Origin: Candidatus Woesearchaeota archaeon
GTDB taxonomy: Archaea > Nanobdellota > Nanobdellia > Woesearchaeales > UBA583
Length of the DNA stretch: 64,000 nt
Direction of reading: 5' to 3'
Assembly (NCBI GenBank): GCA_965205335.1
Contig: OZ242164.1
Coordinates: 640,001 to 704,000, forward strand
Position 1 is the stretch's first letter. Each line of letters begins with the position of its first letter. Below are positions 1 to 64,000 of this stretch, piece after piece. A model generated the notes under the pieces. The model did no database searches, had not been told where the DNA came from, and saw only the letters and a list, made by a program, of their open reading frames with translations. Both the position numbers and the translations under genes were made by a program.

Positions 1-807
1 CTTACAGAATACACACATAAAAATTGTTATCCTCACAAATCAAATAAGATATTAAATTGTTACCCATATACTAAGGATAAAAATAAAACTTGGATAGAAG
101 AGACATTCAGTAATGAACAGAGGGAGATTTGGTTTTCTGAGAACAAAAGAGTGATTACTATTCAAAATTATCAGAATAATAGTTCAACCAACACTTCTGA
201 GAGGATTTCACACCACTTAAATGATGCCAACTCCATACTTGAAAAATTAGGGTTTGATACATGCACTGATGCAGGAAACCTTATCAATTATTTTAATTCT
301 ATTGTTAAAAAGAAAGAAAGTGAGATACATGGAAATTTGTTTAATGATTTGAAATTGCAAGTTAATTCAATTTTGAAATTGGTGAGAGATAGAAAAGCCG
401 TAAAGATTGATGAAATTACAATATACAGAGAACTCAATCCCCTTCGTGTTTTAATGATGGGAAATTGGGTGGTTGGCTCTTGTCTTAGTTATTACAGCAA
501 CGCTAAAAATTACTGGTCCTGTTTTACAAATGCCCTTGAAGCAAATAAGGCAGTTTTCTATATAGAATCAGAAAATAGGATTATTGGAAGAGTTTTAGTT
601 GCAATTGATAATCACAAGAATATAGTTAGATTTCCCCTGTACTATAGTGGAAATATCATAGTTGATTTAAATCCTTATTTTGATGCATATATTACAGATT
701 TGGCGAAAAAGTGTAGCTTGGGAATTAATGGAAACGTGAGCAATGTCAAATTGTTGTTTTGTGATGAATGGTACTCAGACCTAGAAAGACAAATATATAA
801 TCTTTGA
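1..807 (+). CDS. Hypothetical protein, 3' part (frame open from position 1)
   Basis: No stop in frame 1 from 1 to 151, so the gene starts upstream of the window; contains 'MGNWVVGSCLS...NALEANKAVFYI...IIGRVLV'. Confidence 0.6.
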   Translation, partial: LTEYTHKNCYPHKSNKILNCYPYTKDKNKTWIEETFSNEQREIWFSENKRVITIQNYQNNSSTNTSERISHHLNDANSILEKLGFDTCTDAGNLINYFNSIVKKKESEIHGNLFNDLKLQVNSILKLVRDRKAVKIDEITIYRELNPLRVLMMGNWVVGSCLSYYSNAKNYWSCFTNALEANKAVFYIESENRIIGRVLVAIDNHKNIVRFPLYYSGNIIVDLNPYFDAYITDLAKKCSLGINGNVSNVKLLFCDEWYSDLERQIYNL

Positions 808-935
808 AAATTTGGTAGTGTTCAAAAATTTAATTTACAAATCCTTCAATTATATAAATAACAAAATTACACTTAAAAAAGAACTTTTTAACAAGAAATA
901 AATCCCCTTAAATCACTAAACACCCTAACTTTTTC

Positions 936-2858
936 CTACATTAACTTCTTTAATATTTGAGAAACCAATCTCCCATCAACTGTTCCATTAAATGCCTGCA
1001 TACATTTTCCCATAAGAGCTCCAAAAGGTGCTCCTTTATTATCATCAACTATCTTCCTAATCTTCTCCTCAACTTCTTTCACATCAACACTCTTAACTAA
1101 CAAATCTTTCTTTTCCAAATACTCCTTTAAATTATCAACCTCTGACTTCTTATCCTTATACAAACTTAAAAAAATATCCCTTACTGCCTTTTGATTTAGA
1201 TTATTATCTCTTACTTCCTTTAACAAATCCAAAAGAAGTTCATACTTAAAATCCACAGGCTCAACTCCATCCCTCTTCCTAATATCCTTTGGAATATCAA
1301 ACAAAATTGAATAAAGTGCAGATGCAGACTTCTCTGAAACCTTTAACAACTTATCTACTTCACTCTCAGAATACCTATCAAGAACCTGTGCAACTTTCGA
1401 ACACTCTAAATTCCAATCGTTCTCAATCCTCTTTAACCTCTCACTATACAACTGAGGAACTTCCACACTACTAAGAATATCTGAACTTAACTCAACCTCA
1501 ACAATATCTGTTTCTGGATACATTCTGGCAGCGCCAGGCATAGGTCTTAAAAAATTAGTCACTGTTCCCTTTGAATCCACCCACCTTACCTCACTTGGAA
1601 CTTCCGATATAAGTTCACATATAACTCTCAAAACATTTCTAATACTTTCCTTTGCCAAATCAGAATCATTACTTGCAATCAAAATAAAAGAATCCTTCCC
1701 CTTAATCCCTAGCAATTTTCCAACCTCATTAACTTCTCTTTGCCCAATTCCATAATTAGGCAATTCATCCAAATGAAAAAGCCCTTTAATCTGAGGAAAA
1801 TGCTTCTTATTCCTATCTGAGATTTCCGTTGCGAACCTATAATTCTTTTGCATTTCATGTTTTAAAATACCCCTAAAACCAAACAACTTAATCGCAAAAA
1901 CCTTTGAACCATTTTCCCTTAAATTCTCCCTAATAACCTTAGATTTGCTCTTATCAAAAACTCCTGTTACATCATATATCTTCTTATCTGAAAAATTATG
2001 AGAATTAATTCCTCTATCTCTTAACTCATCAATTATTGAAAGATGAATTTTCTGTCTTCGGACCTCATCACTAATTATATCAGGAATTAACTTCAAGTTC
2101 TGTGCTCCCTTAATCTCAACCCTTGCACCTCCCTTTATTGAAACATTCAAATCCTGCCTTATGGTTCCAAGCCCTCTCTTTACTCTATCAAACGACCTTA
2201 AAACATCCCCAATATGTTTAGCCGCCTCAAAAGCCTGACTTGGGCTATAAATCTGTGGTGCTGTTGTTATCTCAATAAGAGGAATTCCCTGCCTGTCCAG
2301 TGAAAACACACTATGGGCTTCATCTCTCTCAATCACCCTGCATGAATCCTCCTCCAAACTAATTGCATCTATTCCAACACTTCCATCTTTCGTTTCAAAC
2401 TCTCCACCCAATCCAAGAAGTGCTGTTCTCTGAAAACCCGAAGTCACACTCCCATCAACAATTAACTTTCTCATAAAAACAAGTTTATCAAAAAACTTAA
2501 GATTAAACATCTTTGAAACTCCTATTGCAGTTTTCAATGCGCCACAATTAGGACCTTTTGGTGGCTCTTCATCCAAATCAACCAGACATGCATTTACATC
2601 ATTATACTTGTACAAATTATATTTCCCTTTCTTAAACTCCTCAAGAGCCGCCTTATCAACTCCTCCCAACTCTCCCAAAGAAAACCTTAAATTTCTTAAA
2701 ACTTCCTTATCTAATTTCTCATTTGAAACTATTTGCGAAGGGCATTTGCAAAACAATTTCCCAGTATCTAACTGTTGGTGAATTTCAAGCCCGCAAATCA
2801 AACCAAGTTTCTTATAATCCAATTTACTAAGAGTATCCCTTGAAATTAATTTACTCAT
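936..2858 (-). CDS. gatE: Glu-tRNA(Gln) amidotransferase subunit E
   Basis: GLEIHQQL, DGSVTSGFQRT, LDRQGIPLIEI, RGLGTIRQDLNVSI, RPMPGAARMYPETD. Confidence 0.97.
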   Translation of the reverse strand: MSKLISRDTLSKLDYKKLGLICGLEIHQQLDTGKLFCKCPSQIVSNEKLDKEVLRNLRFSLGELGGVDKAALEEFKKGKYNLYKYNDVNACLVDLDEEPPKGPNCGALKTAIGVSKMFNLKFFDKLVFMRKLIVDGSVTSGFQRTALLGLGGEFETKDGSVGIDAISLEEDSCRVIERDEAHSVFSLDRQGIPLIEITTAPQIYSPSQAFEAAKHIGDVLRSFDRVKRGLGTIRQDLNVSIKGGARVEIKGAQNLKLIPDIISDEVRRQKIHLSIIDELRDRGINSHNFSDKKIYDVTGVFDKSKSKVIRENLRENGSKVFAIKLFGFRGILKHEMQKNYRFATEISDRNKKHFPQIKGLFHLDELPNYGIGQREVNEVGKLLGIKGKDSFILIASNDSDLAKESIRNVLRVICELISEVPSEVRWVDSKGTVTNFLRPMPGAARMYPETDIVEVELSSDILSSVEVPQLYSERLKRIENDWNLECSKVAQVLDRYSESEVDKLLKVSEKSASALYSILFDIPKDIRKRDGVEPVDFKYELLLDLLKEVRDNNLNQKAVRDIFLSLYKDKKSEVDNLKEYLEKKDLLVKSVDVKEVEEKIRKIVDDNKGAPFGALMGKCMQAFNGTVDGRLVSQILKKLM

Positions 2859-3041
2859 AAAATAACTCAGAGAAGATTGTTTTTAAATATTTGTCATACA
2901 CAATATCCAAAATATCCTTAACAAAACGCAATATTGAGACTTAAATTTAAGAAGACTACTTGCAAAAAAGATAGCAGAAATGAGAAAGTAAAAAAATTTA
3001 TAAATTACTCTCCCTCATCTTATATTATAATTTTGTGAAGG

Positions 3042-3596
3042 ATGAAAATAATAATGCTACTTCTACTATTAATTATTCTATCTGGTTGTAGTACAGAAAA
3101 TAATGATTACAATAAGTTCATATATGATGAAAATTATTATAACAAAAATATCAATATTAATGGAGAAGTAAAATTATATAAAGATGAATTTTATTACATA
3201 GGAGATAAAAATAATGTTAAAATTAAGTTAATTGAATGCTCCGACAAATATAATTTAATCTTGGGTGAACATATAGAGATAAATGGATACTTATTAAAAG
3301 AAGGGAATAAAATTAGTTTCGCCTGCAAATCATATAGGAGTTCAATTCAAGACTTAACTTCCGAAGTAGATAAATTAAACTATCAAATGATTAAGATAAA
3401 AGAAGAATTAGAAAGAACTATAGCCTCAAAACAAAATGAAGTAAACTCAATAGAACAAGAATTAGAAAGAATTAAGACCTCAAAATAAAATAAAATAAAT
3501 TCATTAGATAGTCAAATTTCAACTAAAAAAGAAGAATTAAATAGATTAACTTTTAAAAAATTTGCAATCAAAAAAACAACAAGTTTAGGAACATAA
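3042..3596 (+). pseudogene. Lipoprotein with coiled-coil tail; probable premature stop at 3486-3488
   Basis: Lipobox LSGC; frame stays open after TAA to 3596 and continues the repeat (SKQNEVNSIE vs SK*NKINSLD). Confidence 0.55.
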
Positions 3597-3618
3597 TAAC
3601 TTCTTATATTCCTGCTCT

Positions 3619-3933
3619 TTAAATCAATTTAATTTCCAAGTTGAGACCACTTGGAATATGAACTTTCATAATAAGCCTTAAAACTCTTTCATTAATTTCC
3701 ACATCAATAAGCCTCTTATGAATTCTCATCTGGTATCTCTCAAATGATGCCTTTCCCTCTCCGTCAGGAGACTTTCTGGTTGTTACTTTAAACTTCTTAG
3801 TTGGCATGGGAATAGGACCTCTAAGACTAACTCCCAATTTATCAGAAATATTTATAACCTCTTCAACAAACTCATTAACCTTCCTAATATCATCACAAAC
3901 CAACTTAATCCTAGCTTTACTCATTTTCACCAA
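3619..3933 (-). CDS. rps10: 30S ribosomal protein S10 (uS10)
   Basis: GPIPMPT, RKSPDGEG, MRIHKRLID; directly downstream of EF-1a. Confidence 0.97.
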   Translation of the reverse strand: MVKMSKARIKLVCDDIRKVNEFVEEVINISDKLGVSLRGPIPMPTKKFKVTTRKSPDGEGKASFERYQMRIHKRLIDVEINERVLRLIMKVHIPSGLNLEIKLI

Positions 3934-3936
3934 ATA

Positions 3937-5205
3937 TTAAAACTTAAGTTCCTTCTTAACCACTTCAGTACATTGGCCAGCAGCAACAGTTTTACCCGAA
4001 TCTCTGATAGCAAATCTTGCCAAGTGAGGAATTGAATCCTTAGTCTCAGCAACTACTGCTTTCAAAGGCGAGAACTTAACAATTGCGGCATCCCCACTTC
4101 TAATGAAATCAGGATTCTCCGCCATATCACCATTAACCTTCTTAACAATCTGTGTAACCCTGCAAGAAACCTGAGCAGTATGAATATGAAACACAGGGGA
4201 ATAACCAACAGTAATAACACTTGGATGATTTAATACAAAAATCTGTCCTGTAAACTCACTGGCTAATGTTGGAGGATTGTCAACAGGACCTAAAACATCC
4301 CCTCTTGCAATATCCCCTTTCTCATAACCCTTAACAGAGAAACCAACATTAAAACCAGGTAGAGCCTCAGGTATTTTCTCATGATGCATTTCAATATCCT
4401 TAACCTCACCTGCCATACCTGTTCCAGTTTTTGCAGGAACAACCACACACTTTGTATTTGACTTCATAACACCAGTTTCAACTCTGCCAACAGGCACAAC
4501 ACCAATTCCTTTAATTGTATAAACATCCTGAATAGGAACTCTTAAGGGTAATTCTGTTGGCTTTTCAGCAATTTCAAAACCATCAAGTAACTCCAAAAGT
4601 GACCCATCTTTCCACCATGACATCTTATCTGATGCATTAACAACATTATCTCCTGATAATGATGCAATTGGAACAAACCTAACAGACTTAAAACCTAAAC
4701 CTCCAAGCAGAGTTTCAACTTCCTTTCTAACTTCTTCAAATCTGGCTTGGGAGTAATCCTTCATATCCATTTTATTAACTGCAACAATTAACTGATCAAT
4801 ACCAAATGTCTTAGACAAATAAGCATGCTCTTTTGTTTGTTCATTAACACCATCAGTTGCCGCAACAACCAAAACAGCAGCATCTGCTTGAGATACACCT
4901 GTAATCATATTCTTAATAAAATCAGAGTGGCCGGGAGCATCAATAATTGTGAAATCATACTTATCTGATTCAAACTTCTTATGCGAAAGATCAATAGTAA
5001 CTCCTCTCTCTCTCTCTTCCTTTAAAGTATCCATTGTATACGCGAACTCAAATCCAACCTTACCATTAGCGGCTGCCTCTTCTCTTAACTTTCTCATAGT
5101 TTGCTCATCAATACCACCAGCATCGAAAAGTAACCTTCCTACTGTAGTCGATTTACCATGGTCTACATGACCAATAAATACTACATTAAAATGTTCTTTT
5201 ACCAT
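3937..5205 (-). CDS. tuf: Translation elongation factor aEF-1 alpha
   Basis: [36 protein letters not shown]. Confidence 0.98.
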
Positions 5206-5507
5206 TTTTAAATTTCAATCTCATATTACCAGAGAGATACTCTGTACACATAAAAAGTAACTATAAAGGTTTTATAAACGTTTCCATATACTAAACTCCT
5301 GAGCCAAAGACATCAAGAATATCTTTTTACACTTAAAAATTAACTCAGAATTATTTCTTATATAACAAACACAACAAAACAGAACATAAGAAAAAATAAC
5401 ACATTACCTGTCACTATTCAAACTCTTAAAAAGTACATTTACAAAAACTAAATCTAAAAAAAACCAACACCAACTTAATTAATCCAAACAACTCATTATC
5501 ATTTCAT

Positions 5508-7700
5508 TCAAAGACCAGCAAGAACCCTTGAGCCAACAAGAGTAAACAAAGAAACTCCCAGAGCTACAATAATTGCATACTTAGTCATTCCCTTAATCAA
5601 CTTATCTCCAATACTATGCTTAACTAAAACAATATCCTCACCCTCCTCCAAACTAACAACCATGTAGACAAGAATTGCAATAAGTATTACAATATAAAGT
5701 CCTACAACACTCTGAAACAAATAAGTTGGAATACTCTCTCCTAAAAAAGTTGAAATCTCTCCTGAACTCTGCGAAGACGCAGAAAGTTCAGAAGTCTTAT
5801 CCGATAAAATTCCCATAATCATTGTAACAAGTGAAACAATTGAAATAACAACACCTGATATCAAAGGTGCTAAAAAACTTGCCTGCCCCTTCATTGAACC
5901 GATAGGTTCTGCAAGCAAATCCTTTAACCTCTCATTACTCATATGAATCTCAGATAAATACCGAGACAAATCAATTAAAGTCTTTGCCGCAATTTGGGGA
6001 CCCTTTTCATTTGCCTTGATAAAGATCTTCATTGAAGAAATAATAAGTTCAGACGGATAAATATTAATTGCTCCTTTTTGCGAGTCAAAAATTGCCTGTT
6101 CAACACTCAAACCATTAAACTTGATATTTGTATCAATCTCAGAAAAAAAAACACCTGTCTCTGTACCTTTCATAGTATCCGCTACTGCTCCAAAAGCAAG
6201 TTCAGCTGAAATCCCCTCATTAACCCTACTCCCCAACTGAAATGTTGCTGATGCAAACTCAATCTCAAGTTTCTTAGTCTTATCACGAATATGAATGAGA
6301 TTTCTATACTTTCCCCTCAAATAATATCCTATTCCAAACGCAAAAGAAAGAGGAATAAACAAACTCAAAAGCCCTGGATACACACCATATGGACCATAAA
6401 TATAATCCCCATTAATATCCTTATAAGCCTGAAAAGTTCCAAATGGACTATTAGTATTGCCAAACACACTTCCAACAAAACTATTTACCTGTGCATCTAA
6501 ACCAACCCCATGAATAATTAAAGGAATCAAACCAATAAAAAAGAACAATAAAAAAATAACTATGGCCGGAATCTTTGGCGAAACATAAATCTTTTTATTC
6601 TTCGAAATCTTAATAGGAATCTGAGTTAACTCCTTTAAATTTAGTTTACTGGGCATCTTAACAGAATTAACTCCTGCTGGCCTGTTAAAAATAATTACAA
6701 GTGCAAAATACATAACAGCAACAGGAATAATTATATTATACAACAAAAACACAAATTCCCATGTAGATTTAGGGTCACCAAATGACGCTGCAAGAGGTAA
6801 AATAATCAAACCTAAAATAGGCAAAACAACCCCTATCATATTAAACGCTCCAACACGTCCTCTCAAGTCCTGAGCAAAATGAAGCATTTTCTCATACGAA
6901 CCTCTAAGTATCGTATCAAGAGACTTGTCAAGAAGAGAAATCCTTCTAAAATCCTCAGACTCAAAAAGAGAACTCTCAATCAAATAAATTGCTTCTAAGA
7001 ACTCAAGATTTTCATCTCTCCAATCCTCAAGATATTTATCATATGCAACCTTAATATTTGGATACTTTGCGTTCTCAAGATCCCATAAAATTCTCTTAAA
7101 ATCCAAAGACAAAGGACCACTTAGATAATTTGCTGCAAACTGGGTTGCAAGCTCTAAATTTGAATTAAACCTCATAAAAGCCACAATATAGAAAACTGCT
7201 ATAATGACCTCATCATTTGCTTTCGCCCTAAATCTCTTCTTTAAAAGGGCAGGAATTCCCTGAATAATAAAATAAGTTGCAAGCCCGATTAAAACAATAC
7301 CCACACCAATTGTTCTAATCCCTAAGATAAACAAACCCAACCCAAACATTATTACAAGCACAGATGAAAGCATTGCAAACGACATAACCCCACTTGGAGT
7401 ACAGTTCACATGGGCAGCAAACAAAAGTTCATTTAACCTCCTTTCAGTCTTATCATCAGCTTTAAGATTAACAACTTTTTGCGAAAAATTACATGCCCTC
7501 TCAAAATAATTCATAGACTTGGGAAGAGATTCAAGTCTGAATTTAATATAATCAATTGAACCCATATCATCATAAAAAGAACCTGATAATTCCTTTAAGT
7601 TTTTATCATCCAAACGTTTTTTCAACTTCTCTTCAAAACGTCTCAAGAAAATCTCTTTATCATCCATATCTTTTTTGTCCATAGAATAAGAATCCCTCAC
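5508..7700 (-). CDS. Type II secretion/type IV pilus platform membrane protein (TadC/FlaJ-like, two T2SS-F domains)
   Basis: Multiple TM segments alternating with helical cytoplasmic domains (e.g. 'NLELATQFAANYLSGPLSLDFKRILWD'). Confidence 0.7.
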   Translation of the reverse strand: MRDSYSMDKKDMDDKEIFLRRFEEKLKKRLDDKNLKELSGSFYDDMGSIDYIKFRLESLPKSMNYFERACNFSQKVVNLKADDKTERRLNELLFAAHVNCTPSGVMSFAMLSSVLVIMFGLGLFILGIRTIGVGIVLIGLATYFIIQGIPALLKKRFRAKANDEVIIAVFYIVAFMRFNSNLELATQFAANYLSGPLSLDFKRILWDLENAKYPNIKVAYDKYLEDWRDENLEFLEAIYLIESSLFESEDFRRISLLDKSLDTILRGSYEKMLHFAQDLRGRVGAFNMIGVVLPILGLIILPLAASFGDPKSTWEFVFLLYNIIIPVAVMYFALVIIFNRPAGVNSVKMPSKLNLKELTQIPIKISKNKKIYVSPKIPAIVIFLLFFFIGLIPLIIHGVGLDAQVNSFVGSVFGNTNSPFGTFQAYKDINGDYIYGPYGVYPGLLSLFIPLSFAFGIGYYLRGKYRNLIHIRDKTKKLEIEFASATFQLGSRVNEGISAELAFGAVADTMKGTETGVFFSEIDTNIKFNGLSVEQAIFDSQKGAINIYPSELIISSMKIFIKANEKGPQIAAKTLIDLSRYLSEIHMSNERLKDLLAEPIGSMKGQASFLAPLISGVVISIVSLVTMIMGILSDKTSELSASSQSSGEISTFLGESIPTYLFQSVVGLYIVILIAILVYMVVSLEEGEDIVLVKHSIGDKLIKGMTKYAIIVALGVSLFTLVGSRVLAGL

Positions 7701-7909
7701 ATCCTAAGATTATAAAATTATCATACTATTTAATAGCAGTAATACAAACTCGCAAAAACCCTCATTTCTAAACCTCTATCACAACTTCCACCCCTATTTT
7801 ATATCTAATATTTCTATCCCACCTAAATATTCATACAATTTTCAACCGCATAATCACCCTAATTAATTCAAAGGATTAACTTTATATATTCTAATAATTA
7901 CAATCATAT

Positions 7910-8236
7910 ATGGAAGAATTATCAAAAAAGAAATGTGTTCCATGTGAAGGTGGCGTAGAGCCATTAGACAAAGATAGAATTAACCAACTTAGAAAACAAA
8001 TCAAGAATTGGGAAGTATATAAGAATCATCATATATTCAAAAAATTTAAATTTGCAGATTTCAATTCCGCTCTTGATTTCATAAACAAGATAGCACCAAT
8101 TTGCGATAAGGAAAACCACCATCCAAACATAGAATTCTCTTGGGGTTATGTTATAATTACAATTTACACTCATGCCATAGACGGATTATCAGAGAATGAT
8201 TTTATATTAGCAAGTAAAATAGATAAAATTTCATAG
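7910..8236 (+). CDS. Pterin-4-alpha-carbinolamine dehydratase
   Basis: CVPCEGG N-terminus, HHP motif, YTHAIDGLSENDFILASKID. Confidence 0.93.
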   Translation: MEELSKKKCVPCEGGVEPLDKDRINQLRKQIKNWEVYKNHHIFKKFKFADFNSALDFINKIAPICDKENHHPNIEFSWGYVIITIYTHAIDGLSENDFILASKIDKIS

Positions 8237-8424
8237 AAAAGATTACATTTTCATATCTACAAAAAATCATTGCCTAAAAAACTATCTATTAATATGAATT
8301 AGTACCATCTATAATGAGTTAGATGATATACAAGAATATAGAGGATAATGAAATTTTATCGTGTATTTCAATAATAAGAGATTTTAGTTCTAATAAGACA
8401 ATTGAGATAAGATTGGCTCTGTGA

Positions 8425-8856
8425 TTATTTTAACAGAAAATCCCCTTTCTCATATTCATTGTGTACTTTTTTCAAACAGTCAATAATGTAATCAATTTCT
8501 TGTTTTGTGTTGTAAAAACTTAGGCTTATTCTTGAAGTTCTACTAACTCCTAAGAGTTTTGCAAGGGGCATGGCGCAATGATGTCCTCCTCTGATTGCTA
8601 TGCCAAATTTGTTTAAGGTAGCACAAACATCGTGGGAGTGAATTCCTTTAATTTCAAAAGAGAAAATGGGAAATCGGTTTTTAGAAGATTTAGAACCATA
8701 GAGAGTTAATCCTTCAACTTCGTTAATCCTTTTAAGAAAATGTTTGGTTAAAATTTTCTCATATTTCTCAATGTCAGATAGTCCGATTTTGTTTAGGTAA
8801 TCAATTGCGGATCTAAGTCCAATAACTCCGCAAATGTTATGTGTTCCTGCTTCTAA
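8425..8856 (-). pseudogene. sufS: Cysteine desulfurase (SufS-type), C-terminal third only
   Basis: EAGT.N, HSHDV, RGGHHCAMPL, RISLSFYNT present; PLP-lysine region and N-terminus absent. Confidence 0.85.
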
Positions 8857-8860
8857 AATC

Positions 8861-9030
8861 TTAGTAATAGCACGTAACAATACTAGTTCCATCATCATTA
8901 GAGCATTCCCAAGAAAAACCAGAAACTGCATTACCAGTTGGTGTTCCTGATGCACAGGCGCCTACAGACCAACCACAAGCTGGAGGTGGACATGAATTAC
9001 ATTCTACACTAGCATATGATGGGCAACACA
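8861..9030 (-). pseudogene. Out-of-frame orphan Cys-rich C-terminal module
   Basis: Shifted frame reads CCPSYASVECNSCPPPACGWSVGACASGTPTGNAVSGFSWECSNDDGTSIVTCYY*, similar to the last module of the upstream Cys-rich gene. Confidence 0.65.
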
Positions 9031-11585
9031 CAAGGGCAAATAATTACATCAAAACCATTAGTGCATTGCCAAGAATCGCCAGGAATACTAACACCAGCAA
9101 TTTCTGTTCCTGATATACAGCTACCAAAACTATTACCACATCTCGGTGGAGGAGGAGGAGGAGGTGGAGGACTCACAACACAAGAACCACTAATACAAGT
9201 CCCTGATGAACAATAAGTGCCCGAACAACTTATACTACAGGATTCACAAGAATCAGCATGAGAGCAAGTGCCAGTATATCCTACCGTTTTTCCACATGCT
9301 AAGTTGGAAGGACAAGACACACCACAGGTTCCGCAAGGCTTACCAGCACTACACCGTACTTCCCCACATACACTTCTACAACTCCATTCATATTCTGAAC
9401 AAGAATCAGGTGGATGATAATTATGATCTCCAGAGGAACAGGTGTTTGCACTACTTCCACAACTTGGTATCACATCACAAGGTGGTGGATCACAACTTCC
9501 ACTTGAACACCCATGAGGACAATAAGTTGAAGTTTCACTACAAGAAGAATCTCTTGACTTTGCATAATCTCCATCACACCAAGAACTTGGAGTACAAATT
9601 GGTGGTGCTGGATCACAACTTCCACTTGAACACCCATGAGGACAATAAGTTGAAGTTTCACTACAAGAAGAATCTCTTGACTTTGCATAATCTCCATCAC
9701 ACCAAGAACTTGGAGTACAAGTTGGTGGTGCTGGATCACAACTTCCACTTGAACACCCATAAGGACAATGAGTTGAAGTTACACTACAAGAAGAATCTCT
9801 TGACTTTGCATAATCTCCATCACACCAAGAACTTGGAGTACAAATTGGTGGTGCTGGATCACAACTTCCACTTGAACACCCATGAGGACAATAAGTTGAA
9901 GTTTCACTACAAGAAGAATCTCTTGACTTTGCATAATCTCCATCACACCAAGAACTTGGAGTACAAGTTGGTGGTGCTGGATCACAACTTCCACTTGAAC
10001 ACCCATAAGGACAATGAGTTGAAGTTACACTACAAGAAGAATCTCTTGACTTTGCATAATCTCCATCACACCAAGAACTTGGAGTACAAGTTGGTGGACA
10101 GGAACCACCGACACAAGTCCCAGATGAACAATAAGTGCCTGTTCCTGAACAAATATAATCACAGGAGTTTCCATTACCAGAGCAAGTGCCTGGCACAATC
10201 CCTAATGGACTTGTTCCACAAGTAACACTTGATGGGGATTTACATGTCTCACCTGCATTCTTCCAACAGGTTCCACAGGAAGGAGGTGGAGGTGGACTCA
10301 CAACACAAAAACCACTAACACAAGTCCCAGATGAACAGTAGGTACCTGTTCCTGGACAACTTCTAGTGCAGGAGTTTCCAGTACAAGAGTAGGTACCTGA
10401 TGGGTCTGGTATTGGACTTCCACATAATACACCTGATTTGGAAGCACATGATGGTGCACTACATGTATTAGCAGTACATGAATTACTCTTACAACAACCT
10501 GATAGACAATTGGTACCTGTGCCGACGCAGGTCTTGGTACAGTTTGCACCACTAATGGAGCAAATGCCAGATACATATGGCATTGAAGTCCCACATGATA
10601 CACTGGAAGGAGGATCACAAGTCCCGACACAAGTTCCACAAAGTATTGGTACACAACTACTACCATCACAAATATATGATGAATATGAACATTTGGTGCC
10701 TGTTCCTGGACAAGTTCTAGTGCAGGAGTTTCCAGTATTAGAGCAAGTGCCAGATACAGCTGGTATTGAAGTTCCACATGATACACCGGAAGGAGAAGAA
10801 CAAGTCCCTTGACAGGTTCCACACAGTTTTGCCTTACTACACATACCCGAATTATTTCCCCCATTCAAACCATCACAACGCCATCTGTAGTGGGTGGGGG
10901 TGTCAGTATACGCTCCACCGTTAGATGTCCCACTTGTACAGCCATTTCTTACCGCATTATTGCATATTCCATTCACAGGAGTAGAAGGGATTAATTTGCT
11001 ACACATACTTGAGTTAGTTCCACCATTAACTCCACTGCAATACCATATATGATGAGTTGAATTGGAAGAGGAGTTGTAAATGTTACCAATAATACAAGTG
11101 TCTTTACCCGAACCGCATACGCCATCTTCAGCAGGGAAAGAAATAAAATTTCTACAGCAAAAAGATCCCATTTTGTCATCATCACTGCTATTAAAATTTG
11201 GATCTAATCTGAATCCATAAATGTCATATTCCCCTGAACCAACCTTTGTCCAGCTAGAAGGACAAACTATGCCCCTCGTCCAAGTACAGACTCCCTTTTC
11301 ACACCTCCCTCCAACTTGGGCATCAACGTAATCTTTATTAACTGCATCACTTCCATTTATCGGAGTTGGAACATCAGTTATCTTGCCAGAATCTCTCAAA
11401 CTCAATGTACTGTTTAAAATAAAATCAGGAGAACCTTCGTCACTTCCTAAAACCCCTCCTCTTACGTCAGAGGCATTATGCCAAACACTGTTTGTATCCG
11501 CAAAAACAAGAACTTCTATCCCCGTAAGAACAAAAAGAATGGCAAAAATACTAATAAAAATTCCAAATAAATTTCTTCTAATCAT
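9009..11585 (-). CDS. Secreted/surface Cys-Gly-Ser-rich repeat protein
   Basis: N-terminal hydrophobic signal, PINGSDAVNKDYVD motif, W.C.G.NGG repeats, polyproline linkers, five 41-aa repeats. Confidence 0.85.
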   Translation of the reverse strand: MIRRNLFGIFISIFAILFVLTGIEVLVFADTNSVWHNASDVRGGVLGSDEGSPDFILNSTLSLRDSGKITDVPTPINGSDAVNKDYVDAQVGGRCEKGVCTWTRGIVCPSSWTKVGSGEYDIYGFRLDPNFNSSDDDKMGSFCCRNFISFPAEDGVCGSGKDTCIIGNIYNSSSNSTHHIWYCSGVNGGTNSSMCSKLIPSTPVNGICNNAVRNGCTSGTSNGGAYTDTPTHYRWRCDGLNGGNNSGMCSKAKLCGTCQGTCSSPSGVSCGTSIPAVSGTCSNTGNSCTRTCPGTGTKCSYSSYICDGSSCVPILCGTCVGTCDPPSSVSCGTSMPYVSGICSISGANCTKTCVGTGTNCLSGCCKSNSCTANTCSAPSCASKSGVLCGSPIPDPSGTYSCTGNSCTRSCPGTGTYCSSGTCVSGFCVVSPPPPPSCGTCWKNAGETCKSPSSVTCGTSPLGIVPGTCSGNGNSCDYICSGTGTYCSSGTCVGGSCPPTCTPSSWCDGDYAKSRDSSCSVTSTHCPYGCSSGSCDPAPPTCTPSSWCDGDYAKSRDSSCSETSTYCPHGCSSGSCDPAPPICTPSSWCDGDYAKSRDSSCSVTSTHCPYGCSSGSCDPAPPTCTPSSWCDGDYAKSRDSSCSETSTYCPHGCSSGSCDPAPPICTPSSWCDGDYAKSRDSSCSETSTYCPHGCSSGSCDPPPCDVIPSCGSSANTCSSGDHNYHPPDSCSEYEWSCRSVCGEVRCSAGKPCGTCGVSCPSNLACGKTVGYTGTCSHADSCESCSISCSGTYCSSGTCISGSCVVSPPPPPPPPPRCGNSFGSCISGTEIAGVSIPGDSWQCTNGFDVIICPCVLPIIC
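9481..10098. repeat. Five tandem 123-bp coding repeats
   Basis: gatcacaacttccacttgaacaccc recurs at 9488, 9611, 9734, 9857, 9980. Confidence 0.95.
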
Positions 11586-11932
11586 GAAAAATTCCCCTTT
11601 GAAAAATATATATAAGTTAGTTTAAACTATAAAGTAATGATAAGTTCAAGAAGTCCCACTATGATTAGAATCTGCTATTCAAATGTAGCATAAATAATTT
11701 ATAAAAAAGAATAAAAAATAAAATTTAGCAATTACAGATTAATAATTGCCTTTTTTTTAGTAGATTTGCAGACTTTGATGCTATAACCCTGACCCTTGCA
11801 GGACTATCCTTAAACAACTCAATATAAGAATTCACTGCTGCAACAGGCATATTCATTACTACAATATCAAACACACTAAATAAAGATTTTCACATATTTT
11901 GTAGGCTCAAAAACATGCTCCATGAAAATTAT

Positions 11933-12706
11933 TCACATCTTGGAAATTTCGGTTTTAATTGGATTCTTTATACCTGATTGTTCTTCTTTTGGTCTAAAAT
12001 ACTTTAATATGACTCCTCGAATCAATGGGAATATTTTCTCTGCGAAATATACCATATCATTTTCTAAAGTTTTATAATATGCAAAATCTATATACAACTG
12101 TTGTATTTTTGGATTACTTCTCACATACCTAATATTATGCAGTAACCCTGGGATTATCTTATTTTTATACTCAAAAACATTTCTAAATTCCCATGTACCA
12201 TAGTGCCTCTTTACTTTCTTATTCCCTACAAGAACCTCCCTTACTACAACATCTCTTGCTTGAATATCTAATGCAAACTCAAACCATCCATATTTAGAGT
12301 ATTTACTCTCACACCTTGATTCCCATCTGGTTTCAAACTCCATTGAAGAATCGGGTCTTGTTAACAAAAAAAACTTTTTCTCAAAAATACCAGGAGGTCT
12401 CGTTAGATTCCTCTTAGGATCTTTATACTCACTTAATGGAGCTGAAAACTCAAAAAAATTACCTCTTTTTATTCCATCCTCCGTTCCCCATTTATCCTTA
12501 AACTCATCAAACAATAAATTCTGCATAAGTGTTGCTCTCATCTCCTTATAAAAAGCACCTAAATCAACTTCGCATGTTATATACTCTTTTCTAGAATTTC
12601 TCCTTAACCTAATAGAAATTACACCCGTTTTCTCTACTATTACTTCCTCTCTGAAAATTTTTTTTCTCTCAAGTTTTGGTATAGGATACATATAAACATA
12701 ATACAT
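11933..12706 (-). CDS. Hypothetical protein
   Basis: 257-aa ORF with codon style like neighbouring core genes; no motif recognised. Confidence 0.7.
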   Translation of the reverse strand: MYYVYMYPIPKLERKKIFREEVIVEKTGVISIRLRRNSRKEYITCEVDLGAFYKEMRATLMQNLLFDEFKDKWGTEDGIKRGNFFEFSAPLSEYKDPKRNLTRPPGIFEKKFFLLTRPDSSMEFETRWESRCESKYSKYGWFEFALDIQARDVVVREVLVGNKKVKRHYGTWEFRNVFEYKNKIIPGLLHNIRYVRSNPKIQQLYIDFAYYKTLENDMVYFAEKIFPLIRGVILKYFRPKEEQSGIKNPIKTEISKM

Positions 12707-12777
12707 GTTCTTATCTTTTAAATATTTTTAGTCTCTAAGCATAGGTTTATTAAGTTTGAAATACTAATAAAATATTA

Positions 12778-14427
12778 ATGAGTAATTTAGAAATAATAGA
12801 ATCATTTAGCATTAAAAGTCCAACAAAAAATAACATTGTAAATTTAGTTTTAGAAACCATTGATTTAAACAAACAGGTTTTAATATTTAATTCTTCAAAA
12901 AGTTCAAGCGAAAAAACAGCAGAAGACATTGCAAACTCAATAAAAAAATCAAGTGAGGAATTAGAAGATTTATCAAAGAAAATATTAAAATCTATTCCAA
13001 ATCCAACAAGACAATGTAGAAGACTTGCCAAATGTGTTCTTAAAGGCGTAGCATTTCATCACAGCGGACTTACTTCAAAGCAAAAAACCTTAATTGAAGA
13101 TGCCTTTAAAAGTGGTTTGATAAGAGTCATTTCCTCAACCCCAACTCTTGCAGCAGGACTTAACTTGCCAGCATATAAAGTAATAATCAAAGATTACAAA
13201 AGATACTCTTCAAGAGGTTATAACGACATTCCTGTTCTCGAGTATCATCAGATGAGTGGTAGAGCAGGAAGACCCGGAAAAGAAGAAATAGGAAAATCAG
13301 TTTTATATGTAAAAACAGAAGATGAAATTGATAGAATTACAACAAAATACATATTCGGAAGTCCTGAAGAAATCATTTCAAAACTTGCTGTTGAACCAAC
13401 CCTTAAAATGTATATTCTATCTCTTGTTTCAATGGACATAATAAACACCAAACCAGAAATTGAAGAATTTTTTAAAAGTACTTTGTATGCTTACCAATAT
13501 AAGGATTTAAAAAGTTTGAACCATAATATCTTTAGAATCTTAGACATACTCAAAGAATATGATTTTATCGCGCAAGAAGATGGATATTACATTGCAACAC
13601 CTGTTGGGAAAAAAGTTTCCGAACTCTATCTAAACCCTGACACAGCATACTATTTCATTCAAAACATCCCTAAATTCTTTGAAATTTTTTCAAAACCCAA
13701 TACCACAAAGTATGATGTTTACCAATTATTGCACTTCATTTGCAACACTCTTGAAATGAAACCCTTATTCAGGGTTTTCAAATATGAAGAAGAAAATTAT
13801 ATAAGAAAAATTGAGGACATAGAAGACTCTTATATTACCCAATTTGACCCATTTGAGATGGATTACAATGAATTCATAAACACATTCAAAACCGCAGATA
13901 TACTTGAAGACTGGATTAACGAAGCACCAGAGGATTACATTTGTGAAAAATACAAAATCACCCCTGGGGAACTTAACTATAAAAACGAAGTAGTTGATTG
14001 GTTATTATACTGCTTAGAGGAAATATCAATTATGAAAAAGAATTTCTATTTTAAGAATTTTCTAAACAGACTTAGAATAAGATTCAAAGTTGGAATCAAA
14101 TCCGAACTACTCCCTCTTATCTCATTAAAAGGAATCGGACGTGTTCGCGCCAGAAAACTATTTAATGCTGGTTTGAAGAAAATTTATGACTTGAAAAGAG
14201 CAGAGCATTCAACTATCTCAAGAATTGTTGGGGAAAGCTTAGCTCTAAAAATTAAAAAACAAATATCAGAAGATACTAACGAAAAAACACTGGACTTAGA
14301 CAAAAAACCAAAAGAAATAAAAGTTAGGTCTGTAACAGACGATGAAATTGAAGAATTAATTGAAGCAGAACAAGAATTTGAAAAAGAAAAAATATCAAAA
14401 CAAACAAGTCTCAATCAGTTCTTTTAA
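12778..14427 (+). CDS. Hel308/Ski2-like helicase lacking the N-terminal RecA1 domain
   Basis: GVAFHHSGL, TPTLAAGLNLPA, QMSGRAGRPG, HhH LKGIGRVRARKL; no Walker A or DExH motif. Confidence 0.85.
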   Translation: MSNLEIIESFSIKSPTKNNIVNLVLETIDLNKQVLIFNSSKSSSEKTAEDIANSIKKSSEELEDLSKKILKSIPNPTRQCRRLAKCVLKGVAFHHSGLTSKQKTLIEDAFKSGLIRVISSTPTLAAGLNLPAYKVIIKDYKRYSSRGYNDIPVLEYHQMSGRAGRPGKEEIGKSVLYVKTEDEIDRITTKYIFGSPEEIISKLAVEPTLKMYILSLVSMDIINTKPEIEEFFKSTLYAYQYKDLKSLNHNIFRILDILKEYDFIAQEDGYYIATPVGKKVSELYLNPDTAYYFIQNIPKFFEIFSKPNTTKYDVYQLLHFICNTLEMKPLFRVFKYEEENYIRKIEDIEDSYITQFDPFEMDYNEFINTFKTADILEDWINEAPEDYICEKYKITPGELNYKNEVVDWLLYCLEEISIMKKNFYFKNFLNRLRIRFKVGIKSELLPLISLKGIGRVRARKLFNAGLKKIYDLKRAEHSTISRIVGESLALKIKKQISEDTNEKTLDLDKKPKEIKVRSVTDDEIEELIEAEQEFEKEKISKQTSLNQFF

Positions 14428-14571
14428 TTTTCTATCAAAAAATCCATTCCTTGAATTTTTACAGAACCATTTTAAACTCAATCTCTAAACTAATTTCTAC
14501 AAATCCATAGTTAAAGCTATTACCCACAACAAACAAAAATTTATAATATATCATAACTAAGTTATATTAAA

Positions 14572-15093
14572 ATGAAAAAAGAAAAATACATGTCTTGGGA
14601 TTCCTACTTTATGAATATTGCTATTATCTCTTCCTTTCGCTCAAAAGACCCCAAAACTCAGACAGGTGCATGCATTGTTGATACTAACAAAAAAATCATT
14701 GGAGTTGGATACAACGGACTGCCAAGAGGATGTGATGACGATGACCCAGCTTTTTGGATGGATAAGGATGATTCAGACTTTGAACACTCAAAACACTCAT
14801 ACGTTATCCATGCTGAAAAAAATGCCATTTTAAACTCAATCACAAGAGACTTAACAAATGCAAGTATTTACATAACTCTTCATCCCTGTACAACATGTGC
14901 TCAGGCAATTATTCAGACAGGCATCAAAAAAGTAATTTATCTTCATATCAAGCCCCACCACGAAAAAGAAAACAAAGCAGTAGAAAAAATGTTTAAATCC
15001 TCAGGAGTTGAACTTATTTCATATGAAAACTTAGACATTAAAGACAAAAATATTATAGAAAAACTTGAAAATATAAGAGAGTTTTATAACTAA
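14572..15093 (+). CDS. dCMP deaminase
   Basis: RSKDP, GYNG, HAEKNAI, PCTTC. Confidence 0.95.
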   Translation: MKKEKYMSWDSYFMNIAIISSFRSKDPKTQTGACIVDTNKKIIGVGYNGLPRGCDDDDPAFWMDKDDSDFEHSKHSYVIHAEKNAILNSITRDLTNASIYITLHPCTTCAQAIIQTGIKKVIYLHIKPHHEKENKAVEKMFKSSGVELISYENLDIKDKNIIEKLENIREFYN

Positions 15094-15377
15094 ATCAATT
15101 TCTCATCTGAGCCATCTTCTTTAACTTCATGAACATGAATACAATTAACAGGACAAGACTCAGCCGCATCCATATTATCCTCAAAATCCTCAGTTAAAGG
15201 CTCTTTATTAGAACCTAACAACTCCTCCTCACCATTTCCACTCTTCACATGATTTACAATTGAGGATTTCCCATCATTTTTCATAACCCAATGTTTGGGG
15301 CAAACACTCGCGCACGCAGAACAACCAATACAAATATCCCTATCATGCACAATCTTATATTTCTTTCGCTCAGTCAT
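15090..15377 (-). CDS. Ferredoxin (single 4Fe-4S cluster type)
   Basis: CIGCSACASVCP and AAESCPVNCI. Confidence 0.92.
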   Translation of the reverse strand: MTERKKYKIVHDRDICIGCSACASVCPKHWVMKNDGKSSIVNHVKSGNGEEELLGSNKEPLTEDFEDNMDAAESCPVNCIHVHEVKEDGSDEKLI

Positions 15378-15475
15378 CTTAAAAATCTAATCCTTATAAA
15401 CAATAAATAACAATAAGTATAAAAACCTTACCTAAAACTGGTTCTTTTAATAATTCGAATCTTTTTTCAATTTGA

Positions 15476-17590
15476 TTAATATCGGTTGCTAAATAATCTT
15501 ATGATATAATCTCTCGATTTTTTATGTGGCTTATATTTTTTTAAATGTTTATACAAACTTGGATTAATTGCTTCTTTCACTGCATTACGACTCTTCCCTA
15601 ACACAAATATTTTATGAACTTTTTGGAGATTTCTCAAACCTAAAAGGATTACATTCAAAGCATACAAATCACGATCAACTTCTTCGAGTCTTTCCAAATC
15701 TAAAGAGGTTGCACTACTAGCATCCAAATCACGACCAACTTTTTTGAGTATTCTCAAATTTAAAATGGTTGCACTACTAGCATCCAACTTACCACCAACC
15801 TCTTGGAGACTTAGTAGAGATAGATGAGAGGTTGCACTACGAGCATCCAAATTACTACCAACTGTTTCGAGTTTTTCCAATTTTAAAGAGGTTGCACTAC
15901 CAACATCCAAATTACCACCAACTTTTTGGAGATTTCTCAAATTTGAAAAGGTTGCACTATGAGCATCCAAATTACCACCAACTTCTTCGAGTCCTTCCAA
16001 TTCTAAAAGGGTTACACTATGAGCATCCAAATTACCACTAACCTCTTCGAGACTTGGTAAATATAGAGAGGTTGTACTATGAGCATCCAAATTACCACCA
16101 ACCTTTTGGAGTATTCCCAATTTTAAAGAGGTTGCACTACCAACATCCAAATTACCACCAATTGATTTAAGTTCCTTATATGAAAAAACTTCTCCCTGTG
16201 ATTTATCAGTAATACTACCCTTAATTTCCTCAATTATACCTTTTCTATCATCACTCAGCCATGTAAAATCAAAAATAATCCCTGAATATGATAAGAACTT
16301 CTTAAATACCTCATAATTTCTATCATTAACAGCAAGTTTTCCTTTAATTATAAAGTCTCTCTCATCTAACTCTGAAACACTAACTATCCCTCTCTGTGTC
16401 AGGAATTCATTATCTTTAAGTTTAATATTAACAAAATCTTCTTCTATCTTATTAATATTTTTCTTATTAATCAAATTTTTAAGAAAACTAAGAAATGCTT
16501 TATAATACTCCTCATCACCTTTTAATAAAGTATCTTTCACTTCCTTAATCTGTTGGATCTTCCCATTTACTATATCATATTTTATTATTAATACAATAGT
16601 GTCATCAGATCTTCTAAATAAATATTCCTCATGTTTAATTAATTTCTTAGATTGTTGCTCTAAATGAGGTTCTGAGACCAATTTAACTAATTTATAACCG
16701 TTATCTTCAAATAAAACAACTTCTGGATGAGCATATCTAGGTTCTAATATATCCTCATTTGTTTTATTTTCATAAAATTTTAAAACACTTTTGATGTCTA
16801 TTGAGAGAGTGTCTAAAAATCCTCCATTTACTTCTGGACTCGTTTCATATTCTTCAATTGCATCGCATAATGTTGAAACGTTTATGCCAGTGGGAGGAAA
16901 TTTAGAATTAATAAATCCTGAGAGTTTTACCCTTAAAAGATATTTCTGCTTAGCATCTAATTCATCAAAACCTCTCTTGACCAAACCTTGCTCAACATCA
17001 GCAGCGATGCGGTTAACATCAGCAACGATGCGGTCAACATCAGCAACGATGCGGTTAACATTAGCAATGATGCGGTCAACATCAGCAGCGGTGATATCTA
17101 AATCCTTATTTTTATTATCTCGTGTTGTAATCTTACGTGACCGAAAACGAGATAAAAAACTCCCAGATATGGTTTTTTCTTTATTACCATTTAAACCTGA
17201 CGTCTTAAAAAGGTTGTCTTTAAAATACTTGCTCAATTCAATAATTTCCTCTGCGTAAACTTGAATTTTATTTTCTAAATCAACCTTTTTTGCTTCATCC
17301 TCCTTACTATATAATGAAACGAGATACCTAATACGGACATTTAAAAAGTTGATAAGTTCTTCTTGGGGTTTACGGTCTATTTTCTCGGAAACTTTATTTG
17401 CTATATCTATTAAGTAAGTTAAGTTTCCATGTAATTCATCCTTTTTCTCAATAAACCCATGTAAGTGAGATTTATCAAACTGAGATAATAATTTAGTATC
17501 AAGTTTCTGAAATCTATCTAAAATTATCTTAAATTCGCGAAGCTTCTTTTTTAACTCATATAACACTAAATCAATATTAAGCCCAAGCAT
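15476..17590 (-). CDS. Leucine-rich-repeat protein (20-aa L..VGGNLD..S.T.L repeats) with a heptad insert
   Basis: About 8-9 C-terminal 20-aa repeats; ADV(D/N)RI(V/A) heptads. Confidence 0.85.
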   Translation of the reverse strand: MLGLNIDLVLYELKKKLREFKIILDRFQKLDTKLLSQFDKSHLHGFIEKKDELHGNLTYLIDIANKVSEKIDRKPQEELINFLNVRIRYLVSLYSKEDEAKKVDLENKIQVYAEEIIELSKYFKDNLFKTSGLNGNKEKTISGSFLSRFRSRKITTRDNKNKDLDITAADVDRIIANVNRIVADVDRIVADVNRIAADVEQGLVKRGFDELDAKQKYLLRVKLSGFINSKFPPTGINVSTLCDAIEEYETSPEVNGGFLDTLSIDIKSVLKFYENKTNEDILEPRYAHPEVVLFEDNGYKLVKLVSEPHLEQQSKKLIKHEEYLFRRSDDTIVLIIKYDIVNGKIQQIKEVKDTLLKGDEEYYKAFLSFLKNLINKKNINKIEEDFVNIKLKDNEFLTQRGIVSVSELDERDFIIKGKLAVNDRNYEVFKKFLSYSGIIFDFTWLSDDRKGIIEEIKGSITDKSQGEVFSYKELKSIGGNLDVGSATSLKLGILQKVGGNLDAHSTTSLYLPSLEEVSGNLDAHSVTLLELEGLEEVGGNLDAHSATFSNLRNLQKVGGNLDVGSATSLKLEKLETVGSNLDARSATSHLSLLSLQEVGGKLDASSATILNLRILKKVGRDLDASSATSLDLERLEEVDRDLYALNVILLGLRNLQKVHKIFVLGKSRNAVKEAINPSLYKHLKKYKPHKKSRDYIIRLFSNRY
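15661..16160. repeat. 60-bp tandem coding repeats (one 63-bp unit)
   Basis: catccaaattaccacca...ggttgcacta recurs with a 60-bp period. Confidence 0.92.
16992..17090. repeat. 21-bp tandem repeat, about 4.6 copies
   Basis: aacatcagca(a/g)cgatgcggt(t/c) at 16994, 17015, 17036, 17057, 17078. Confidence 0.92.
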
Positions 17591-17870
17591 AATTTCAAAA
17601 GTAATAAATATGTTTAAATAAGTATGTATTCATTAATGGTTTAGATATAACTAATAAGGTTATGTTAAAAATTAGGGAAGTTTTATTATTTCATCAAATA
17701 CAATAGTAGGTTCTGCAACAGAGTATGTTATAACTAACTTCTAAAATATATTTTTAAAAAGTTATAAAGTAATCATCAACCGATGTGTTATAAAATAGAA
17801 AAGTCCCAAATTCTAAACAGAACCCTAAAACTAAACAATAGAATCTTAAACAAAAATAAAATAATTAAAA

Positions 17871-18596
17871 CTATTCAAAACCATCCTTAAAAATTTTATT
17901 TGCAAGTTCCAAACCTCCCCTTTGCGAAACCCTACCTTCCTTTAAAACAATTACTTCATCAGGTTTAATATATTCAAGAATCTTATTATAATGTGTAATA
18001 ATTAAAATGCCTATCTTCTTCTTTACTCTCACTTCTTCAATGGATTCACAAACCCGTTTTAGAGAATCAACATCAAGTCCTGAATCAATCTCATCTAAAA
18101 TAGCATACTCTGGTTCAAACAAAAGCAATTGCAAAATCTCAGACCTCTTCTTTTCTCCTCCTGAAAAACCTGAATTTACAAACCTCCCCCGAAACTTTGA
18201 ATCAAACCCTAAAATATTCATCTTCTCATTTAATAATTTCATAAACTCACCTATCTGTAAATTAGTTCCCTTAACTGAATTATACGACTGTCTTAGAAAA
18301 TTACTCATAGACACACCAGAAATTTCAACAGGTTGCTGAAAAGACATAAAAAGCCCCTTCTTTGCTCTCTTATCTGAATCAAGTTCAGTTATATTCTCCT
18401 TATCCAATAAAATTTTTCCCTTTACCATATTATACTTGGGATTTCCCATTAAAGCATTAGAAACAGTTGATTTACCTGCTCCATTTGGACCAATTAAAAC
18501 AACAACTCCACCTTTTGGAACATCAAAACTAATATCTTCAAGAATTCTCTTATCATTAACATTTACACATAAACTTCTAACCTCAAGTTTACTCAT
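17871..18596 (-). CDS. sufC: Fe-S cluster assembly ATPase SufC
   Basis: GPNGAGKST, GLFMSFQQP, GFSGGEKKRSEILQ, LDEIDSGLDVD, ITHY. Confidence 0.95.
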   Translation of the reverse strand: MSKLEVRSLCVNVNDKRILEDISFDVPKGGVVVLIGPNGAGKSTVSNALMGNPKYNMVKGKILLDKENITELDSDKRAKKGLFMSFQQPVEISGVSMSNFLRQSYNSVKGTNLQIGEFMKLLNEKMNILGFDSKFRGRFVNSGFSGGEKKRSEILQLLLFEPEYAILDEIDSGLDVDSLKRVCESIEEVRVKKKIGILIITHYNKILEYIKPDEVIVLKEGRVSQRGGLELANKIFKDGFE

Positions 18597-18795
18597 AAAA
18601 TAAATAACTAATACTACTTTATAAAATTAACATAGGATTTAATCCTCTTAATCTTCTTGCCTCTATAACTTCCTTGCACACACCAAAACACAAACAAAAA
18701 CCCTTAGAAATTAATAAGATACATTCCATCCTGCAAAATCAAAAAGTTTTATAAAGCAATCCTCGTTAATTTACATATAGTTAGGGTAAGTTAAA

Positions 18796-19083
18796 ATGAA
18801 AAGAGTTGGGGGATTTAGAAGAAAATCCAGACATAAGATGAGAAAATCTATCTCAGAGAAAGGAAAACTGCACATTAGCAGATTCCTTGGGACATTTGAA
18901 CTAGAAGATAGAGTACTTTTAAAAGCATACTCAAGTTATCAGAAAGGATTATTCTGCCTAAGATTTCACGGGAAAATCGGTGAAATAGTAGGAAAAATAG
19001 GCAAATGCTACAAAGTCCAAATAAAAGATGGAAACCAAAAAAAAGAATGCATTGTTCATCCCGTCCATCTAATTAAAGTTTAG
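18796..19083 (+). CDS. rpl21e: 50S ribosomal protein L21e
   Basis: RFHGKIG, IKDGNQKK, VHPVHL; conserved L21e-Rpo4-DUF655 gene order. Confidence 0.95.
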   Translation: MKRVGGFRRKSRHKMRKSISEKGKLHISRFLGTFELEDRVLLKAYSSYQKGLFCLRFHGKIGEIVGKIGKCYKVQIKDGNQKKECIVHPVHLIKV

Positions 19084-19102
19084 AATCTTAAAAAAATCAA
19101 AA

Positions 19103-19447
19103 ATGAGCAATTACGAAATACTTTCAAAAGAACCAATATCAAACACGCAAGTTAAGAGCATAATCTCTAAAAAAGCAAAAGAAACAGAAGAATTAACATA
19201 TAGAGAAAAGAAAACAAAAGATTACCTAAAAACCTATACTAAATTAAAACTATCAGACTTTAAAAAAGCAAGAGAAGAATTATTAACATTAGAAATCCGA
19301 AGAATTGAAGAAAAACACATAATAAAAATATTAGACATAATGCCTAAAAACGGAACAGAACTTCGTGCTATTGTCTCACACTCAGGCATGGTCTTTGTCG
19401 ATGAAAGTGTTGAAAAAATATTAGAAGTTCTCAAAAAATACAGATAG
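19103..19447 (+). CDS. rpo4: RNA polymerase subunit Rpo4 (RpoF)
   Basis: ELTYREK..DYL, KILDIMPKN..ELRAI; gene context. Confidence 0.88.
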   Translation: MSNYEILSKEPISNTQVKSIISKKAKETEELTYREKKTKDYLKTYTKLKLSDFKKAREELLTLEIRRIEEKHIIKILDIMPKNGTELRAIVSHSGMVFVDESVEKILEVLKKYR

Positions 19448-19507
19448 AACTCCCAATTTTAACAAATATTTATAAATTTCTAAGTCCAAGAATTATAATA
19501 ATAAAAA

Positions 19508-20068
19508 ATGAATGAAGAAGAATCTAAAGAAAAAGGGAAAGAAGAATACGCCATAATATTAGATATTGTTACAGATTCCCCTAACTCATTCAAAAACCAA
19601 GAAATAGCTCAGGCAGTCGGTACTAACTCATACACACTCTTAGAACTCGTTCCAAAACAAGGGGTTATCCTAAAATCAGGACAGAAAGTGTATATAGGAG
19701 ATGGAAAAAGAGATGAAATACAATACATTAAAAGGGCACTCTTTCCAAGCAAACTATCCCCAAGTTCAAAATCAGAATTAATATTTGCAATAACTGATAT
19801 TATATGTGAAAAAGAAAAGGAATTTATAAATTTCTTCAATTCAGCAGGTCCAATCACAATAAGAAAGCACTCTCTTGAACTAATATCAGGAATTGGTAAA
19901 AAACACTTACATGACTTAATATGTGAAAGAGACTCAAAACCATTCTCATCATTTGAAGATATTAAAAAAAGATGTCAATTCATCCCAGACCCTGCCAAAT
20001 CAATTGCCCAAAGAATAGTTGATGAAATTGAAGGAAAAGATGATTTCAAATTCTTTACAAGAAAATAA
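19508..20068 (+). CDS. DUF655 putative RNA-binding protein
   Basis: TLLEL, YIGDGKRD, FFNSAGPITIRKHSLELISGIGKK. Confidence 0.92.
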   Translation: MNEEESKEKGKEEYAIILDIVTDSPNSFKNQEIAQAVGTNSYTLLELVPKQGVILKSGQKVYIGDGKRDEIQYIKRALFPSKLSPSSKSELIFAITDIICEKEKEFINFFNSAGPITIRKHSLELISGIGKKHLHDLICERDSKPFSSFEDIKKRCQFIPDPAKSIAQRIVDEIEGKDDFKFFTRK

Positions 20069-20074
20069 ATCCAA

Positions 20075-21457
20075 CTAACTCTTCCTTCTCTTAGACTTTA
20101 ATCTCAAATACACATAATGCAAAGGATTTTTTGATTTCCTATTTCTAAACTTATTTATATCCTCATCTACTATCTCCTGAGGAACTCCTATCCCGAAATA
20201 ATAATTAGCATTACTAAAATTAGGAGGAGATAAAACCTTGCTTTGAGCCTTAAACCACAACATCTGAGCCATTAGATAATTAGACTTTAAAGGATTGCTC
20301 TGCTTATCATTCCACTCCTTAACAACCTTTTCAACTGTTTCAATATCCCATTTAACTGATGTTAAAAAAGTCATAAGCAAAAACAAAGCTCTCTTTCTCC
20401 CATCCTCAAACTTATTACTTAAAACATACTGAATTGTTCTTGGAAAATCAGAAACTTTAACATCCTCTGTTATCTCAAATGCAAAACCCTCTCCCCTTCC
20501 TTTCAGACTATTCTCATATTCCAAATTCATCTTATCATACATATAATCCTCATCAGAATAAACCCTCTCAAGCAAAACCCTTCCATCCTGCCCATACCCA
20601 GAATCATATCTCAGAAACTCAAATTCCTTATTAGATGAAGGATTTACTATTTGGGGCTTTGCCATATCCTTATCAAACTCCATTACCTTATCCTTATCTA
20701 CTGGAACACTAACAAGCCCTGACTTCTCATTTAAAGAATATGGCATCCTAAACAGATGTCTTGAAGTAATCAAAATAGTATCAATATCTATTACCTTCAT
20801 AAAATTAAACTCATTCCTTTTTTCATTGTGCTCTAAACTCCCTTGAGGAATTGAATACCTCTCACAAATTTGCTTGATTGCCCTAATCCCTCCTCCCTCA
20901 TAATCCAAAATAGCTTTCGAAATCCTTGATTTAAGTTCATGTATTAAAAACAAAACTGTCTTCTTTGCCATATCCGGAAAGAGTAAACGAGTTTGGGAAA
21001 TTCCTGAAACCAAGCCAGGTGCTTCTGGTGGAAAAGCCTCAAAAGGAATTCCAATATGAAAACCTTTATTTCCTGAGAACTTAACTGTAACATTTTTAAT
21101 GCCAATTCCTTCAAAATAATCAAGAATAACTCTTGCAAAAAGTTTTGAATAAATAAAATCCACCCCATCCAAATCAAGAATTAAATCCCAGCCAGTTCTA
21201 TTCTTATTCTTTTCATCTTGGGGTAATCTATCATTTCCCAAAAGAAGAGGATTTGCCCATCTCTCCTCACTGCAATGAAAAGAAAAAACTCCCTTCCTGA
21301 CAAGACTTCTAACATCAGAAACATATTCTATAACATCAGGTCTTTTCCCAAAAAAACCATCAAACATAACACCAATCTCACGATCTTTTGCAAAACTTAA
21401 AATAGCCTTCTCAATTTCAGGTCTGCTATAATAATTCCTTGCAAGGATTTTGTCCAT
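20075..21457 (-). CDS. priS: Single-chain DNA primase (PriS catalytic domain fused to a PriL/PriX-like C-terminal domain)
   Basis: WDLILDLD, FSGNKGFH, RHLFRMPYSLNEKSG; C-terminal DGRKRALF...WN...PL domain. Confidence 0.85.
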   Translation of the reverse strand: MDKILARNYYSRPEIEKAILSFAKDREIGVMFDGFFGKRPDVIEYVSDVRSLVRKGVFSFHCSEERWANPLLLGNDRLPQDEKNKNRTGWDLILDLDGVDFIYSKLFARVILDYFEGIGIKNVTVKFSGNKGFHIGIPFEAFPPEAPGLVSGISQTRLLFPDMAKKTVLFLIHELKSRISKAILDYEGGGIRAIKQICERYSIPQGSLEHNEKRNEFNFMKVIDIDTILITSRHLFRMPYSLNEKSGLVSVPVDKDKVMEFDKDMAKPQIVNPSSNKEFEFLRYDSGYGQDGRVLLERVYSDEDYMYDKMNLEYENSLKGRGEGFAFEITEDVKVSDFPRTIQYVLSNKFEDGRKRALFLLMTFLTSVKWDIETVEKVVKEWNDKQSNPLKSNYLMAQMLWFKAQSKVLSPPNFSNANYYFGIGVPQEIVDEDINKFRNRKSKNPLHYVYLRLKSKRRKS

Positions 21458-21581
21458 ACAAAAATCTGCAATCCCATATTTAAATACTTTATTTATTTCC
21501 TACTCAAATCAACCACAATTTCTTCTAACCGCAAAACCAAAAAAGCACAAAAAATATAAATAAGTGAAAAGTTAAGTATGC

Positions 21582-21925
21582 ATGGCATATACTTATAAAT
21601 TAAAGAACAAGCGAAAAACTGTTTATGTGGGTGTCTCTAAAAGCCCAAAGAAAAGAGCAGTTCAGCATAAAAATGATGGCAAAAAGTTCACAAGTGCTAA
21701 AGTGACTTCAAAAAATTTGCCAAGAAAAAAGGCAGAAGCAAAGGAAACAAGAGATTTAGAAAAACACATGGCAGAAATCCTAAATATAACAAAACATTGA
21801 CCGGAAAAGGGAGAGAAATAAAAGGAAAGTGTCATTACCGAATTAGTGATAAAGGGGTAAAAGAGAATGCCTCAGAAGTGATTAATAGAAACAAAACACT
21901 TCTAAAAAGACTAGCAAAACTATAA
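21582..21925 (+). pseudogene. Small GIY-YIG nuclease, frameshifted near 21755, running into an antitoxin-like tail
   Basis: YTYKL...VYVG...KRAVQH; shifted frame gives FRKTHGRNPKYNKT and ends NKTLLKRLAKL* just before the Doc gene. Confidence 0.6.
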
Positions 21926-21927
21926 AT

Positions 21928-22314
21928 ATGAGAATTTCCAAACTTTCTTTTGAAACAATAGTAAAAGTTCATAATGAAATAATTAGAGAAAGTGGAGGAG
22001 AATATGGTGTTTTAAATCCCTCTGCCCTACTCTTTGCTTTAGACCACATAAGTTATAACAATTCAGAAAATAAATTTTATCATAATATTTTTTTATTATG
22101 TAGGAATATAATTTCCCAACATCCATTTATAGATGGAAATAAGAGAACTGGACTTATGATAGTAGAAATCATTCTAAATGATAACAACTTAAGACTAAAA
22201 ATTACCTAAAAACAAAAAGAACTATTTGTTTTAGATGTAGCTCAAGGAAGATTTGACGATTTACAAAGTTTATCTGATTTTTTTATGAAAAATATATCCA
22301 AAAAGTACAAATAA
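21928..22314 (+). pseudogene. Doc/Fic toxin with premature stop at 22207-22209
   Basis: HPFIDGNKRTG Fic motif; frame continues KQKELFVLDVAQG...KYK* after the TAA. Confidence 0.85.
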
Positions 22315-22319
22315 AAACT

Positions 22320-23282
22320 TCACTCAACCTTGAAAATCTCCAATGCATCAATTCTCTTATCCAAACCCTCAATCTCTTTTCTCAAATCCTCCAACTCATC
22401 AGAATCACTTGTTACAATATTTAAAAAAAACTCCTCAGAACTAAGACTCTTAATCGCCCTAACTATCCTCTCATTTGAACGCAAAAAAGATGTAATTTTC
22501 AACTCAGTCTCCTTATCCAAAAACTGAAACCTTAATATTGCCGCATACTGATTTAAACCCAACTTATTAAAATTAATAACTGGAATTATCTCTCCTAAAA
22601 TTCCCTGCTCACGCATCCTATCAATCCTGTACTTTACAGTATCCGAACTAATATTTAACCTCTTTGCAATTCCTTTGTACTGAGTTCTTGCATCCGACTC
22701 TAACTGATTAATAATCTCTCTGTCCTTCTCATCCATCTGTACAATATCCCCTGTCTTAATAACCTTAAAATCATTATCTCTCGTATACTCCTCATCAAAC
22801 ACCTCTCTTGCAAGAGTTTCCCTCTGCGACTCCTTTACCTCCTCAGAACTGATAATAGTATAATAATTTGCCAAAACATCTGAAAACTTCTCAAGAATCT
22901 CTGAAAGCTTCAACTTAAACTCATCAACAGACTCCGCATACAACCTTACAATCAAATCCCATCCCTTTTGAGACTTAACAATCCATATAAGATACTTATT
23001 CCCAATATTTTCCCTGATAAACTTCTCCTTAGAAACCTCATCATCCAAATTCAACTTAAGAAAAATAATATACTCCTGATAATGAAGTGCCTTCTCATTA
23101 AGCTTTGGCACAAACTTAACAATCAAATTCTCCTTAATCAATCTCTTTATTCTATAATTAACAATCTCCCTACCCAAATCAATTTCCTTAGAAATACTTG
23201 AAGAACTTGCCCTGCCATCCTCAAGCAATCTCTTTAAAATAAGCACATCTTTCTCTGTAATAATAGAATTCTTCCTGTCCAT
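22320..23282 (-). CDS. Tandem Lrp/AsnC family transcriptional regulator
   Basis: Two HTH-RAM units (ILKRLLEDGR..VNYRIKRL; IINQLESDAR..VKYRIDRM). Confidence 0.92.
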   Translation of the reverse strand: MDRKNSIITEKDVLILKRLLEDGRASSSSISKEIDLGREIVNYRIKRLIKENLIVKFVPKLNEKALHYQEYIIFLKLNLDDEVSKEKFIRENIGNKYLIWIVKSQKGWDLIVRLYAESVDEFKLKLSEILEKFSDVLANYYTIISSEEVKESQRETLAREVFDEEYTRDNDFKVIKTGDIVQMDEKDREIINQLESDARTQYKGIAKRLNISSDTVKYRIDRMREQGILGEIIPVINFNKLGLNQYAAILRFQFLDKETELKITSFLRSNERIVRAIKSLSSEEFFLNIVTSDSDELEDLRKEIEGLDKRIDALEIFKVE

Positions 23283-23472
23283 CCTATCAAATATTTAGAG
23301 AATTTTATTTATAAACCCTTCTATATACCACCAAATAAACAATTCAACTTCAAAACAAAAGAACAATAAAAAACTACTCACAATAAACCAACTCACATTA
23401 CATCTTTGCCACAAAACCTCTGCCCTACCCTCCCATTCACTTTTTTACCTTCTTAACTAACCCTTCAAAACT

Positions 23473-23480
23473 TTTATAAA
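23473..23480 (+). promoter_or_regulatory. TATA box of the SRP RNA gene
   Basis: TTTATAAA about 23-30 nt upstream of the predicted RNA 5' end. Confidence 0.7.
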
Positions 23481-23502
23481 AACAAAAATCTTAACTTCTA
23501 CA

Positions 23503-23651
23503 AGGCCAGTCCTGACAGATAAGGTAGAAGCTCTGCCTCCTATGGCTTATTTTTAAGTGAACTGTGTCAGATGGGGAACCAAGCATCACTAAACTTATCT
23601 CTGAGTGCTTAGGAATCGTGGGGTGGACGATGCTGACAGGGTAGCTGGCCT
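23503..23651 (+). ncRNA. ffs: Signal recognition particle RNA, minimal (~149 nt)
   Basis: GC-enriched island; termini AGGCCAG/CTGGCCT pair; helix-8 signature GUGAAC-UGUGUCAGA-UGG-GGAA-CCA-AGCA. Confidence 0.88.
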
Positions 23652-23749
23652 AACTTAAAAATTCTAAACTCACACATCACAGACCTTAAACAAATTTATC
23701 TCTACTAAAATAACAAAACAATTACACAAAAAATTACAAAAAGAAAAAA

Positions 23750-24490
23750 TTATCTCTTAAACAAACCACCTAAATCACTTGGCAAAAATATAAATTTCTG
23801 AGAAGCATCCGATGAAATATCATTAATTGTCTGAAGAGTTCTCAACTGCATTGCTCCTGGATACTTACTTAACATTGAAGCCGCCTTTGCTAAATTCTGT
23901 GAAGCCTGAACTTCTCCTTCTGACTTGATAATAATTCCTCTTCTCTCTCTTTCAGCTTCTGCTTCTCTTGCCATAACCCTCTTCATATCCTCTGGCAGTT
24001 CAATATGCTTTAACTCTACTCTATCAACCCGCAATCCCCAACTATCAGAAGCCTTATCAATTATAGTCCTGATTTTATCAGAAATTGAATCTCTGTTTGC
24101 AAGCAACTGATCCAAAGTTACCTCACCAACCACATCTCTCATTGTTGTCTGAGACAACTGAGAAATAGCATAATAAAAATCCTCCACATCAAGAATTGAC
24201 TTCTTCACATCAAACACATAATAATACGTTACAGCATCAACATTCATAGACACATTATCCTTTGTAATACAATCCTGTTTTGGAACATCAACTGTCTTAA
24301 CACGAATATCCACTCTCTCATACGACTGAAAAATCGGAATTACAACATTTAATCCCGGACTCATAATTGATGAGAACCTCCCTAAAGTAAACTTAATCCC
24401 TCTCTCATACTCAAGTATAATCTTAATACCAGATAAAATGAAAAGGACAATTACTACAATAATAAATATAATTATACCATCCATAGCCAT
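23750..24490 (-). CDS. SPFH/stomatin-like (slipin) membrane protein
   Basis: VPKQDCITKDNV, QTTMRDVVG, AEAERERR, AMQLRTLQT. Confidence 0.95.
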   Translation of the reverse strand: MAMDGIIIFIIVVIVLFILSGIKIILEYERGIKFTLGRFSSIMSPGLNVVIPIFQSYERVDIRVKTVDVPKQDCITKDNVSMNVDAVTYYYVFDVKKSILDVEDFYYAISQLSQTTMRDVVGEVTLDQLLANRDSISDKIRTIIDKASDSWGLRVDRVELKHIELPEDMKRVMAREAEAERERRGIIIKSEGEVQASQNLAKAASMLSKYPGAMQLRTLQTINDISSDASQKFIFLPSDLGGLFKR

Positions 24491-24536
24491 TGTAAAATAC
24501 TTGGATTATAATTATTTATAAACTTTATGTGTTCAA

Positions 24537-24664
24537 GGCTCTGTCCGGAAATTGCTTTTTCCAAAATCTATGCTAACTATATTCAATCAAAGAAAGAAAT
24601 TATTCGTCAAAAGTTGCTTTATTGATACAATATTTTAAGTTCTCTTGAATTTCCGGACAGAGCC
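24537..24664 (+). mobile_element. 128-bp MITE, copy 1
   Basis: Perfect 17-bp TIR GGCTCTGTCCGGAAATT; TSD GTGTTCAA at 24529-24536 and 24665-24672. Confidence 0.95.
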
Positions 24665-24672
24665 GTGTTCAA

Positions 24673-25487
24673 GGTTCTGTTCAATTTGAGAGGGATATAT
24701 AATTTTTATAACAAAATATAAAAAGACTAAGTCAATATTATTTGGAGTAACGGGATTATTATTTTTAGGAGGTTGTGAACCACAAACAAAAGGGGAACAA
24801 GTTTTTGAAAGTAGAGGCTCTAATATTACTGATGGGAAAGCAATGATTTATGAGGAAGATGGAAACATAGAACAACCTGAAGACTTGGAGAACAAACAAA
24901 ATAAGGAAGAAAAAGAAAAAATATATTATGATGATTATGGAAATGTTGAAAGAGTAGAATATGGAATATTTAATAGGTATGGAGAATTAGAAGGAGAAGG
25001 AAATATAACATATTACTATGAGAATGGAAATATAAAGGAAGTAAGAGAAGGAACATTTAAAGATGGTTATATTGAAGGAGTAAAAATAACAAAATACTAT
25101 GAGAATGGAAATATATTGTATGTAGGAGAAAGAGCATTTTATGGGTTTGAAAAATTAAGTGGAGAAGGAATAAGTACGTATTATTATAAGAATGGAAATA
25201 AAATGGAAGTAATAGAAGTAGCATTAAATATATTTGGAGGCTTAGAAGGAGAAGGAAAAGTAACAGTTTACTATGAGAATGGAAATATAAAGAAAGTAAT
25301 AGAAGGAACATTAAGAGGTGGAGCATTATCAAAAAGAGGAGATGGTAAGGGTACACTTTATGATGAAGATGGGAATATGATGATGTTTAAGGAATATAGA
25401 AAGGGGATATTAATTAATGAAACAAATTATTAATAAAGATATATTCTGGGAGTTAATTATTAACTACCCCTAAAAACAACCAGTACC
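24673..25487. mobile_element. Older cargo cassette carrying a MORN-like lipoprotein gene
   Basis: Ends GGTTCTG...CAGTACC; flanked by (T)GTGTTCAA direct repeats. Confidence 0.6.
24843..25433 (+). CDS. MORN/YwqK-like repeat lipoprotein; frame extends upstream to ~24708
   Basis: YYENGNIK...G...G.G repeats; the in-frame upstream sequence TKYKKTKSILFGVTGLLFLGGC (lipobox) has only ATA as a candidate start. Confidence 0.8.
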   Translation: MIYEEDGNIEQPEDLENKQNKEEKEKIYYDDYGNVERVEYGIFNRYGELEGEGNITYYYENGNIKEVREGTFKDGYIEGVKITKYYENGNILYVGERAFYGFEKLSGEGISTYYYKNGNKMEVIEVALNIFGGLEGEGKVTVYYENGNIKKVIEGTLRGGALSKRGDGKGTLYDEDGNMMMFKEYRKGILINETNY

Positions 25488-25496
25488 TGTGTTCAA

Positions 25497-25624
25497 GGCT
25501 CTGTCCATAAATTCAAGAGAACTTAAAATATTGTATCAATAAAGCAACTTTTGATAAATAATTTCTTTCTTTGATTGGATATATTTAGCATAGATTTTGG
25601 AAAAAACAATTTATGGACAGAGCC
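25497..25624 (-). mobile_element. 128-bp MITE, copy 2 (inverted)
   Basis: Perfect 17-bp TIR GGCTCTGTCCATAAATT; TSD GTGTTCAA at 25489-25496 and 25625-25632. Confidence 0.95.
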
Positions 25625-25633
25625 GTGTTCAAT

Positions 25634-26110
25634 CTAAATTAATATTATTACAGCCATAACTATCATAACAAGATTCTCAATAATTGTAACATAACTTAAA
25701 GGAACCTTAAAAACAACTCCTAAACAAGCACACTCTAAAATAACTCCCTTTCTAAGCTTGCCAAAAATCCCAATTGTTGTCGATGACAATACAATAATTG
25801 TTATCAAACTTAGAATTTCTATATGATATTCTAACAAAAATAAAACTCCTAAAACAAATTCTATAAAAGGATAAACATAACCATAAAAAACAAAATTCTT
25901 GGAAATTAAATCATATTTTGAAAAACTCTCCTTAAATTTTTTTAAATGTATTACCTTAAAAAATGAAAAGAGTATAAAAAATAATCCCATAAAAATAACC
26001 ATAAAATTTCTTTGACTAACAAATGATACTAAACAACTAATAACAAAAATATACAATAAAAAAATCAGTACAATCCTATATTTAGAAATCAATTCTAACA
26101 AGTTTTTCAT
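25634..26110 (-). CDS. MauE/DoxX-like membrane protein
   Basis: FMGLFF..FSFFK, YDL, YPFIE, ECACLG, IEN. Confidence 0.8.
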   Translation of the reverse strand: MKNLLELISKYRIVLIFLLYIFVISCLVSFVSQRNFMVIFMGLFFILFSFFKVIHLKKFKESFSKYDLISKNFVFYGYVYPFIEFVLGVLFLLEYHIEILSLITIIVLSSTTIGIFGKLRKGVILECACLGVVFKVPLSYVTIIENLVMIVMAVIILI

Positions 26111-26316
26111 AATATTAGTTTATATTCTCTTTTTTATAAAATTTCTCTTTCAAAAAATCTTAAATATTCTCAAAATATAAATTCATATGATTTAAACTTT
26201 ACATAACTATACTATGTGGAATAGTATTCTGTAATCTTTCAATAGGTAAAATTTCTATATTAAATAACTTCTAAGTTTACCTAACATTTTATAAACAATT
26301 AAATCAGTTAAATCAT

Positions 26317-27267
26317 ATGGAAGATATTGAATACTGTGCTCCAAAGAAGAAAGAATGGATTGATATGGGGTATGTGGTTTTAGCCCTTTCATTTATGTTT
26401 GCCTTTAGCTTTACACGTTTTAATGATGACACTAACACCGCCTTTGCTCAGGCATTTATTACATTCTTCGTTTTCCTTGCAGTTCTATTTGTATCAAGAC
26501 AAATCTTCATGAAATACTATGCTCTTCTAAATGGCTTTGAAATAAGATTTAATCAGTCAATATTTAACAGATACGGATTTGCATCCTACGATACATTATC
26601 TTATTGGGCACATGAGGCTGAAAAGAAAGTAGGTGAAACCACTTTAGATATTTATGGAAAAGTTAAAAAAAAAACCAAACCTCCCAAGTACAACTTTCAT
26701 AAATTAGAAGGTATTGGTGCATCTATAATTAGTTTATTCATTTATTTATTGACATTAGGTTTTATCATTTACCCAAATATATGGTCTTATAAATTTAAAA
26801 CAATCCCTCATAGATTTGTAGGAACACAAAAAAGATACGAAGTACACATGAGAACATATTTATTTAACGTTGAAGTTACAGATTACCGTAAGAGCCTAAT
26901 ATACATGGCAGGGTTCATATACTATTTCATTTTCGGATATTTACTTAAAGCTTTCTTAGGTGGAACAGGAGAATTTTACCTCTGGTTTGTCTTTGCCTTA
27001 TACTGGATTGCTCTTATCACACTAATTCCAATTCCTGGTTCTGAAGGCTTTGAATTCTGGAGAAGAAATGCTCTTGCATGGATACTAACTCTAACTATCT
27101 TAATTACGGGAATGATTTCACTGCTTGTTTTAAAAAGTTTCTGGTATGTGATTTTATCTGTGCTTTTGGCTTTCTTAATTGTTTTATTCACAAGACTTTG
27201 GAGAAGTCTAATGAAAAAAGAAAGTCTTAGTGAAAGAGGAGAGTGGAAACATCCTAAAAGATACTAA
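26317..27267 (+). CDS. Membrane protein, degenerate M50 (site-2 protease)-like
   Basis: Multiple TMs; LIPIPGSEG resembles NxxPxxxLDG; no HExxH. Confidence 0.55.
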   Translation: MEDIEYCAPKKKEWIDMGYVVLALSFMFAFSFTRFNDDTNTAFAQAFITFFVFLAVLFVSRQIFMKYYALLNGFEIRFNQSIFNRYGFASYDTLSYWAHEAEKKVGETTLDIYGKVKKKTKPPKYNFHKLEGIGASIISLFIYLLTLGFIIYPNIWSYKFKTIPHRFVGTQKRYEVHMRTYLFNVEVTDYRKSLIYMAGFIYYFIFGYLLKAFLGGTGEFYLWFVFALYWIALITLIPIPGSEGFEFWRRNALAWILTLTILITGMISLLVLKSFWYVILSVLLAFLIVLFTRLWRSLMKKESLSERGEWKHPKRY

Positions 27268-27273
27268 CTAAAG

Positions 27274-27792
27274 ATGAAAAAAACTCAAATATCAACTCAG
27301 ACAATATTTTATATATTTATGGCAATAATTTTTGTAGCCATACTATTCTTTGGGTATCAAAAAATAACTGCTGTTAGTGAAGTAATATCTGAGCAGGAAA
27401 GATTAGAAATAATAGATGAATTAGAAGATGCTTTTGGGTATTGCAATGACCCACTAAATCAAGGAGGAAGAAGAAAATTAGAAATTCCAAGCGATAAATT
27501 CAATTACATATGTATATTTGATGGAGAATTTCCTAACAACACTACATCAAATCCAGAACTATACAGCCAGATTGGTGGAGAAGGTAGTGATCTCTATAAC
27601 GAAGTCAAGTTATTAAATAAAACAGGACATAATGTTGGATTATTCAAATTAGGAATTGGTTCTGAGGGTAAACTTAACACTGAGGATTTTAGGACAATTG
27701 ATTCATTTCATGTTGATTCAGATGGAAACTTTGGACATTGCTTTGGTGAAATTAATAACTCTGGCTCAGTTATTATTGATTTCAATTGCTAA
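27274..27792 (+). CDS. Pilin-like protein with class III signal peptide
   Basis: MKKTQ followed by a hydrophobic helix (ISTQTIFYIFMAIIFVAILFFGY). Confidence 0.65.
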   Translation: MKKTQISTQTIFYIFMAIIFVAILFFGYQKITAVSEVISEQERLEIIDELEDAFGYCNDPLNQGGRRKLEIPSDKFNYICIFDGEFPNNTTSNPELYSQIGGEGSDLYNEVKLLNKTGHNVGLFKLGIGSEGKLNTEDFRTIDSFHVDSDGNFGHCFGEINNSGSVIIDFNC

Positions 27793-27920
27793 TGTCATCA
27801 TGAATATAATAATCCTAATCTCTCTTTTTAACCAAAAGTACCAATGCAATTGACCAGATTACTTCCAAAAACCTAATTCACAGTAAAAATATTTTTAAAT
27901 AAACTTGTTTTACAAAATAT

Positions 27921-28151
27921 ATGGATGACAACTCTGCTAAAACTCAAGCAAAAGAAATAATGGATAAATTTATGAATGCTATGTCTGATATTTCAGTTGA
28001 AGAAGAATTTATCCTGAAAAGAAACAAATGCTTTAGAGAAGATAGAATGGGATGTGAAACTGATGAAGACTTCAGACAAAGATTTCTATCAAACGCAAAA
28101 AAGACATCAAAAAATGCAATACTTACAAACAAAGGAGACTGGGAAAAATGA
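27921..28151 (+). CDS. GatC-like small protein
   Basis: AKEIMDKF...FRED...FRQRFLSNA...KGDW pattern of archaeal GatC. Confidence 0.55.
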   Translation: MDDNSAKTQAKEIMDKFMNAMSDISVEEEFILKRNKCFREDRMGCETDEDFRQRFLSNAKKTSKNAILTNKGDWEK

Positions 28152-28708
28152 AACACAAAAGAGAACAAATATCAAAAAAAAGAAACACAAGTGATTTAAA
28201 TAAGAAATATATGGCGCTCACTATAATGATTTTAATGATACTATCAGTTGTAGCATTTGCATTCATATCAAGCACAGGAAGTGGAAACAACTCACAAAAC
28301 TCAGGTAGAGATATCTCTTTGGGATTAAATTACAGAGATGAACAGGGAAATACATACTACGGAGCAAGAATAAACGAAGAAGAATTCATTTTCATAGAAG
28401 GTATTGAAGGCTTTGAAGGAATTGAAAGTTCAAGACAACTTGCGGAAAGAATTAAAACAAAAAAAATATTAAAAATCTACATTGACGAAAACTTCACATC
28501 AGGAGATGCAGTTTACCTAATTGAAAAATCACTTAACGCTCTTGAAATAACTCACACTAGGATAAATGAATTAAGTTGCGATTCAGAAACATTAGTTATA
28601 ACAAACAAAAGAGATTTTGAAGGAGAATGCCTTGTCTTTGAATCTCCAAAAGGAGAAGAAAACTATTTATCTCAAGCCTTAGTATATCATCTCATAAAAG
28701 ATTACTAA
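28148..28708 (+). CDS. Membrane-anchored hypothetical protein
   Basis: Basic N-terminus plus a single TM helix. Confidence 0.7.
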   Translation: MKHKREQISKKRNTSDLNKKYMALTIMILMILSVVAFAFISSTGSGNNSQNSGRDISLGLNYRDEQGNTYYGARINEEEFIFIEGIEGFEGIESSRQLAERIKTKKILKIYIDENFTSGDAVYLIEKSLNALEITHTRINELSCDSETLVITNKRDFEGECLVFESPKGEENYLSQALVYHLIKDY

Positions 28709-28710
28709 CG

Positions 28711-31062
28711 CTATTTCTTCTGATTTGTTTCCTTTTTACTTTTAGATGCCTTTTTTTCAGAAGGAATAATTGGGGATTTCAAATCAACCTTACCATTAAC
28801 TATTTTCATCATAGTTTTGCACTTAGGATAACCATTGCACCCAAGAAACTCTCCATAAGAAGACTTCCTTAAAACCATCTTCCCCTCATTACAAGTAGGA
28901 CAAACCATTCCTTCCTCCTCATACTTCTTCTCACTACTCATCTCATCTTCATCAGGATTAATACATACCTTCTGCAACTTCCCCTCAGACTTTCCAGCAA
29001 GAACCCATATCTTGCCATTCTCATCAACAGCCCCTTCCTCAATACCTCGTACAATATTTGCCTGCGGAACATTAAAAATTGTTTTACAATCTGGATACTT
29101 ATCACATCCTATAAACATCTTCCCACTCTTTTTAGCTTTTCTGATAAGAAGAACACCTTCTGAGCAATTAGGACACTTTGCAATCTTTAACCTTGAAAGA
29201 TCTGAAATCTTAGATGCCTTAGCAAGTTTTTTTCCCAATTCAACCTCACTGCCTTTAATTGTATCTAAAATTTTCGTTAATTCAGCCTTTGCAACATCTA
29301 AAACCTTCTCAGGTGCTGACTTCTCAGAACGGATTTTCTCCATCTCCTTCTCAAACTGTCTTGTAAGTTTCTCATCAACCAAATCAGGACACTCATCAAA
29401 AATAACCTCATCCATCCTAATTCCCAACTCAGAAACCTTAATCGACTTACCCTCAATATATCCCCTCTCTCTTAAACTATCTAAAATTGCCGCCCTTGTT
29501 GCCTTCGTTCCAAGATTTCTCTTTTCAAGTTCCTTAATAATTGAAGCATCAGTATACCTCTTAGGTGGAGATGTCTCCTTCTCAAGTTTCTCAATCTTCT
29601 TATTAACAACCTTAGCACCCTTATTAAGGCTTGGCAACTCAACTTCCTCAAACCTCAAATAAGGCTCATACAAATCATGCCAGTTCCTCTCAACAGTTCT
29701 TGTTCCCCTTAACACGAAATTATGAGAATTCACATTAATGCTAATAACATTTGTCTCACGAACTGCATCCTCTCCAAACACCGCTAAAAACCTCTTAACA
29801 ATTAAATCATATAACTTCTTCTCAGCCCCTTCAAATTTTGAGGGAATTTCTCCTGTTGGATGAATTGCAGGATGGGCAGGATCATCTTTCTTTCCCTCAT
29901 TTGGTTTAACTTTGGGATTAACTTTTAAAACCAGTTCAACCTTATCCCTATACATAGATTGTCCTGCAAGTCTCTTCAATTTATCATTCAAATCAAGTTC
30001 CTTTGGGAGTTTCTGTGACGACGTCCTTGGATACGAAGTATACCCTCCCACATACAAACTCTGAGCAATCTCAAGAGTTCTCTTAGGTGAAAACCCAAGC
30101 ATAGTACTTGCCTCAATCTGAAGAGAAGTCAAATCAAAAGGAGTTGGAACTTTCTGCTTAAACTTTTTTGCAGAAATATCTTCTATAACTCCATCCTTGC
30201 CAGTAGTCTCACAAACAACCTGCTCTGCCCATTTCTCATCAAAAACCTTTGTCTTGTCAACAGAAGACTTGACACCCTCAGAATCAGAAAAATCAGAAAC
30301 ATCACTTCTAACTTTCTTTGCTTTATCCAAAGGCATCTCATACTGAGCCCTGACATCAACACTATCACAATCACCATCTAAATAAATCTCACAAAACTTC
30401 TCAGGCTTAAATGCCTCAATTTCCTTCTCTCTATGAGCTAAAAAATGAAGAGTTGGGGCCTGAACTCTTCCGGTAGATAAAACCTTGAACTGATTAACTC
30501 CTCTTCTTATTGAAGTAGTAAATGCTCTTGACAAATTAATACCATAGAGCCAATCAAGCTTATGCCTTGTGGTCCCTGCCTTTGCCTGTCCCCACTCAAG
30601 ATGACTCTGCTTATTCTCATACGACTTAACCAACTCATTCTTTGTAAGAGTTGAAAACTTCATTCGGTTTGCATCACTCCTATTTAAAGCCAAAGTTACA
30701 ATATTAAGTCCTATAACCTCTCCCTCAACATCAAAATCAGATGCAACGGTAACCTCTTTAGCATCCTTTCCCAAAGCAATAAGAACATTAACATAATCCT
30801 TTGTATAAGCCAAAGCCTTACTTAACTTATACGTTGGTTTCCATTCAGTTTCAAAAACAGGATACTTCCAAGACTCCCCTCCTTTCTCACTAAGAGAATA
30901 TAAATGCCCAACAGCACAGCCAACTCTAATTTGCTTTCCATTATGCGTTAAAGAATAATAATTAACTCCTTTCTCCCTTAATTTGAGAGGGGTATTATCA
31001 GCCAAAGCCATTGCAATCTTCTGGGCTGCCTGTGGTTTTTCAGAAATAATAAGTTCATACAT
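28711..31062 (-). CDS. topA: DNA topoisomerase IA with C-terminal zinc ribbons
   Basis: ISEKP, DFDVEGE, STGRVQ, SYPRT, HPAIHPT, LGTKATR. Confidence 0.97.
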   Translation of the reverse strand: MYELIISEKPQAAQKIAMALADNTPLKLREKGVNYYSLTHNGKQIRVGCAVGHLYSLSEKGGESWKYPVFETEWKPTYKLSKALAYTKDYVNVLIALGKDAKEVTVASDFDVEGEVIGLNIVTLALNRSDANRMKFSTLTKNELVKSYENKQSHLEWGQAKAGTTRHKLDWLYGINLSRAFTTSIRRGVNQFKVLSTGRVQAPTLHFLAHREKEIEAFKPEKFCEIYLDGDCDSVDVRAQYEMPLDKAKKVRSDVSDFSDSEGVKSSVDKTKVFDEKWAEQVVCETTGKDGVIEDISAKKFKQKVPTPFDLTSLQIEASTMLGFSPKRTLEIAQSLYVGGYTSYPRTSSQKLPKELDLNDKLKRLAGQSMYRDKVELVLKVNPKVKPNEGKKDDPAHPAIHPTGEIPSKFEGAEKKLYDLIVKRFLAVFGEDAVRETNVISINVNSHNFVLRGTRTVERNWHDLYEPYLRFEEVELPSLNKGAKVVNKKIEKLEKETSPPKRYTDASIIKELEKRNLGTKATRAAILDSLRERGYIEGKSIKVSELGIRMDEVIFDECPDLVDEKLTRQFEKEMEKIRSEKSAPEKVLDVAKAELTKILDTIKGSEVELGKKLAKASKISDLSRLKIAKCPNCSEGVLLIRKAKKSGKMFIGCDKYPDCKTIFNVPQANIVRGIEEGAVDENGKIWVLAGKSEGKLQKVCINPDEDEMSSEKKYEEEGMVCPTCNEGKMVLRKSSYGEFLGCNGYPKCKTMMKIVNGKVDLKSPIIPSEKKASKSKKETNQKK

Positions 31063-31213
31063 ATTTAATTAAAGTAGAAGAAACTTTTTATAAGTCTTTG
31101 TTTTAAAAGAATTACAAAAACCAAACTAAAATCAAAAACTCCAAAAAACCATTCAAAAATATCAAAAAACATAAAACCCAAAAAAACTATCACAACATCT
31201 AAAAACTCATAGC

Positions 31214-31870
31214 CTATAACTTTAACTCTAAATACAAATTCCCTTTATCATACTGTAATTTCCTTACCCTTAAATTTACACTCATGCAAAGACTCTTTAA
31301 CTCATCCTCTCTAAACAAATAATAAAACCTATTAAACTTCTCACTTTTATAAGTATAAGTAACTCTCACTCTCTGCTTACTCTCATCAATAAACTTAAAC
31401 TTTCCCTTCTCAATCTGCTTATCTAAAAATTCTTTTTTGGGAAACCAATTTGAAAGCAAAATAACACCATTAGACTTTACAACCCTTCTCATTTCATTTA
31501 AAGCCTTTAACTGTTCCTCTCTCTCAAGCAAATGATGAAAACTTGCAATACAAATTACAATATCAAAAGAATTACTCTCAAAAGGCAGACTCTCCAAATC
31601 AGCCTGCGCAACCTCAAACCCTTTCTTCTTTGTAACATCAAGCTGATTCTCTGAAAAATCACAACCCACTAAATTAAAATCACAAAACCCAATCTTTAGG
31701 GCATACTCCAAATGCCTTCCATTCCCGCATCCTAAATCAAGAAGTTTCAAATCTCCCTTATCCGAAAAACTATCAAGAAACTCACAAACAACTTTCCACA
31801 CATATCCTCTCTTAGAATCCCAACTGAAATCAAATCATAAGTCTCTTCATTAACCTTTTTATAGCGCATC
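31214..31870 (-). pseudogene. Class I SAM methyltransferase (Trm9/ALKBH8-like); frameshift near the 5' end, could still be expressed from GTG 31801
   Basis: LDLGCGNGRH, IASFHHL, RFYYLF; MRYKKVNEETYDLIS and SWDSKRGYVW lie in different frames. Confidence 0.75.
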
Positions 31871-31995
31871 ACAAAAACAAATCCTGCAAATTTTATATAT
31901 TTAAGCAAAAAGAAAATCAAATCATAAGTCTCTTCATTAACCTGCATCACAAAAACAAATCCTGCAAATTTTATATATTTAAGCAAAAAGAAAAC
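31827..31995. repeat. Imperfect tandem duplication (~87 bp) of promoter plus first codons
   Basis: aaatcaaatcataagtctcttcattaacc and gcatcacaaaaacaaatcctgcaaattttatatatttaagcaaaaagaaaa each occur twice; second copy is 9 bp shorter. Confidence 0.9.
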
Positions 31996-32053
31996 ATCAT
32001 AATCTGAAATCCCAAACAAAACTTTTTAAATCAAATTGACTTTTAAAATCTAT

Positions 32054-34021
32054 ATGGCAAAGACTGGTTCTAAGAAACCAAATGAGAAGAAAACTGAAAC
32101 AAAGAAAAATCCCATAAAAGACTATCTAAACTTTAAAGACACAGAAGAAATAAATGTTGCAGATAAAATTGTTAGTAAAGTCATAGGTCAAGAAGATGCA
32201 CTTGAAGTTATAAAAAAAGCAGCCGCCCAGAAAAGGCATATCCTCCTGCTTGGAGAACCGGGGACAGGTAAATCAATGCTTGGAAAAGCACTTGCAGAAA
32301 TACTTGCAACAAAAAGTGCACTAGATGTTCTGTCGTATCCAAACCCAAAAGATGAAAATAATCCCATTATTAAAATCACAAAAGCAGGAGATGGAGAGAA
32401 AATTGTAAGCAGTTCAAAAGCAACCCAGTTAAATGGCATGAGTAGAGGACAGGGAGGAGCACTAATACTATTTCTAATACTTGGATTTGCAATATCTTAT
32501 TACCATTACTGGAGATGGATTACTGAGAAGATTCCCGATGTAGTATATGCTGGATGGATTATTGCAGATGTTATAATAATTGCCTTTCTTGTCTTTGCAA
32601 TTGTTCTCTCATCATCTATCTCGAAAAAATCAGGGCTTGGAGGCAGTGCAGATCAAACATCACCTAAACTAATAGTTGACAACTCAAACAAAAAAATCAT
32701 ATTTGAAGATGCAAGTGGTGCTCATGAAGGAGCTCTTTTAGGAGATGTGTTACACGACCCTTTCCAATCAGGAGGATTAGGAACACCTGCCCACCAAAGA
32801 GTTGTTGCAGGGATGATTCACAAAGCAAATGGAGGAGTCTTATTCGTAGATGAAATTGCAACACTAAAACCAGAAATGCAGCAAGAACTACTAACAGCAA
32901 TGCAGGAAAAAGAAATGTCAATTACAGGACGTTCAGAACGTTCAGCAGGAGCAATGGTTAGAACAACTCCCGTTCCCACAGATTTCATTCTAATTGCGGC
33001 AGGAAACTTAGAAACTCTAACCCATATGCATCCTGCTTTAAGATCAAGAATCAGAGGTTACGGTTATGAAATTTATATGAACGAAAATATGGAAGATAAC
33101 TCAGATAACAGAAAGAAAATTATTCAGTTCATAGCGCAAGAAGTAAAAGGAGATGGAAAAATACCTCACTTCACTCCTCAAGCCGCAGAACTAATCATAC
33201 TTGAAGCAAAAAAGAGAGCAGACAAAGGAAACAAACTAACAACAAGATTTAGAGAACTTGGAGGAATAGTAAGAGCTGCAGGTGATATTGCAATTGAAAA
33301 GAAACATAAATTAGTTGAAACCATGGATATGAAAGATGCATTAACTAAAATCAAATCAATTGAAGGGCAGATGATATCTCGATACATCGAAATAAAAAAG
33401 CAGTATTCAGTAATTAGCACAACAGGTTCTGAAATTGGAAAAATTAATGGTTTGGCAGTTGTTGGACAGACACCTCCTTATGCGGGGATGATTATGCCAA
33501 TTGAAGCAGAAGTTGTAAAAGGTTCTAAGGGTGTATCATTTACCGCAACAGGAAAACTTGGAGAAATCGCAAAAGAATCCGTAACAAATGTCTCAGCTCT
33601 AATTCAGAAAATGTTTGGAGAAGATTTAACTAAGGACCATAGTGTATACATTCAGTTTGTTCAGACGCATACTGGAGTTGAAGGTGATAGCGCCTCTGTT
33701 GCAATTGCAACTTCAATTGTTTCAGCCTTAAAGAAAATTCCAATTAAACAGGACTTCGCTCTAACTGGCTCATTATCAATAAGAGGTGAGGTTCTTCCAA
33801 TTGGAGGAGTTAGTGCTAAAATTGAAGGAGCCTTTGAATCAGGAATTAAAAATATAATAATTCCTCAGTCAAACGTTCAGGACTTAGTAATTCCAGAGAG
33901 AATAAGAAAAGAAGTGAACATCTATCCAGTACACAACTTCGCTCAGATTTTAGACAAGATTCTTGATTGGAAAACAAAAGATAGTAAAACAAGAAATAAA
34001 GTTAAGAAATTATTGAAGTAA
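32054..34021 (+). CDS. lonB: Archaeal membrane-anchored Lon protease
   Basis: GEPGTGKS, two TMs, HDPFQSGG, EGDSAS, PIGGVSAK. Confidence 0.97.
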   Translation: MAKTGSKKPNEKKTETKKNPIKDYLNFKDTEEINVADKIVSKVIGQEDALEVIKKAAAQKRHILLLGEPGTGKSMLGKALAEILATKSALDVLSYPNPKDENNPIIKITKAGDGEKIVSSSKATQLNGMSRGQGGALILFLILGFAISYYHYWRWITEKIPDVVYAGWIIADVIIIAFLVFAIVLSSSISKKSGLGGSADQTSPKLIVDNSNKKIIFEDASGAHEGALLGDVLHDPFQSGGLGTPAHQRVVAGMIHKANGGVLFVDEIATLKPEMQQELLTAMQEKEMSITGRSERSAGAMVRTTPVPTDFILIAAGNLETLTHMHPALRSRIRGYGYEIYMNENMEDNSDNRKKIIQFIAQEVKGDGKIPHFTPQAAELIILEAKKRADKGNKLTTRFRELGGIVRAAGDIAIEKKHKLVETMDMKDALTKIKSIEGQMISRYIEIKKQYSVISTTGSEIGKINGLAVVGQTPPYAGMIMPIEAEVVKGSKGVSFTATGKLGEIAKESVTNVSALIQKMFGEDLTKDHSVYIQFVQTHTGVEGDSASVAIATSIVSALKKIPIKQDFALTGSLSIRGEVLPIGGVSAKIEGAFESGIKNIIIPQSNVQDLVIPERIRKEVNIYPVHNFAQILDKILDWKTKDSKTRNKVKKLLK

Positions 34022-34044
34022 TATTATGCAAAATAAATATTTTA

Positions 34045-34497
34045 TTATTTATTTTCTTTTTCAATCACTTCAATTTCATTAATTCTTCTCCTATGTCTGC
34101 TTTCTCCAATGAAATCAGTTTCTAGAAAAACTTTAATTATCTCATAATACTTAGAATGATCAAACTCTCTTGAACGAAGAGTTAAAACATTAGCATCCTC
34201 ATCAAGTCTTGCCATTTTAGATGAATACGTGTCAAATCCCAAAACTGCTCTTATTAAATTAATCTTATTTGCAGCAATACAAACCCCAACACCACTGCCG
34301 CATATTAAAATCCCAAACGAATTCTTTTCACTAAGAACCCTCGCGCAAACTTTCTTTGTAATCATAGGATAATCATCATCTAATTTGAACTCAAAAAAAC
34401 CAACATCCTCATACACACAATCAAGTTGCTCCAAAATATCCAAAATCTCTTTCTTAGTCTCAAACCCAGCATGATCACAACCAACAAAAACCTTCAT
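34045..34497 (-). CDS. rpiB: Ribose-5-phosphate isomerase B
   Basis: DHAG, DYP, ICGSGVG..IAANK, RHRRRI. Confidence 0.95.
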   Translation of the reverse strand: MKVFVGCDHAGFETKKEILDILEQLDCVYEDVGFFEFKLDDDYPMITKKVCARVLSEKNSFGILICGSGVGVCIAANKINLIRAVLGFDTYSSKMARLDEDANVLTLRSREFDHSKYYEIIKVFLETDFIGESRHRRRINEIEVIEKENK

Positions 34498-34582
34498 AAC
34501 AATTCACAAACTCAATCAATTATAAATATTTCTAACCCAAAAAATATTAGAAACACAAATATCATATTTCATATTAGAACTA

Positions 34583-36367
34583 TCACAACCCCCACAAAGT
34601 ATCTTCCTTTCTCATAATCTCTGCAATCTCTTTTAAAGTCCCAACCTCATCTTTACTTAGAAGATCTGAATTTCTCTTCAAACTTCTAAAATTCTCCTCT
34701 CCCATAAATGAATATAAAACCGAATCCTCCTGAGCATGCCTTCCTATAACCAAATCATCAACAGAAATTGCCGCAGACTTTCCAAACTCTAACTCTTTAA
34801 GATTATTAGAATTATCCTTAATCGACTTTAACTCCCCAACCCTTTTACCATAATCATTCATAAGCCTGACCCCTGTCTTAGCCTTTCCCCCTGTAACCTC
34901 AACTCCCACAATCGCAGGATTTGACGCCCTGAAAATACAATTAGATAAAATCTTTACTTTAAACGGCATAACCAATGACTCTAATCTTTTTCTGTTAATT
35001 TCAATCTCTTTTTTCTCAATCCACTGCGATGCATCCTCAACCAACTTATATATAATATCATTTGAAATAACCTCAACATTATACTCCTTTGCCATTGCAA
35101 GAGTATCATCATCTATCTTCTGTGAAAAATTTAAAACAAGAGCATTCTTAGGATTATGCTTTAAATCTGCACCTGCATCAATTACATCCTTTCTATTCAC
35201 TTTTCCAATCAAAGCCTTTCTTAACGGAATATTATGTTCCTCTAATATATGCGAAAGAGCTTCAAGTGAACCTAAAGTATCTGCCTTGATAAGAACACCC
35301 TCATCACTGTGATTTATTGAAACTTCTGCTTTTTCTCTCTCCAACTCCTCAATGTATTGGTTCAGTTCAATCTCTGTTACATCTGCCCGCGCAGTAATTA
35401 TGGGCATTCCTGCTTTAATATCCTCTAAATCCGGACAGGCTAACTTAATTCCTGATGCAGCCCAAACTTCCTTAACTACTTCAAACTTAGTAGAACTATC
35501 TCTTATCTCCGTTAATTCCTTTGGCTTCAAAATTGATTTTAACCTTGACTTCTGAACCCCATCAATATCAAGTGCTAAAACCACATCATCCGATTTTATA
35601 AGCCCATCATACAAAATCACATCAATTGTCTTTCCAAGTCCCGTATAATCCTTCACCTCAAGAATAACTCCCTTTGATGAATCAAGATTTTTAATTGTTA
35701 ACTTTTCCTCCATGTATTTCTGAGTAAGTCCTGTAAGTGTTGAAATAAGTTCAGTTATACCTTCCCCTGTCTTTGCTGAAATTGGAACAATCGCAACAGA
35801 CTTTGTAAAATCATCAATCCTATCAAACCTCTCAGAATTTATTCCAAACTCAGCAACTTTTCCTACTATCTCATATATCTTTTCCTCAAACTTATAATTA
35901 ACCCTTTGCTCCTGAGAATTTATACTATCAATTAATTTCATTTTAGGATGAGAATCCCACCCTGCAATATTATCTATCTTATTTGCCGCAATTACAAATG
36001 GAGTCTTCATTGACTTTAAAATCTCAAGAGCCTCAATCGTCTGGGGCTTAAAACCTTCATTAATATCAACCACAAGAATTCCAATATCTGATATTGATCC
36101 ACCTCTCTTTCTTAGAGAAGTAAACGCTTTATGCCCTGGCGTGTCAATAAACAAAAGTCCTGGAATCTTTATGGCCTCTTTGGGAATAAACCCCTTAACA
36201 ATTTTAATTAAATTTTCCTTGGAAACTTCTGTTGCTCCTATATGCTGGGTAATACCTCCTGCTTCTTTAGAAATAAGTTTTGAGTTTCGTATAAAATCAA
36301 GAAATGATGTTTTTCCATGGTCAACATGACCCAGAACTGAAATAATTGGCTGGCGTAAATAAGACAT
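34583..36367 (-). CDS. infB: Translation initiation factor aIF5B/IF-2
   Basis: GHVDHGKT, EAGGITQHIGA, DTPGH, NKID, DTLGSLEAL. Confidence 0.97.
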   Translation of the reverse strand: MSYLRQPIISVLGHVDHGKTSFLDFIRNSKLISKEAGGITQHIGATEVSKENLIKIVKGFIPKEAIKIPGLLFIDTPGHKAFTSLRKRGGSISDIGILVVDINEGFKPQTIEALEILKSMKTPFVIAANKIDNIAGWDSHPKMKLIDSINSQEQRVNYKFEEKIYEIVGKVAEFGINSERFDRIDDFTKSVAIVPISAKTGEGITELISTLTGLTQKYMEEKLTIKNLDSSKGVILEVKDYTGLGKTIDVILYDGLIKSDDVVLALDIDGVQKSRLKSILKPKELTEIRDSSTKFEVVKEVWAASGIKLACPDLEDIKAGMPIITARADVTEIELNQYIEELEREKAEVSINHSDEGVLIKADTLGSLEALSHILEEHNIPLRKALIGKVNRKDVIDAGADLKHNPKNALVLNFSQKIDDDTLAMAKEYNVEVISNDIIYKLVEDASQWIEKKEIEINRKRLESLVMPFKVKILSNCIFRASNPAIVGVEVTGGKAKTGVRLMNDYGKRVGELKSIKDNSNNLKELEFGKSAAISVDDLVIGRHAQEDSVLYSFMGEENFRSLKRNSDLLSKDEVGTLKEIAEIMRKEDTLWGL

Positions 36368-36434
36368 AATAAGTCACCTCGTTTAAACATAGAACTAATT
36401 AATCCATATGAGTTTATAAAAGAAATGGTTTAAC

Positions 36435-37328
36435 GGCACTGTCCATAAATTCAAATTTAAGAATTAACAACTCGAAAAAACAATGTTTAATTTTGAAACT
36501 TTTCCAAACTATATACAATTATATACGTTTGTAAACACTTGTATATAAACTACAACAAATCATATCGTTTTCGGTGTTTTTTTTTGTTATTATGCATAAT
36601 AATTATATACATTTGTATATAAACCACAACGAATCATATCGTTTTAGGTGTTTTTTTGTTATTTCCACTATATACAATCATATACGCTTGTAAACAAACT
36701 GTAACGAATTGTATCGTTTTCGGTGTTTTTTTTGTTGAGTTTGAATGACTTGTTAAATTTGTTTGTTATTTTCACCATATACAATCATATACGCTTGTAA
36801 ACAAACTATAACGAATTGTATCATTTTAGGAGTTTTTTCATGTTGAAATCTATTTTTGATGTTTTCTCCCATGATTATCTTTAGAATTTTGATGTTTATA
36901 AAGATATTTATTTGAGGGTTCTGTAACAAATTCTGCTACAATTTCTAATGTGTTTTCCGCTGAAAATCTGAACATTATACTGTTCATCTCTTTGATTATA
37001 GTGATGATGATAATAGTCGGAATAGGATACAAATATAAAATACTTAATGAACTCCGACTTGGAAAGAGCAACACGCAAAAAAGCAAACTCCTCTAAATCC
37101 TTGATTGCTGTAATTATGTTTCTGAATCACTCTCCTCATAAATTCAAGAGAACTTAAAATATTGTATCAATAAAGTAATTTTTGACAAATAATCTTTTTC
37201 TTTTTCATCAATATTTAGAAAATTACACAACTACTCATAATCAGAAAGCACTTTGCTATCTGCTCTTCATTTTTAATTTTCTCTAATATCTCTTTTTAAT
37301 TCCTTTATTTGAATTTATGGACAGAGCC
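36435..37328. mobile_element. 894-bp non-autonomous element of the same TIR family
   Basis: TIR GGCACTGTCCATAAATTCAAA / TTTGAATTTATGGACAGAGCC (20/21); TSD GGTTTAAC at 36427-36434 and 37329-37336; MITE-like sequence nested from ~37128. Confidence 0.93.
36508..36845. repeat. Four imperfect ~65-80-bp non-coding repeats with internal palindromes and T-tracts
   Basis: tatacaat(c/t)atatacg.ttgtaaac...aacgaat..tatcgtttt(c/a)ggtgttttttt at ~36508, 36601, 36667, 36773. Confidence 0.85.
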
Positions 37329-37342
37329 GGTTTAACCTTTCA

Positions 37343-38152
37343 TTAATAATTATCATAATGAGATAGATATATTTTCTCTCCACAATTCTTGCAATGTATT
37401 GCATCAGGCTCGTGATGGTGAAGCCCACAGGAATTGCACACCACATTTCTTTTTCGAGAATCATGCAATAAAAATTTCAGCAAAGAGGAAATATGCCAAG
37501 GTATAATTATTATACCACCAAGAATCGCAAACATTGTAATTAATCTGCCAAGATATGTTGCAGGAACAATATCACCAAAACCAACTGTCGTTACTGTAAC
37601 AAGTATGAAATAAAGAGCATCATCAAAAGATTGAATATTTGGATTAACTTGATTCTCAAATGCATAAAAGAAACCAGAGGATACAAATATAATCATAAAT
37701 ATCATAAATAACAACCTGATAATAAATAGCTTATGAAAACCACCCTTACTAAGATGTAATCTGTGTGTTGAAAGGTAAATCTCTGAATATCTAAGTATTT
37801 TAAAAAATCTAAAAATTAATAAGAACTGCAAGTCTGATAGCCCAATCCAAAAAGGAATAATTGCAAGTATGTCAATCCAAGTATATACTGATTTAAAGTA
37901 TTTCTTTTTATTTCTTGAAACCCAATACCTTAAAAATATTTCAAATGTAAATACTAAAACTATTAACAACTCAATATAATTAATGACCTCTAAAATCATA
38001 TCTGACAGAGGATATGTTCCAAGCACATAAAGAACTGCACTTAATAAAATTAAAAATACAATTACTAAATCAAAATGATACAATCTCTTGTTATTATTAT
38101 ATCCAAGGTCTTTCATGTGAGACTTTGTTAGATTGTGTTTTGATTTTAACAT
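37343..38152 (-). CDS. Potassium channel (6TM ion transporter) with C-terminal zinc ribbon
   Basis: TTVGFGD selectivity filter; IDILAIIP; CNSC...CKNCG. Confidence 0.92.
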   Translation of the reverse strand: MLKSKHNLTKSHMKDLGYNNNKRLYHFDLVIVFLILLSAVLYVLGTYPLSDMILEVINYIELLIVLVFTFEIFLRYWVSRNKKKYFKSVYTWIDILAIIPFWIGLSDLQFLLIFRFFKILRYSEIYLSTHRLHLSKGGFHKLFIIRLLFMIFMIIFVSSGFFYAFENQVNPNIQSFDDALYFILVTVTTVGFGDIVPATYLGRLITMFAILGGIIIIPWHISSLLKFLLHDSRKRNVVCNSCGLHHHEPDAIHCKNCGEKIYLSHYDNY

Positions 38153-38205
38153 CTAAGCCATCTACCATTATTAAACTTTATAAACATTTACTTTTCCCAT
38201 ATAGT

Positions 38206-38667
38206 GTGTATAAAAAAATATATAAAATCATCAACAATAGATTTTTCGATCATTTATCTGCTTTAGGAAGTTTTGAAATATGTACATTGTACTTTATTCT
38301 ACTGCTCATTTTTGAGTTATATCCTGAGGCTTTATTTTATTTCATAGGATTTTTTATAATACATCTTATTGGAATAATAGTTAGAAGTTCTGTTAAAAAA
38401 GACAGGCCAACACCTTCTAAATATTCCGGAATTTTCGCAAGATATTACAATCCTTCATTTCCTTCAATGCACATGGCAAGAATTGTTTTTGTAGGTTTGC
38501 TTTTTATAAACTTGTTTAAAAAAATTGAGTTTAGCATTTTTATGATAATAATTATGATTATTGTAATGCAGTCAAGAATTCATATGAAAAAACATGATTA
38601 TTACGACATATTAGGAGGTATCTTTCTGGGAATTTTCATATATTATTTGATTAATTTAATCTTATAG
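38206..38667 (+). CDS. PAP2 family phosphatase
   Basis: K..RP, PSFPSMH, SRIHMKKHDYYD; start reassigned to GTG 38206 downstream of a TTTATAAA box. Confidence 0.85.
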   Translation: MYKKIYKIINNRFFDHLSALGSFEICTLYFILLLIFELYPEALFYFIGFFIIHLIGIIVRSSVKKDRPTPSKYSGIFARYYNPSFPSMHMARIVFVGLLFINLFKKIEFSIFMIIIMIIVMQSRIHMKKHDYYDILGGIFLGIFIYYLINLIL

Positions 38668-38699
38668 GTTTTTTGTACTAAAAATATTCTACAAATTTT

Positions 38700-39386
38700 T
38701 TATTGTATTATAGTTCCTTTGAATTCATTTCTGTCTAAGTAATTATTTAGGCTTGTTAAATCCTTTCCATTTATGACAGCAACTTTTAATTTCAGTTCTC
38801 TGCACTTTTTTGATGCAATAGGATCAAACGGAGCAGACATCCCCGGACTCCAGGTATCACCTACTATTTCGCAAAAATCATCCCAGCAAATTCTCTCATA
38901 TCTTTTTGCATCAGTATTTACTCTCGGGTCTTCACTATAAACATACTCAACATTTGATAAATTAATTACATCCTCTGCATTGAATTTTTCCGCTAAAAGA
39001 ACTGCAACATAATCAGAACTAAATCCTGGTTTCCAACCCGAACCAATTAATATTTTTTCATTAAATTCTATTTCTTTTAAATCTTTAATAGGGTTTTTAA
39101 TCACAAAGAGGTTTGCCTCACTTTTAAAAATTATTCTAAGCAAGTGACCATTAATTCTTGTTGCATGAATACCAAGCCAATCCTTATCAGAATCATCAAT
39201 TTGTGCAATCTTCTCAGTAGCTATTTGATACTTTCTGGCAGTTTTCCCTCCACCTGTTATTATTATAAATCTATCTCCCTTTTCAATTCTCTTTAATATG
39301 AACTGCTTAAATTCTTTTAGAAACTCAAAATCTATTTCATCTGGAACTATTAAAGAACCCCCCAATGAAATCACATGCAAACCCAT
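38700..39386 (-). CDS. pyrH: UMP kinase (archaeal type)
   Basis: SLGGS, GGGKTARKY, DWLGIHATR, PGFSSD, DPR, PFDP. Confidence 0.95.
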   Translation of the reverse strand: MGLHVISLGGSLIVPDEIDFEFLKEFKQFILKRIEKGDRFIIITGGGKTARKYQIATEKIAQIDDSDKDWLGIHATRINGHLLRIIFKSEANLFVIKNPIKDLKEIEFNEKILIGSGWKPGFSSDYVAVLLAEKFNAEDVINLSNVEYVYSEDPRVNTDAKRYERICWDDFCEIVGDTWSPGMSAPFDPIASKKCRELKLKVAVINGKDLTSLNNYLDRNEFKGTIIQ

Positions 39387-39516
39387 TCTAATAAAACCAA
39401 GAAATAAATCTTATTTAAAGTTTTCTACAAAGATAAGAATTTAAAAATGAACTAAATAAAACTCTAAACAATTACCTCTAACTTTCAATTCTTGAATAGG
39501 TAATTGAACTAACACT

Positions 39517-42500
39517 TTACCCTACAAAGATTTGAACTATTGTATTAAAAACTCTCTCGAAAACAAATTTAATCTTATTGCTTGTAGCTTCATTTCCTAA
39601 ATCATCTACTGCTCTAAGTGACACATTAAACTCATCCTCATTTTTCCCAAACACTCTTTGTGAAATATCTAACTCAATAGTAAATTCACCTTTACTCTTT
39701 GGCTCTTTACTATTCTCTTGACAACAACCATTAATTAAAGTGGAAACTGAAACATCTCTATCAACTGTTCCATTTATTATAAACACATTAAAATTATCTG
39801 CAAACTGCACATCCGAGATATCAAACGGAATTCCACTCTGAGAAAGTCCTATTATTTCAATACTTAATGAATCATCCCGTGTTATAACTATCTCCTTCTC
39901 TGTTTCTTCCCCATCCCAATTTCTTGCATTCAAAGTAAACGAATTAGAACCTCTTGACAAATCAACAAAACACACAAAACTAAAATCATCAAAGTAACAA
40001 ATATCTCCATTTATAATTACATCCGTCAAAACAGATTTACTTGTTATCTGTCCCTGAACTACTCCCTTATCTGCATTTGTCAATAAATCATTCCCATTAA
40101 AATATATCTTGAAATCTATCTCCGCTCTTGTAGGATTTGCATTTAATGTATTTCTAAAATCTTTATATAAAGAATTCCCTGCCATATCTGAAACATTAAC
40201 ACTTATTCTTCTGCTTGTACCCCCATCAACAAAATAGCACTCATCATGCAAACTAATCCTCTCATAACCACTGCAACCACCTAAACTTGATGAATTTCCA
40301 TCTACTAATATACTCAGAGCATTTGCGTCAATATTTGAAAAAGTTCCATCAATTAACACATTAACTCCTCCTCCATTCGAAATAAAATATACCTTAGGTT
40401 TCATATTATCAACACTTATTATCTCTCCATACGAATCAAAAGGATTCCTACTTGACTCAATCCCTCTTAACAGAGGAGTTCTTATCCCTAACCAATCAAC
40501 TGGAGATAACTCAAACCTCTCATCACTAATAACAAAAGGATTTGAATTAGAAGCCTCATAACTATATATCAAAGAATTTGTCTCTTTGCTATATCCATCT
40601 ACCCTTCCAGAAATTAACTTAGAATACCTATCTAATTTCACATCATTTGATGAATCATCATAAAATATAGGTAAGACCTTTTTAATTGCATTATCTGAAA
40701 CATCATAACCCCTAACTCTCAAATCAGATCTGTTGGCTGGATTTGAAAAAATTGCTTCAAAATAATTACCATACAACACATAATTATTACTTCCACCCAC
40801 ACTTAAAGATGAATAATTAAACGAAGAATCTATTATCTGTCCTGAAACTCTTGCAAAAGAACCTTGCCCATAACTTGATTTATCAATATAATTCAACTTC
40901 AAAACAGGTCTCTCAATAGACGAATAATACTTAAAATTAGAAGTAAACACATCTCTATTTGAATTAATGTGTCTAAGTTCCAAATCTCCCGAGGGCTCAC
41001 TTATATTTAACCTTAAATCTACAGAATTATCAGACCTAATATTATAATCAACTACTTCTCTTCCATCTAACCTTATTGACTCAAATGCTATATTCTCAGA
41101 AAAATACAATACTAACCCATTCATTCCCTCTCCTAAGAATAGATGATTTCCTATCCTCTTTGATGACCTTCCATCAAAATCAATTCTCTCAATAGCAGTT
41201 AAACGAGGATTAATACTAAATGTCCCTGAAATAGAACTTAATTTTGATGCTCTATCTCTTGCTACAACTTCATAAGAATTCTCACTCTCTTGATAATTTT
41301 CCAAGTTTACCATATAATAATTTGACACTCTTTGAATTTTATTTGTACTAACCTTAACACCATTAATACTTACATTCATTGTTTCTAAATCCACACCAGT
41401 ATCATCTGTTATTTTGAAGACTAAATTATATGTACCATTTAAAAAAGAAGTACCAGATACCAATTCTATCTGTGGTTCTTGCGTATCATAATATATATAA
41501 CCTGAAATATATTCTCCATTATATCCTTCAATATAAACATAATTCTTCCCTGGCTTCAAATCGCTAATTTCTACAGAATAACTTCTATCCGAGAGAACTA
41601 CTGAATTAATATTCTCCCCATTTACATAAACATTTACAGGTAAGTCCATATTAGTATTTCCATTAATAGTTACAGTATCTTGCGAAACTATTTTGAAATC
41701 CTCTAACGGATTTGAAGTAAACCTGAAATTTACATTCAAATATGTTACATTTACAGAAGTTGAAGCATCCTTTGTTTTAATCTCTAAAATATTCTCTCCT
41801 TTATTTAACAGAACAAACCCTGCAAAAGTATTATCACCTGCTGAGAGAACCTTATTTCCATTAATATAAACAGGAACTCCCTTCTGTGTTGGACTACTTA
41901 ATGTTCCTTCAACATAGAAATTTCTCTTCTTTGAAAAATAACTATTATCACTTGCTTTAACAGTATTTGGCACTGAACTTAAATCAGAAATAGTAATGTT
42001 TTCTACATTCTGCTCATTTGAAGGAGATTCTTCTTCAAAGTAAATTATCCTCTCAATAGTATCAGATTTAATTCCATTTGTATTATTACTATAAAAATAA
42101 ACTAATGCTCTATTATTTGAATTTCTATTACTGAGTTCTAAACTAAACACTCCATTCTCATCAGGCCTTACCTCTCTAAGAACTTCCCCACTCTTGCTCT
42201 GGGCAACAACACTATACAATGGATTTGCATAACCCATAATTGTAATTGTGTTTGCATTAACTCTTAAACTTGGTTCAATTACAGGCGGTTTTGAATTTGA
42301 ATTATCAAATATAAACTCAAATTCCTTTACAGTATGATTCTTTCTCCTATTGTATGCTATCACTTCTAAAACATATACTCCCGGCTCTGTAAACGGATCT
42401 AAATTCTTAATTGAATTACTTTCTATTGAAACCTGAATTTCATTACCTCTGTTATTTTTATTAAATATTCTGGCATTAAAAGAATCCAAATCATTCTCAT

Positions 42501-42648
42501 CTGAAATGTCCAAATTAAAGATATTATATGGAGAGTCAAATATTATACACTCAGAATCATACGAGTCAATTTGGCAGTCTTGTGCATATAACGAAAAAAC
42601 GCAAAATAATGAAACTATTACAAAAACAGTATATATTCTTTTTAGCAT
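39517..42648 (-). CDS. Large secreted protein with multiple Ig-like beta domains
   Basis: Signal peptide; repeated L..G.N, D..GN and YD...P motifs. Confidence 0.8.
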   Translation of the reverse strand: MLKRIYTVFVIVSLFCVFSLYAQDCQIDSYDSECIIFDSPYNIFNLDISDENDLDSFNARIFNKNNRGNEIQVSIESNSIKNLDPFTEPGVYVLEVIAYNRRKNHTVKEFEFIFDNSNSKPPVIEPSLRVNANTITIMGYANPLYSVVAQSKSGEVLREVRPDENGVFSLELSNRNSNNRALVYFYSNNTNGIKSDTIERIIYFEEESPSNEQNVENITISDLSSVPNTVKASDNSYFSKKRNFYVEGTLSSPTQKGVPVYINGNKVLSAGDNTFAGFVLLNKGENILEIKTKDASTSVNVTYLNVNFRFTSNPLEDFKIVSQDTVTINGNTNMDLPVNVYVNGENINSVVLSDRSYSVEISDLKPGKNYVYIEGYNGEYISGYIYYDTQEPQIELVSGTSFLNGTYNLVFKITDDTGVDLETMNVSINGVKVSTNKIQRVSNYYMVNLENYQESENSYEVVARDRASKLSSISGTFSINPRLTAIERIDFDGRSSKRIGNHLFLGEGMNGLVLYFSENIAFESIRLDGREVVDYNIRSDNSVDLRLNISEPSGDLELRHINSNRDVFTSNFKYYSSIERPVLKLNYIDKSSYGQGSFARVSGQIIDSSFNYSSLSVGGSNNYVLYGNYFEAIFSNPANRSDLRVRGYDVSDNAIKKVLPIFYDDSSNDVKLDRYSKLISGRVDGYSKETNSLIYSYEASNSNPFVISDERFELSPVDWLGIRTPLLRGIESSRNPFDSYGEIISVDNMKPKVYFISNGGGVNVLIDGTFSNIDANALSILVDGNSSSLGGCSGYERISLHDECYFVDGGTSRRISVNVSDMAGNSLYKDFRNTLNANPTRAEIDFKIYFNGNDLLTNADKGVVQGQITSKSVLTDVIINGDICYFDDFSFVCFVDLSRGSNSFTLNARNWDGEETEKEIVITRDDSLSIEIIGLSQSGIPFDISDVQFADNFNVFIINGTVDRDVSVSTLINGCCQENSKEPKSKGEFTIELDISQRVFGKNEDEFNVSLRAVDDLGNEATSNKIKFVFERVFNTIVQIFVG

Positions 42649-42710
42649 AAGGCTTTATCTTCATCAATCTTAAAAAAATTAAGTATTAATAAAAAGTAGT
42701 AAAATAAAAA

Positions 42711-44519
42711 TTACAGATGTAATTCCTTTGCATTCAACACATCCTTTGCACTATCAAACAACCGGCCTGTTAGTTTTAGAGAATTTACTTTAGACACATC
42801 AGAAAATGAATCTTTGGATTGCTCAGAGTTTGTAAATCCCTCCCTTTTGTACTCATAGACCAAGTCATTAGCATAATCAATAAGATATATCTTATCATCA
42901 TAAGATAAAATTTCCGCTTGTTTTTTGCCATCATAAACCAAATTCAACTTCTTTCTATTAGTCTCCAATAACGCATTTGACTCTCTTAAATTCTTAATCT
43001 CAGACATAACATTTCTTAACTCTTTAAGAACCTTGTTTACCTCAGTTACTGTAATCTTTCCCTCATCATAATCTGCCTTTGCCTTAATAATGTCCTTTAG
43101 AGCTGTTTTTGTAAACACTGAAACTTTACCCGTCTGAACATAATCCTCTCTGAATTTCTCAAATAAATCACTCTCAGACAGACCACTATAACCAGGAAGA
43201 TCAGCCAATTGCTTAATTAACTCATTATATGAAGTAGATACGGATTCCTTTGTTCGGCTCTCTGAAATCTCTTCAAATATCTTTTTGATATTTTTTAAAT
43301 AATCTTCCGAATTTTTAATCAATCTATCTAAATCCTTTCCTTTAATCTCAAAAGATTTATCATGTTCAATCTTCTTAAACAAACCAATTGTCTCTTCCAA
43401 TGTGTCAACATCTTTTTTGGAAACAATCTTTTCCTTTTCTAAAAGCACACTTTTAAACATTCTAACTGTTTCCTTTGGTGTTGTGGGATTAAATCCCTTG
43501 AGCATTAAAATTGCCTGTGAAGGTGATAAAACCGCGCTATATATATCATTTACAACTATATCTGTAAAAATTTTCTTTGCCCTCTCAATTAATTGAGTTC
43601 CAACATTCATATGCATATCAATAGCCTCAGGCGAAGGTCTGATCTTTCCAAGTTTTAGAAGTTCTTTCCATGCGGAATAAATTCCCCTATCATAAAATGG
43701 AACTCCATCTCTTAGAAAAGTAAACATTACTGGATGAGCATCCTTTAAAGCATCCCAGAAATCAGTTAAAAGATACACCTGAATATGAATATTAATCCCT
43801 GTAAGAGCACTAACTTCTCTTGCCATCTGCCAGATAATCTTCGTCAGTTGATCCTTTACCTGAAATCTTGGCATCCTCTTAACATCCGTATCATCAATTA
43901 CAACAAACACATCAAAATCATTAGATTTTTCTCCGCGAAGCCACGAACCTGCTCCTGCATACACTACCACATACTTCTCAAACTTTTGCAAAAGCATGTT
44001 TCTGTGAATATCAATTGTTTTCAGTGCCGAAATAAATCCCCTTGAATCCTCAAAAATAAAAGAAGTTCCCAATCTCTTCAAATCATCATAAATACCATCA
44101 AAGCAGTTCTCTCTAATTATTGAAATACTTGTTCCAAAAAACTTTACGTTTTTATCTGATTTTAAAGTATACTCAAAATACTCATGATCATAACCATCTC
44201 TCTTCCTCTCCTCAACTAAAAATTTATCAAACTTATCTTTAAGAATAATTCTGGGATCAAAAAAAGGAATTGGTTTCTCAAAATCATCAAGAAGAAAATT
44301 TAGAGTTAACTTATCAAAATTTGGCTGTGGGACATTATTTTTAATCTCCATCTGAGGGGATAAGTAAAACCCCATAGACTTACCTTTTGAATTAGCATTT
44401 ATTGCATCTACAACTGCTTTAAATGCCTTCTCCTTTGACTTTAACTTGGATTTAATCTGAGGTGGTAACTTCTCAATCTCTTTCTCAAATAAAAATTTCT
44501 GCTCTGATTCTTCCTTCAT
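42711..44519 (-). CDS. Nucleotidyltransferase (Pol-beta/MNT) plus HEPN-like multidomain protein
   Basis: GSWLRGEKSNDFDVFVVIDD; helical domain ending FKKIEH. Confidence 0.85.
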   Translation of the reverse strand: MKEESEQKFLFEKEIEKLPPQIKSKLKSKEKAFKAVVDAINANSKGKSMGFYLSPQMEIKNNVPQPNFDKLTLNFLLDDFEKPIPFFDPRIILKDKFDKFLVEERKRDGYDHEYFEYTLKSDKNVKFFGTSISIIRENCFDGIYDDLKRLGTSFIFEDSRGFISALKTIDIHRNMLLQKFEKYVVVYAGAGSWLRGEKSNDFDVFVVIDDTDVKRMPRFQVKDQLTKIIWQMAREVSALTGINIHIQVYLLTDFWDALKDAHPVMFTFLRDGVPFYDRGIYSAWKELLKLGKIRPSPEAIDMHMNVGTQLIERAKKIFTDIVVNDIYSAVLSPSQAILMLKGFNPTTPKETVRMFKSVLLEKEKIVSKKDVDTLEETIGLFKKIEHDKSFEIKGKDLDRLIKNSEDYLKNIKKIFEEISESRTKESVSTSYNELIKQLADLPGYSGLSESDLFEKFREDYVQTGKVSVFTKTALKDIIKAKADYDEGKITVTEVNKVLKELRNVMSEIKNLRESNALLETNRKKLNLVYDGKKQAEILSYDDKIYLIDYANDLVYEYKREGFTNSEQSKDSFSDVSKVNSLKLTGRLFDSAKDVLNAKELHL

Positions 44520-44691
44520 TTACAATTAAAAGTAGAAGTCATCCTTTTATAAGTTTTTTGTGTTTTTTCAATAGATACTTTAAAAAATTAGAAAAATAAT
44601 CCAATTTCAGATAGAATTCTATAATTATAATTAAATTACTTACTCTTAGATTAAACAACTTATTTAAATTAATAAAGTTTCAATTCTTTGT

Positions 44692-45207
44692 ATGACCCTA
44701 AAGTTAGAACTTTCCAAAATAAGAAATTCATTTTCTAAAGTTAGAGAGGATATGCTGTTTCTATCTAAACAGGTATCTGAAAACTATGACCACTTTTTAA
44801 ATGAGCACTCTAAGATTGAGAAAAAGATAACGGAACTATCTGATGAGGTAAAAGAGCATATTAATAGTATTAAAAGAAATCATATTCATGCCCCAAACCC
44901 CAATATAACAGAAATTAATCATATAAAAGAACAGATTAAAGAATTAAAAGAAGAAGTTTCAAACACACACAAAGAGCACTTCAATCTCTCAAAAGTTTTA
45001 GAAGATATTAGCAAAAATAAAAAAAATATAAAAGAAATAAAAGAAAAACTGCATTCAAGTGAACTTGAGATATTTCTGCTTAAAGAGAAATTATCAGAGA
45101 AAGACATAGAAATTAAGCAGTTAAAAGATGTTTCTAAAACAATTTTTAATATTGTCGATGAGTTATCAAAAGTTGAACTTGAGATGCTCAATGTTAAAAG
45201 TAAATAA
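44692..45207 (+). CDS. Coiled-coil hypothetical protein
   Basis: Heptad-rich; KIRNSFSKVREDM N-terminus; stop 2 bp before the next gene. Confidence 0.75.
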   Translation: MTLKLELSKIRNSFSKVREDMLFLSKQVSENYDHFLNEHSKIEKKITELSDEVKEHINSIKRNHIHAPNPNITEINHIKEQIKELKEEVSNTHKEHFNLSKVLEDISKNKKNIKEIKEKLHSSELEIFLLKEKLSEKDIEIKQLKDVSKTIFNIVDELSKVELEMLNVKSK

Positions 45208-45209
45208 GG

Positions 45210-46037
45210 ATGGACTTTGAGCAGAAAAGAAGGATGAGTAGAAACGAGGAGAAATATCATATAGAGAACCTAAAAATTGCTCGTGAATTCTCCAAAGAAA
45301 TCTTAAAAGAATTCAACGAACTCGTAAGAGCAATTGTTTTATTTGGTTCAAATACTCACGACACTTTAAAGAAGAATTCAGACATTGATGTTATGATTGT
45401 TTTAGATAATGTTTCCGTTTTTGTATCTCCTGAACTTCGTGAAGCATACTCAATTATAACAAAAAAACTTAATGCAAGTGTTGGAAAAAACAAAATTCAT
45501 ATAATGACGATGAACCTATCTGATTTGTGGGATATGTGCCGCAGAGGAGACCCAGTTATGATTAACGTTTTGCGTTACGGACTTCCAATATTTGATAGAG
45601 ATTTAATTGAACCACTTCAATATCTTCTCGAAATAGGAAGAATAAGACCAACCAGAGAAAGTATCTATAATTATATGGCAAGATCCCAAACCCTTTTAGA
45701 TGAAACAAACAAACACATTCAAAGTGGGGTTTTAGATTTGTATTACTCATTAATTGATATGGTACACGCAACTCTTATGTCATTTGGAAAAGCCCCTCCA
45801 TCCCCTAAAGAAATGCCCAAAATCTTTGTCAAGACATTTAAAAATAACAAAAAATTATCTGCTTACTCAAAAGATATTGATGAGATATATAAGATTGGAA
45901 AAGATGTTGAACACAGGAAATGTGAACTAAGTGGCTCTGAACTTGACAGACTGAAAAAAAAAGTTTCTAAAATTGTTAATAATCTAAAAAAAATAGTAGA
46001 TAGCGAAATCTCTAAAAAAGACCAGTTTGAATTGTAG
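45210..46037 (+). CDS. Nucleotidyltransferase (MNT)-HEPN-like fusion
   Basis: LFGS...SDIDVMIVLD; helical domain ending GKDVEH. Confidence 0.88.
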   Translation: MDFEQKRRMSRNEEKYHIENLKIAREFSKEILKEFNELVRAIVLFGSNTHDTLKKNSDIDVMIVLDNVSVFVSPELREAYSIITKKLNASVGKNKIHIMTMNLSDLWDMCRRGDPVMINVLRYGLPIFDRDLIEPLQYLLEIGRIRPTRESIYNYMARSQTLLDETNKHIQSGVLDLYYSLIDMVHATLMSFGKAPPSPKEMPKIFVKTFKNNKKLSAYSKDIDEIYKIGKDVEHRKCELSGSELDRLKKKVSKIVNNLKKIVDSEISKKDQFEL

Positions 46038-46095
46038 AGAATAATTCTGAATTTTTTAATTATAAAAGAACTTAGGTATTACTTCTAAACTGTTC

Positions 46096-46272
46096 CTATG
46101 ATTTGCGTTTATGATAGGTTGGGAGACGATTTAACCCTATTATTCCTCCCAAAATTGCTCCTAAAACTCCTAAGAGTACTCCTAAGTCTGCTCTAAAAAA
46201 TATCCTTCATAACATTCCAAAAATCACTGCTCCTAAAACCGCCCCCATTATTATATACATTATTAGTTTCAT
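46096..46272 (-). pseudogene. Small glycine-zipper membrane protein with in-frame TGA
   Basis: MKLIMYIIMGAVLGAVIFGML*RIFFRADLGVLLGVLGAILGGIIGLNRLPTYHKRKS*. Confidence 0.6.
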
Positions 46273-46372
46273 ATTTCATCTACTCTTAAATCTTTTATTT
46301 GTTCTTTGTATTTAGAAAATTTCATTCATAAAAATAGGATGCTTGTGTTTTTTATAAAACTATTCTATGGAA

Positions 46373-46500
46373 GGCTCTGTCCGAAAATTGTTTTTTCCAA
46401 AATCTATGCTAACTATCTTCAATCAAAGAAAAAAATTATTTGTCAAAAATTGTTTTATTAATACAATATTTTAAGTTCTCTTGAATTTTCGGACAGAGCC
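46373..46500 (+). mobile_element. 128-bp MITE, copy 3
   Basis: Perfect 17-bp TIR GGCTCTGTCCGAAAATT; TSD CTATGGAA at 46365-46372 and 46501-46508. Confidence 0.95.
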
Positions 46501-46662
46501 CTATGGAAAATCTTTCTATTTTGGTTTAATTTCCATTTTCTCAGTATCCTTCTTTTTCTTTTTTCTAATTTTAATGGGAATTATGTTAAGGAAAAAAATA
46601 AAAACAAAGAGTTATTTTTTACATAGTAAAGAAAAGATTTTTCCAAGTCTTGAACTAGATAA

Positions 46663-47595
46663 ATGCCATATGAATTTAAAATTGATGAGAAATATGAAGG
46701 TATCTCTCCAAAGAATTTTCTGAAAAAGAAAATAGACTGCAGTTATGATTCTATATTCAAATACATTAAAGATAAAAGAATAACTCTTAACAAGAAGAAG
46801 ATTAAAAGTGACATTAAATTAAAAAAAGGAGATATTATCAAAGTATGGCTTGATACCATCCCAAAAAAAGAAGAAAAAGAAGAATTAGTAAAAAGAATAT
46901 CAAAGAATTTGAAAATCTCGATGATTTACCAAAATAAAGATTTTCTAGTTTTAAATAAATCTGCTGGTGTTGTCGTTCAGGGAGCACAGGATAATCCTAC
47001 CTCCCTATCGTATCATCTTGAATACCTACGCCAAAAAGACAAAGGAAGTGAGAATTACTTTCATGTTCACAGATTAGACAAAGATACATCAGGGGTTTTG
47101 GTTTGTTCTAAAAATATTATCTCTTGCAGGAATCTAAACAAGGTTTTTCGCGACAAAGATATGAAAAAAATTTATGTCTGTCTGTGCTATGGAAAATTTA
47201 AAAATAAAAAGGGCAGAATTGAAGTTAATTTAGAGAGAACTCCTCCTGAAGTTAGAGAGAAAGTTGTTGTTTCAAAATCAGGAAAATACTCTTTGAGTTC
47301 ATACAATGTAATTCGTGAATACAAATTCAAAGGAGATGTCTACTCTCTTGTTGAAGTTAGCATTAAAACAGGAGTAACCCATCAGATAAGAGTTCACATG
47401 AAATACATCAACCATCCAATTGTCTGTGATAAAATGTATGGCAATTCATTTGTAAACAATAATTTTAAACGAATACTTAACAGACAGTTTTTGCATGCTA
47501 AGATTTTAGAATTTAAATACAATGATAAAAAATATTCTTTTGATGCCCCGCTAACTGACGATTTGAAGAAAGTAATACAGGTTTTAACAAAGTAA
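46663..47595 (+). CDS. RluA/RluD family pseudouridine synthase with S4 domain
   Basis: LNKSAG, VHRLDKDTSG, TGVTHQIRVH, QFLHA. Confidence 0.95.
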   Translation: MPYEFKIDEKYEGISPKNFLKKKIDCSYDSIFKYIKDKRITLNKKKIKSDIKLKKGDIIKVWLDTIPKKEEKEELVKRISKNLKISMIYQNKDFLVLNKSAGVVVQGAQDNPTSLSYHLEYLRQKDKGSENYFHVHRLDKDTSGVLVCSKNIISCRNLNKVFRDKDMKKIYVCLCYGKFKNKKGRIEVNLERTPPEVREKVVVSKSGKYSLSSYNVIREYKFKGDVYSLVEVSIKTGVTHQIRVHMKYINHPIVCDKMYGNSFVNNNFKRILNRQFLHAKILEFKYNDKKYSFDAPLTDDLKKVIQVLTK

Positions 47596-47633
47596 CAACA
47601 AAAATTTATAATTGAGTTAGATAAACTTTTTTT

Positions 47634-48628
47634 ATGAAGATAGCATATTTTGAACTTGAAATGTGGCAGGAAAAATTCCCAAAAGATGAATATATTTGTT
47701 TTAAGAAACCTCTTTTGAAAAGTCACATTAAAAAAATTTCCGACTGTGATATTCTTGTTGTGTTTATCTACTCCAAGATCAACTCAGAAATTATTAACAA
47801 GATGCCAAAATTAAAATTAATCTGTACCATGTCAACTGGGTTCGATCATATTGATATTGAGTATGCTAAGAGTAGAAGAATCAAAGTATGTAACGTTCCT
47901 TCATATGGCGAGAACACTGTTGCTGAACACACCTTCTCATTAATTCTTGCTTTGTCACGAAAATTATACCCTTCTATTAAGAGAACTCATGAGGAAAAGA
48001 GATTTGAAACAGATATTAGTCTTAGAGGTTTTGACTTGAAAGGAAAAACTCTTGGCCTTATAGGTGGAGGAAATATTGGACTGAATGTTGCAAAAATTGC
48101 CAAAGCTTTCGATATGAAAATTTTAGTTTTTGATATATATAAAGATAAAAACGCTTCAAAGAAGATTGGCTTTGAGTATGTTTCCATGAACATGCTTTTA
48201 AAAAAGTCCGATGTTATCTCTTTACATGTTCCATACAATAAACGCACTCATCACATGATTAACAAAGAAAATATTTCAAAATGAAAGATGACGTAGTAAT
48301 TGTTAATACATCCAGAGGTGGTATTATTGACACTTCTGCTCTTTTAAAGGCGTTAGCAACTAAGAAAATTCAAGGTTGCGCCTTAGATGTTTTAGAGGAG
48401 GAATGTGACGTTTTAGAAGAGAGTTCCGTATTATTTGATGAATTCAAAAAGTCCTGTAATCTAAAAACCATTTTAGAAAATCATAAACTAATGAAAATGA
48501 ACAACGTAGTAATCACTCCTCACAATGCATTTAACTCATACGAAGCTCTTTTAAGAATTTTGAATACAACCATTGACAATATTAAAAGGTTCAAGAAAAA
48601 GAAAAGAATTATTACACAAAGAATGTAA
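47634..48628 (+). pseudogene. D-2-hydroxyacid (D-lactate) dehydrogenase split by a frameshift at ~48281
   Basis: STGFDHID, VAEH, GGGNIG, SLHVP | NTSRG, LDVLEEE, TPHNAF; halves overlap at ATGA. Confidence 0.88.
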
Positions 48629-48714
48629 AACCTTATTCCTATATGAAAAATTTGCATTAAGTTTATAAATAATAATTTACTACTGTTAAATAATAATGAC
48701 TTTAGAATTGGGAA

Positions 48715-49254
48715 TTGGGAATTGGTATTGAGGATGTGGAACAACACACAAGTATAGAAAAAGCAGAAGAGAGGACATATCCCAAAAAATCTCCTTATGT
48801 GAAAATACAACATCTTGGCTTAATGGGAATAATGGATTGGATTTCTAATTCCAATATATTTAAAGAATTGTATAATCCCAGTAAACCACCATACATTTCT
48901 TTCGATCAAAAGAGAATATTACTAAAAGGATTTGAAGCAGAATTAAAAATTATGTTCTCATATATAGGATATGATAGTAAAAAGATTACTACAAATATAG
49001 ATACTAAGGATCTTAATATAATATTTACCCGAAGAAGAACTTTAGGTTTAGGTCCGGCAGATGAGAGTATTGAGTTTTCACTCACAAATTTTGATGTAAA
49101 GAATAAACATCAATTAGCAAGAGAAATTCTGGATGTGTTAAGAGACTCCAGACTTGTCCGTTATTCTAATGAGAATAAATTACAAGAAAGAATAGATTCG
49201 ATGGAGGAAATCACTCTCAAAAGAAGAGAAGATATATGGGTTTACAGCATCTAA
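48715..49254 (+). CDS. Hypothetical protein
   Basis: 179-aa ORF; start uncertain (TTG within a GAATTGG x3 repeat). Confidence 0.5.
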   Translation: MGIGIEDVEQHTSIEKAEERTYPKKSPYVKIQHLGLMGIMDWISNSNIFKELYNPSKPPYISFDQKRILLKGFEAELKIMFSYIGYDSKKITTNIDTKDLNIIFTRRRTLGLGPADESIEFSLTNFDVKNKHQLAREILDVLRDSRLVRYSNENKLQERIDSMEEITLKRREDIWVYSI

Positions 49255-49367
49255 CAGAACATTAATAAATTAGATACAATAAAATTTTATATAAGGGGAT
49301 TCCTAACAAGTATACTTATTACATAGTTAAAACCAATTTGTTTATAGAACCAAGTAAAATCTTTTCT

Positions 49368-50078
49368 ATGTTAGGATTAAATCTTCTCAAAAAAAAGAAA
49401 GATATTAATTCTTTATTGGATTTTACTAAAATAGGTTCTGATAATAAATTTATATTTGAGGAGCATATCGATTATCCCATATCATTCATATCTTCGGAAA
49501 GTTTAGACCCAAATACAAAGTCAAATGAGACTCTATTTAGTTTATACAAATCAGTTAGTTATTTAGGTGATGAAAATTTATTTAAAGAGCATGATTTGAG
49601 TCTGGATTACCTTGTCTTAAAACCTAAACTTTTAGGAAGAGAATTTTCAAAAACATCATCCATCTCTCTTAAAAAAAGTGCCTTAATTCAGATTGTTAGT
49701 GGAGAAGGCTATGTCCTGCTTGAAAAAGTAGAAGATAAAAGAATCTTAAACATTGTAAAAGTTAAATCCAATTCTTATGTTTATGTCCCAAAAGGATTTT
49801 CATTTGCATTTATTAACTCTTCAGAAGATAACGATCTCTGTGTTCTGATATTAAGAGATTTGAATTCCAATTACAGTTTCAATTCATTTGAGAGAGAAGG
49901 AGGTTTTTGTTTGTTCTACATTAAATCTGGATTCATAAAAAATATGAATGCACAGCCAGATTATAAGATAAATGATTTTGAAGGCAATTATGCTGAAAAT
50001 TTGAAATTCAATGAGAATATTAGTTTATATGATGAATTTAAAAGACTCCCTAAGGAGTTTCACTTTCTAAAAGATTAA
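49368..50078 (+). CDS. Cupin protein, degenerate glucose-6-phosphate isomerase-like
   Basis: LGREFSKT, QIVSGEG..LL, YVPKGF...IN match the cupin PGI layout; metal-binding His absent. Confidence 0.6.
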   Translation: MLGLNLLKKKKDINSLLDFTKIGSDNKFIFEEHIDYPISFISSESLDPNTKSNETLFSLYKSVSYLGDENLFKEHDLSLDYLVLKPKLLGREFSKTSSISLKKSALIQIVSGEGYVLLEKVEDKRILNIVKVKSNSYVYVPKGFSFAFINSSEDNDLCVLILRDLNSNYSFNSFEREGGFCLFYIKSGFIKNMNAQPDYKINDFEGNYAENLKFNENISLYDEFKRLPKEFHFLKD

Positions 50079-50758
50079 AAAATTAATTCATAAATCCTAA
50101 ATACAAAGAACAAATAATATATAGAAATTGCAAGCATTATCAAACCTGCAATTAAATTAATCTGTTTTTTGTATTCTACAAGTTTTGAGATTACCTGCCT
50201 ACTTGCTCCTAACGATAGTAGTGATAATATCAGAAGAGGGAGAGCAATTCCAATTCCAAATGTTAAAAAACTTAGAAGAGATGACAAAGGAGACTCAAAA
50301 AGTAGTGCTCTTGTGAAAAATGCCGCAATAAATCCTGGGTTGCAGGGCATAATTATTGCTCCAAAAAAGAATCCATAAAGCAGTGCATTTATCTTTGGAT
50401 TCTGAGATTTTTTTGTATTTATATGGGGAGTAAGTCTCGAAAAATCAACATTGAAAATTAATAGAATACTGATTATTACAAGTATGAAAAAGGCGATAGG
50501 AGAAATTATCTGTATAATATTTGTCAGAGATTTCTGAAATAATGTTGTAAATAACAATCCCAATATAAGCATAAATGAGATTACCCCTAACGAGACTAAA
50601 AGTCCTAATTTGAGAATCTGATTCTTATCATCTTTATTTGTAATTTGGTTTGCCAGATATGACAGAAACCCAGGGTAAAGAGGAAGAACACATACAGCAG
50701 TTAAAGGTGTTAAAATTCCAAGTACAAAAGATGTTGCTATATCATTTAATAACGCCAT
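50075..50758 (-). CDS. CcdA/DsbD-beta electron transfer membrane protein
   Basis: CVLPLYP and MPC motifs, 6 TMs. Confidence 0.88.
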   Translation of the reverse strand: MALLNDIATSFVLGILTPLTAVCVLPLYPGFLSYLANQITNKDDKNQILKLGLLVSLGVISFMLILGLLFTTLFQKSLTNIIQIISPIAFFILVIISILLIFNVDFSRLTPHINTKKSQNPKINALLYGFFFGAIIMPCNPGFIAAFFTRALLFESPLSSLLSFLTFGIGIALPLLILSLLSLGASRQVISKLVEYKKQINLIAGLIMLAISIYYLFFVFRIYELIF

Positions 50759-50785
50759 TTGGAAATATTTTATTTAATTGATTTT

Positions 50786-51898
50786 TTAATTGTTTGGTTC
50801 TACGCCATATAATTTAGTATTAGGATGAAAGGCATACCATGCAAACCAGAAATCACGCTCTTTTGGAACTCTTTCGTTTGTATCAAGTCTTAGTATATCT
50901 ACATCCCCTCCAATATTTTTTGTAATTTTAATTTCAATCCCTCCTACAATATCCTGAATTGGTGTTTGAGATTTTATGTCTTCTTCTCTATAAGCAGAAT
51001 ATTCACCATTAATTTCAATACCAAATATTACTGTTTTTGGATGAACTCTATCATCTCTATTATCCACAGGAAACATTAAAAAAGAATCTTCATAGTAATT
51101 CCCATAAGGGTCTCTGCCATAATCTCTTTTCATCCCTGTATCCTGACTTAATACTTGCGAGTTTGGATTTGCAATTTTCCAATCTTTCCATACAACAGTA
51201 TCTAAGTCAATCGGAATTAATTCCTGTCCTGTTAATTGTCCTATTATTGCCAATCCTCCTATTTGTTGCCAGTATGTATCAGTTTTTTCATCATACATAA
51301 TAAGATTTGAATTGTATAATTTGCCCGATGTTCCAAACCTTGTTTCAATTCGTTCTCCTTCAATTTCAATTGTTCTCTCGTACCCTATCCCACTCCCGCA
51401 AAGAGGACAGTATGTTATAAGAATTGGATAACCTGCGACTACATCATTCGCAATTTCATGCCAAACCATTATCTGATGAGGGTATACCTTTGTTTCATTT
51501 TTATATCTTAGCACAAGCACTAATTCATTATCTTCAATCCATTTATCAGCTTCCTCTACTGAAACAAATTCGATATTTTCTTTCGCCAAGGCTGGAATTC
51601 CCTTATCAATCCCAATACCTCCTTTAGGAGGACCTCCTCCTCTGATTAAATTAGGATTTACCAAATATTTTGTTCCATCAGGTGTAGTTTTGATTTCAGA
51701 TTCTATTCCATTATTTGCAATCTCTGATTTAATTTGAGAGTCATTAAGAGGGGATTTGGATTGAGGAGAGATTATATTTGAATACACAAATAAAACAAGC
51801 ATAATAATCACTAAGACAATTATTATGTGAATTACATAATTGTTCTTTTTTCTGTTTGCTTCAATGCTTAATCCTTTATGCCTTTTTCTTTTAGACAT
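50786..51898 (-). CDS. DUF3179 domain protein
   Basis: GGPPK..GIPAL, WHEIAND, TYCPLCGSG, GKLYNSNL, FWFAWYAFHP. Confidence 0.9.
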   Translation of the reverse strand: MSKRKRHKGLSIEANRKKNNYVIHIIIVLVIIMLVLFVYSNIISPQSKSPLNDSQIKSEIANNGIESEIKTTPDGTKYLVNPNLIRGGGPPKGGIGIDKGIPALAKENIEFVSVEEADKWIEDNELVLVLRYKNETKVYPHQIMVWHEIANDVVAGYPILITYCPLCGSGIGYERTIEIEGERIETRFGTSGKLYNSNLIMYDEKTDTYWQQIGGLAIIGQLTGQELIPIDLDTVVWKDWKIANPNSQVLSQDTGMKRDYGRDPYGNYYEDSFLMFPVDNRDDRVHPKTVIFGIEINGEYSAYREEDIKSQTPIQDIVGGIEIKITKNIGGDVDILRLDTNERVPKERDFWFAWYAFHPNTKLYGVEPNN

Positions 51899-52544
51899 TT
51901 TGACTGCACTTTTCGTTTATTGATGCTTTCAATTTTTCAACTGATTTAAAGCCTCTGTCAAGAAAGTAAGAGTTTCCGTCTTCACAGATTAAAATCATTG
52001 GAACAATTGGAGCAGATACAACTTCAAGCCCAAATTCATTGGTTAATTCTTTTGTTAAATCAGGAGGAGAGATTGAATAAATCCAATCAAATCCATTTGA
52101 TTGAATATGTTTTAAAATTGTATTTTTATCTTCATTTGAATCTATATCAAGTCCTATTGAAATTACTGTGTCTCCAATTTCCTCATGAAGTTTTTTGATT
52201 TCTCTTTGTTGCTGTGTACATTTAGGACACCATACTGCAAATGATTCAAGAAGAATTGGTTTATCATTTAGTTCTCCTATTGTATAAACTTCACCAGTAT
52301 TTACATCTTCTAATTGTATATTATGCCAATCAGGAGTTTTAAGTGTTTGAGTTTCTTCCTCAACAGTATCCTCAACTTCTGGAACTTCAACTTCTTCAGA
52401 GTTATCTGTTTGAGTATCATCCTGAACCTGCAAACTTGGAGCATTTTGAGGGGCTTCAACTTGACTACTGCATCCATATAAAAATATGGAGATTAATATA
52501 AAAATTGTTATAATTACATTTTTCATACAATTTATTGTATTCAT
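51891..52544 (-). CDS. TlpA-like thioredoxin lipoprotein
   Basis: Lipobox LYGC; FAVWCPKC. Confidence 0.88.
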   Translation of the reverse strand: MNTINCMKNVIITIFILISIFLYGCSSQVEAPQNAPSLQVQDDTQTDNSEEVEVPEVEDTVEEETQTLKTPDWHNIQLEDVNTGEVYTIGELNDKPILLESFAVWCPKCTQQQREIKKLHEEIGDTVISIGLDIDSNEDKNTILKHIQSNGFDWIYSISPPDLTKELTNEFGLEVVSAPIVPMILICEDGNSYFLDRGFKSVEKLKASINEKCSQNV

Positions 52545-52681
52545 TTATTTTTAAATCTCATCTTTAATATATGTTTTTAATTTAGTTGAATAAACAAATA
52601 GAAAAATTGATATTTTTGTATCCTTTTCACTAAAAACTCACAGAAATTTTATATAATCTATATACCTCACATAATCTAAGA

Positions 52682-52996
52682 ATGGAAAAAATTCAAGTAA
52701 TAAAAACAGAAAATTACAGGAAATGTTATGAGAAATTAGATAAATCTATACAGAAACAAGTAGATAGACAAGAAAAAATCTTGATTAGTAGTGGTGGAAG
52801 AGGGAAACCACTTTACAAAAATATATTATTTGAAAGAAAATCAGAAAATTATAGAATATATTACTTAAAGAAAGATAATGATAAAATTATTTTAGTTTTT
52901 ATTTCAATTCATAAAAAAACAAACAAGAAAAGACAACAGGAAGACATTAATAAAATAATAAAATTGATGTTAGAAACTAATAATTTTCAACTGTAA
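52682..52996 (+). CDS. RelE/ParE-like toxin
   Basis: KLDKSIQKQ, GKPL, YRIYY, HKK...QQ. Confidence 0.75.
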   Translation: MEKIQVIKTENYRKCYEKLDKSIQKQVDRQEKILISSGGRGKPLYKNILFERKSENYRIYYLKKDNDKIILVFISIHKKTNKKRQQEDINKIIKLMLETNNFQL

Positions 52997-53200
52997 ATCT
53001 TCCTTCTTCAAAGTCATCTAATCCTTTTTTAATACCTTTTAAAACTTCTAATGTTTCTTTATCTGTCACTATGATGTCTTTTTCTGTTTCTATAACAACT
53101 CTATTTTTAGTTTTTTCCACTTTCTAAATTTAGGAAACCCAAATTAATTGTCCCATGTTTAAAAAACAGTCACCCTTTCACTTGGACTTATTTCCTTAAT
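52977..53200 (-). pseudogene. Antitoxin remnant (AbrB-like); intact 47-aa C-terminal frame 53120-52977
   Basis: Reads ...ETLEVLKGIKKGLDDFEEGRFTVENY*; frameshifted N-terminal pieces upstream. Confidence 0.55.
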
Positions 53201-53310
53201 ATATTTTAATTAGTTTATAATTTATAAAATTATCTAATCTCCAAAAATGAAAGCATGTTTTGAAATAAATTAATAAACCAACAATAATTGTAAATCTTCC
53301 TTCTTTAAAG

Positions 53311-54357
53311 TTATTCAATCTTCTCAACAACTTCATACTCAATTCTCTCAAGAACACAAAAATCCGTCTGATAAGTATATGCTCCGCAATTTAAAAACGT
53401 AAGTACATCACCAACCTTGGGATTTTTCAAATAAACCCGATACCTTAAAATATCAGCAGAATCAGGAGTACAGCCCTTTATAACAAAAGGACTTCCCGAA
53501 CTCTTATCAATTTCCTCCTCCACAATCAACTTAACATTTGCAACTATCGTATCAAGCATCCCATTAAACACAGAAACATTAACAAAACAGGTATTATCAT
53601 AAACTGTAATAACCCTGCACTTCAACCTCACAGAAGGAGCGGCAATAAATCTCCCTGGTTCTATCACCAATTTTATCCCAAAATTATCAGTATAATCCCT
53701 TAACTCTTTAATCTTTGAAAAAATAGAATCCAATTCATTATCATGGGAATTCACATACTTTGCAGGAAGACCACCTCCTAAATTAATAACATCAATCTTT
53801 GAAAGATAATCATCGCCTAAACTCTGTTCAACTTCTTCTCTAAGATTCCACTCAGACACATTCTGAGTTTTTCTGTGAAAATGAACTCCAAGACTGACAA
53901 TCATATCATTCCCACTTAACGTATCTATCCACTTTTTAATCTCCTCTGTTCTCATCCCAAACACATAATGCCTGCCCGTAAAAATAGAATTCTCTCTTAA
54001 CTTCATCCTCAAAAGCAAATTTATCTTAATATTCTTCTCAGTCACAAAATCAATCAACTCATCCAAAACAATTGGATTATCAACCACAAAATTTCTAATA
54101 CCACAATTAATCAAAACCTCTTCCAACTCATTATCATGCATCTGCGTGGGAAAATACCAAACCTTACTCTTATCCTTTACCTGTTGCAATTCATTAACCC
54201 CACAAACACTAATATAACAAGTCTCGCTCTCATTTAAAATCTCACCAATCTTTGGATTAGTTTTCCACGAATAAGAAACCTCATCAAAAATTTCTTTTAA
54301 AATTTCAACCTGACTAAATACTTTTGATTTCTCAATTATAAATTTAGGTTTATCCAT
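53311..54357 (-). CDS. PLP-dependent group IV (ornithine/arginine/DAP-type) decarboxylase
   Basis: YSWKTNP, NLGGG, IEPGRF, GCTPDSAD, GAY. Confidence 0.92.
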   Translation of the reverse strand: MDKPKFIIEKSKVFSQVEILKEIFDEVSYSWKTNPKIGEILNESETCYISVCGVNELQQVKDKSKVWYFPTQMHDNELEEVLINCGIRNFVVDNPIVLDELIDFVTEKNIKINLLLRMKLRENSIFTGRHYVFGMRTEEIKKWIDTLSGNDMIVSLGVHFHRKTQNVSEWNLREEVEQSLGDDYLSKIDVINLGGGLPAKYVNSHDNELDSIFSKIKELRDYTDNFGIKLVIEPGRFIAAPSVRLKCRVITVYDNTCFVNVSVFNGMLDTIVANVKLIVEEEIDKSSGSPFVIKGCTPDSADILRYRVYLKNPKVGDVLTFLNCGAYTYQTDFCVLERIEYEVVEKIE

Positions 54358-54358
54358 C

Positions 54359-55297
54359 TTAAATTAGTTTTTCATCACTCAGAATTTCCATTGCAAGACT
54401 CATCGCAAGTGGAAAAACAATTGAAACCTCTCCATTAACAGTAACCGCATCACTCTCATCTTTAATCTTCCCCCACGATTTCGCTTCAGAAGTTGTAGCC
54501 CCAGACAAAGACCCTGAAGATGATTTAGCAGTAGTCATATACACCGCATACTCTGCTCCCCCATTTAAAAGAGTTGATAAAATCGCATGATGTTTTGAAA
54601 TTGAACCTCCAAGACAAATCACTCCTTTCTTATCATTATGGTCTGTTGATAAAACAATATTCTTAAAATCCTTCACAACATCAACTATAAAATCAGGATT
54701 CTCTTCCTGAAACAAATAAAGATGAAACCCGAACGCTCCGTCCGTTATTGCAGGACAGAAAATCGGAATATTTTTCTTAGCCGCCTGATACAAAATGGAA
54801 TTCTCATCATTTAAAATCAAACCAATCTCCCTGAAAATCTCAGAAGGAGTCCACCTCTTCTTTATCCCATATAACTTCTTTAAAATTGGTTTAAGTTTAT
54901 CCTCCAATTTCAGATATGACTGATTATCAATTAAAATATTTCCTACACGATTTAAACCTCTCTCATAATTCTCATAATCATCCGAATTAAAATTTCCAAG
55001 TAAAAACTTCTCACCACCTGCTTTCATAATATCTTCCTCAATACCTCCAATTGTTGTAACACATATTTGAGCAAGTCCCTTCTCTATCACCTGTGCAAAA
55101 AACCCTCTAAGTCCAGAAGTTACCATATTTGAAGTAAAAGTCAAAAATACTTTCACACCCTCTCTTTTCATCTTGGCTATCACATAAGCTGCCTTCTTCT
55201 GTTCCGTTGACTGATAACCAATACTGCCCAGACTGTCAGCAAAATCTTTAACACTCATTCCCTTTTCCCATTTAAAATCTTTAACATACTCAACCAT
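54359..55297 (-). CDS. dys: Deoxyhypusine synthase
   Basis: TSNMVTSGLR, NRVGN, GSLSGA, EAKSWGK. Confidence 0.95.
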   Translation of the reverse strand: MVEYVKDFKWEKGMSVKDFADSLGSIGYQSTEQKKAAYVIAKMKREGVKVFLTFTSNMVTSGLRGFFAQVIEKGLAQICVTTIGGIEEDIMKAGGEKFLLGNFNSDDYENYERGLNRVGNILIDNQSYLKLEDKLKPILKKLYGIKKRWTPSEIFREIGLILNDENSILYQAAKKNIPIFCPAITDGAFGFHLYLFQEENPDFIVDVVKDFKNIVLSTDHNDKKGVICLGGSISKHHAILSTLLNGGAEYAVYMTTAKSSSGSLSGATTSEAKSWGKIKDESDAVTVNGEVSIVFPLAMSLAMEILSDEKLI

Positions 55298-55413
55298 TTT
55301 TATTTAGAATTATTAAAAAATAATAAGAACTAAGTTTAGACATTCCATCTAAAATTAAAAGCCGAATAACCTTTGTTTAGAGAACTTAGTTTATACATAA
55401 CAAAAGAAAACAA

Positions 55414-56154
55414 TCACTTCTTTAAAAAAGTTTCAATTAATTTTAAAACATTTCTTTGGGTAATCTCATCCTTATCCTTTTCAATATAAAACTCACCAAT
55501 ATCAGCAGATTTAACCTTTGGAAGAATTATTTTAACAAACTCTATAAGTTCATTAATTCTCAGTCCGCACCATTCACTATAATAAGTTGCGGGAGCATCA
55601 TCAGGATCAAGCACATCAACATCAATGCTTAAATAAATCTCTTCTCGTATTCCTCTTAGAATTTCTTTTATTTTCTCTGCATCTCTTAAAATATCACTAA
55701 TTGTATAAAAATTAACTCTCTTCTCAGTTAAATATTCAAACTCAGTTCGGGAAAAAGTTCTAATCCCAAACAAGTAAATGTTTTGGGGACTTGTAAATCC
55801 ATTATCAATTAAATTTCTTAAATAATCCTCATGAGAGACAACATCTGTTGATACTTCACAATCGGGATGTGCATCAAAAACAACAAGTTTGCAGCTTTTA
55901 TTCTCTTTGGAAAAAGCCTTAATCAAAGGATATGAATTAGAATGATCTCCTATTACTGAAAGAACAAACTCATTTCTGTACTTGTCAAAAGCACTCTCAA
56001 TTAAAGAATTTGTTTTAACCATATCATTTTTAAAAACAGAAACAAGTTCTTTATTCTCATATTCAGTTAATTCATACAAACGGGAAACAGACTTATCATC
56101 ATGCTCTTGTATATACAAATGCCCATTCCAGTTTGAAATAAATAATAATTGCAT
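55414..56154 (-). CDS. Arginase/agmatinase family ureohydrolase
   Basis: GDHS, FDAHPD, GIR, SIDVDVLDP. Confidence 0.9.
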   Translation of the reverse strand: MQLLFISNWNGHLYIQEHDDKSVSRLYELTEYENKELVSVFKNDMVKTNSLIESAFDKYRNEFVLSVIGDHSNSYPLIKAFSKENKSCKLVVFDAHPDCEVSTDVVSHEDYLRNLIDNGFTSPQNIYLFGIRTFSRTEFEYLTEKRVNFYTISDILRDAEKIKEILRGIREEIYLSIDVDVLDPDDAPATYYSEWCGLRINELIEFVKIILPKVKSADIGEFYIEKDKDEITQRNVLKLIETFLKK

Positions 56155-56233
56155 TGTATATGAAAGTAAATTGCCATTTAAAAATATAATTAAATTCCTT
56201 AAACATATAATCAGATGGAATATTACAAAAATC

Positions 56234-57847
56234 TTATTTCATCTCCTCTTTAAATTTCATATCTCTTTTTTTGCGGTTATAACTAATAACAAAATTATGG
56301 GCACTGTCACGAACTCTTCTTAAAAATAACATCATCTGTGAATTATCATCAAAAATTAAAGGTTTGTTTAATTGAGGTTTGTAAATTTCATTTTTATCTC
56401 TCATCTTCCCCTTGCTTATTGAAATAATATCTATCTTATCTGTTAAACCTAATTTATGAAGAGATTTCAAAGCAGAATTAAGTTGTCCCAAACCCCCATC
56501 AATAATAATCAAATCAGGAAGTTTTGATTCCTCATCAATTAATCTCTTGTATCTTCTGTAAATAACTTCTCTCATTGCTCTCACATCATCATTTTTTCTC
56601 CTAAAAGACTTAATCTCGAATTTCCGATACCCTTCCTTATCCTCAACCTGATTAACAAACCTGACCATCCCCCCAACTAAAAAATCATACGAAAGATTTG
56701 ACATATCAAAACACTCAATTATATTGGGAACTCTTTTTAAGTTGAGTTCTTTTTTTAAAACATTTAAAACATTCTTTTTGCCAAGAGTCTCTTTTGCATT
56801 AGAATCAGCAAGTTTGGACAGTTTCAATTTCTCTCCTCTTTGGGGCTTAGTTAAAATACACTTACTGCCTTTAATCTTTGATAAATAATTTTCCAAAATT
56901 TCCTTCTCTTCCTCATTTTCCCAGAAATCAATATTTACAATAATTTCATAAGGAGCATAATTTGAAGAATAATACATTTTAATAAACGACTCAAACAAAT
57001 CATCATCATACTCAAATTTAAAATCCTTCTTCCCTGAAATAACTCCTTGATTAATATTAAATAAAGTAATCACACAATCATTTGAGTTCTCATCACAAAC
57101 TAAGGAGATAACATCCTGATTGTATTTCTTAACAAGTTCAATACTCTGCTTTTCATTAAGAGACAAAATTGCCTCAATCTGATTTTTTATCAAAAGGGCT
57201 TTTTCAAATTCAGAATTATCTGATGCAATTCTCATTTGGGTTTTAAGACGATTTAAAACAGACTTTGTGTTTTTCCCCTTCAAAAACAATTTAGCCTCCC
57301 AAACAGATTTAAGATAATCATCTCTGTTAATTTTATCAATGCTTGGGGCAGGGGCAAGTCCGATTTCATAATTCAGTTTGGATTTAGTTGAATAAGTTTT
57401 ATTAGTTACAAGTTTAAAAATCCGAACAGTTAAATCAAATAGTTCTCTTCTGATTGAGCCATCCGTAAAAGGTCCAAAGTATTCTCCGTCATCTGTGATT
57501 TTTCTTGCAAACATAACCTTTGGAATTTTCTCATCTGTGATTTTTATGTGTGCGTAAGTCTTGGAATCCTTCAAGAAAATATTATACTTAGGTTTGTGCT
57601 TTTTTATAAGTTTATTTTCCAAGATAAGAGCCTCAACTTCTGAATTAACAATTATGTATTCAACATCAGAAATATTTTTAACAAGAAATTTTGTCTTGGG
57701 GGAACTATCATGCCTTGATGTAAAATATGAACCAATTCTGTTTTTAAGATTCTTTGCCTTTCCTATGTAAATAGTATTATTTCTTGAATCTTTGAAAATA
57801 TAAACCCCACATTTACTTGGAAAAGAACTTCTTGAAAACTTATACAT
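56234..57847 (-). CDS. uvrC: Excinuclease ABC subunit C
   Basis: GVY..IYIGKA, PKYNI, IECFDMSN, IDGGLGQL, RDSAHNF. Confidence 0.96.
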   Translation of the reverse strand: MYKFSRSSFPSKCGVYIFKDSRNNTIYIGKAKNLKNRIGSYFTSRHDSSPKTKFLVKNISDVEYIIVNSEVEALILENKLIKKHKPKYNIFLKDSKTYAHIKITDEKIPKVMFARKITDDGEYFGPFTDGSIRRELFDLTVRIFKLVTNKTYSTKSKLNYEIGLAPAPSIDKINRDDYLKSVWEAKLFLKGKNTKSVLNRLKTQMRIASDNSEFEKALLIKNQIEAILSLNEKQSIELVKKYNQDVISLVCDENSNDCVITLFNINQGVISGKKDFKFEYDDDLFESFIKMYYSSNYAPYEIIVNIDFWENEEEKEILENYLSKIKGSKCILTKPQRGEKLKLSKLADSNAKETLGKKNVLNVLKKELNLKRVPNIIECFDMSNLSYDFLVGGMVRFVNQVEDKEGYRKFEIKSFRRKNDDVRAMREVIYRRYKRLIDEESKLPDLIIIDGGLGQLNSALKSLHKLGLTDKIDIISISKGKMRDKNEIYKPQLNKPLIFDDNSQMMLFLRRVRDSAHNFVISYNRKKRDMKFKEEMK

Positions 57848-58010
57848 ACAAATAACTAAAATTCCAATATTAAAAAGTTTTTGCGAAATGAATTATTAAA
57901 CTCTGTGGTTTATATTCATAGTTGAAAAGAAGAAAATTAATTAAAAGAGAAGATATTTTTAATTATAAATGAAGAAAGATAAAAGTAAAAAACACAAATA
58001 ACAAACTCTC

Positions 58011-59171
58011 TTAATCAAACCTTTTTGACCACATCTCCTTTGCAAGTTTTCCTGTCCGCATATATTTATCAAGCAGATTCTTTCTCTTTGCCTCTTTCTT
58101 CCTTTTATTATGCTCCTTTAAAGAAGAATTTACTTTACCAATTAAAATCTCCTTCATTTCTCCTGATAACAACTCCCCTTTCTCATAACTCTTTTTAATC
58201 CTCTTAATCTCATCATCATCTTCCTCAAACAAACTATACAGCCACTGATACGAAACATCAACACTGCAATCCCCTCCTTTCTTTCTGTGCTCCTCAACAG
58301 TCTCCCTGCCACCTGAAAACGCATACTTGTTAACCTTCCTCTTAACAATCTCTGGCTCATCAGTTAAAAGAATTGCCTTATCTGGCTCACTTGCAGACAT
58401 TTTCCCATCAGGACCTGTAAGTGCTGTTAAAAACCTTGACAAAACAGTGCAGTTCTTCTTATACCCTAACTTCTGGGCAAAATCTCTCTGAAGCATAAAA
58501 TAAGGATTCTGATCAATCCCGCAGGGAATTAAACAATACCCCCTCTCAAAAAAAGTCGGAACAATCTGCAAAGCAACATAACCAATCATCCCCACATTTG
58601 AATCATTTGTAAACCCAAAAGTATTCCTGACCTGAGAAAAAGTCAATTTCTTTGCAACTCTCATATACAAAGGATACATCTGAGAAATAAACAGGGTATT
58701 TCTAAAAATAAAAGTCTTGTTAGGATTAAACCCAAGTGCTGCTATATCATCCAAATCAGACTCAGTCATCTCATCTATTTCCTCTCTCTTCAAATCCTTC
58801 TTAAAAAGAAACTTCTCATCATCTGGAATCTGAATATACAAATTACAGTCAAACAAATCCTGAACATACTTCGTAAACCAAAAAGGAATCAAATGAGCAA
58901 TATGCATAGACCCTCCCGGTGCTCTTCCAGTATAAAGAAAAATCCTCTCGCCTTTTTTATGAGAACTAATAATCTTATCCAAATCTATTTGGGCGAAAAA
59001 CAAATTCCGTCTTAAAAAAATATGAAGTTTCATCCCCTTCTTTTTTGCAAGTTCCTCTAAATACTTCTTCTGAGAAGATGTAATCTCCGATACCCCAAAC
59101 TCACGAATTAACTTACCATAATCAACTTTCCCCAAAACACTCCATGGCGTTACTTTCGCATCCTTACCCAT
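58011..59171 (-). CDS. trpS: Tryptophanyl-tRNA synthetase (archaeal/eukaryotic type)
   Basis: VTPW, YTGR, HIAH, GIDQ.PYF, KMSAS, AFSGG. Confidence 0.96.
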   Translation of the reverse strand: MGKDAKVTPWSVLGKVDYGKLIREFGVSEITSSQKKYLEELAKKKGMKLHIFLRRNLFFAQIDLDKIISSHKKGERIFLYTGRAPGGSMHIAHLIPFWFTKYVQDLFDCNLYIQIPDDEKFLFKKDLKREEIDEMTESDLDDIAALGFNPNKTFIFRNTLFISQMYPLYMRVAKKLTFSQVRNTFGFTNDSNVGMIGYVALQIVPTFFERGYCLIPCGIDQNPYFMLQRDFAQKLGYKKNCTVLSRFLTALTGPDGKMSASEPDKAILLTDEPEIVKRKVNKYAFSGGRETVEEHRKKGGDCSVDVSYQWLYSLFEEDDDEIKRIKKSYEKGELLSGEMKEILIGKVNSSLKEHNKRKKEAKRKNLLDKYMRTGKLAKEMWSKRFD

Positions 59172-59284
59172 ACTAATATTGGGAAACAACTAATTTATAA
59201 ACATTTAGTTCCATCCTCCTTGCAGATTTGTAATTTCTAAACAGTACGGAAAAATTTATTAACTCCTATTAACATTAAATATTT

Positions 59285-60757
59285 ATGAAAGTCTTAATTC
59301 TTAGCGGACCATTAGAACAAGAATTAGATTACGACCCCAGAAGACTATTTTTAGAAGAATGTGGTTTATCTGGTGCTATAAATATCCCTGATGCATCAAT
59401 AATTGTTAACCATATGGCTAAAATTCAATCCCATAGAGGAGAGGAGGGGATGGGTCTTTCCGCAATTAACGGAAGAAGATTAAGATTAGAAAAAAGGGAC
59501 AGACCACCAAGCAATGCATTTGATGATGACTTCCTAAAAGAAAAACTACAGGGAAAATTGGCAATAGCCCATGGGAGATACTCAACATCAGGCTCAGATA
59601 ACTCAAAGAAGAACCTGCAACCCCTTAGATACGAAAATAAATTTGGAGAAATGGCAATTGCCCACAACGGAAATTTGGTTAATATCAAACCAACAAGAGA
59701 CAGATTAATGAACGAAGGTGTGAATTTTAGATCTGCAACGGATACAGAAGTCATAGCCCATTTAATTGCAAGATCCCCCAAACCCAATCTAGAAGAGGCA
59801 ATAATTGAATCACTGTCTCATGTGGAGGCGGCTTATTCTTTTTTGATTTTAACACCTGACAGATTGTATGCCATAAAAGACAGATTTGGAATCAGACCCT
59901 TGGTTTACGCCCAATATAATGGTGGACACATTGTTGCATCTGAGGATTTTGCCTTTTCCCAATTTGAGAATGTAAGCAATGTAACCGAAGTTGAACCTGG
60001 TGAAACGATAATATTTGAAAGAGATTCAAAAGATGTAAAAAGAATTCAATATAGTAAAAAACCAGACGAGAGATTTTGTATCTTTGAGGCTTTTTACTTT
60101 GCGGACCCTTCAACAAGACACAGAAGATTCTTTCATGAAGAATTCAGAAGAGAAGCAGGAACAGAAATAGCAAGACAGGACCCCTCTATTGCAAACCGAT
60201 ATGACGTTGTCGTTCCTGTTTTGGATTCTGGGAAGAACGCCGCCTTTGGATTCTGGGAAGAAACAAGAATTCCATACAGAGAAATCTTAAAAAGAAATAG
60301 TTTCTATGCAAAAGATAAAAGAAGATCCTTTATAGCTCCAACCCTGCAAGAGAGAGAATCCATAATAAAAAGGAAGTTCTTTCTAAGAAGGGATTTAGTT
60401 AGAGACAGAAGAGTCTTACTTGTGGATGATTCAATTGTTCGCTCTACAACCGCAAAAACATTAGTTAATTGGGTTAAAGGAGCAGGAGCAAAATCTGTTG
60501 GCATTGCGATAGCATCCCCTCCTATCAAATATATCTGTCCTAATGGGATTGACTTTCAAAACAAAAATGAAATAGTTGCATCATATATGAGTATTGAAGA
60601 AATTAGAAAAGAAATAGATGCAGATGAACTAATATATTTAGAATACGAAAGACTTCATGGTTTGGTTCAAAGAACCTATGGTTGTGGAATTTGCGATGGA
60701 TGTTTTAGCGGAAATTATCCTGTACAACCTCATACCTCTTATGTTAGATTGTGTTAA
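59285..60757 (+). CDS. purF: Amidophosphoribosyltransferase
   Basis: Propeptide EE/CG, QSHRG, HGRYST, AHNG, DTE, VDDSIVR, C-terminal C..C. Confidence 0.95.
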   Translation: MKVLILSGPLEQELDYDPRRLFLEECGLSGAINIPDASIIVNHMAKIQSHRGEEGMGLSAINGRRLRLEKRDRPPSNAFDDDFLKEKLQGKLAIAHGRYSTSGSDNSKKNLQPLRYENKFGEMAIAHNGNLVNIKPTRDRLMNEGVNFRSATDTEVIAHLIARSPKPNLEEAIIESLSHVEAAYSFLILTPDRLYAIKDRFGIRPLVYAQYNGGHIVASEDFAFSQFENVSNVTEVEPGETIIFERDSKDVKRIQYSKKPDERFCIFEAFYFADPSTRHRRFFHEEFRREAGTEIARQDPSIANRYDVVVPVLDSGKNAAFGFWEETRIPYREILKRNSFYAKDKRRSFIAPTLQERESIIKRKFFLRRDLVRDRRVLLVDDSIVRSTTAKTLVNWVKGAGAKSVGIAIASPPIKYICPNGIDFQNKNEIVASYMSIEEIRKEIDADELIYLEYERLHGLVQRTYGCGICDGCFSGNYPVQPHTSYVRLC

Positions 60758-60828
60758 TACAAACATTGCGAATATCAAATTCATAAGAAATACACCCAAT
60801 CCTAAATCTCGAACTTATTAAAATAAAA

Positions 60829-60883
60829 CTACTGAATCTTGGAAATCTGATGAAGATACTCCTTAAACAAATTAATTACCTCA
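60829..60883 (-). repeat. Displaced copy of the last 17 codons plus stop of the DHH gene
   Basis: EVINLFKEYLHQISKIQ* vs EVISLFKEYLHEISKNQ* at 61647-61701. Confidence 0.9.
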
Positions 60884-60940
60884 GATGGACTAGTCCAAGC
60901 AAACATAAAGATTATAAATAGATAGTTGACTACTTTCAAT

Positions 60941-61537
60941 ATGATAAAAAAATTAAAACAAGGAATCGTGGGAATATTGCTTGCTTCTGGCATATCTGCT
61001 TGTGGATATACAAATTATGATCCTGCCCTTACTGAGACATCAAGTATTAACAATGCATATACAGAAGAAGGAACATCAAAGCACTTAGGATTTATCCCCA
61101 TAAAAGACGACTTATTCGGATGTCATATTGGCTCTGGAACTTTTCCAGATATCTACAGGGATTCTGTTAATAGTGAACTGGAAATCCCGTCCAAAAGCAC
61201 ACCTCACATCATTCCACTTCCCAAAGTGACCGAAGGATTAAAAAATTATAAGTCCATAGGAATACTAAAACCTGAACAGATAATGGAACTTATAGAATTA
61301 GAAAATTTGAGATCAAGTATTGATAATTATATTAATTCCACACAAAAAATAACTAATGACCTTGAGGAGGCATTGGATAGAAAATACAATGTAGAATTTA
61401 TTCATTTTCTAGAACTATTAGAAAATTACTTAAGAGAAAATAATGAGATGATGCGTTATATACATGGTTTAGACGAATGTATCCTAGATATATACAAAGA
61501 AATTTCTTCTCAGAGAAACAAGAAATTCCATTATTGA
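60941..61537 (+). CDS. Hypothetical lipoprotein
   Basis: MIKKLKQGIVGILLASGISAC lipobox-like signal. Confidence 0.7.
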   Translation: MIKKLKQGIVGILLASGISACGYTNYDPALTETSSINNAYTEEGTSKHLGFIPIKDDLFGCHIGSGTFPDIYRDSVNSELEIPSKSTPHIIPLPKVTEGLKNYKSIGILKPEQIMELIELENLRSSIDNYINSTQKITNDLEEALDRKYNVEFIHFLELLENYLRENNEMMRYIHGLDECILDIYKEISSQRNKKFHY

Positions 61538-61646
61538 CATCTAAATAAATTGATTATAGTTCCTTCAATCTCTTTCTAGTTTATTAGCATACATTAGTTC
61601 AATACAATTATTTTTAAAACTTTCTTCTGACATATCCCAGAGAAAA

Positions 61647-63218
61647 CTATTGATTCTTAGATATTTCATGAAGATACTCCTTAAACAAACTAATCACTTC
61701 ATCTCTTGCATACTCAACAAACTTAATTGAACCAGCATGCTCATGCCCTCCGCCTTCCGCTCCCGTGTGAGGTATCCTCTTATCAATCCACTCACTGCAA
61801 AAATAAGGCACTGAAAAACCCTTAATATCATCAGACACTCTGATAGTTAAAAAAGTTGAACCTGAAGTCATTGTAATTATAGGTTTATCCAACTCCTCCT
61901 CAAACATTAAATGAATCTGATTTGTTGACTTACCAACTGCTGGAAACTGCCCTCTTGAAGTTCCCCTCTCCCCATCAAAATCACACACATAAAAAGGTCC
62001 AAAATCCTCAACCTTTGTATAATGCTTTCCAATCATTCTTGTCTTAGCATACATCCTTTCAACCTCTGGGTACAGCATATCAACAATTGATTCCTGTATC
62101 TGAGGTGTTGCCCCAAACAAATCATCAACAAACTCTCTTGCCTCACTAAACTTAATATAATGAGACTGCAAATAAATAATCTCTCCCAATTTCTCCATAT
62201 ACTCTGTCTTAAACCCATTCTCATTAGCAAGTCTCACATAAGTAACCCTCTCCAACCCTTCCGTATGATCCAAAATAGACGCCATTGCAGGAATCATAAC
62301 AGAATTAGAATTCCTCACACACACAAACCTTGCCATCTCATAACCCAACATTCCAGAACACACATTAGAATCAAACCCTTCCAAATAAGGATTAATATGC
62401 CCATCTACAATATAATCCACTGCAACTTTTCCGTTTTCATCCAATTCTCCCGGATAATGATGATCCAATACAACAATCGGACAATCATACAACTTCACCT
62501 GCTTGTATCCCAAAATATCCTCCTCAGTTGAACCATTATCTGTAATAATAACAAGAGGAGGCTTTGCCCCATTTTTTACCTTATCTCTTAACCAATAAGC
62601 CATATCCTTCTGAGCATCCTCATACTCATAAAAAGGAGCCCTCGAAGGAGCTCTTTTATAATTCTGATACTTCAAATTCTCATCACCAGTAACCTCATCC
62701 ATAAATCCCAAAATTGCTCTCTCCATGCAAATCGCAGAAGAATAGCCATCACAATCTGCATCATGTCTTAAAACAATTGGTCTTCTCTCAACAACTGCTT
62801 TTCTTATAATTGTTGCAACCTGGATAAACCTTGGCTTCAATGCTTCTAATACTGGTGAATTAATTGAGAACTCCATATCCTTTGGCATATACAATCTCTC
62901 ATTTAACCTTTCAAGATGCTCCTTAAATGTTCCCAACTGCTCATCTGTGAGTTTATTCATCTCAATAACTTCACCTTCAACTTTCCCTTGATGCTCATTA
63001 ACCACTGCCTTAACATAAACACAATCACCCACATCTATTTGAGGAAAAGCCCTGACTCCTGGTTTAACAAATGCCTTAAAAGTAAAATTACAAGTTCCAT
63101 CATTTAAAACCATAAGAGTGGGACCTCCTGTTTGTTTAATTACTTCAACTTTAGCCTGAGCCTCAAAAGTATTTTTAATATCCTTCTTAGACAAATCCTT
63201 AAACTGTTTAATATCCAT
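61647..63218 (-). CDS. Archaeal RecJ-like DHH phosphoesterase with N-terminal OB fold
   Basis: KQTGGPT, HDADCDG, DNGS, LDHH, GGGHEHAG. Confidence 0.9.
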   Translation of the reverse strand: MDIKQFKDLSKKDIKNTFEAQAKVEVIKQTGGPTLMVLNDGTCNFTFKAFVKPGVRAFPQIDVGDCVYVKAVVNEHQGKVEGEVIEMNKLTDEQLGTFKEHLERLNERLYMPKDMEFSINSPVLEALKPRFIQVATIIRKAVVERRPIVLRHDADCDGYSSAICMERAILGFMDEVTGDENLKYQNYKRAPSRAPFYEYEDAQKDMAYWLRDKVKNGAKPPLVIITDNGSTEEDILGYKQVKLYDCPIVVLDHHYPGELDENGKVAVDYIVDGHINPYLEGFDSNVCSGMLGYEMARFVCVRNSNSVMIPAMASILDHTEGLERVTYVRLANENGFKTEYMEKLGEIIYLQSHYIKFSEAREFVDDLFGATPQIQESIVDMLYPEVERMYAKTRMIGKHYTKVEDFGPFYVCDFDGERGTSRGQFPAVGKSTNQIHLMFEEELDKPIITMTSGSTFLTIRVSDDIKGFSVPYFCSEWIDKRIPHTGAEGGGHEHAGSIKFVEYARDEVISLFKEYLHEISKNQ

Positions 63219-63355
63219 ATTAAAACTTAATTACAATTAGTTTATAAAGTTTGGCGGATTATATTTAGAATTAAAACATAAAAATCACATTCCAAATTAG
63301 TAACACATACAAAACAGAAATATTTATAAAATTGTAACCCTAAATAATTTTAGAA

Positions 63356-63901
63356 ATGGATTTCTTAGAAGACGTTAAAAAACAAATTAAAGAATATACA
63401 AAAAAATATAATGAGAATGTAAGTTCAATTTTACTTAAACAACTTGAAGAGAAACAAGATTTAAAGAGCAGAAAAAATTACGAAGGACATATCACTGCCA
63501 GTTGCTATGTTTTATCTAAGAATGAGAAAAATATACTTCTTGTTTTTAATAATTACTTCAATATGTTCTTACAACCTGGAGGACATTGTGAAAGTTGTGA
63601 TGATTCCACAATTTCAACAGCGTTTAGAGAATTAAAAGAAGAAACAGGAATTAACAGAAGTTCTTGTGAATTGCTTGATAGCATCCCAATTAGGATAAAT
63701 ACTCACACTGCCCCAGAAAATATCAGGAAAAATGAGAAAGAACACAGACATCATGATTTTGGATATTTGATAAGATTAAAAGAAGAAATCCCAATCAACT
63801 TAGATGTAAATGAAGTAAGTAGTTTTAAATGGGTTCCTATTCAAAACGTAGAAATTGCACCCAAGAACTTTTACGACAGAATAAAATCCCCGTCGTCATA
63901 G
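63356..63901 (+). CDS. NUDIX hydrolase
   Basis: GHITAS, QPGGH......A.RELKEETG, HHDF. Confidence 0.93.
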   Translation: MDFLEDVKKQIKEYTKKYNENVSSILLKQLEEKQDLKSRKNYEGHITASCYVLSKNEKNILLVFNNYFNMFLQPGGHCESCDDSTISTAFRELKEETGINRSSCELLDSIPIRINTHTAPENIRKNEKEHRHHDFGYLIRLKEEIPINLDVNEVSSFKWVPIQNVEIAPKNFYDRIKSPSS

Positions 63902-64000
63902 ATTGCAAATCAAATATGATTTTATTTAAAATAATCATACAATTCTAAAACCCTATTTTTCAAATCCTCACTATCTCTTATCTCCTCTTCTAAAAGTTGC

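Follow-up and report, generated by a model that had tools for sequence, protein, structure and literature searches.

A 149-nt single hairpin, very probably truncated from archaeal 7S RNA, as the predicted SRP RNA of a woesearchaeal genus

The question raised by this locus is whether an archaeon can carry, as its only SRP RNA, a single hairpin of 149 nt. According to two reviews (2010 and 2018), archaeal SRP RNA is uniform, namely a 7S RNA of ~300 nt that possesses both an Alu domain and a helix 6 and is accompanied by a conserved SRP19 (PMC2905702, PMC6098224). An earlier note on the window (the whole 64-kb stretch of DNA that was analysed) had proposed a minimal, bacterial-style SRP RNA at this place; the sequence elements that it quoted were re-read in the window and all of them lie where it had put them. 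The locus is a non-coding stretch flanked by two minus-strand genes, one for an AsnC/MarR-type regulator (22320-23282) and the other of the SPFH/Band-7 type (23750-24490). The genome is a single contig of 1,199,749 bp with 31% G+C and is 95% complete by marker genes. The host is archaeal, since the window encodes L21e, Rpb4/RpoF, DUF655 and a primase small subunit. L21e, Rpb4/RpoF and DUF655 are three adjacent same-strand genes at 18796-20068, and the primase small-subunit-like gene, which is divergent and codes for 460 aa, is located on the strand opposite to this trio at 20075-21457. Elsewhere, outside the window, a 17-nt motif occurs 11 times on the minus strand of G000:C1:18469-19549, mostly at a spacing of 96-102 nt and with one gap of 204 nt; this motif, a chance find of the helix-8 scan described below, looks like a tandem repeat, probably inside a repeat-protein gene. 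For the hairpin locus our reading is that 23503-23651 is very probably the only SRP RNA of the cell, one hairpin of 149 nt with a TATA promoter of its own, truncated from a 7S RNA of ~272 nt. The features on which this reading draws are collected in Table 1.

Table 1. Features of the hairpin locus, with positions in the window and strand.
Feature	Position	Strand	Remark
Predicted SRP RNA gene	23503-23651	+	149 nt, one unbranched hairpin made up of distal helix 5 and helix 8
Archaeal TATA box TTTATAAA	23473-23480	+	ends 22 nt before the first RNA base
Terminal stem	23503-23510 (AGGCCAGU) with 23644-23651 (GCUGGCCU)	+	8 pairs, 5 changed on both sides, 95.8% of cells paired
Second stem	23511-23518 (CCUGACAG) with 23633-23640 (CUGACAGG)	+	one A-A mismatch in the window species
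5e-like motif, 5′ half GUCC	23509-23512	+	G7, U8 and C9 invariant, C10 nearly so
5e-like motif, 3′ half GGGUAGC, GUA bulged	23639-23645	+	G137-C143 invariant in 15/15 aligned species
Conserved internal-loop strand AUAAGGUAGAA of helix 5 (5f-type region)	23519-23529	+	columns 17-27 invariant or nearly so
Conserved internal-loop strand GGACGAUG	23625-23632	+	faces 23519-23529; G123, G124, A125, G127, A128 and G130 invariant
Four more covarying stems	between internal loop and asymmetric loop		
Helix-8 asymmetric loop UGAACU / UAAA	23558-23563 / 23590-23593	+	A58 and A59 invariant
Flanks of the apex, GUGAAC and CUAA	23557-23562 and 23589-23592	+	
Apex UCAGA-UGG-GGAA-CCA-AGCA	23567-23585	+	
Helix-8 core	23564-23589	+	predicted SRP54 M-domain binding site
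Helix-8 stem GUGU / UCAC	23564-23567 / 23586-23589		
Helix-8 symmetric loop CAGA / AGCA	23568-23571 / 23582-23585		
Helix-8 stem UGG / CCA	23572-23574 / 23579-23581		
GGAA tetraloop	23575-23578		

At the gathering score Rfam gives no RNA-family match in the whole 64-kb window, and ARAGORN gives no tRNA or tmRNA. The best Rfam match is to Bacteria_small_SRP (RF00169) at 23530-23627, with 36.2 bits against a cut-off of 40 and an E value of 4e-6; in the cmscan alignment the helix-8 core fits perfectly and many outer pairs are mismatched. When RF00169 was searched over the whole genome, the same locus was the only match. The covariance search that had been suggested as a check thus does return an SRP family, but it does so below the gathering cut-off, and the archaeal and large-bacterial models return nothing. 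Folding of the single sequence gave a minimum free energy of -50.6 kcal/mol (z = -1.82; 10 of 200 shuffles fold equally well), and this structure also draws two small side hairpins. Taken alone, the fold of the single sequence is no better than chance. The comparative evidence is of another kind and settles the matter. For 15 aligned congener sequences RNAalifold returned one unbranched hairpin of 47 pairs, in which 96.0% of the cells of the MAFFT alignment are paired as against 83.3% in shuffles. Compensatory changes on both sides were found in 27 of the 47 pairs, and none of 500 shuffles reached any of the five measures used; controls in which the 3′ partner was slid gave 35-53% paired cells. 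The single long hairpin is therefore strongly supported by the covariation seen in this alignment, and the fold of about 149 nt originally drawn from one sequence is borne out by the consensus across congeners. A scan of the genome with a regular expression for helix 8, which is a weaker method than the covariance-model searches, gave many chance matches, and a paired stem was seen at the 23503-23651 locus only.

The apex of the hairpin carries all the helix-8 features of the SRP RNA superfamily (Rfam clan CL00003), i.e. a GNRA tetraloop, a symmetric loop with CAG-purine on the 5′ side and AGCA on the 3′ side, and an asymmetric A-rich loop. In all 15 aligned sequences C66, A67, G68, the GGGAAC run, A80, G81, C82 and A83 are invariant, while pairs 70-79 and 71-78 covary. 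The cmscan alignment together with these signature nucleotides upholds the assignment of the apex as a helix 8 of the SRP54-binding type. One pair departs from the pattern in the window species: pair 65-84 (23567-23586), beside the AGCA loop, is U-U there as against U-G in 14 of the 15, and the Rfam score below the cut-off is in part due to this U-U. Further down the hairpin, GUCC and GG[GUA]GC form the pairs 7-144, 8-143, 9-139 and 10-138, and we assigned them by inspection as a putative 5e motif, the layout of which fits the description in PMC2905702. The 3′ half of this motif in a congener aligns onto 'gggguaAccc' of the Rfam Archaea_SRP model, and the AUAAGGUAGAA strand falls on the 'uGA' loop of this model.

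The distribution of the RNA was followed with R1, a covariance model built from the congener alignment. The genus makes up the whole family in the genome collection. BLAST found homologues with 75-81% identity over essentially all 149 nt in 14 of the 19 other genus genomes, and with R1 a single full-length match was obtained in each of 18 among the 20 genus genomes, including 12 of 12 high-quality ones; the two negative genomes are both 85% complete and lie in 160-200 contigs. The window gene itself (23503-23651) is matched by R1 over positions 1-150 with 152.1 bits. A motif scan of metagenome contigs added six stretches, each of them with a full-length R1 match of 149-151 nt (147-163 bits). 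A looser pattern scan returned 120 stretches, nearly all of them chance bacterial ones, and among the 80 loci listed R1 matched one, on a contig already known. On searching five flanking proteins by tblastn, no match was found at 17 genus loci, and at 43 sister loci there were two weak matches of the HTH regulator only, both at one locus. As there is no conserved synteny, it is the RNA itself that identifies these loci as orthologous.

In the alignment that includes the flanks, conservation is bounded exactly by the terminal stem, from its first base to its last, and across the genus loci the TATA box TTTATAAA is the sole conserved flanking element. In each of the 18 species a TATA-like box precedes the first paired base. 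By pattern search its end is 21-25 nt upstream in 17 of the 18; in the remaining species (G013) the pattern caught another A/T run at 34 nt, and by eye TTTTATAAA ends ~22 nt upstream. Most congeners also have a short T run within a few nt 3′ of the terminal stem. From the promoter position, the limits of conservation and these downstream T runs we infer that the transcript would begin and end with the hairpin. A look-up of public sequencing runs gave no RNA run for 23350-23800. With an unbranched fold and a promoter that abuts the stem, there is indeed, as had been argued from the one sequence, no space for an Alu domain or helix 6 between the TATA box and the closing stem.

These limits bear on the alternative that the Alu part is encoded elsewhere, in a split or permuted gene and acting in trans as in Thermoproteus, or that the transcript runs past the hairpin. 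Such arrangements have precedent, as split and permuted RNA genes occur in archaea and the Thermoproteus SRP RNA is described as permuted and circularised (PMC4731332). A longer transcript is opposed by the unconserved flanks and by the TATA box found immediately 5′ of the stem in every species. For the Alu domain we built a covariance model, R2, from 40 sister RNAs, taking the first 70 nt of each. No credible Alu match was obtained with it in the 20 genus genomes (the two best E values are 0.08 and 0.97), nor, at E up to 1, any match in the window or in the six metagenome contigs, yet R2 recovered the 7S 5′ end in 5 of 5 sister genomes on which it had not been trained (54-82 bits). The 1.2-Mb single-contig genome also has no match to RF01857 at E up to 10 and none to RF01854 (Bacteria_large_SRP, cut-off 60 bits) at E up to 1. 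The earlier note had named a full 7S RNA elsewhere in the genome as the finding that would speak against its proposal; none was found by RF01857, RF01854, RF00169 or R2. We regard a hidden Alu part or a longer transcript as very improbable and keep to the reading of a self-contained hairpin.

Where such a hairpin came from can be judged from the 7S RNAs of related families. Archaea_SRP (RF01857) has a full-length match of ~270 nt in 20 of the 21 other families of the order, with 18 of these over the cut-off. In the genus no full-length RF01857 match was found, and there are three sub-threshold hits in congeners, at 50-58 bits (cut-off 96.5), all on the short locus. The alignment of one congener to the model spans positions 90-285, and the hits overall lie within 81-293. 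In the other direction, R1 positions 1-150 align without a break to 147-150 nt within the ~272-nt 7S RNAs at 22 of 22 sister loci (67-98 bits); these include two loci from other orders, and the sister RNAs pass or approach the RF01857 cut-off. At L019, for example, where the RNA is 272 nt long, R1 covers nt 91-238. Relative to the sister RNA, the short RNA is thus missing ~90 nt at the 5′ side and ~34 nt at the 3′ side, which comprise the Alu domain (with helices 2-4 and the end-pairing helix) and the proximal helix 5. Judged by these alignments, the short RNA is a descendant of the archaeal 7S RNA in which distal helix 5 and helix 8 are kept.

The descent also decides on the possibility that a bacterial 4.5S RNA gene was gained by horizontal transfer and replaced the archaeal 7S RNA. 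The best Rfam match of the window species is the bacterial small SRP RNA and the architecture is that of 4.5S RNA, both of which would fit a transfer, but the score stays below the RF00169 cut-off (36.2 as against 40 bits) and the promoter is archaeal. The congeners score 50-58 bits on Archaea_SRP within model positions 81-293, and the whole 150-position model, including helix-5 loops that lie outside the universal helix-8 core, fits all 22 sister 7S RNAs. Because of this unbroken fit a bacterial origin is ruled out in our analysis, i.e. we hold transfer to be extremely improbable, and the likeness to 4.5S RNA is one of convergent architecture. The description 'bacterial-style' therefore holds for the architecture of the RNA but not for its origin, since the RNA is a truncated archaeal 7S derivative that falls short of the RF00169 cut-off.

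The absence of helix 6 has a different history from that of the Alu domain. In cmscan the 40-position helix-6 segment of the RF01857 model is empty both in the short RNA and in a 272-nt relative. In the phylum sample, whose genomes of 0.5-2.1 Mb fit the DPANN type, 140 of 150 genomes have an Archaea_SRP match (131 over the cut-off), and by reading of the table ~135 of these matches are 263-278 nt long on a model of 317 positions. Such lengths fit the missing helix 6 that is seen directly in the aligned RNAs. With Pfam PF01922, SRP19 was found neither in the genome of the window species (E up to 1) nor in any of the 41 genomes of the order sample, and among 301 high-quality phylum genomes none has a match over the cut-off, two weak matches containing stop codons. 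A local hmmsearch (--max) with a three-protein SRP19 profile against all 8724 six-frame ORFs with a minimum length of 40 aa gave a best E value of 1.8. In controls, PF01922 recovered SRP19 at 75-84 bits in three of four unrelated archaeal MAGs, the fourth being a 0.8-Mb partial genome. In named archaeal controls it found SRP19 in three of four and missed that of Sulfolobus acidocaldarius, and so the search is not fully sensitive. The absence of SRP19 from the genome, which had been set as a check on the proposal and is now obtained by both the Pfam and the local profile search, is well supported by these sequence searches, short of proof, as an SRP19 of strongly divergent sequence may exist, or another protein in its place.

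By the same comparisons, helix 6 and a detectable SRP19 were lost before the genus arose, a loss shared by much of the phylum, most of whose 7S RNAs are already without helix 6. Loss of the Alu domain is seen in the studied genus alone among the genomes searched. The expectation that helix 6, Alu domain and SRP19 dependence would be lost together is thus right insofar as none of the three elements is detected, but the loss of helix 6 and of a detectable SRP19 is not tied to the truncation and is common to most of the phylum.

The protein side of the particle was also inspected. SRP54 in the genome (L018:538-1947, on G000:C1) is 469 aa long and has an N, a GTPase and an M domain, the last (SRP_SPB, 111.8 bits) carrying the stretch SRIKRIAKGSG, which we take to be its RNA-binding motif. 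A second SRP-type GTPase, FtsY-like, is encoded in an open frame of 418 aa. These proteins matter for the alternative in which the hairpin has lost its part in protein targeting, either as a conserved relic or as a small RNA put to another use, and in which SRP54 would act on its own or together with some RNA that escaped recognition. The U-U mismatch beside the SRP54-binding loop in the window species agrees with such a relic, as do seven phylum-sample genomes (G040, G103, G106, G170, G151, G095 and G139) that have no R1 or RF00169 match, although one of them, G151, has an Archaea_SRP match. Against it, the stems covary whereas none of the nucleotides known to contact the M domain varies among 15 species, and this combination points to selection on an RNA in use; moreover, the SRP54 M domain is complete and the RNA is single-copy per genome. 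A relic or re-purposed RNA is thus very unlikely to be the explanation, and we continue with the hairpin as a probable SRP RNA.

When set beside known SRP RNAs, the short RNA shares with bacterial 4.5S RNA (RF00169) the unbranched hairpin, the GGAA tetraloop, the symmetric loop ending in AGCA and the asymmetric loop; both RNAs are free of an Alu domain and of helix 6 and have a lone SRP54/Ffh protein as partner. The short RNA differs in being longer (149 nt), in its TATA promoter, in its archaeal 5e- and 5f-type loops and in its 7S descent. The 4.5S RNA of E. coli is ~114 nt. The homology between the short RNA and archaeal 7S RNA (RF01857) extends over distal helix 5 and helix 8, with the 5e-like GUCC/GGGUAGC kept, but the short RNA has half the length and is without helices 1-4 (the Alu domain with its UGUNR turn), proximal helix 5 and helix 6. 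The closest comparison is with the helix-6-less 7S RNA of the sister families, which is the direct ancestor type: sequence and pairing are the same over 148-150 nt and SRP19 is not detectable in either, whereas the sister RNA keeps its Alu domain (R2, 54-82 bits) and the genus has none. The layout of this sister-family RNA, with Alu domain, helix 5 and helix 8, equals that of the bacterial large SRP RNA (RF01854). In microsporidian and other reduced eukaryotic SRP RNAs the small domain is reduced or lost. Erosion of the small domain in some Desulfurococcales and in Nitrosopumilus is described in PMC2905702; there helix 6 and SRP19 remain, as opposed to the genus, where both the Alu domain and helix 6 are gone.

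Three other candidates for a reduced form were set aside. The RNAs of genus g178 are full-length and are assigned by Rfam to the bacterial large family, the RNA of G055 is cut by contig ends, and L213 (G151:C19:693-1032) has an Alu domain. In L213 an insertion of ~190 nt, perhaps an intron, a mobile insertion or an assembly error, separates the Alu domain and the helix-5 5′ strand from helix 8; the stretch covered stops short of the 3′ part. Some further variants were seen in passing. In another order of the class, two RNAs of 260 nt (L201 on G131:C10 and L202 on G175:C13) match Bacteria_large_SRP best, at 74 bits with a cut-off of 60, and they exceed this cut-off because the Alu domain is present and helix 6 absent. 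An RNA of 282 nt (L203 on G082:C1) is best on Archaea_SRP, with 80.7 bits as against the cut-off of 96.5. An apparent exception to the loss of helix 6 is genus g35, of the order to which the studied genus belongs, with RNAs of 309-320 nt at L210 (G054:C97:6229-6548), L211 (G120:C4:17056-17369) and L212 (G080:C4:27822-28130). Aligned to the Rfam model, those of G054 and G120 have an unusual helix-8 apex and are longer by ~45 nt where the model has helix 6, and SRP19 was not detected in 12 genomes of this family. Six genomes that are 95-100% complete (G095, a 0.5-Mb single contig of the same class, and G139, G040, G103, G106 and G170) gave no Archaea_SRP, R1 or RF00169 match; they may hold further divergent or reduced SRP RNAs, or they may be misses of the search filter.

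How a particle with this RNA would work can be proposed by analogy with bacterial 4.5S RNA, in whose action binding of the M domain, the tetraloop and distal docking all take part. The SRP54 M domain would bind the helix-8 loops directly, in the absence of SRP19, and the GGAA tetraloop would speed assembly with FtsY. The conserved loops of helix 5 may then offer the distal site at which the SRP54-FtsY GTPase pair docks before hydrolysis. A particle without an Alu domain would not be able to reach the factor-binding site of the ribosome, and pausing by that route would be gone, though we know of no established arrest function of the archaeal Alu domain. Archaeal SRP54 is reported to bind 7S RNA without SRP19, and SRP19 is reported to be dispensable in Haloferax volcanii (PMC2905702, PMC6098224); binding of this kind makes an SRP19-free particle plausible. 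The 5e motif was proposed in 2010 to be a hinge between small and large domain and was noted to degrade where the small domain erodes (PMC2905702). Here the 5e-like motif is invariant though the small domain is gone, suggesting that it does not serve as a hinge but in some other way, of which docking of the GTPase pair is the most plausible. Taken together, we consider it likely that the genus has a two-component archaeal SRP, made of SRP54 and the 149-nt hairpin, as a counterpart of the 4.5S particle that was reached independently, with helix 6 and SRP19 lost first and the Alu domain afterwards, and with a non-hinge role for 5e.

In the open full-text literature we found no description of an archaeal SRP RNA that is without helix 6 or the Alu domain, where subscription papers, supplements and the rest of PMC7203096 (which mentions SRP19 and helix 6) may differ; SRP is not mentioned in PMC3491384. 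For annotation the case has a practical side, as Rfam at the gathering score finds no SRP RNA here and archaeal RNA of a sister order would be labelled 'bacterial large SRP'. As a consequence of such misses and mislabels, genome surveys may wrongly call the SRP RNA missing or transferred. The lineage departs from the uniform archaeal picture in all three respects, i.e. Alu domain, helix 6 and SRP19. If the two-component SRP is true, archaeal co-translational targeting would need neither the Alu domain nor the pair of SRP19 and helix 6, and bacteria and one archaeal genus would have converged on the same minimal targeting RNA. The genus would thereby offer a natural experiment on the purpose of the archaeal Alu domain and of the 5e motif.
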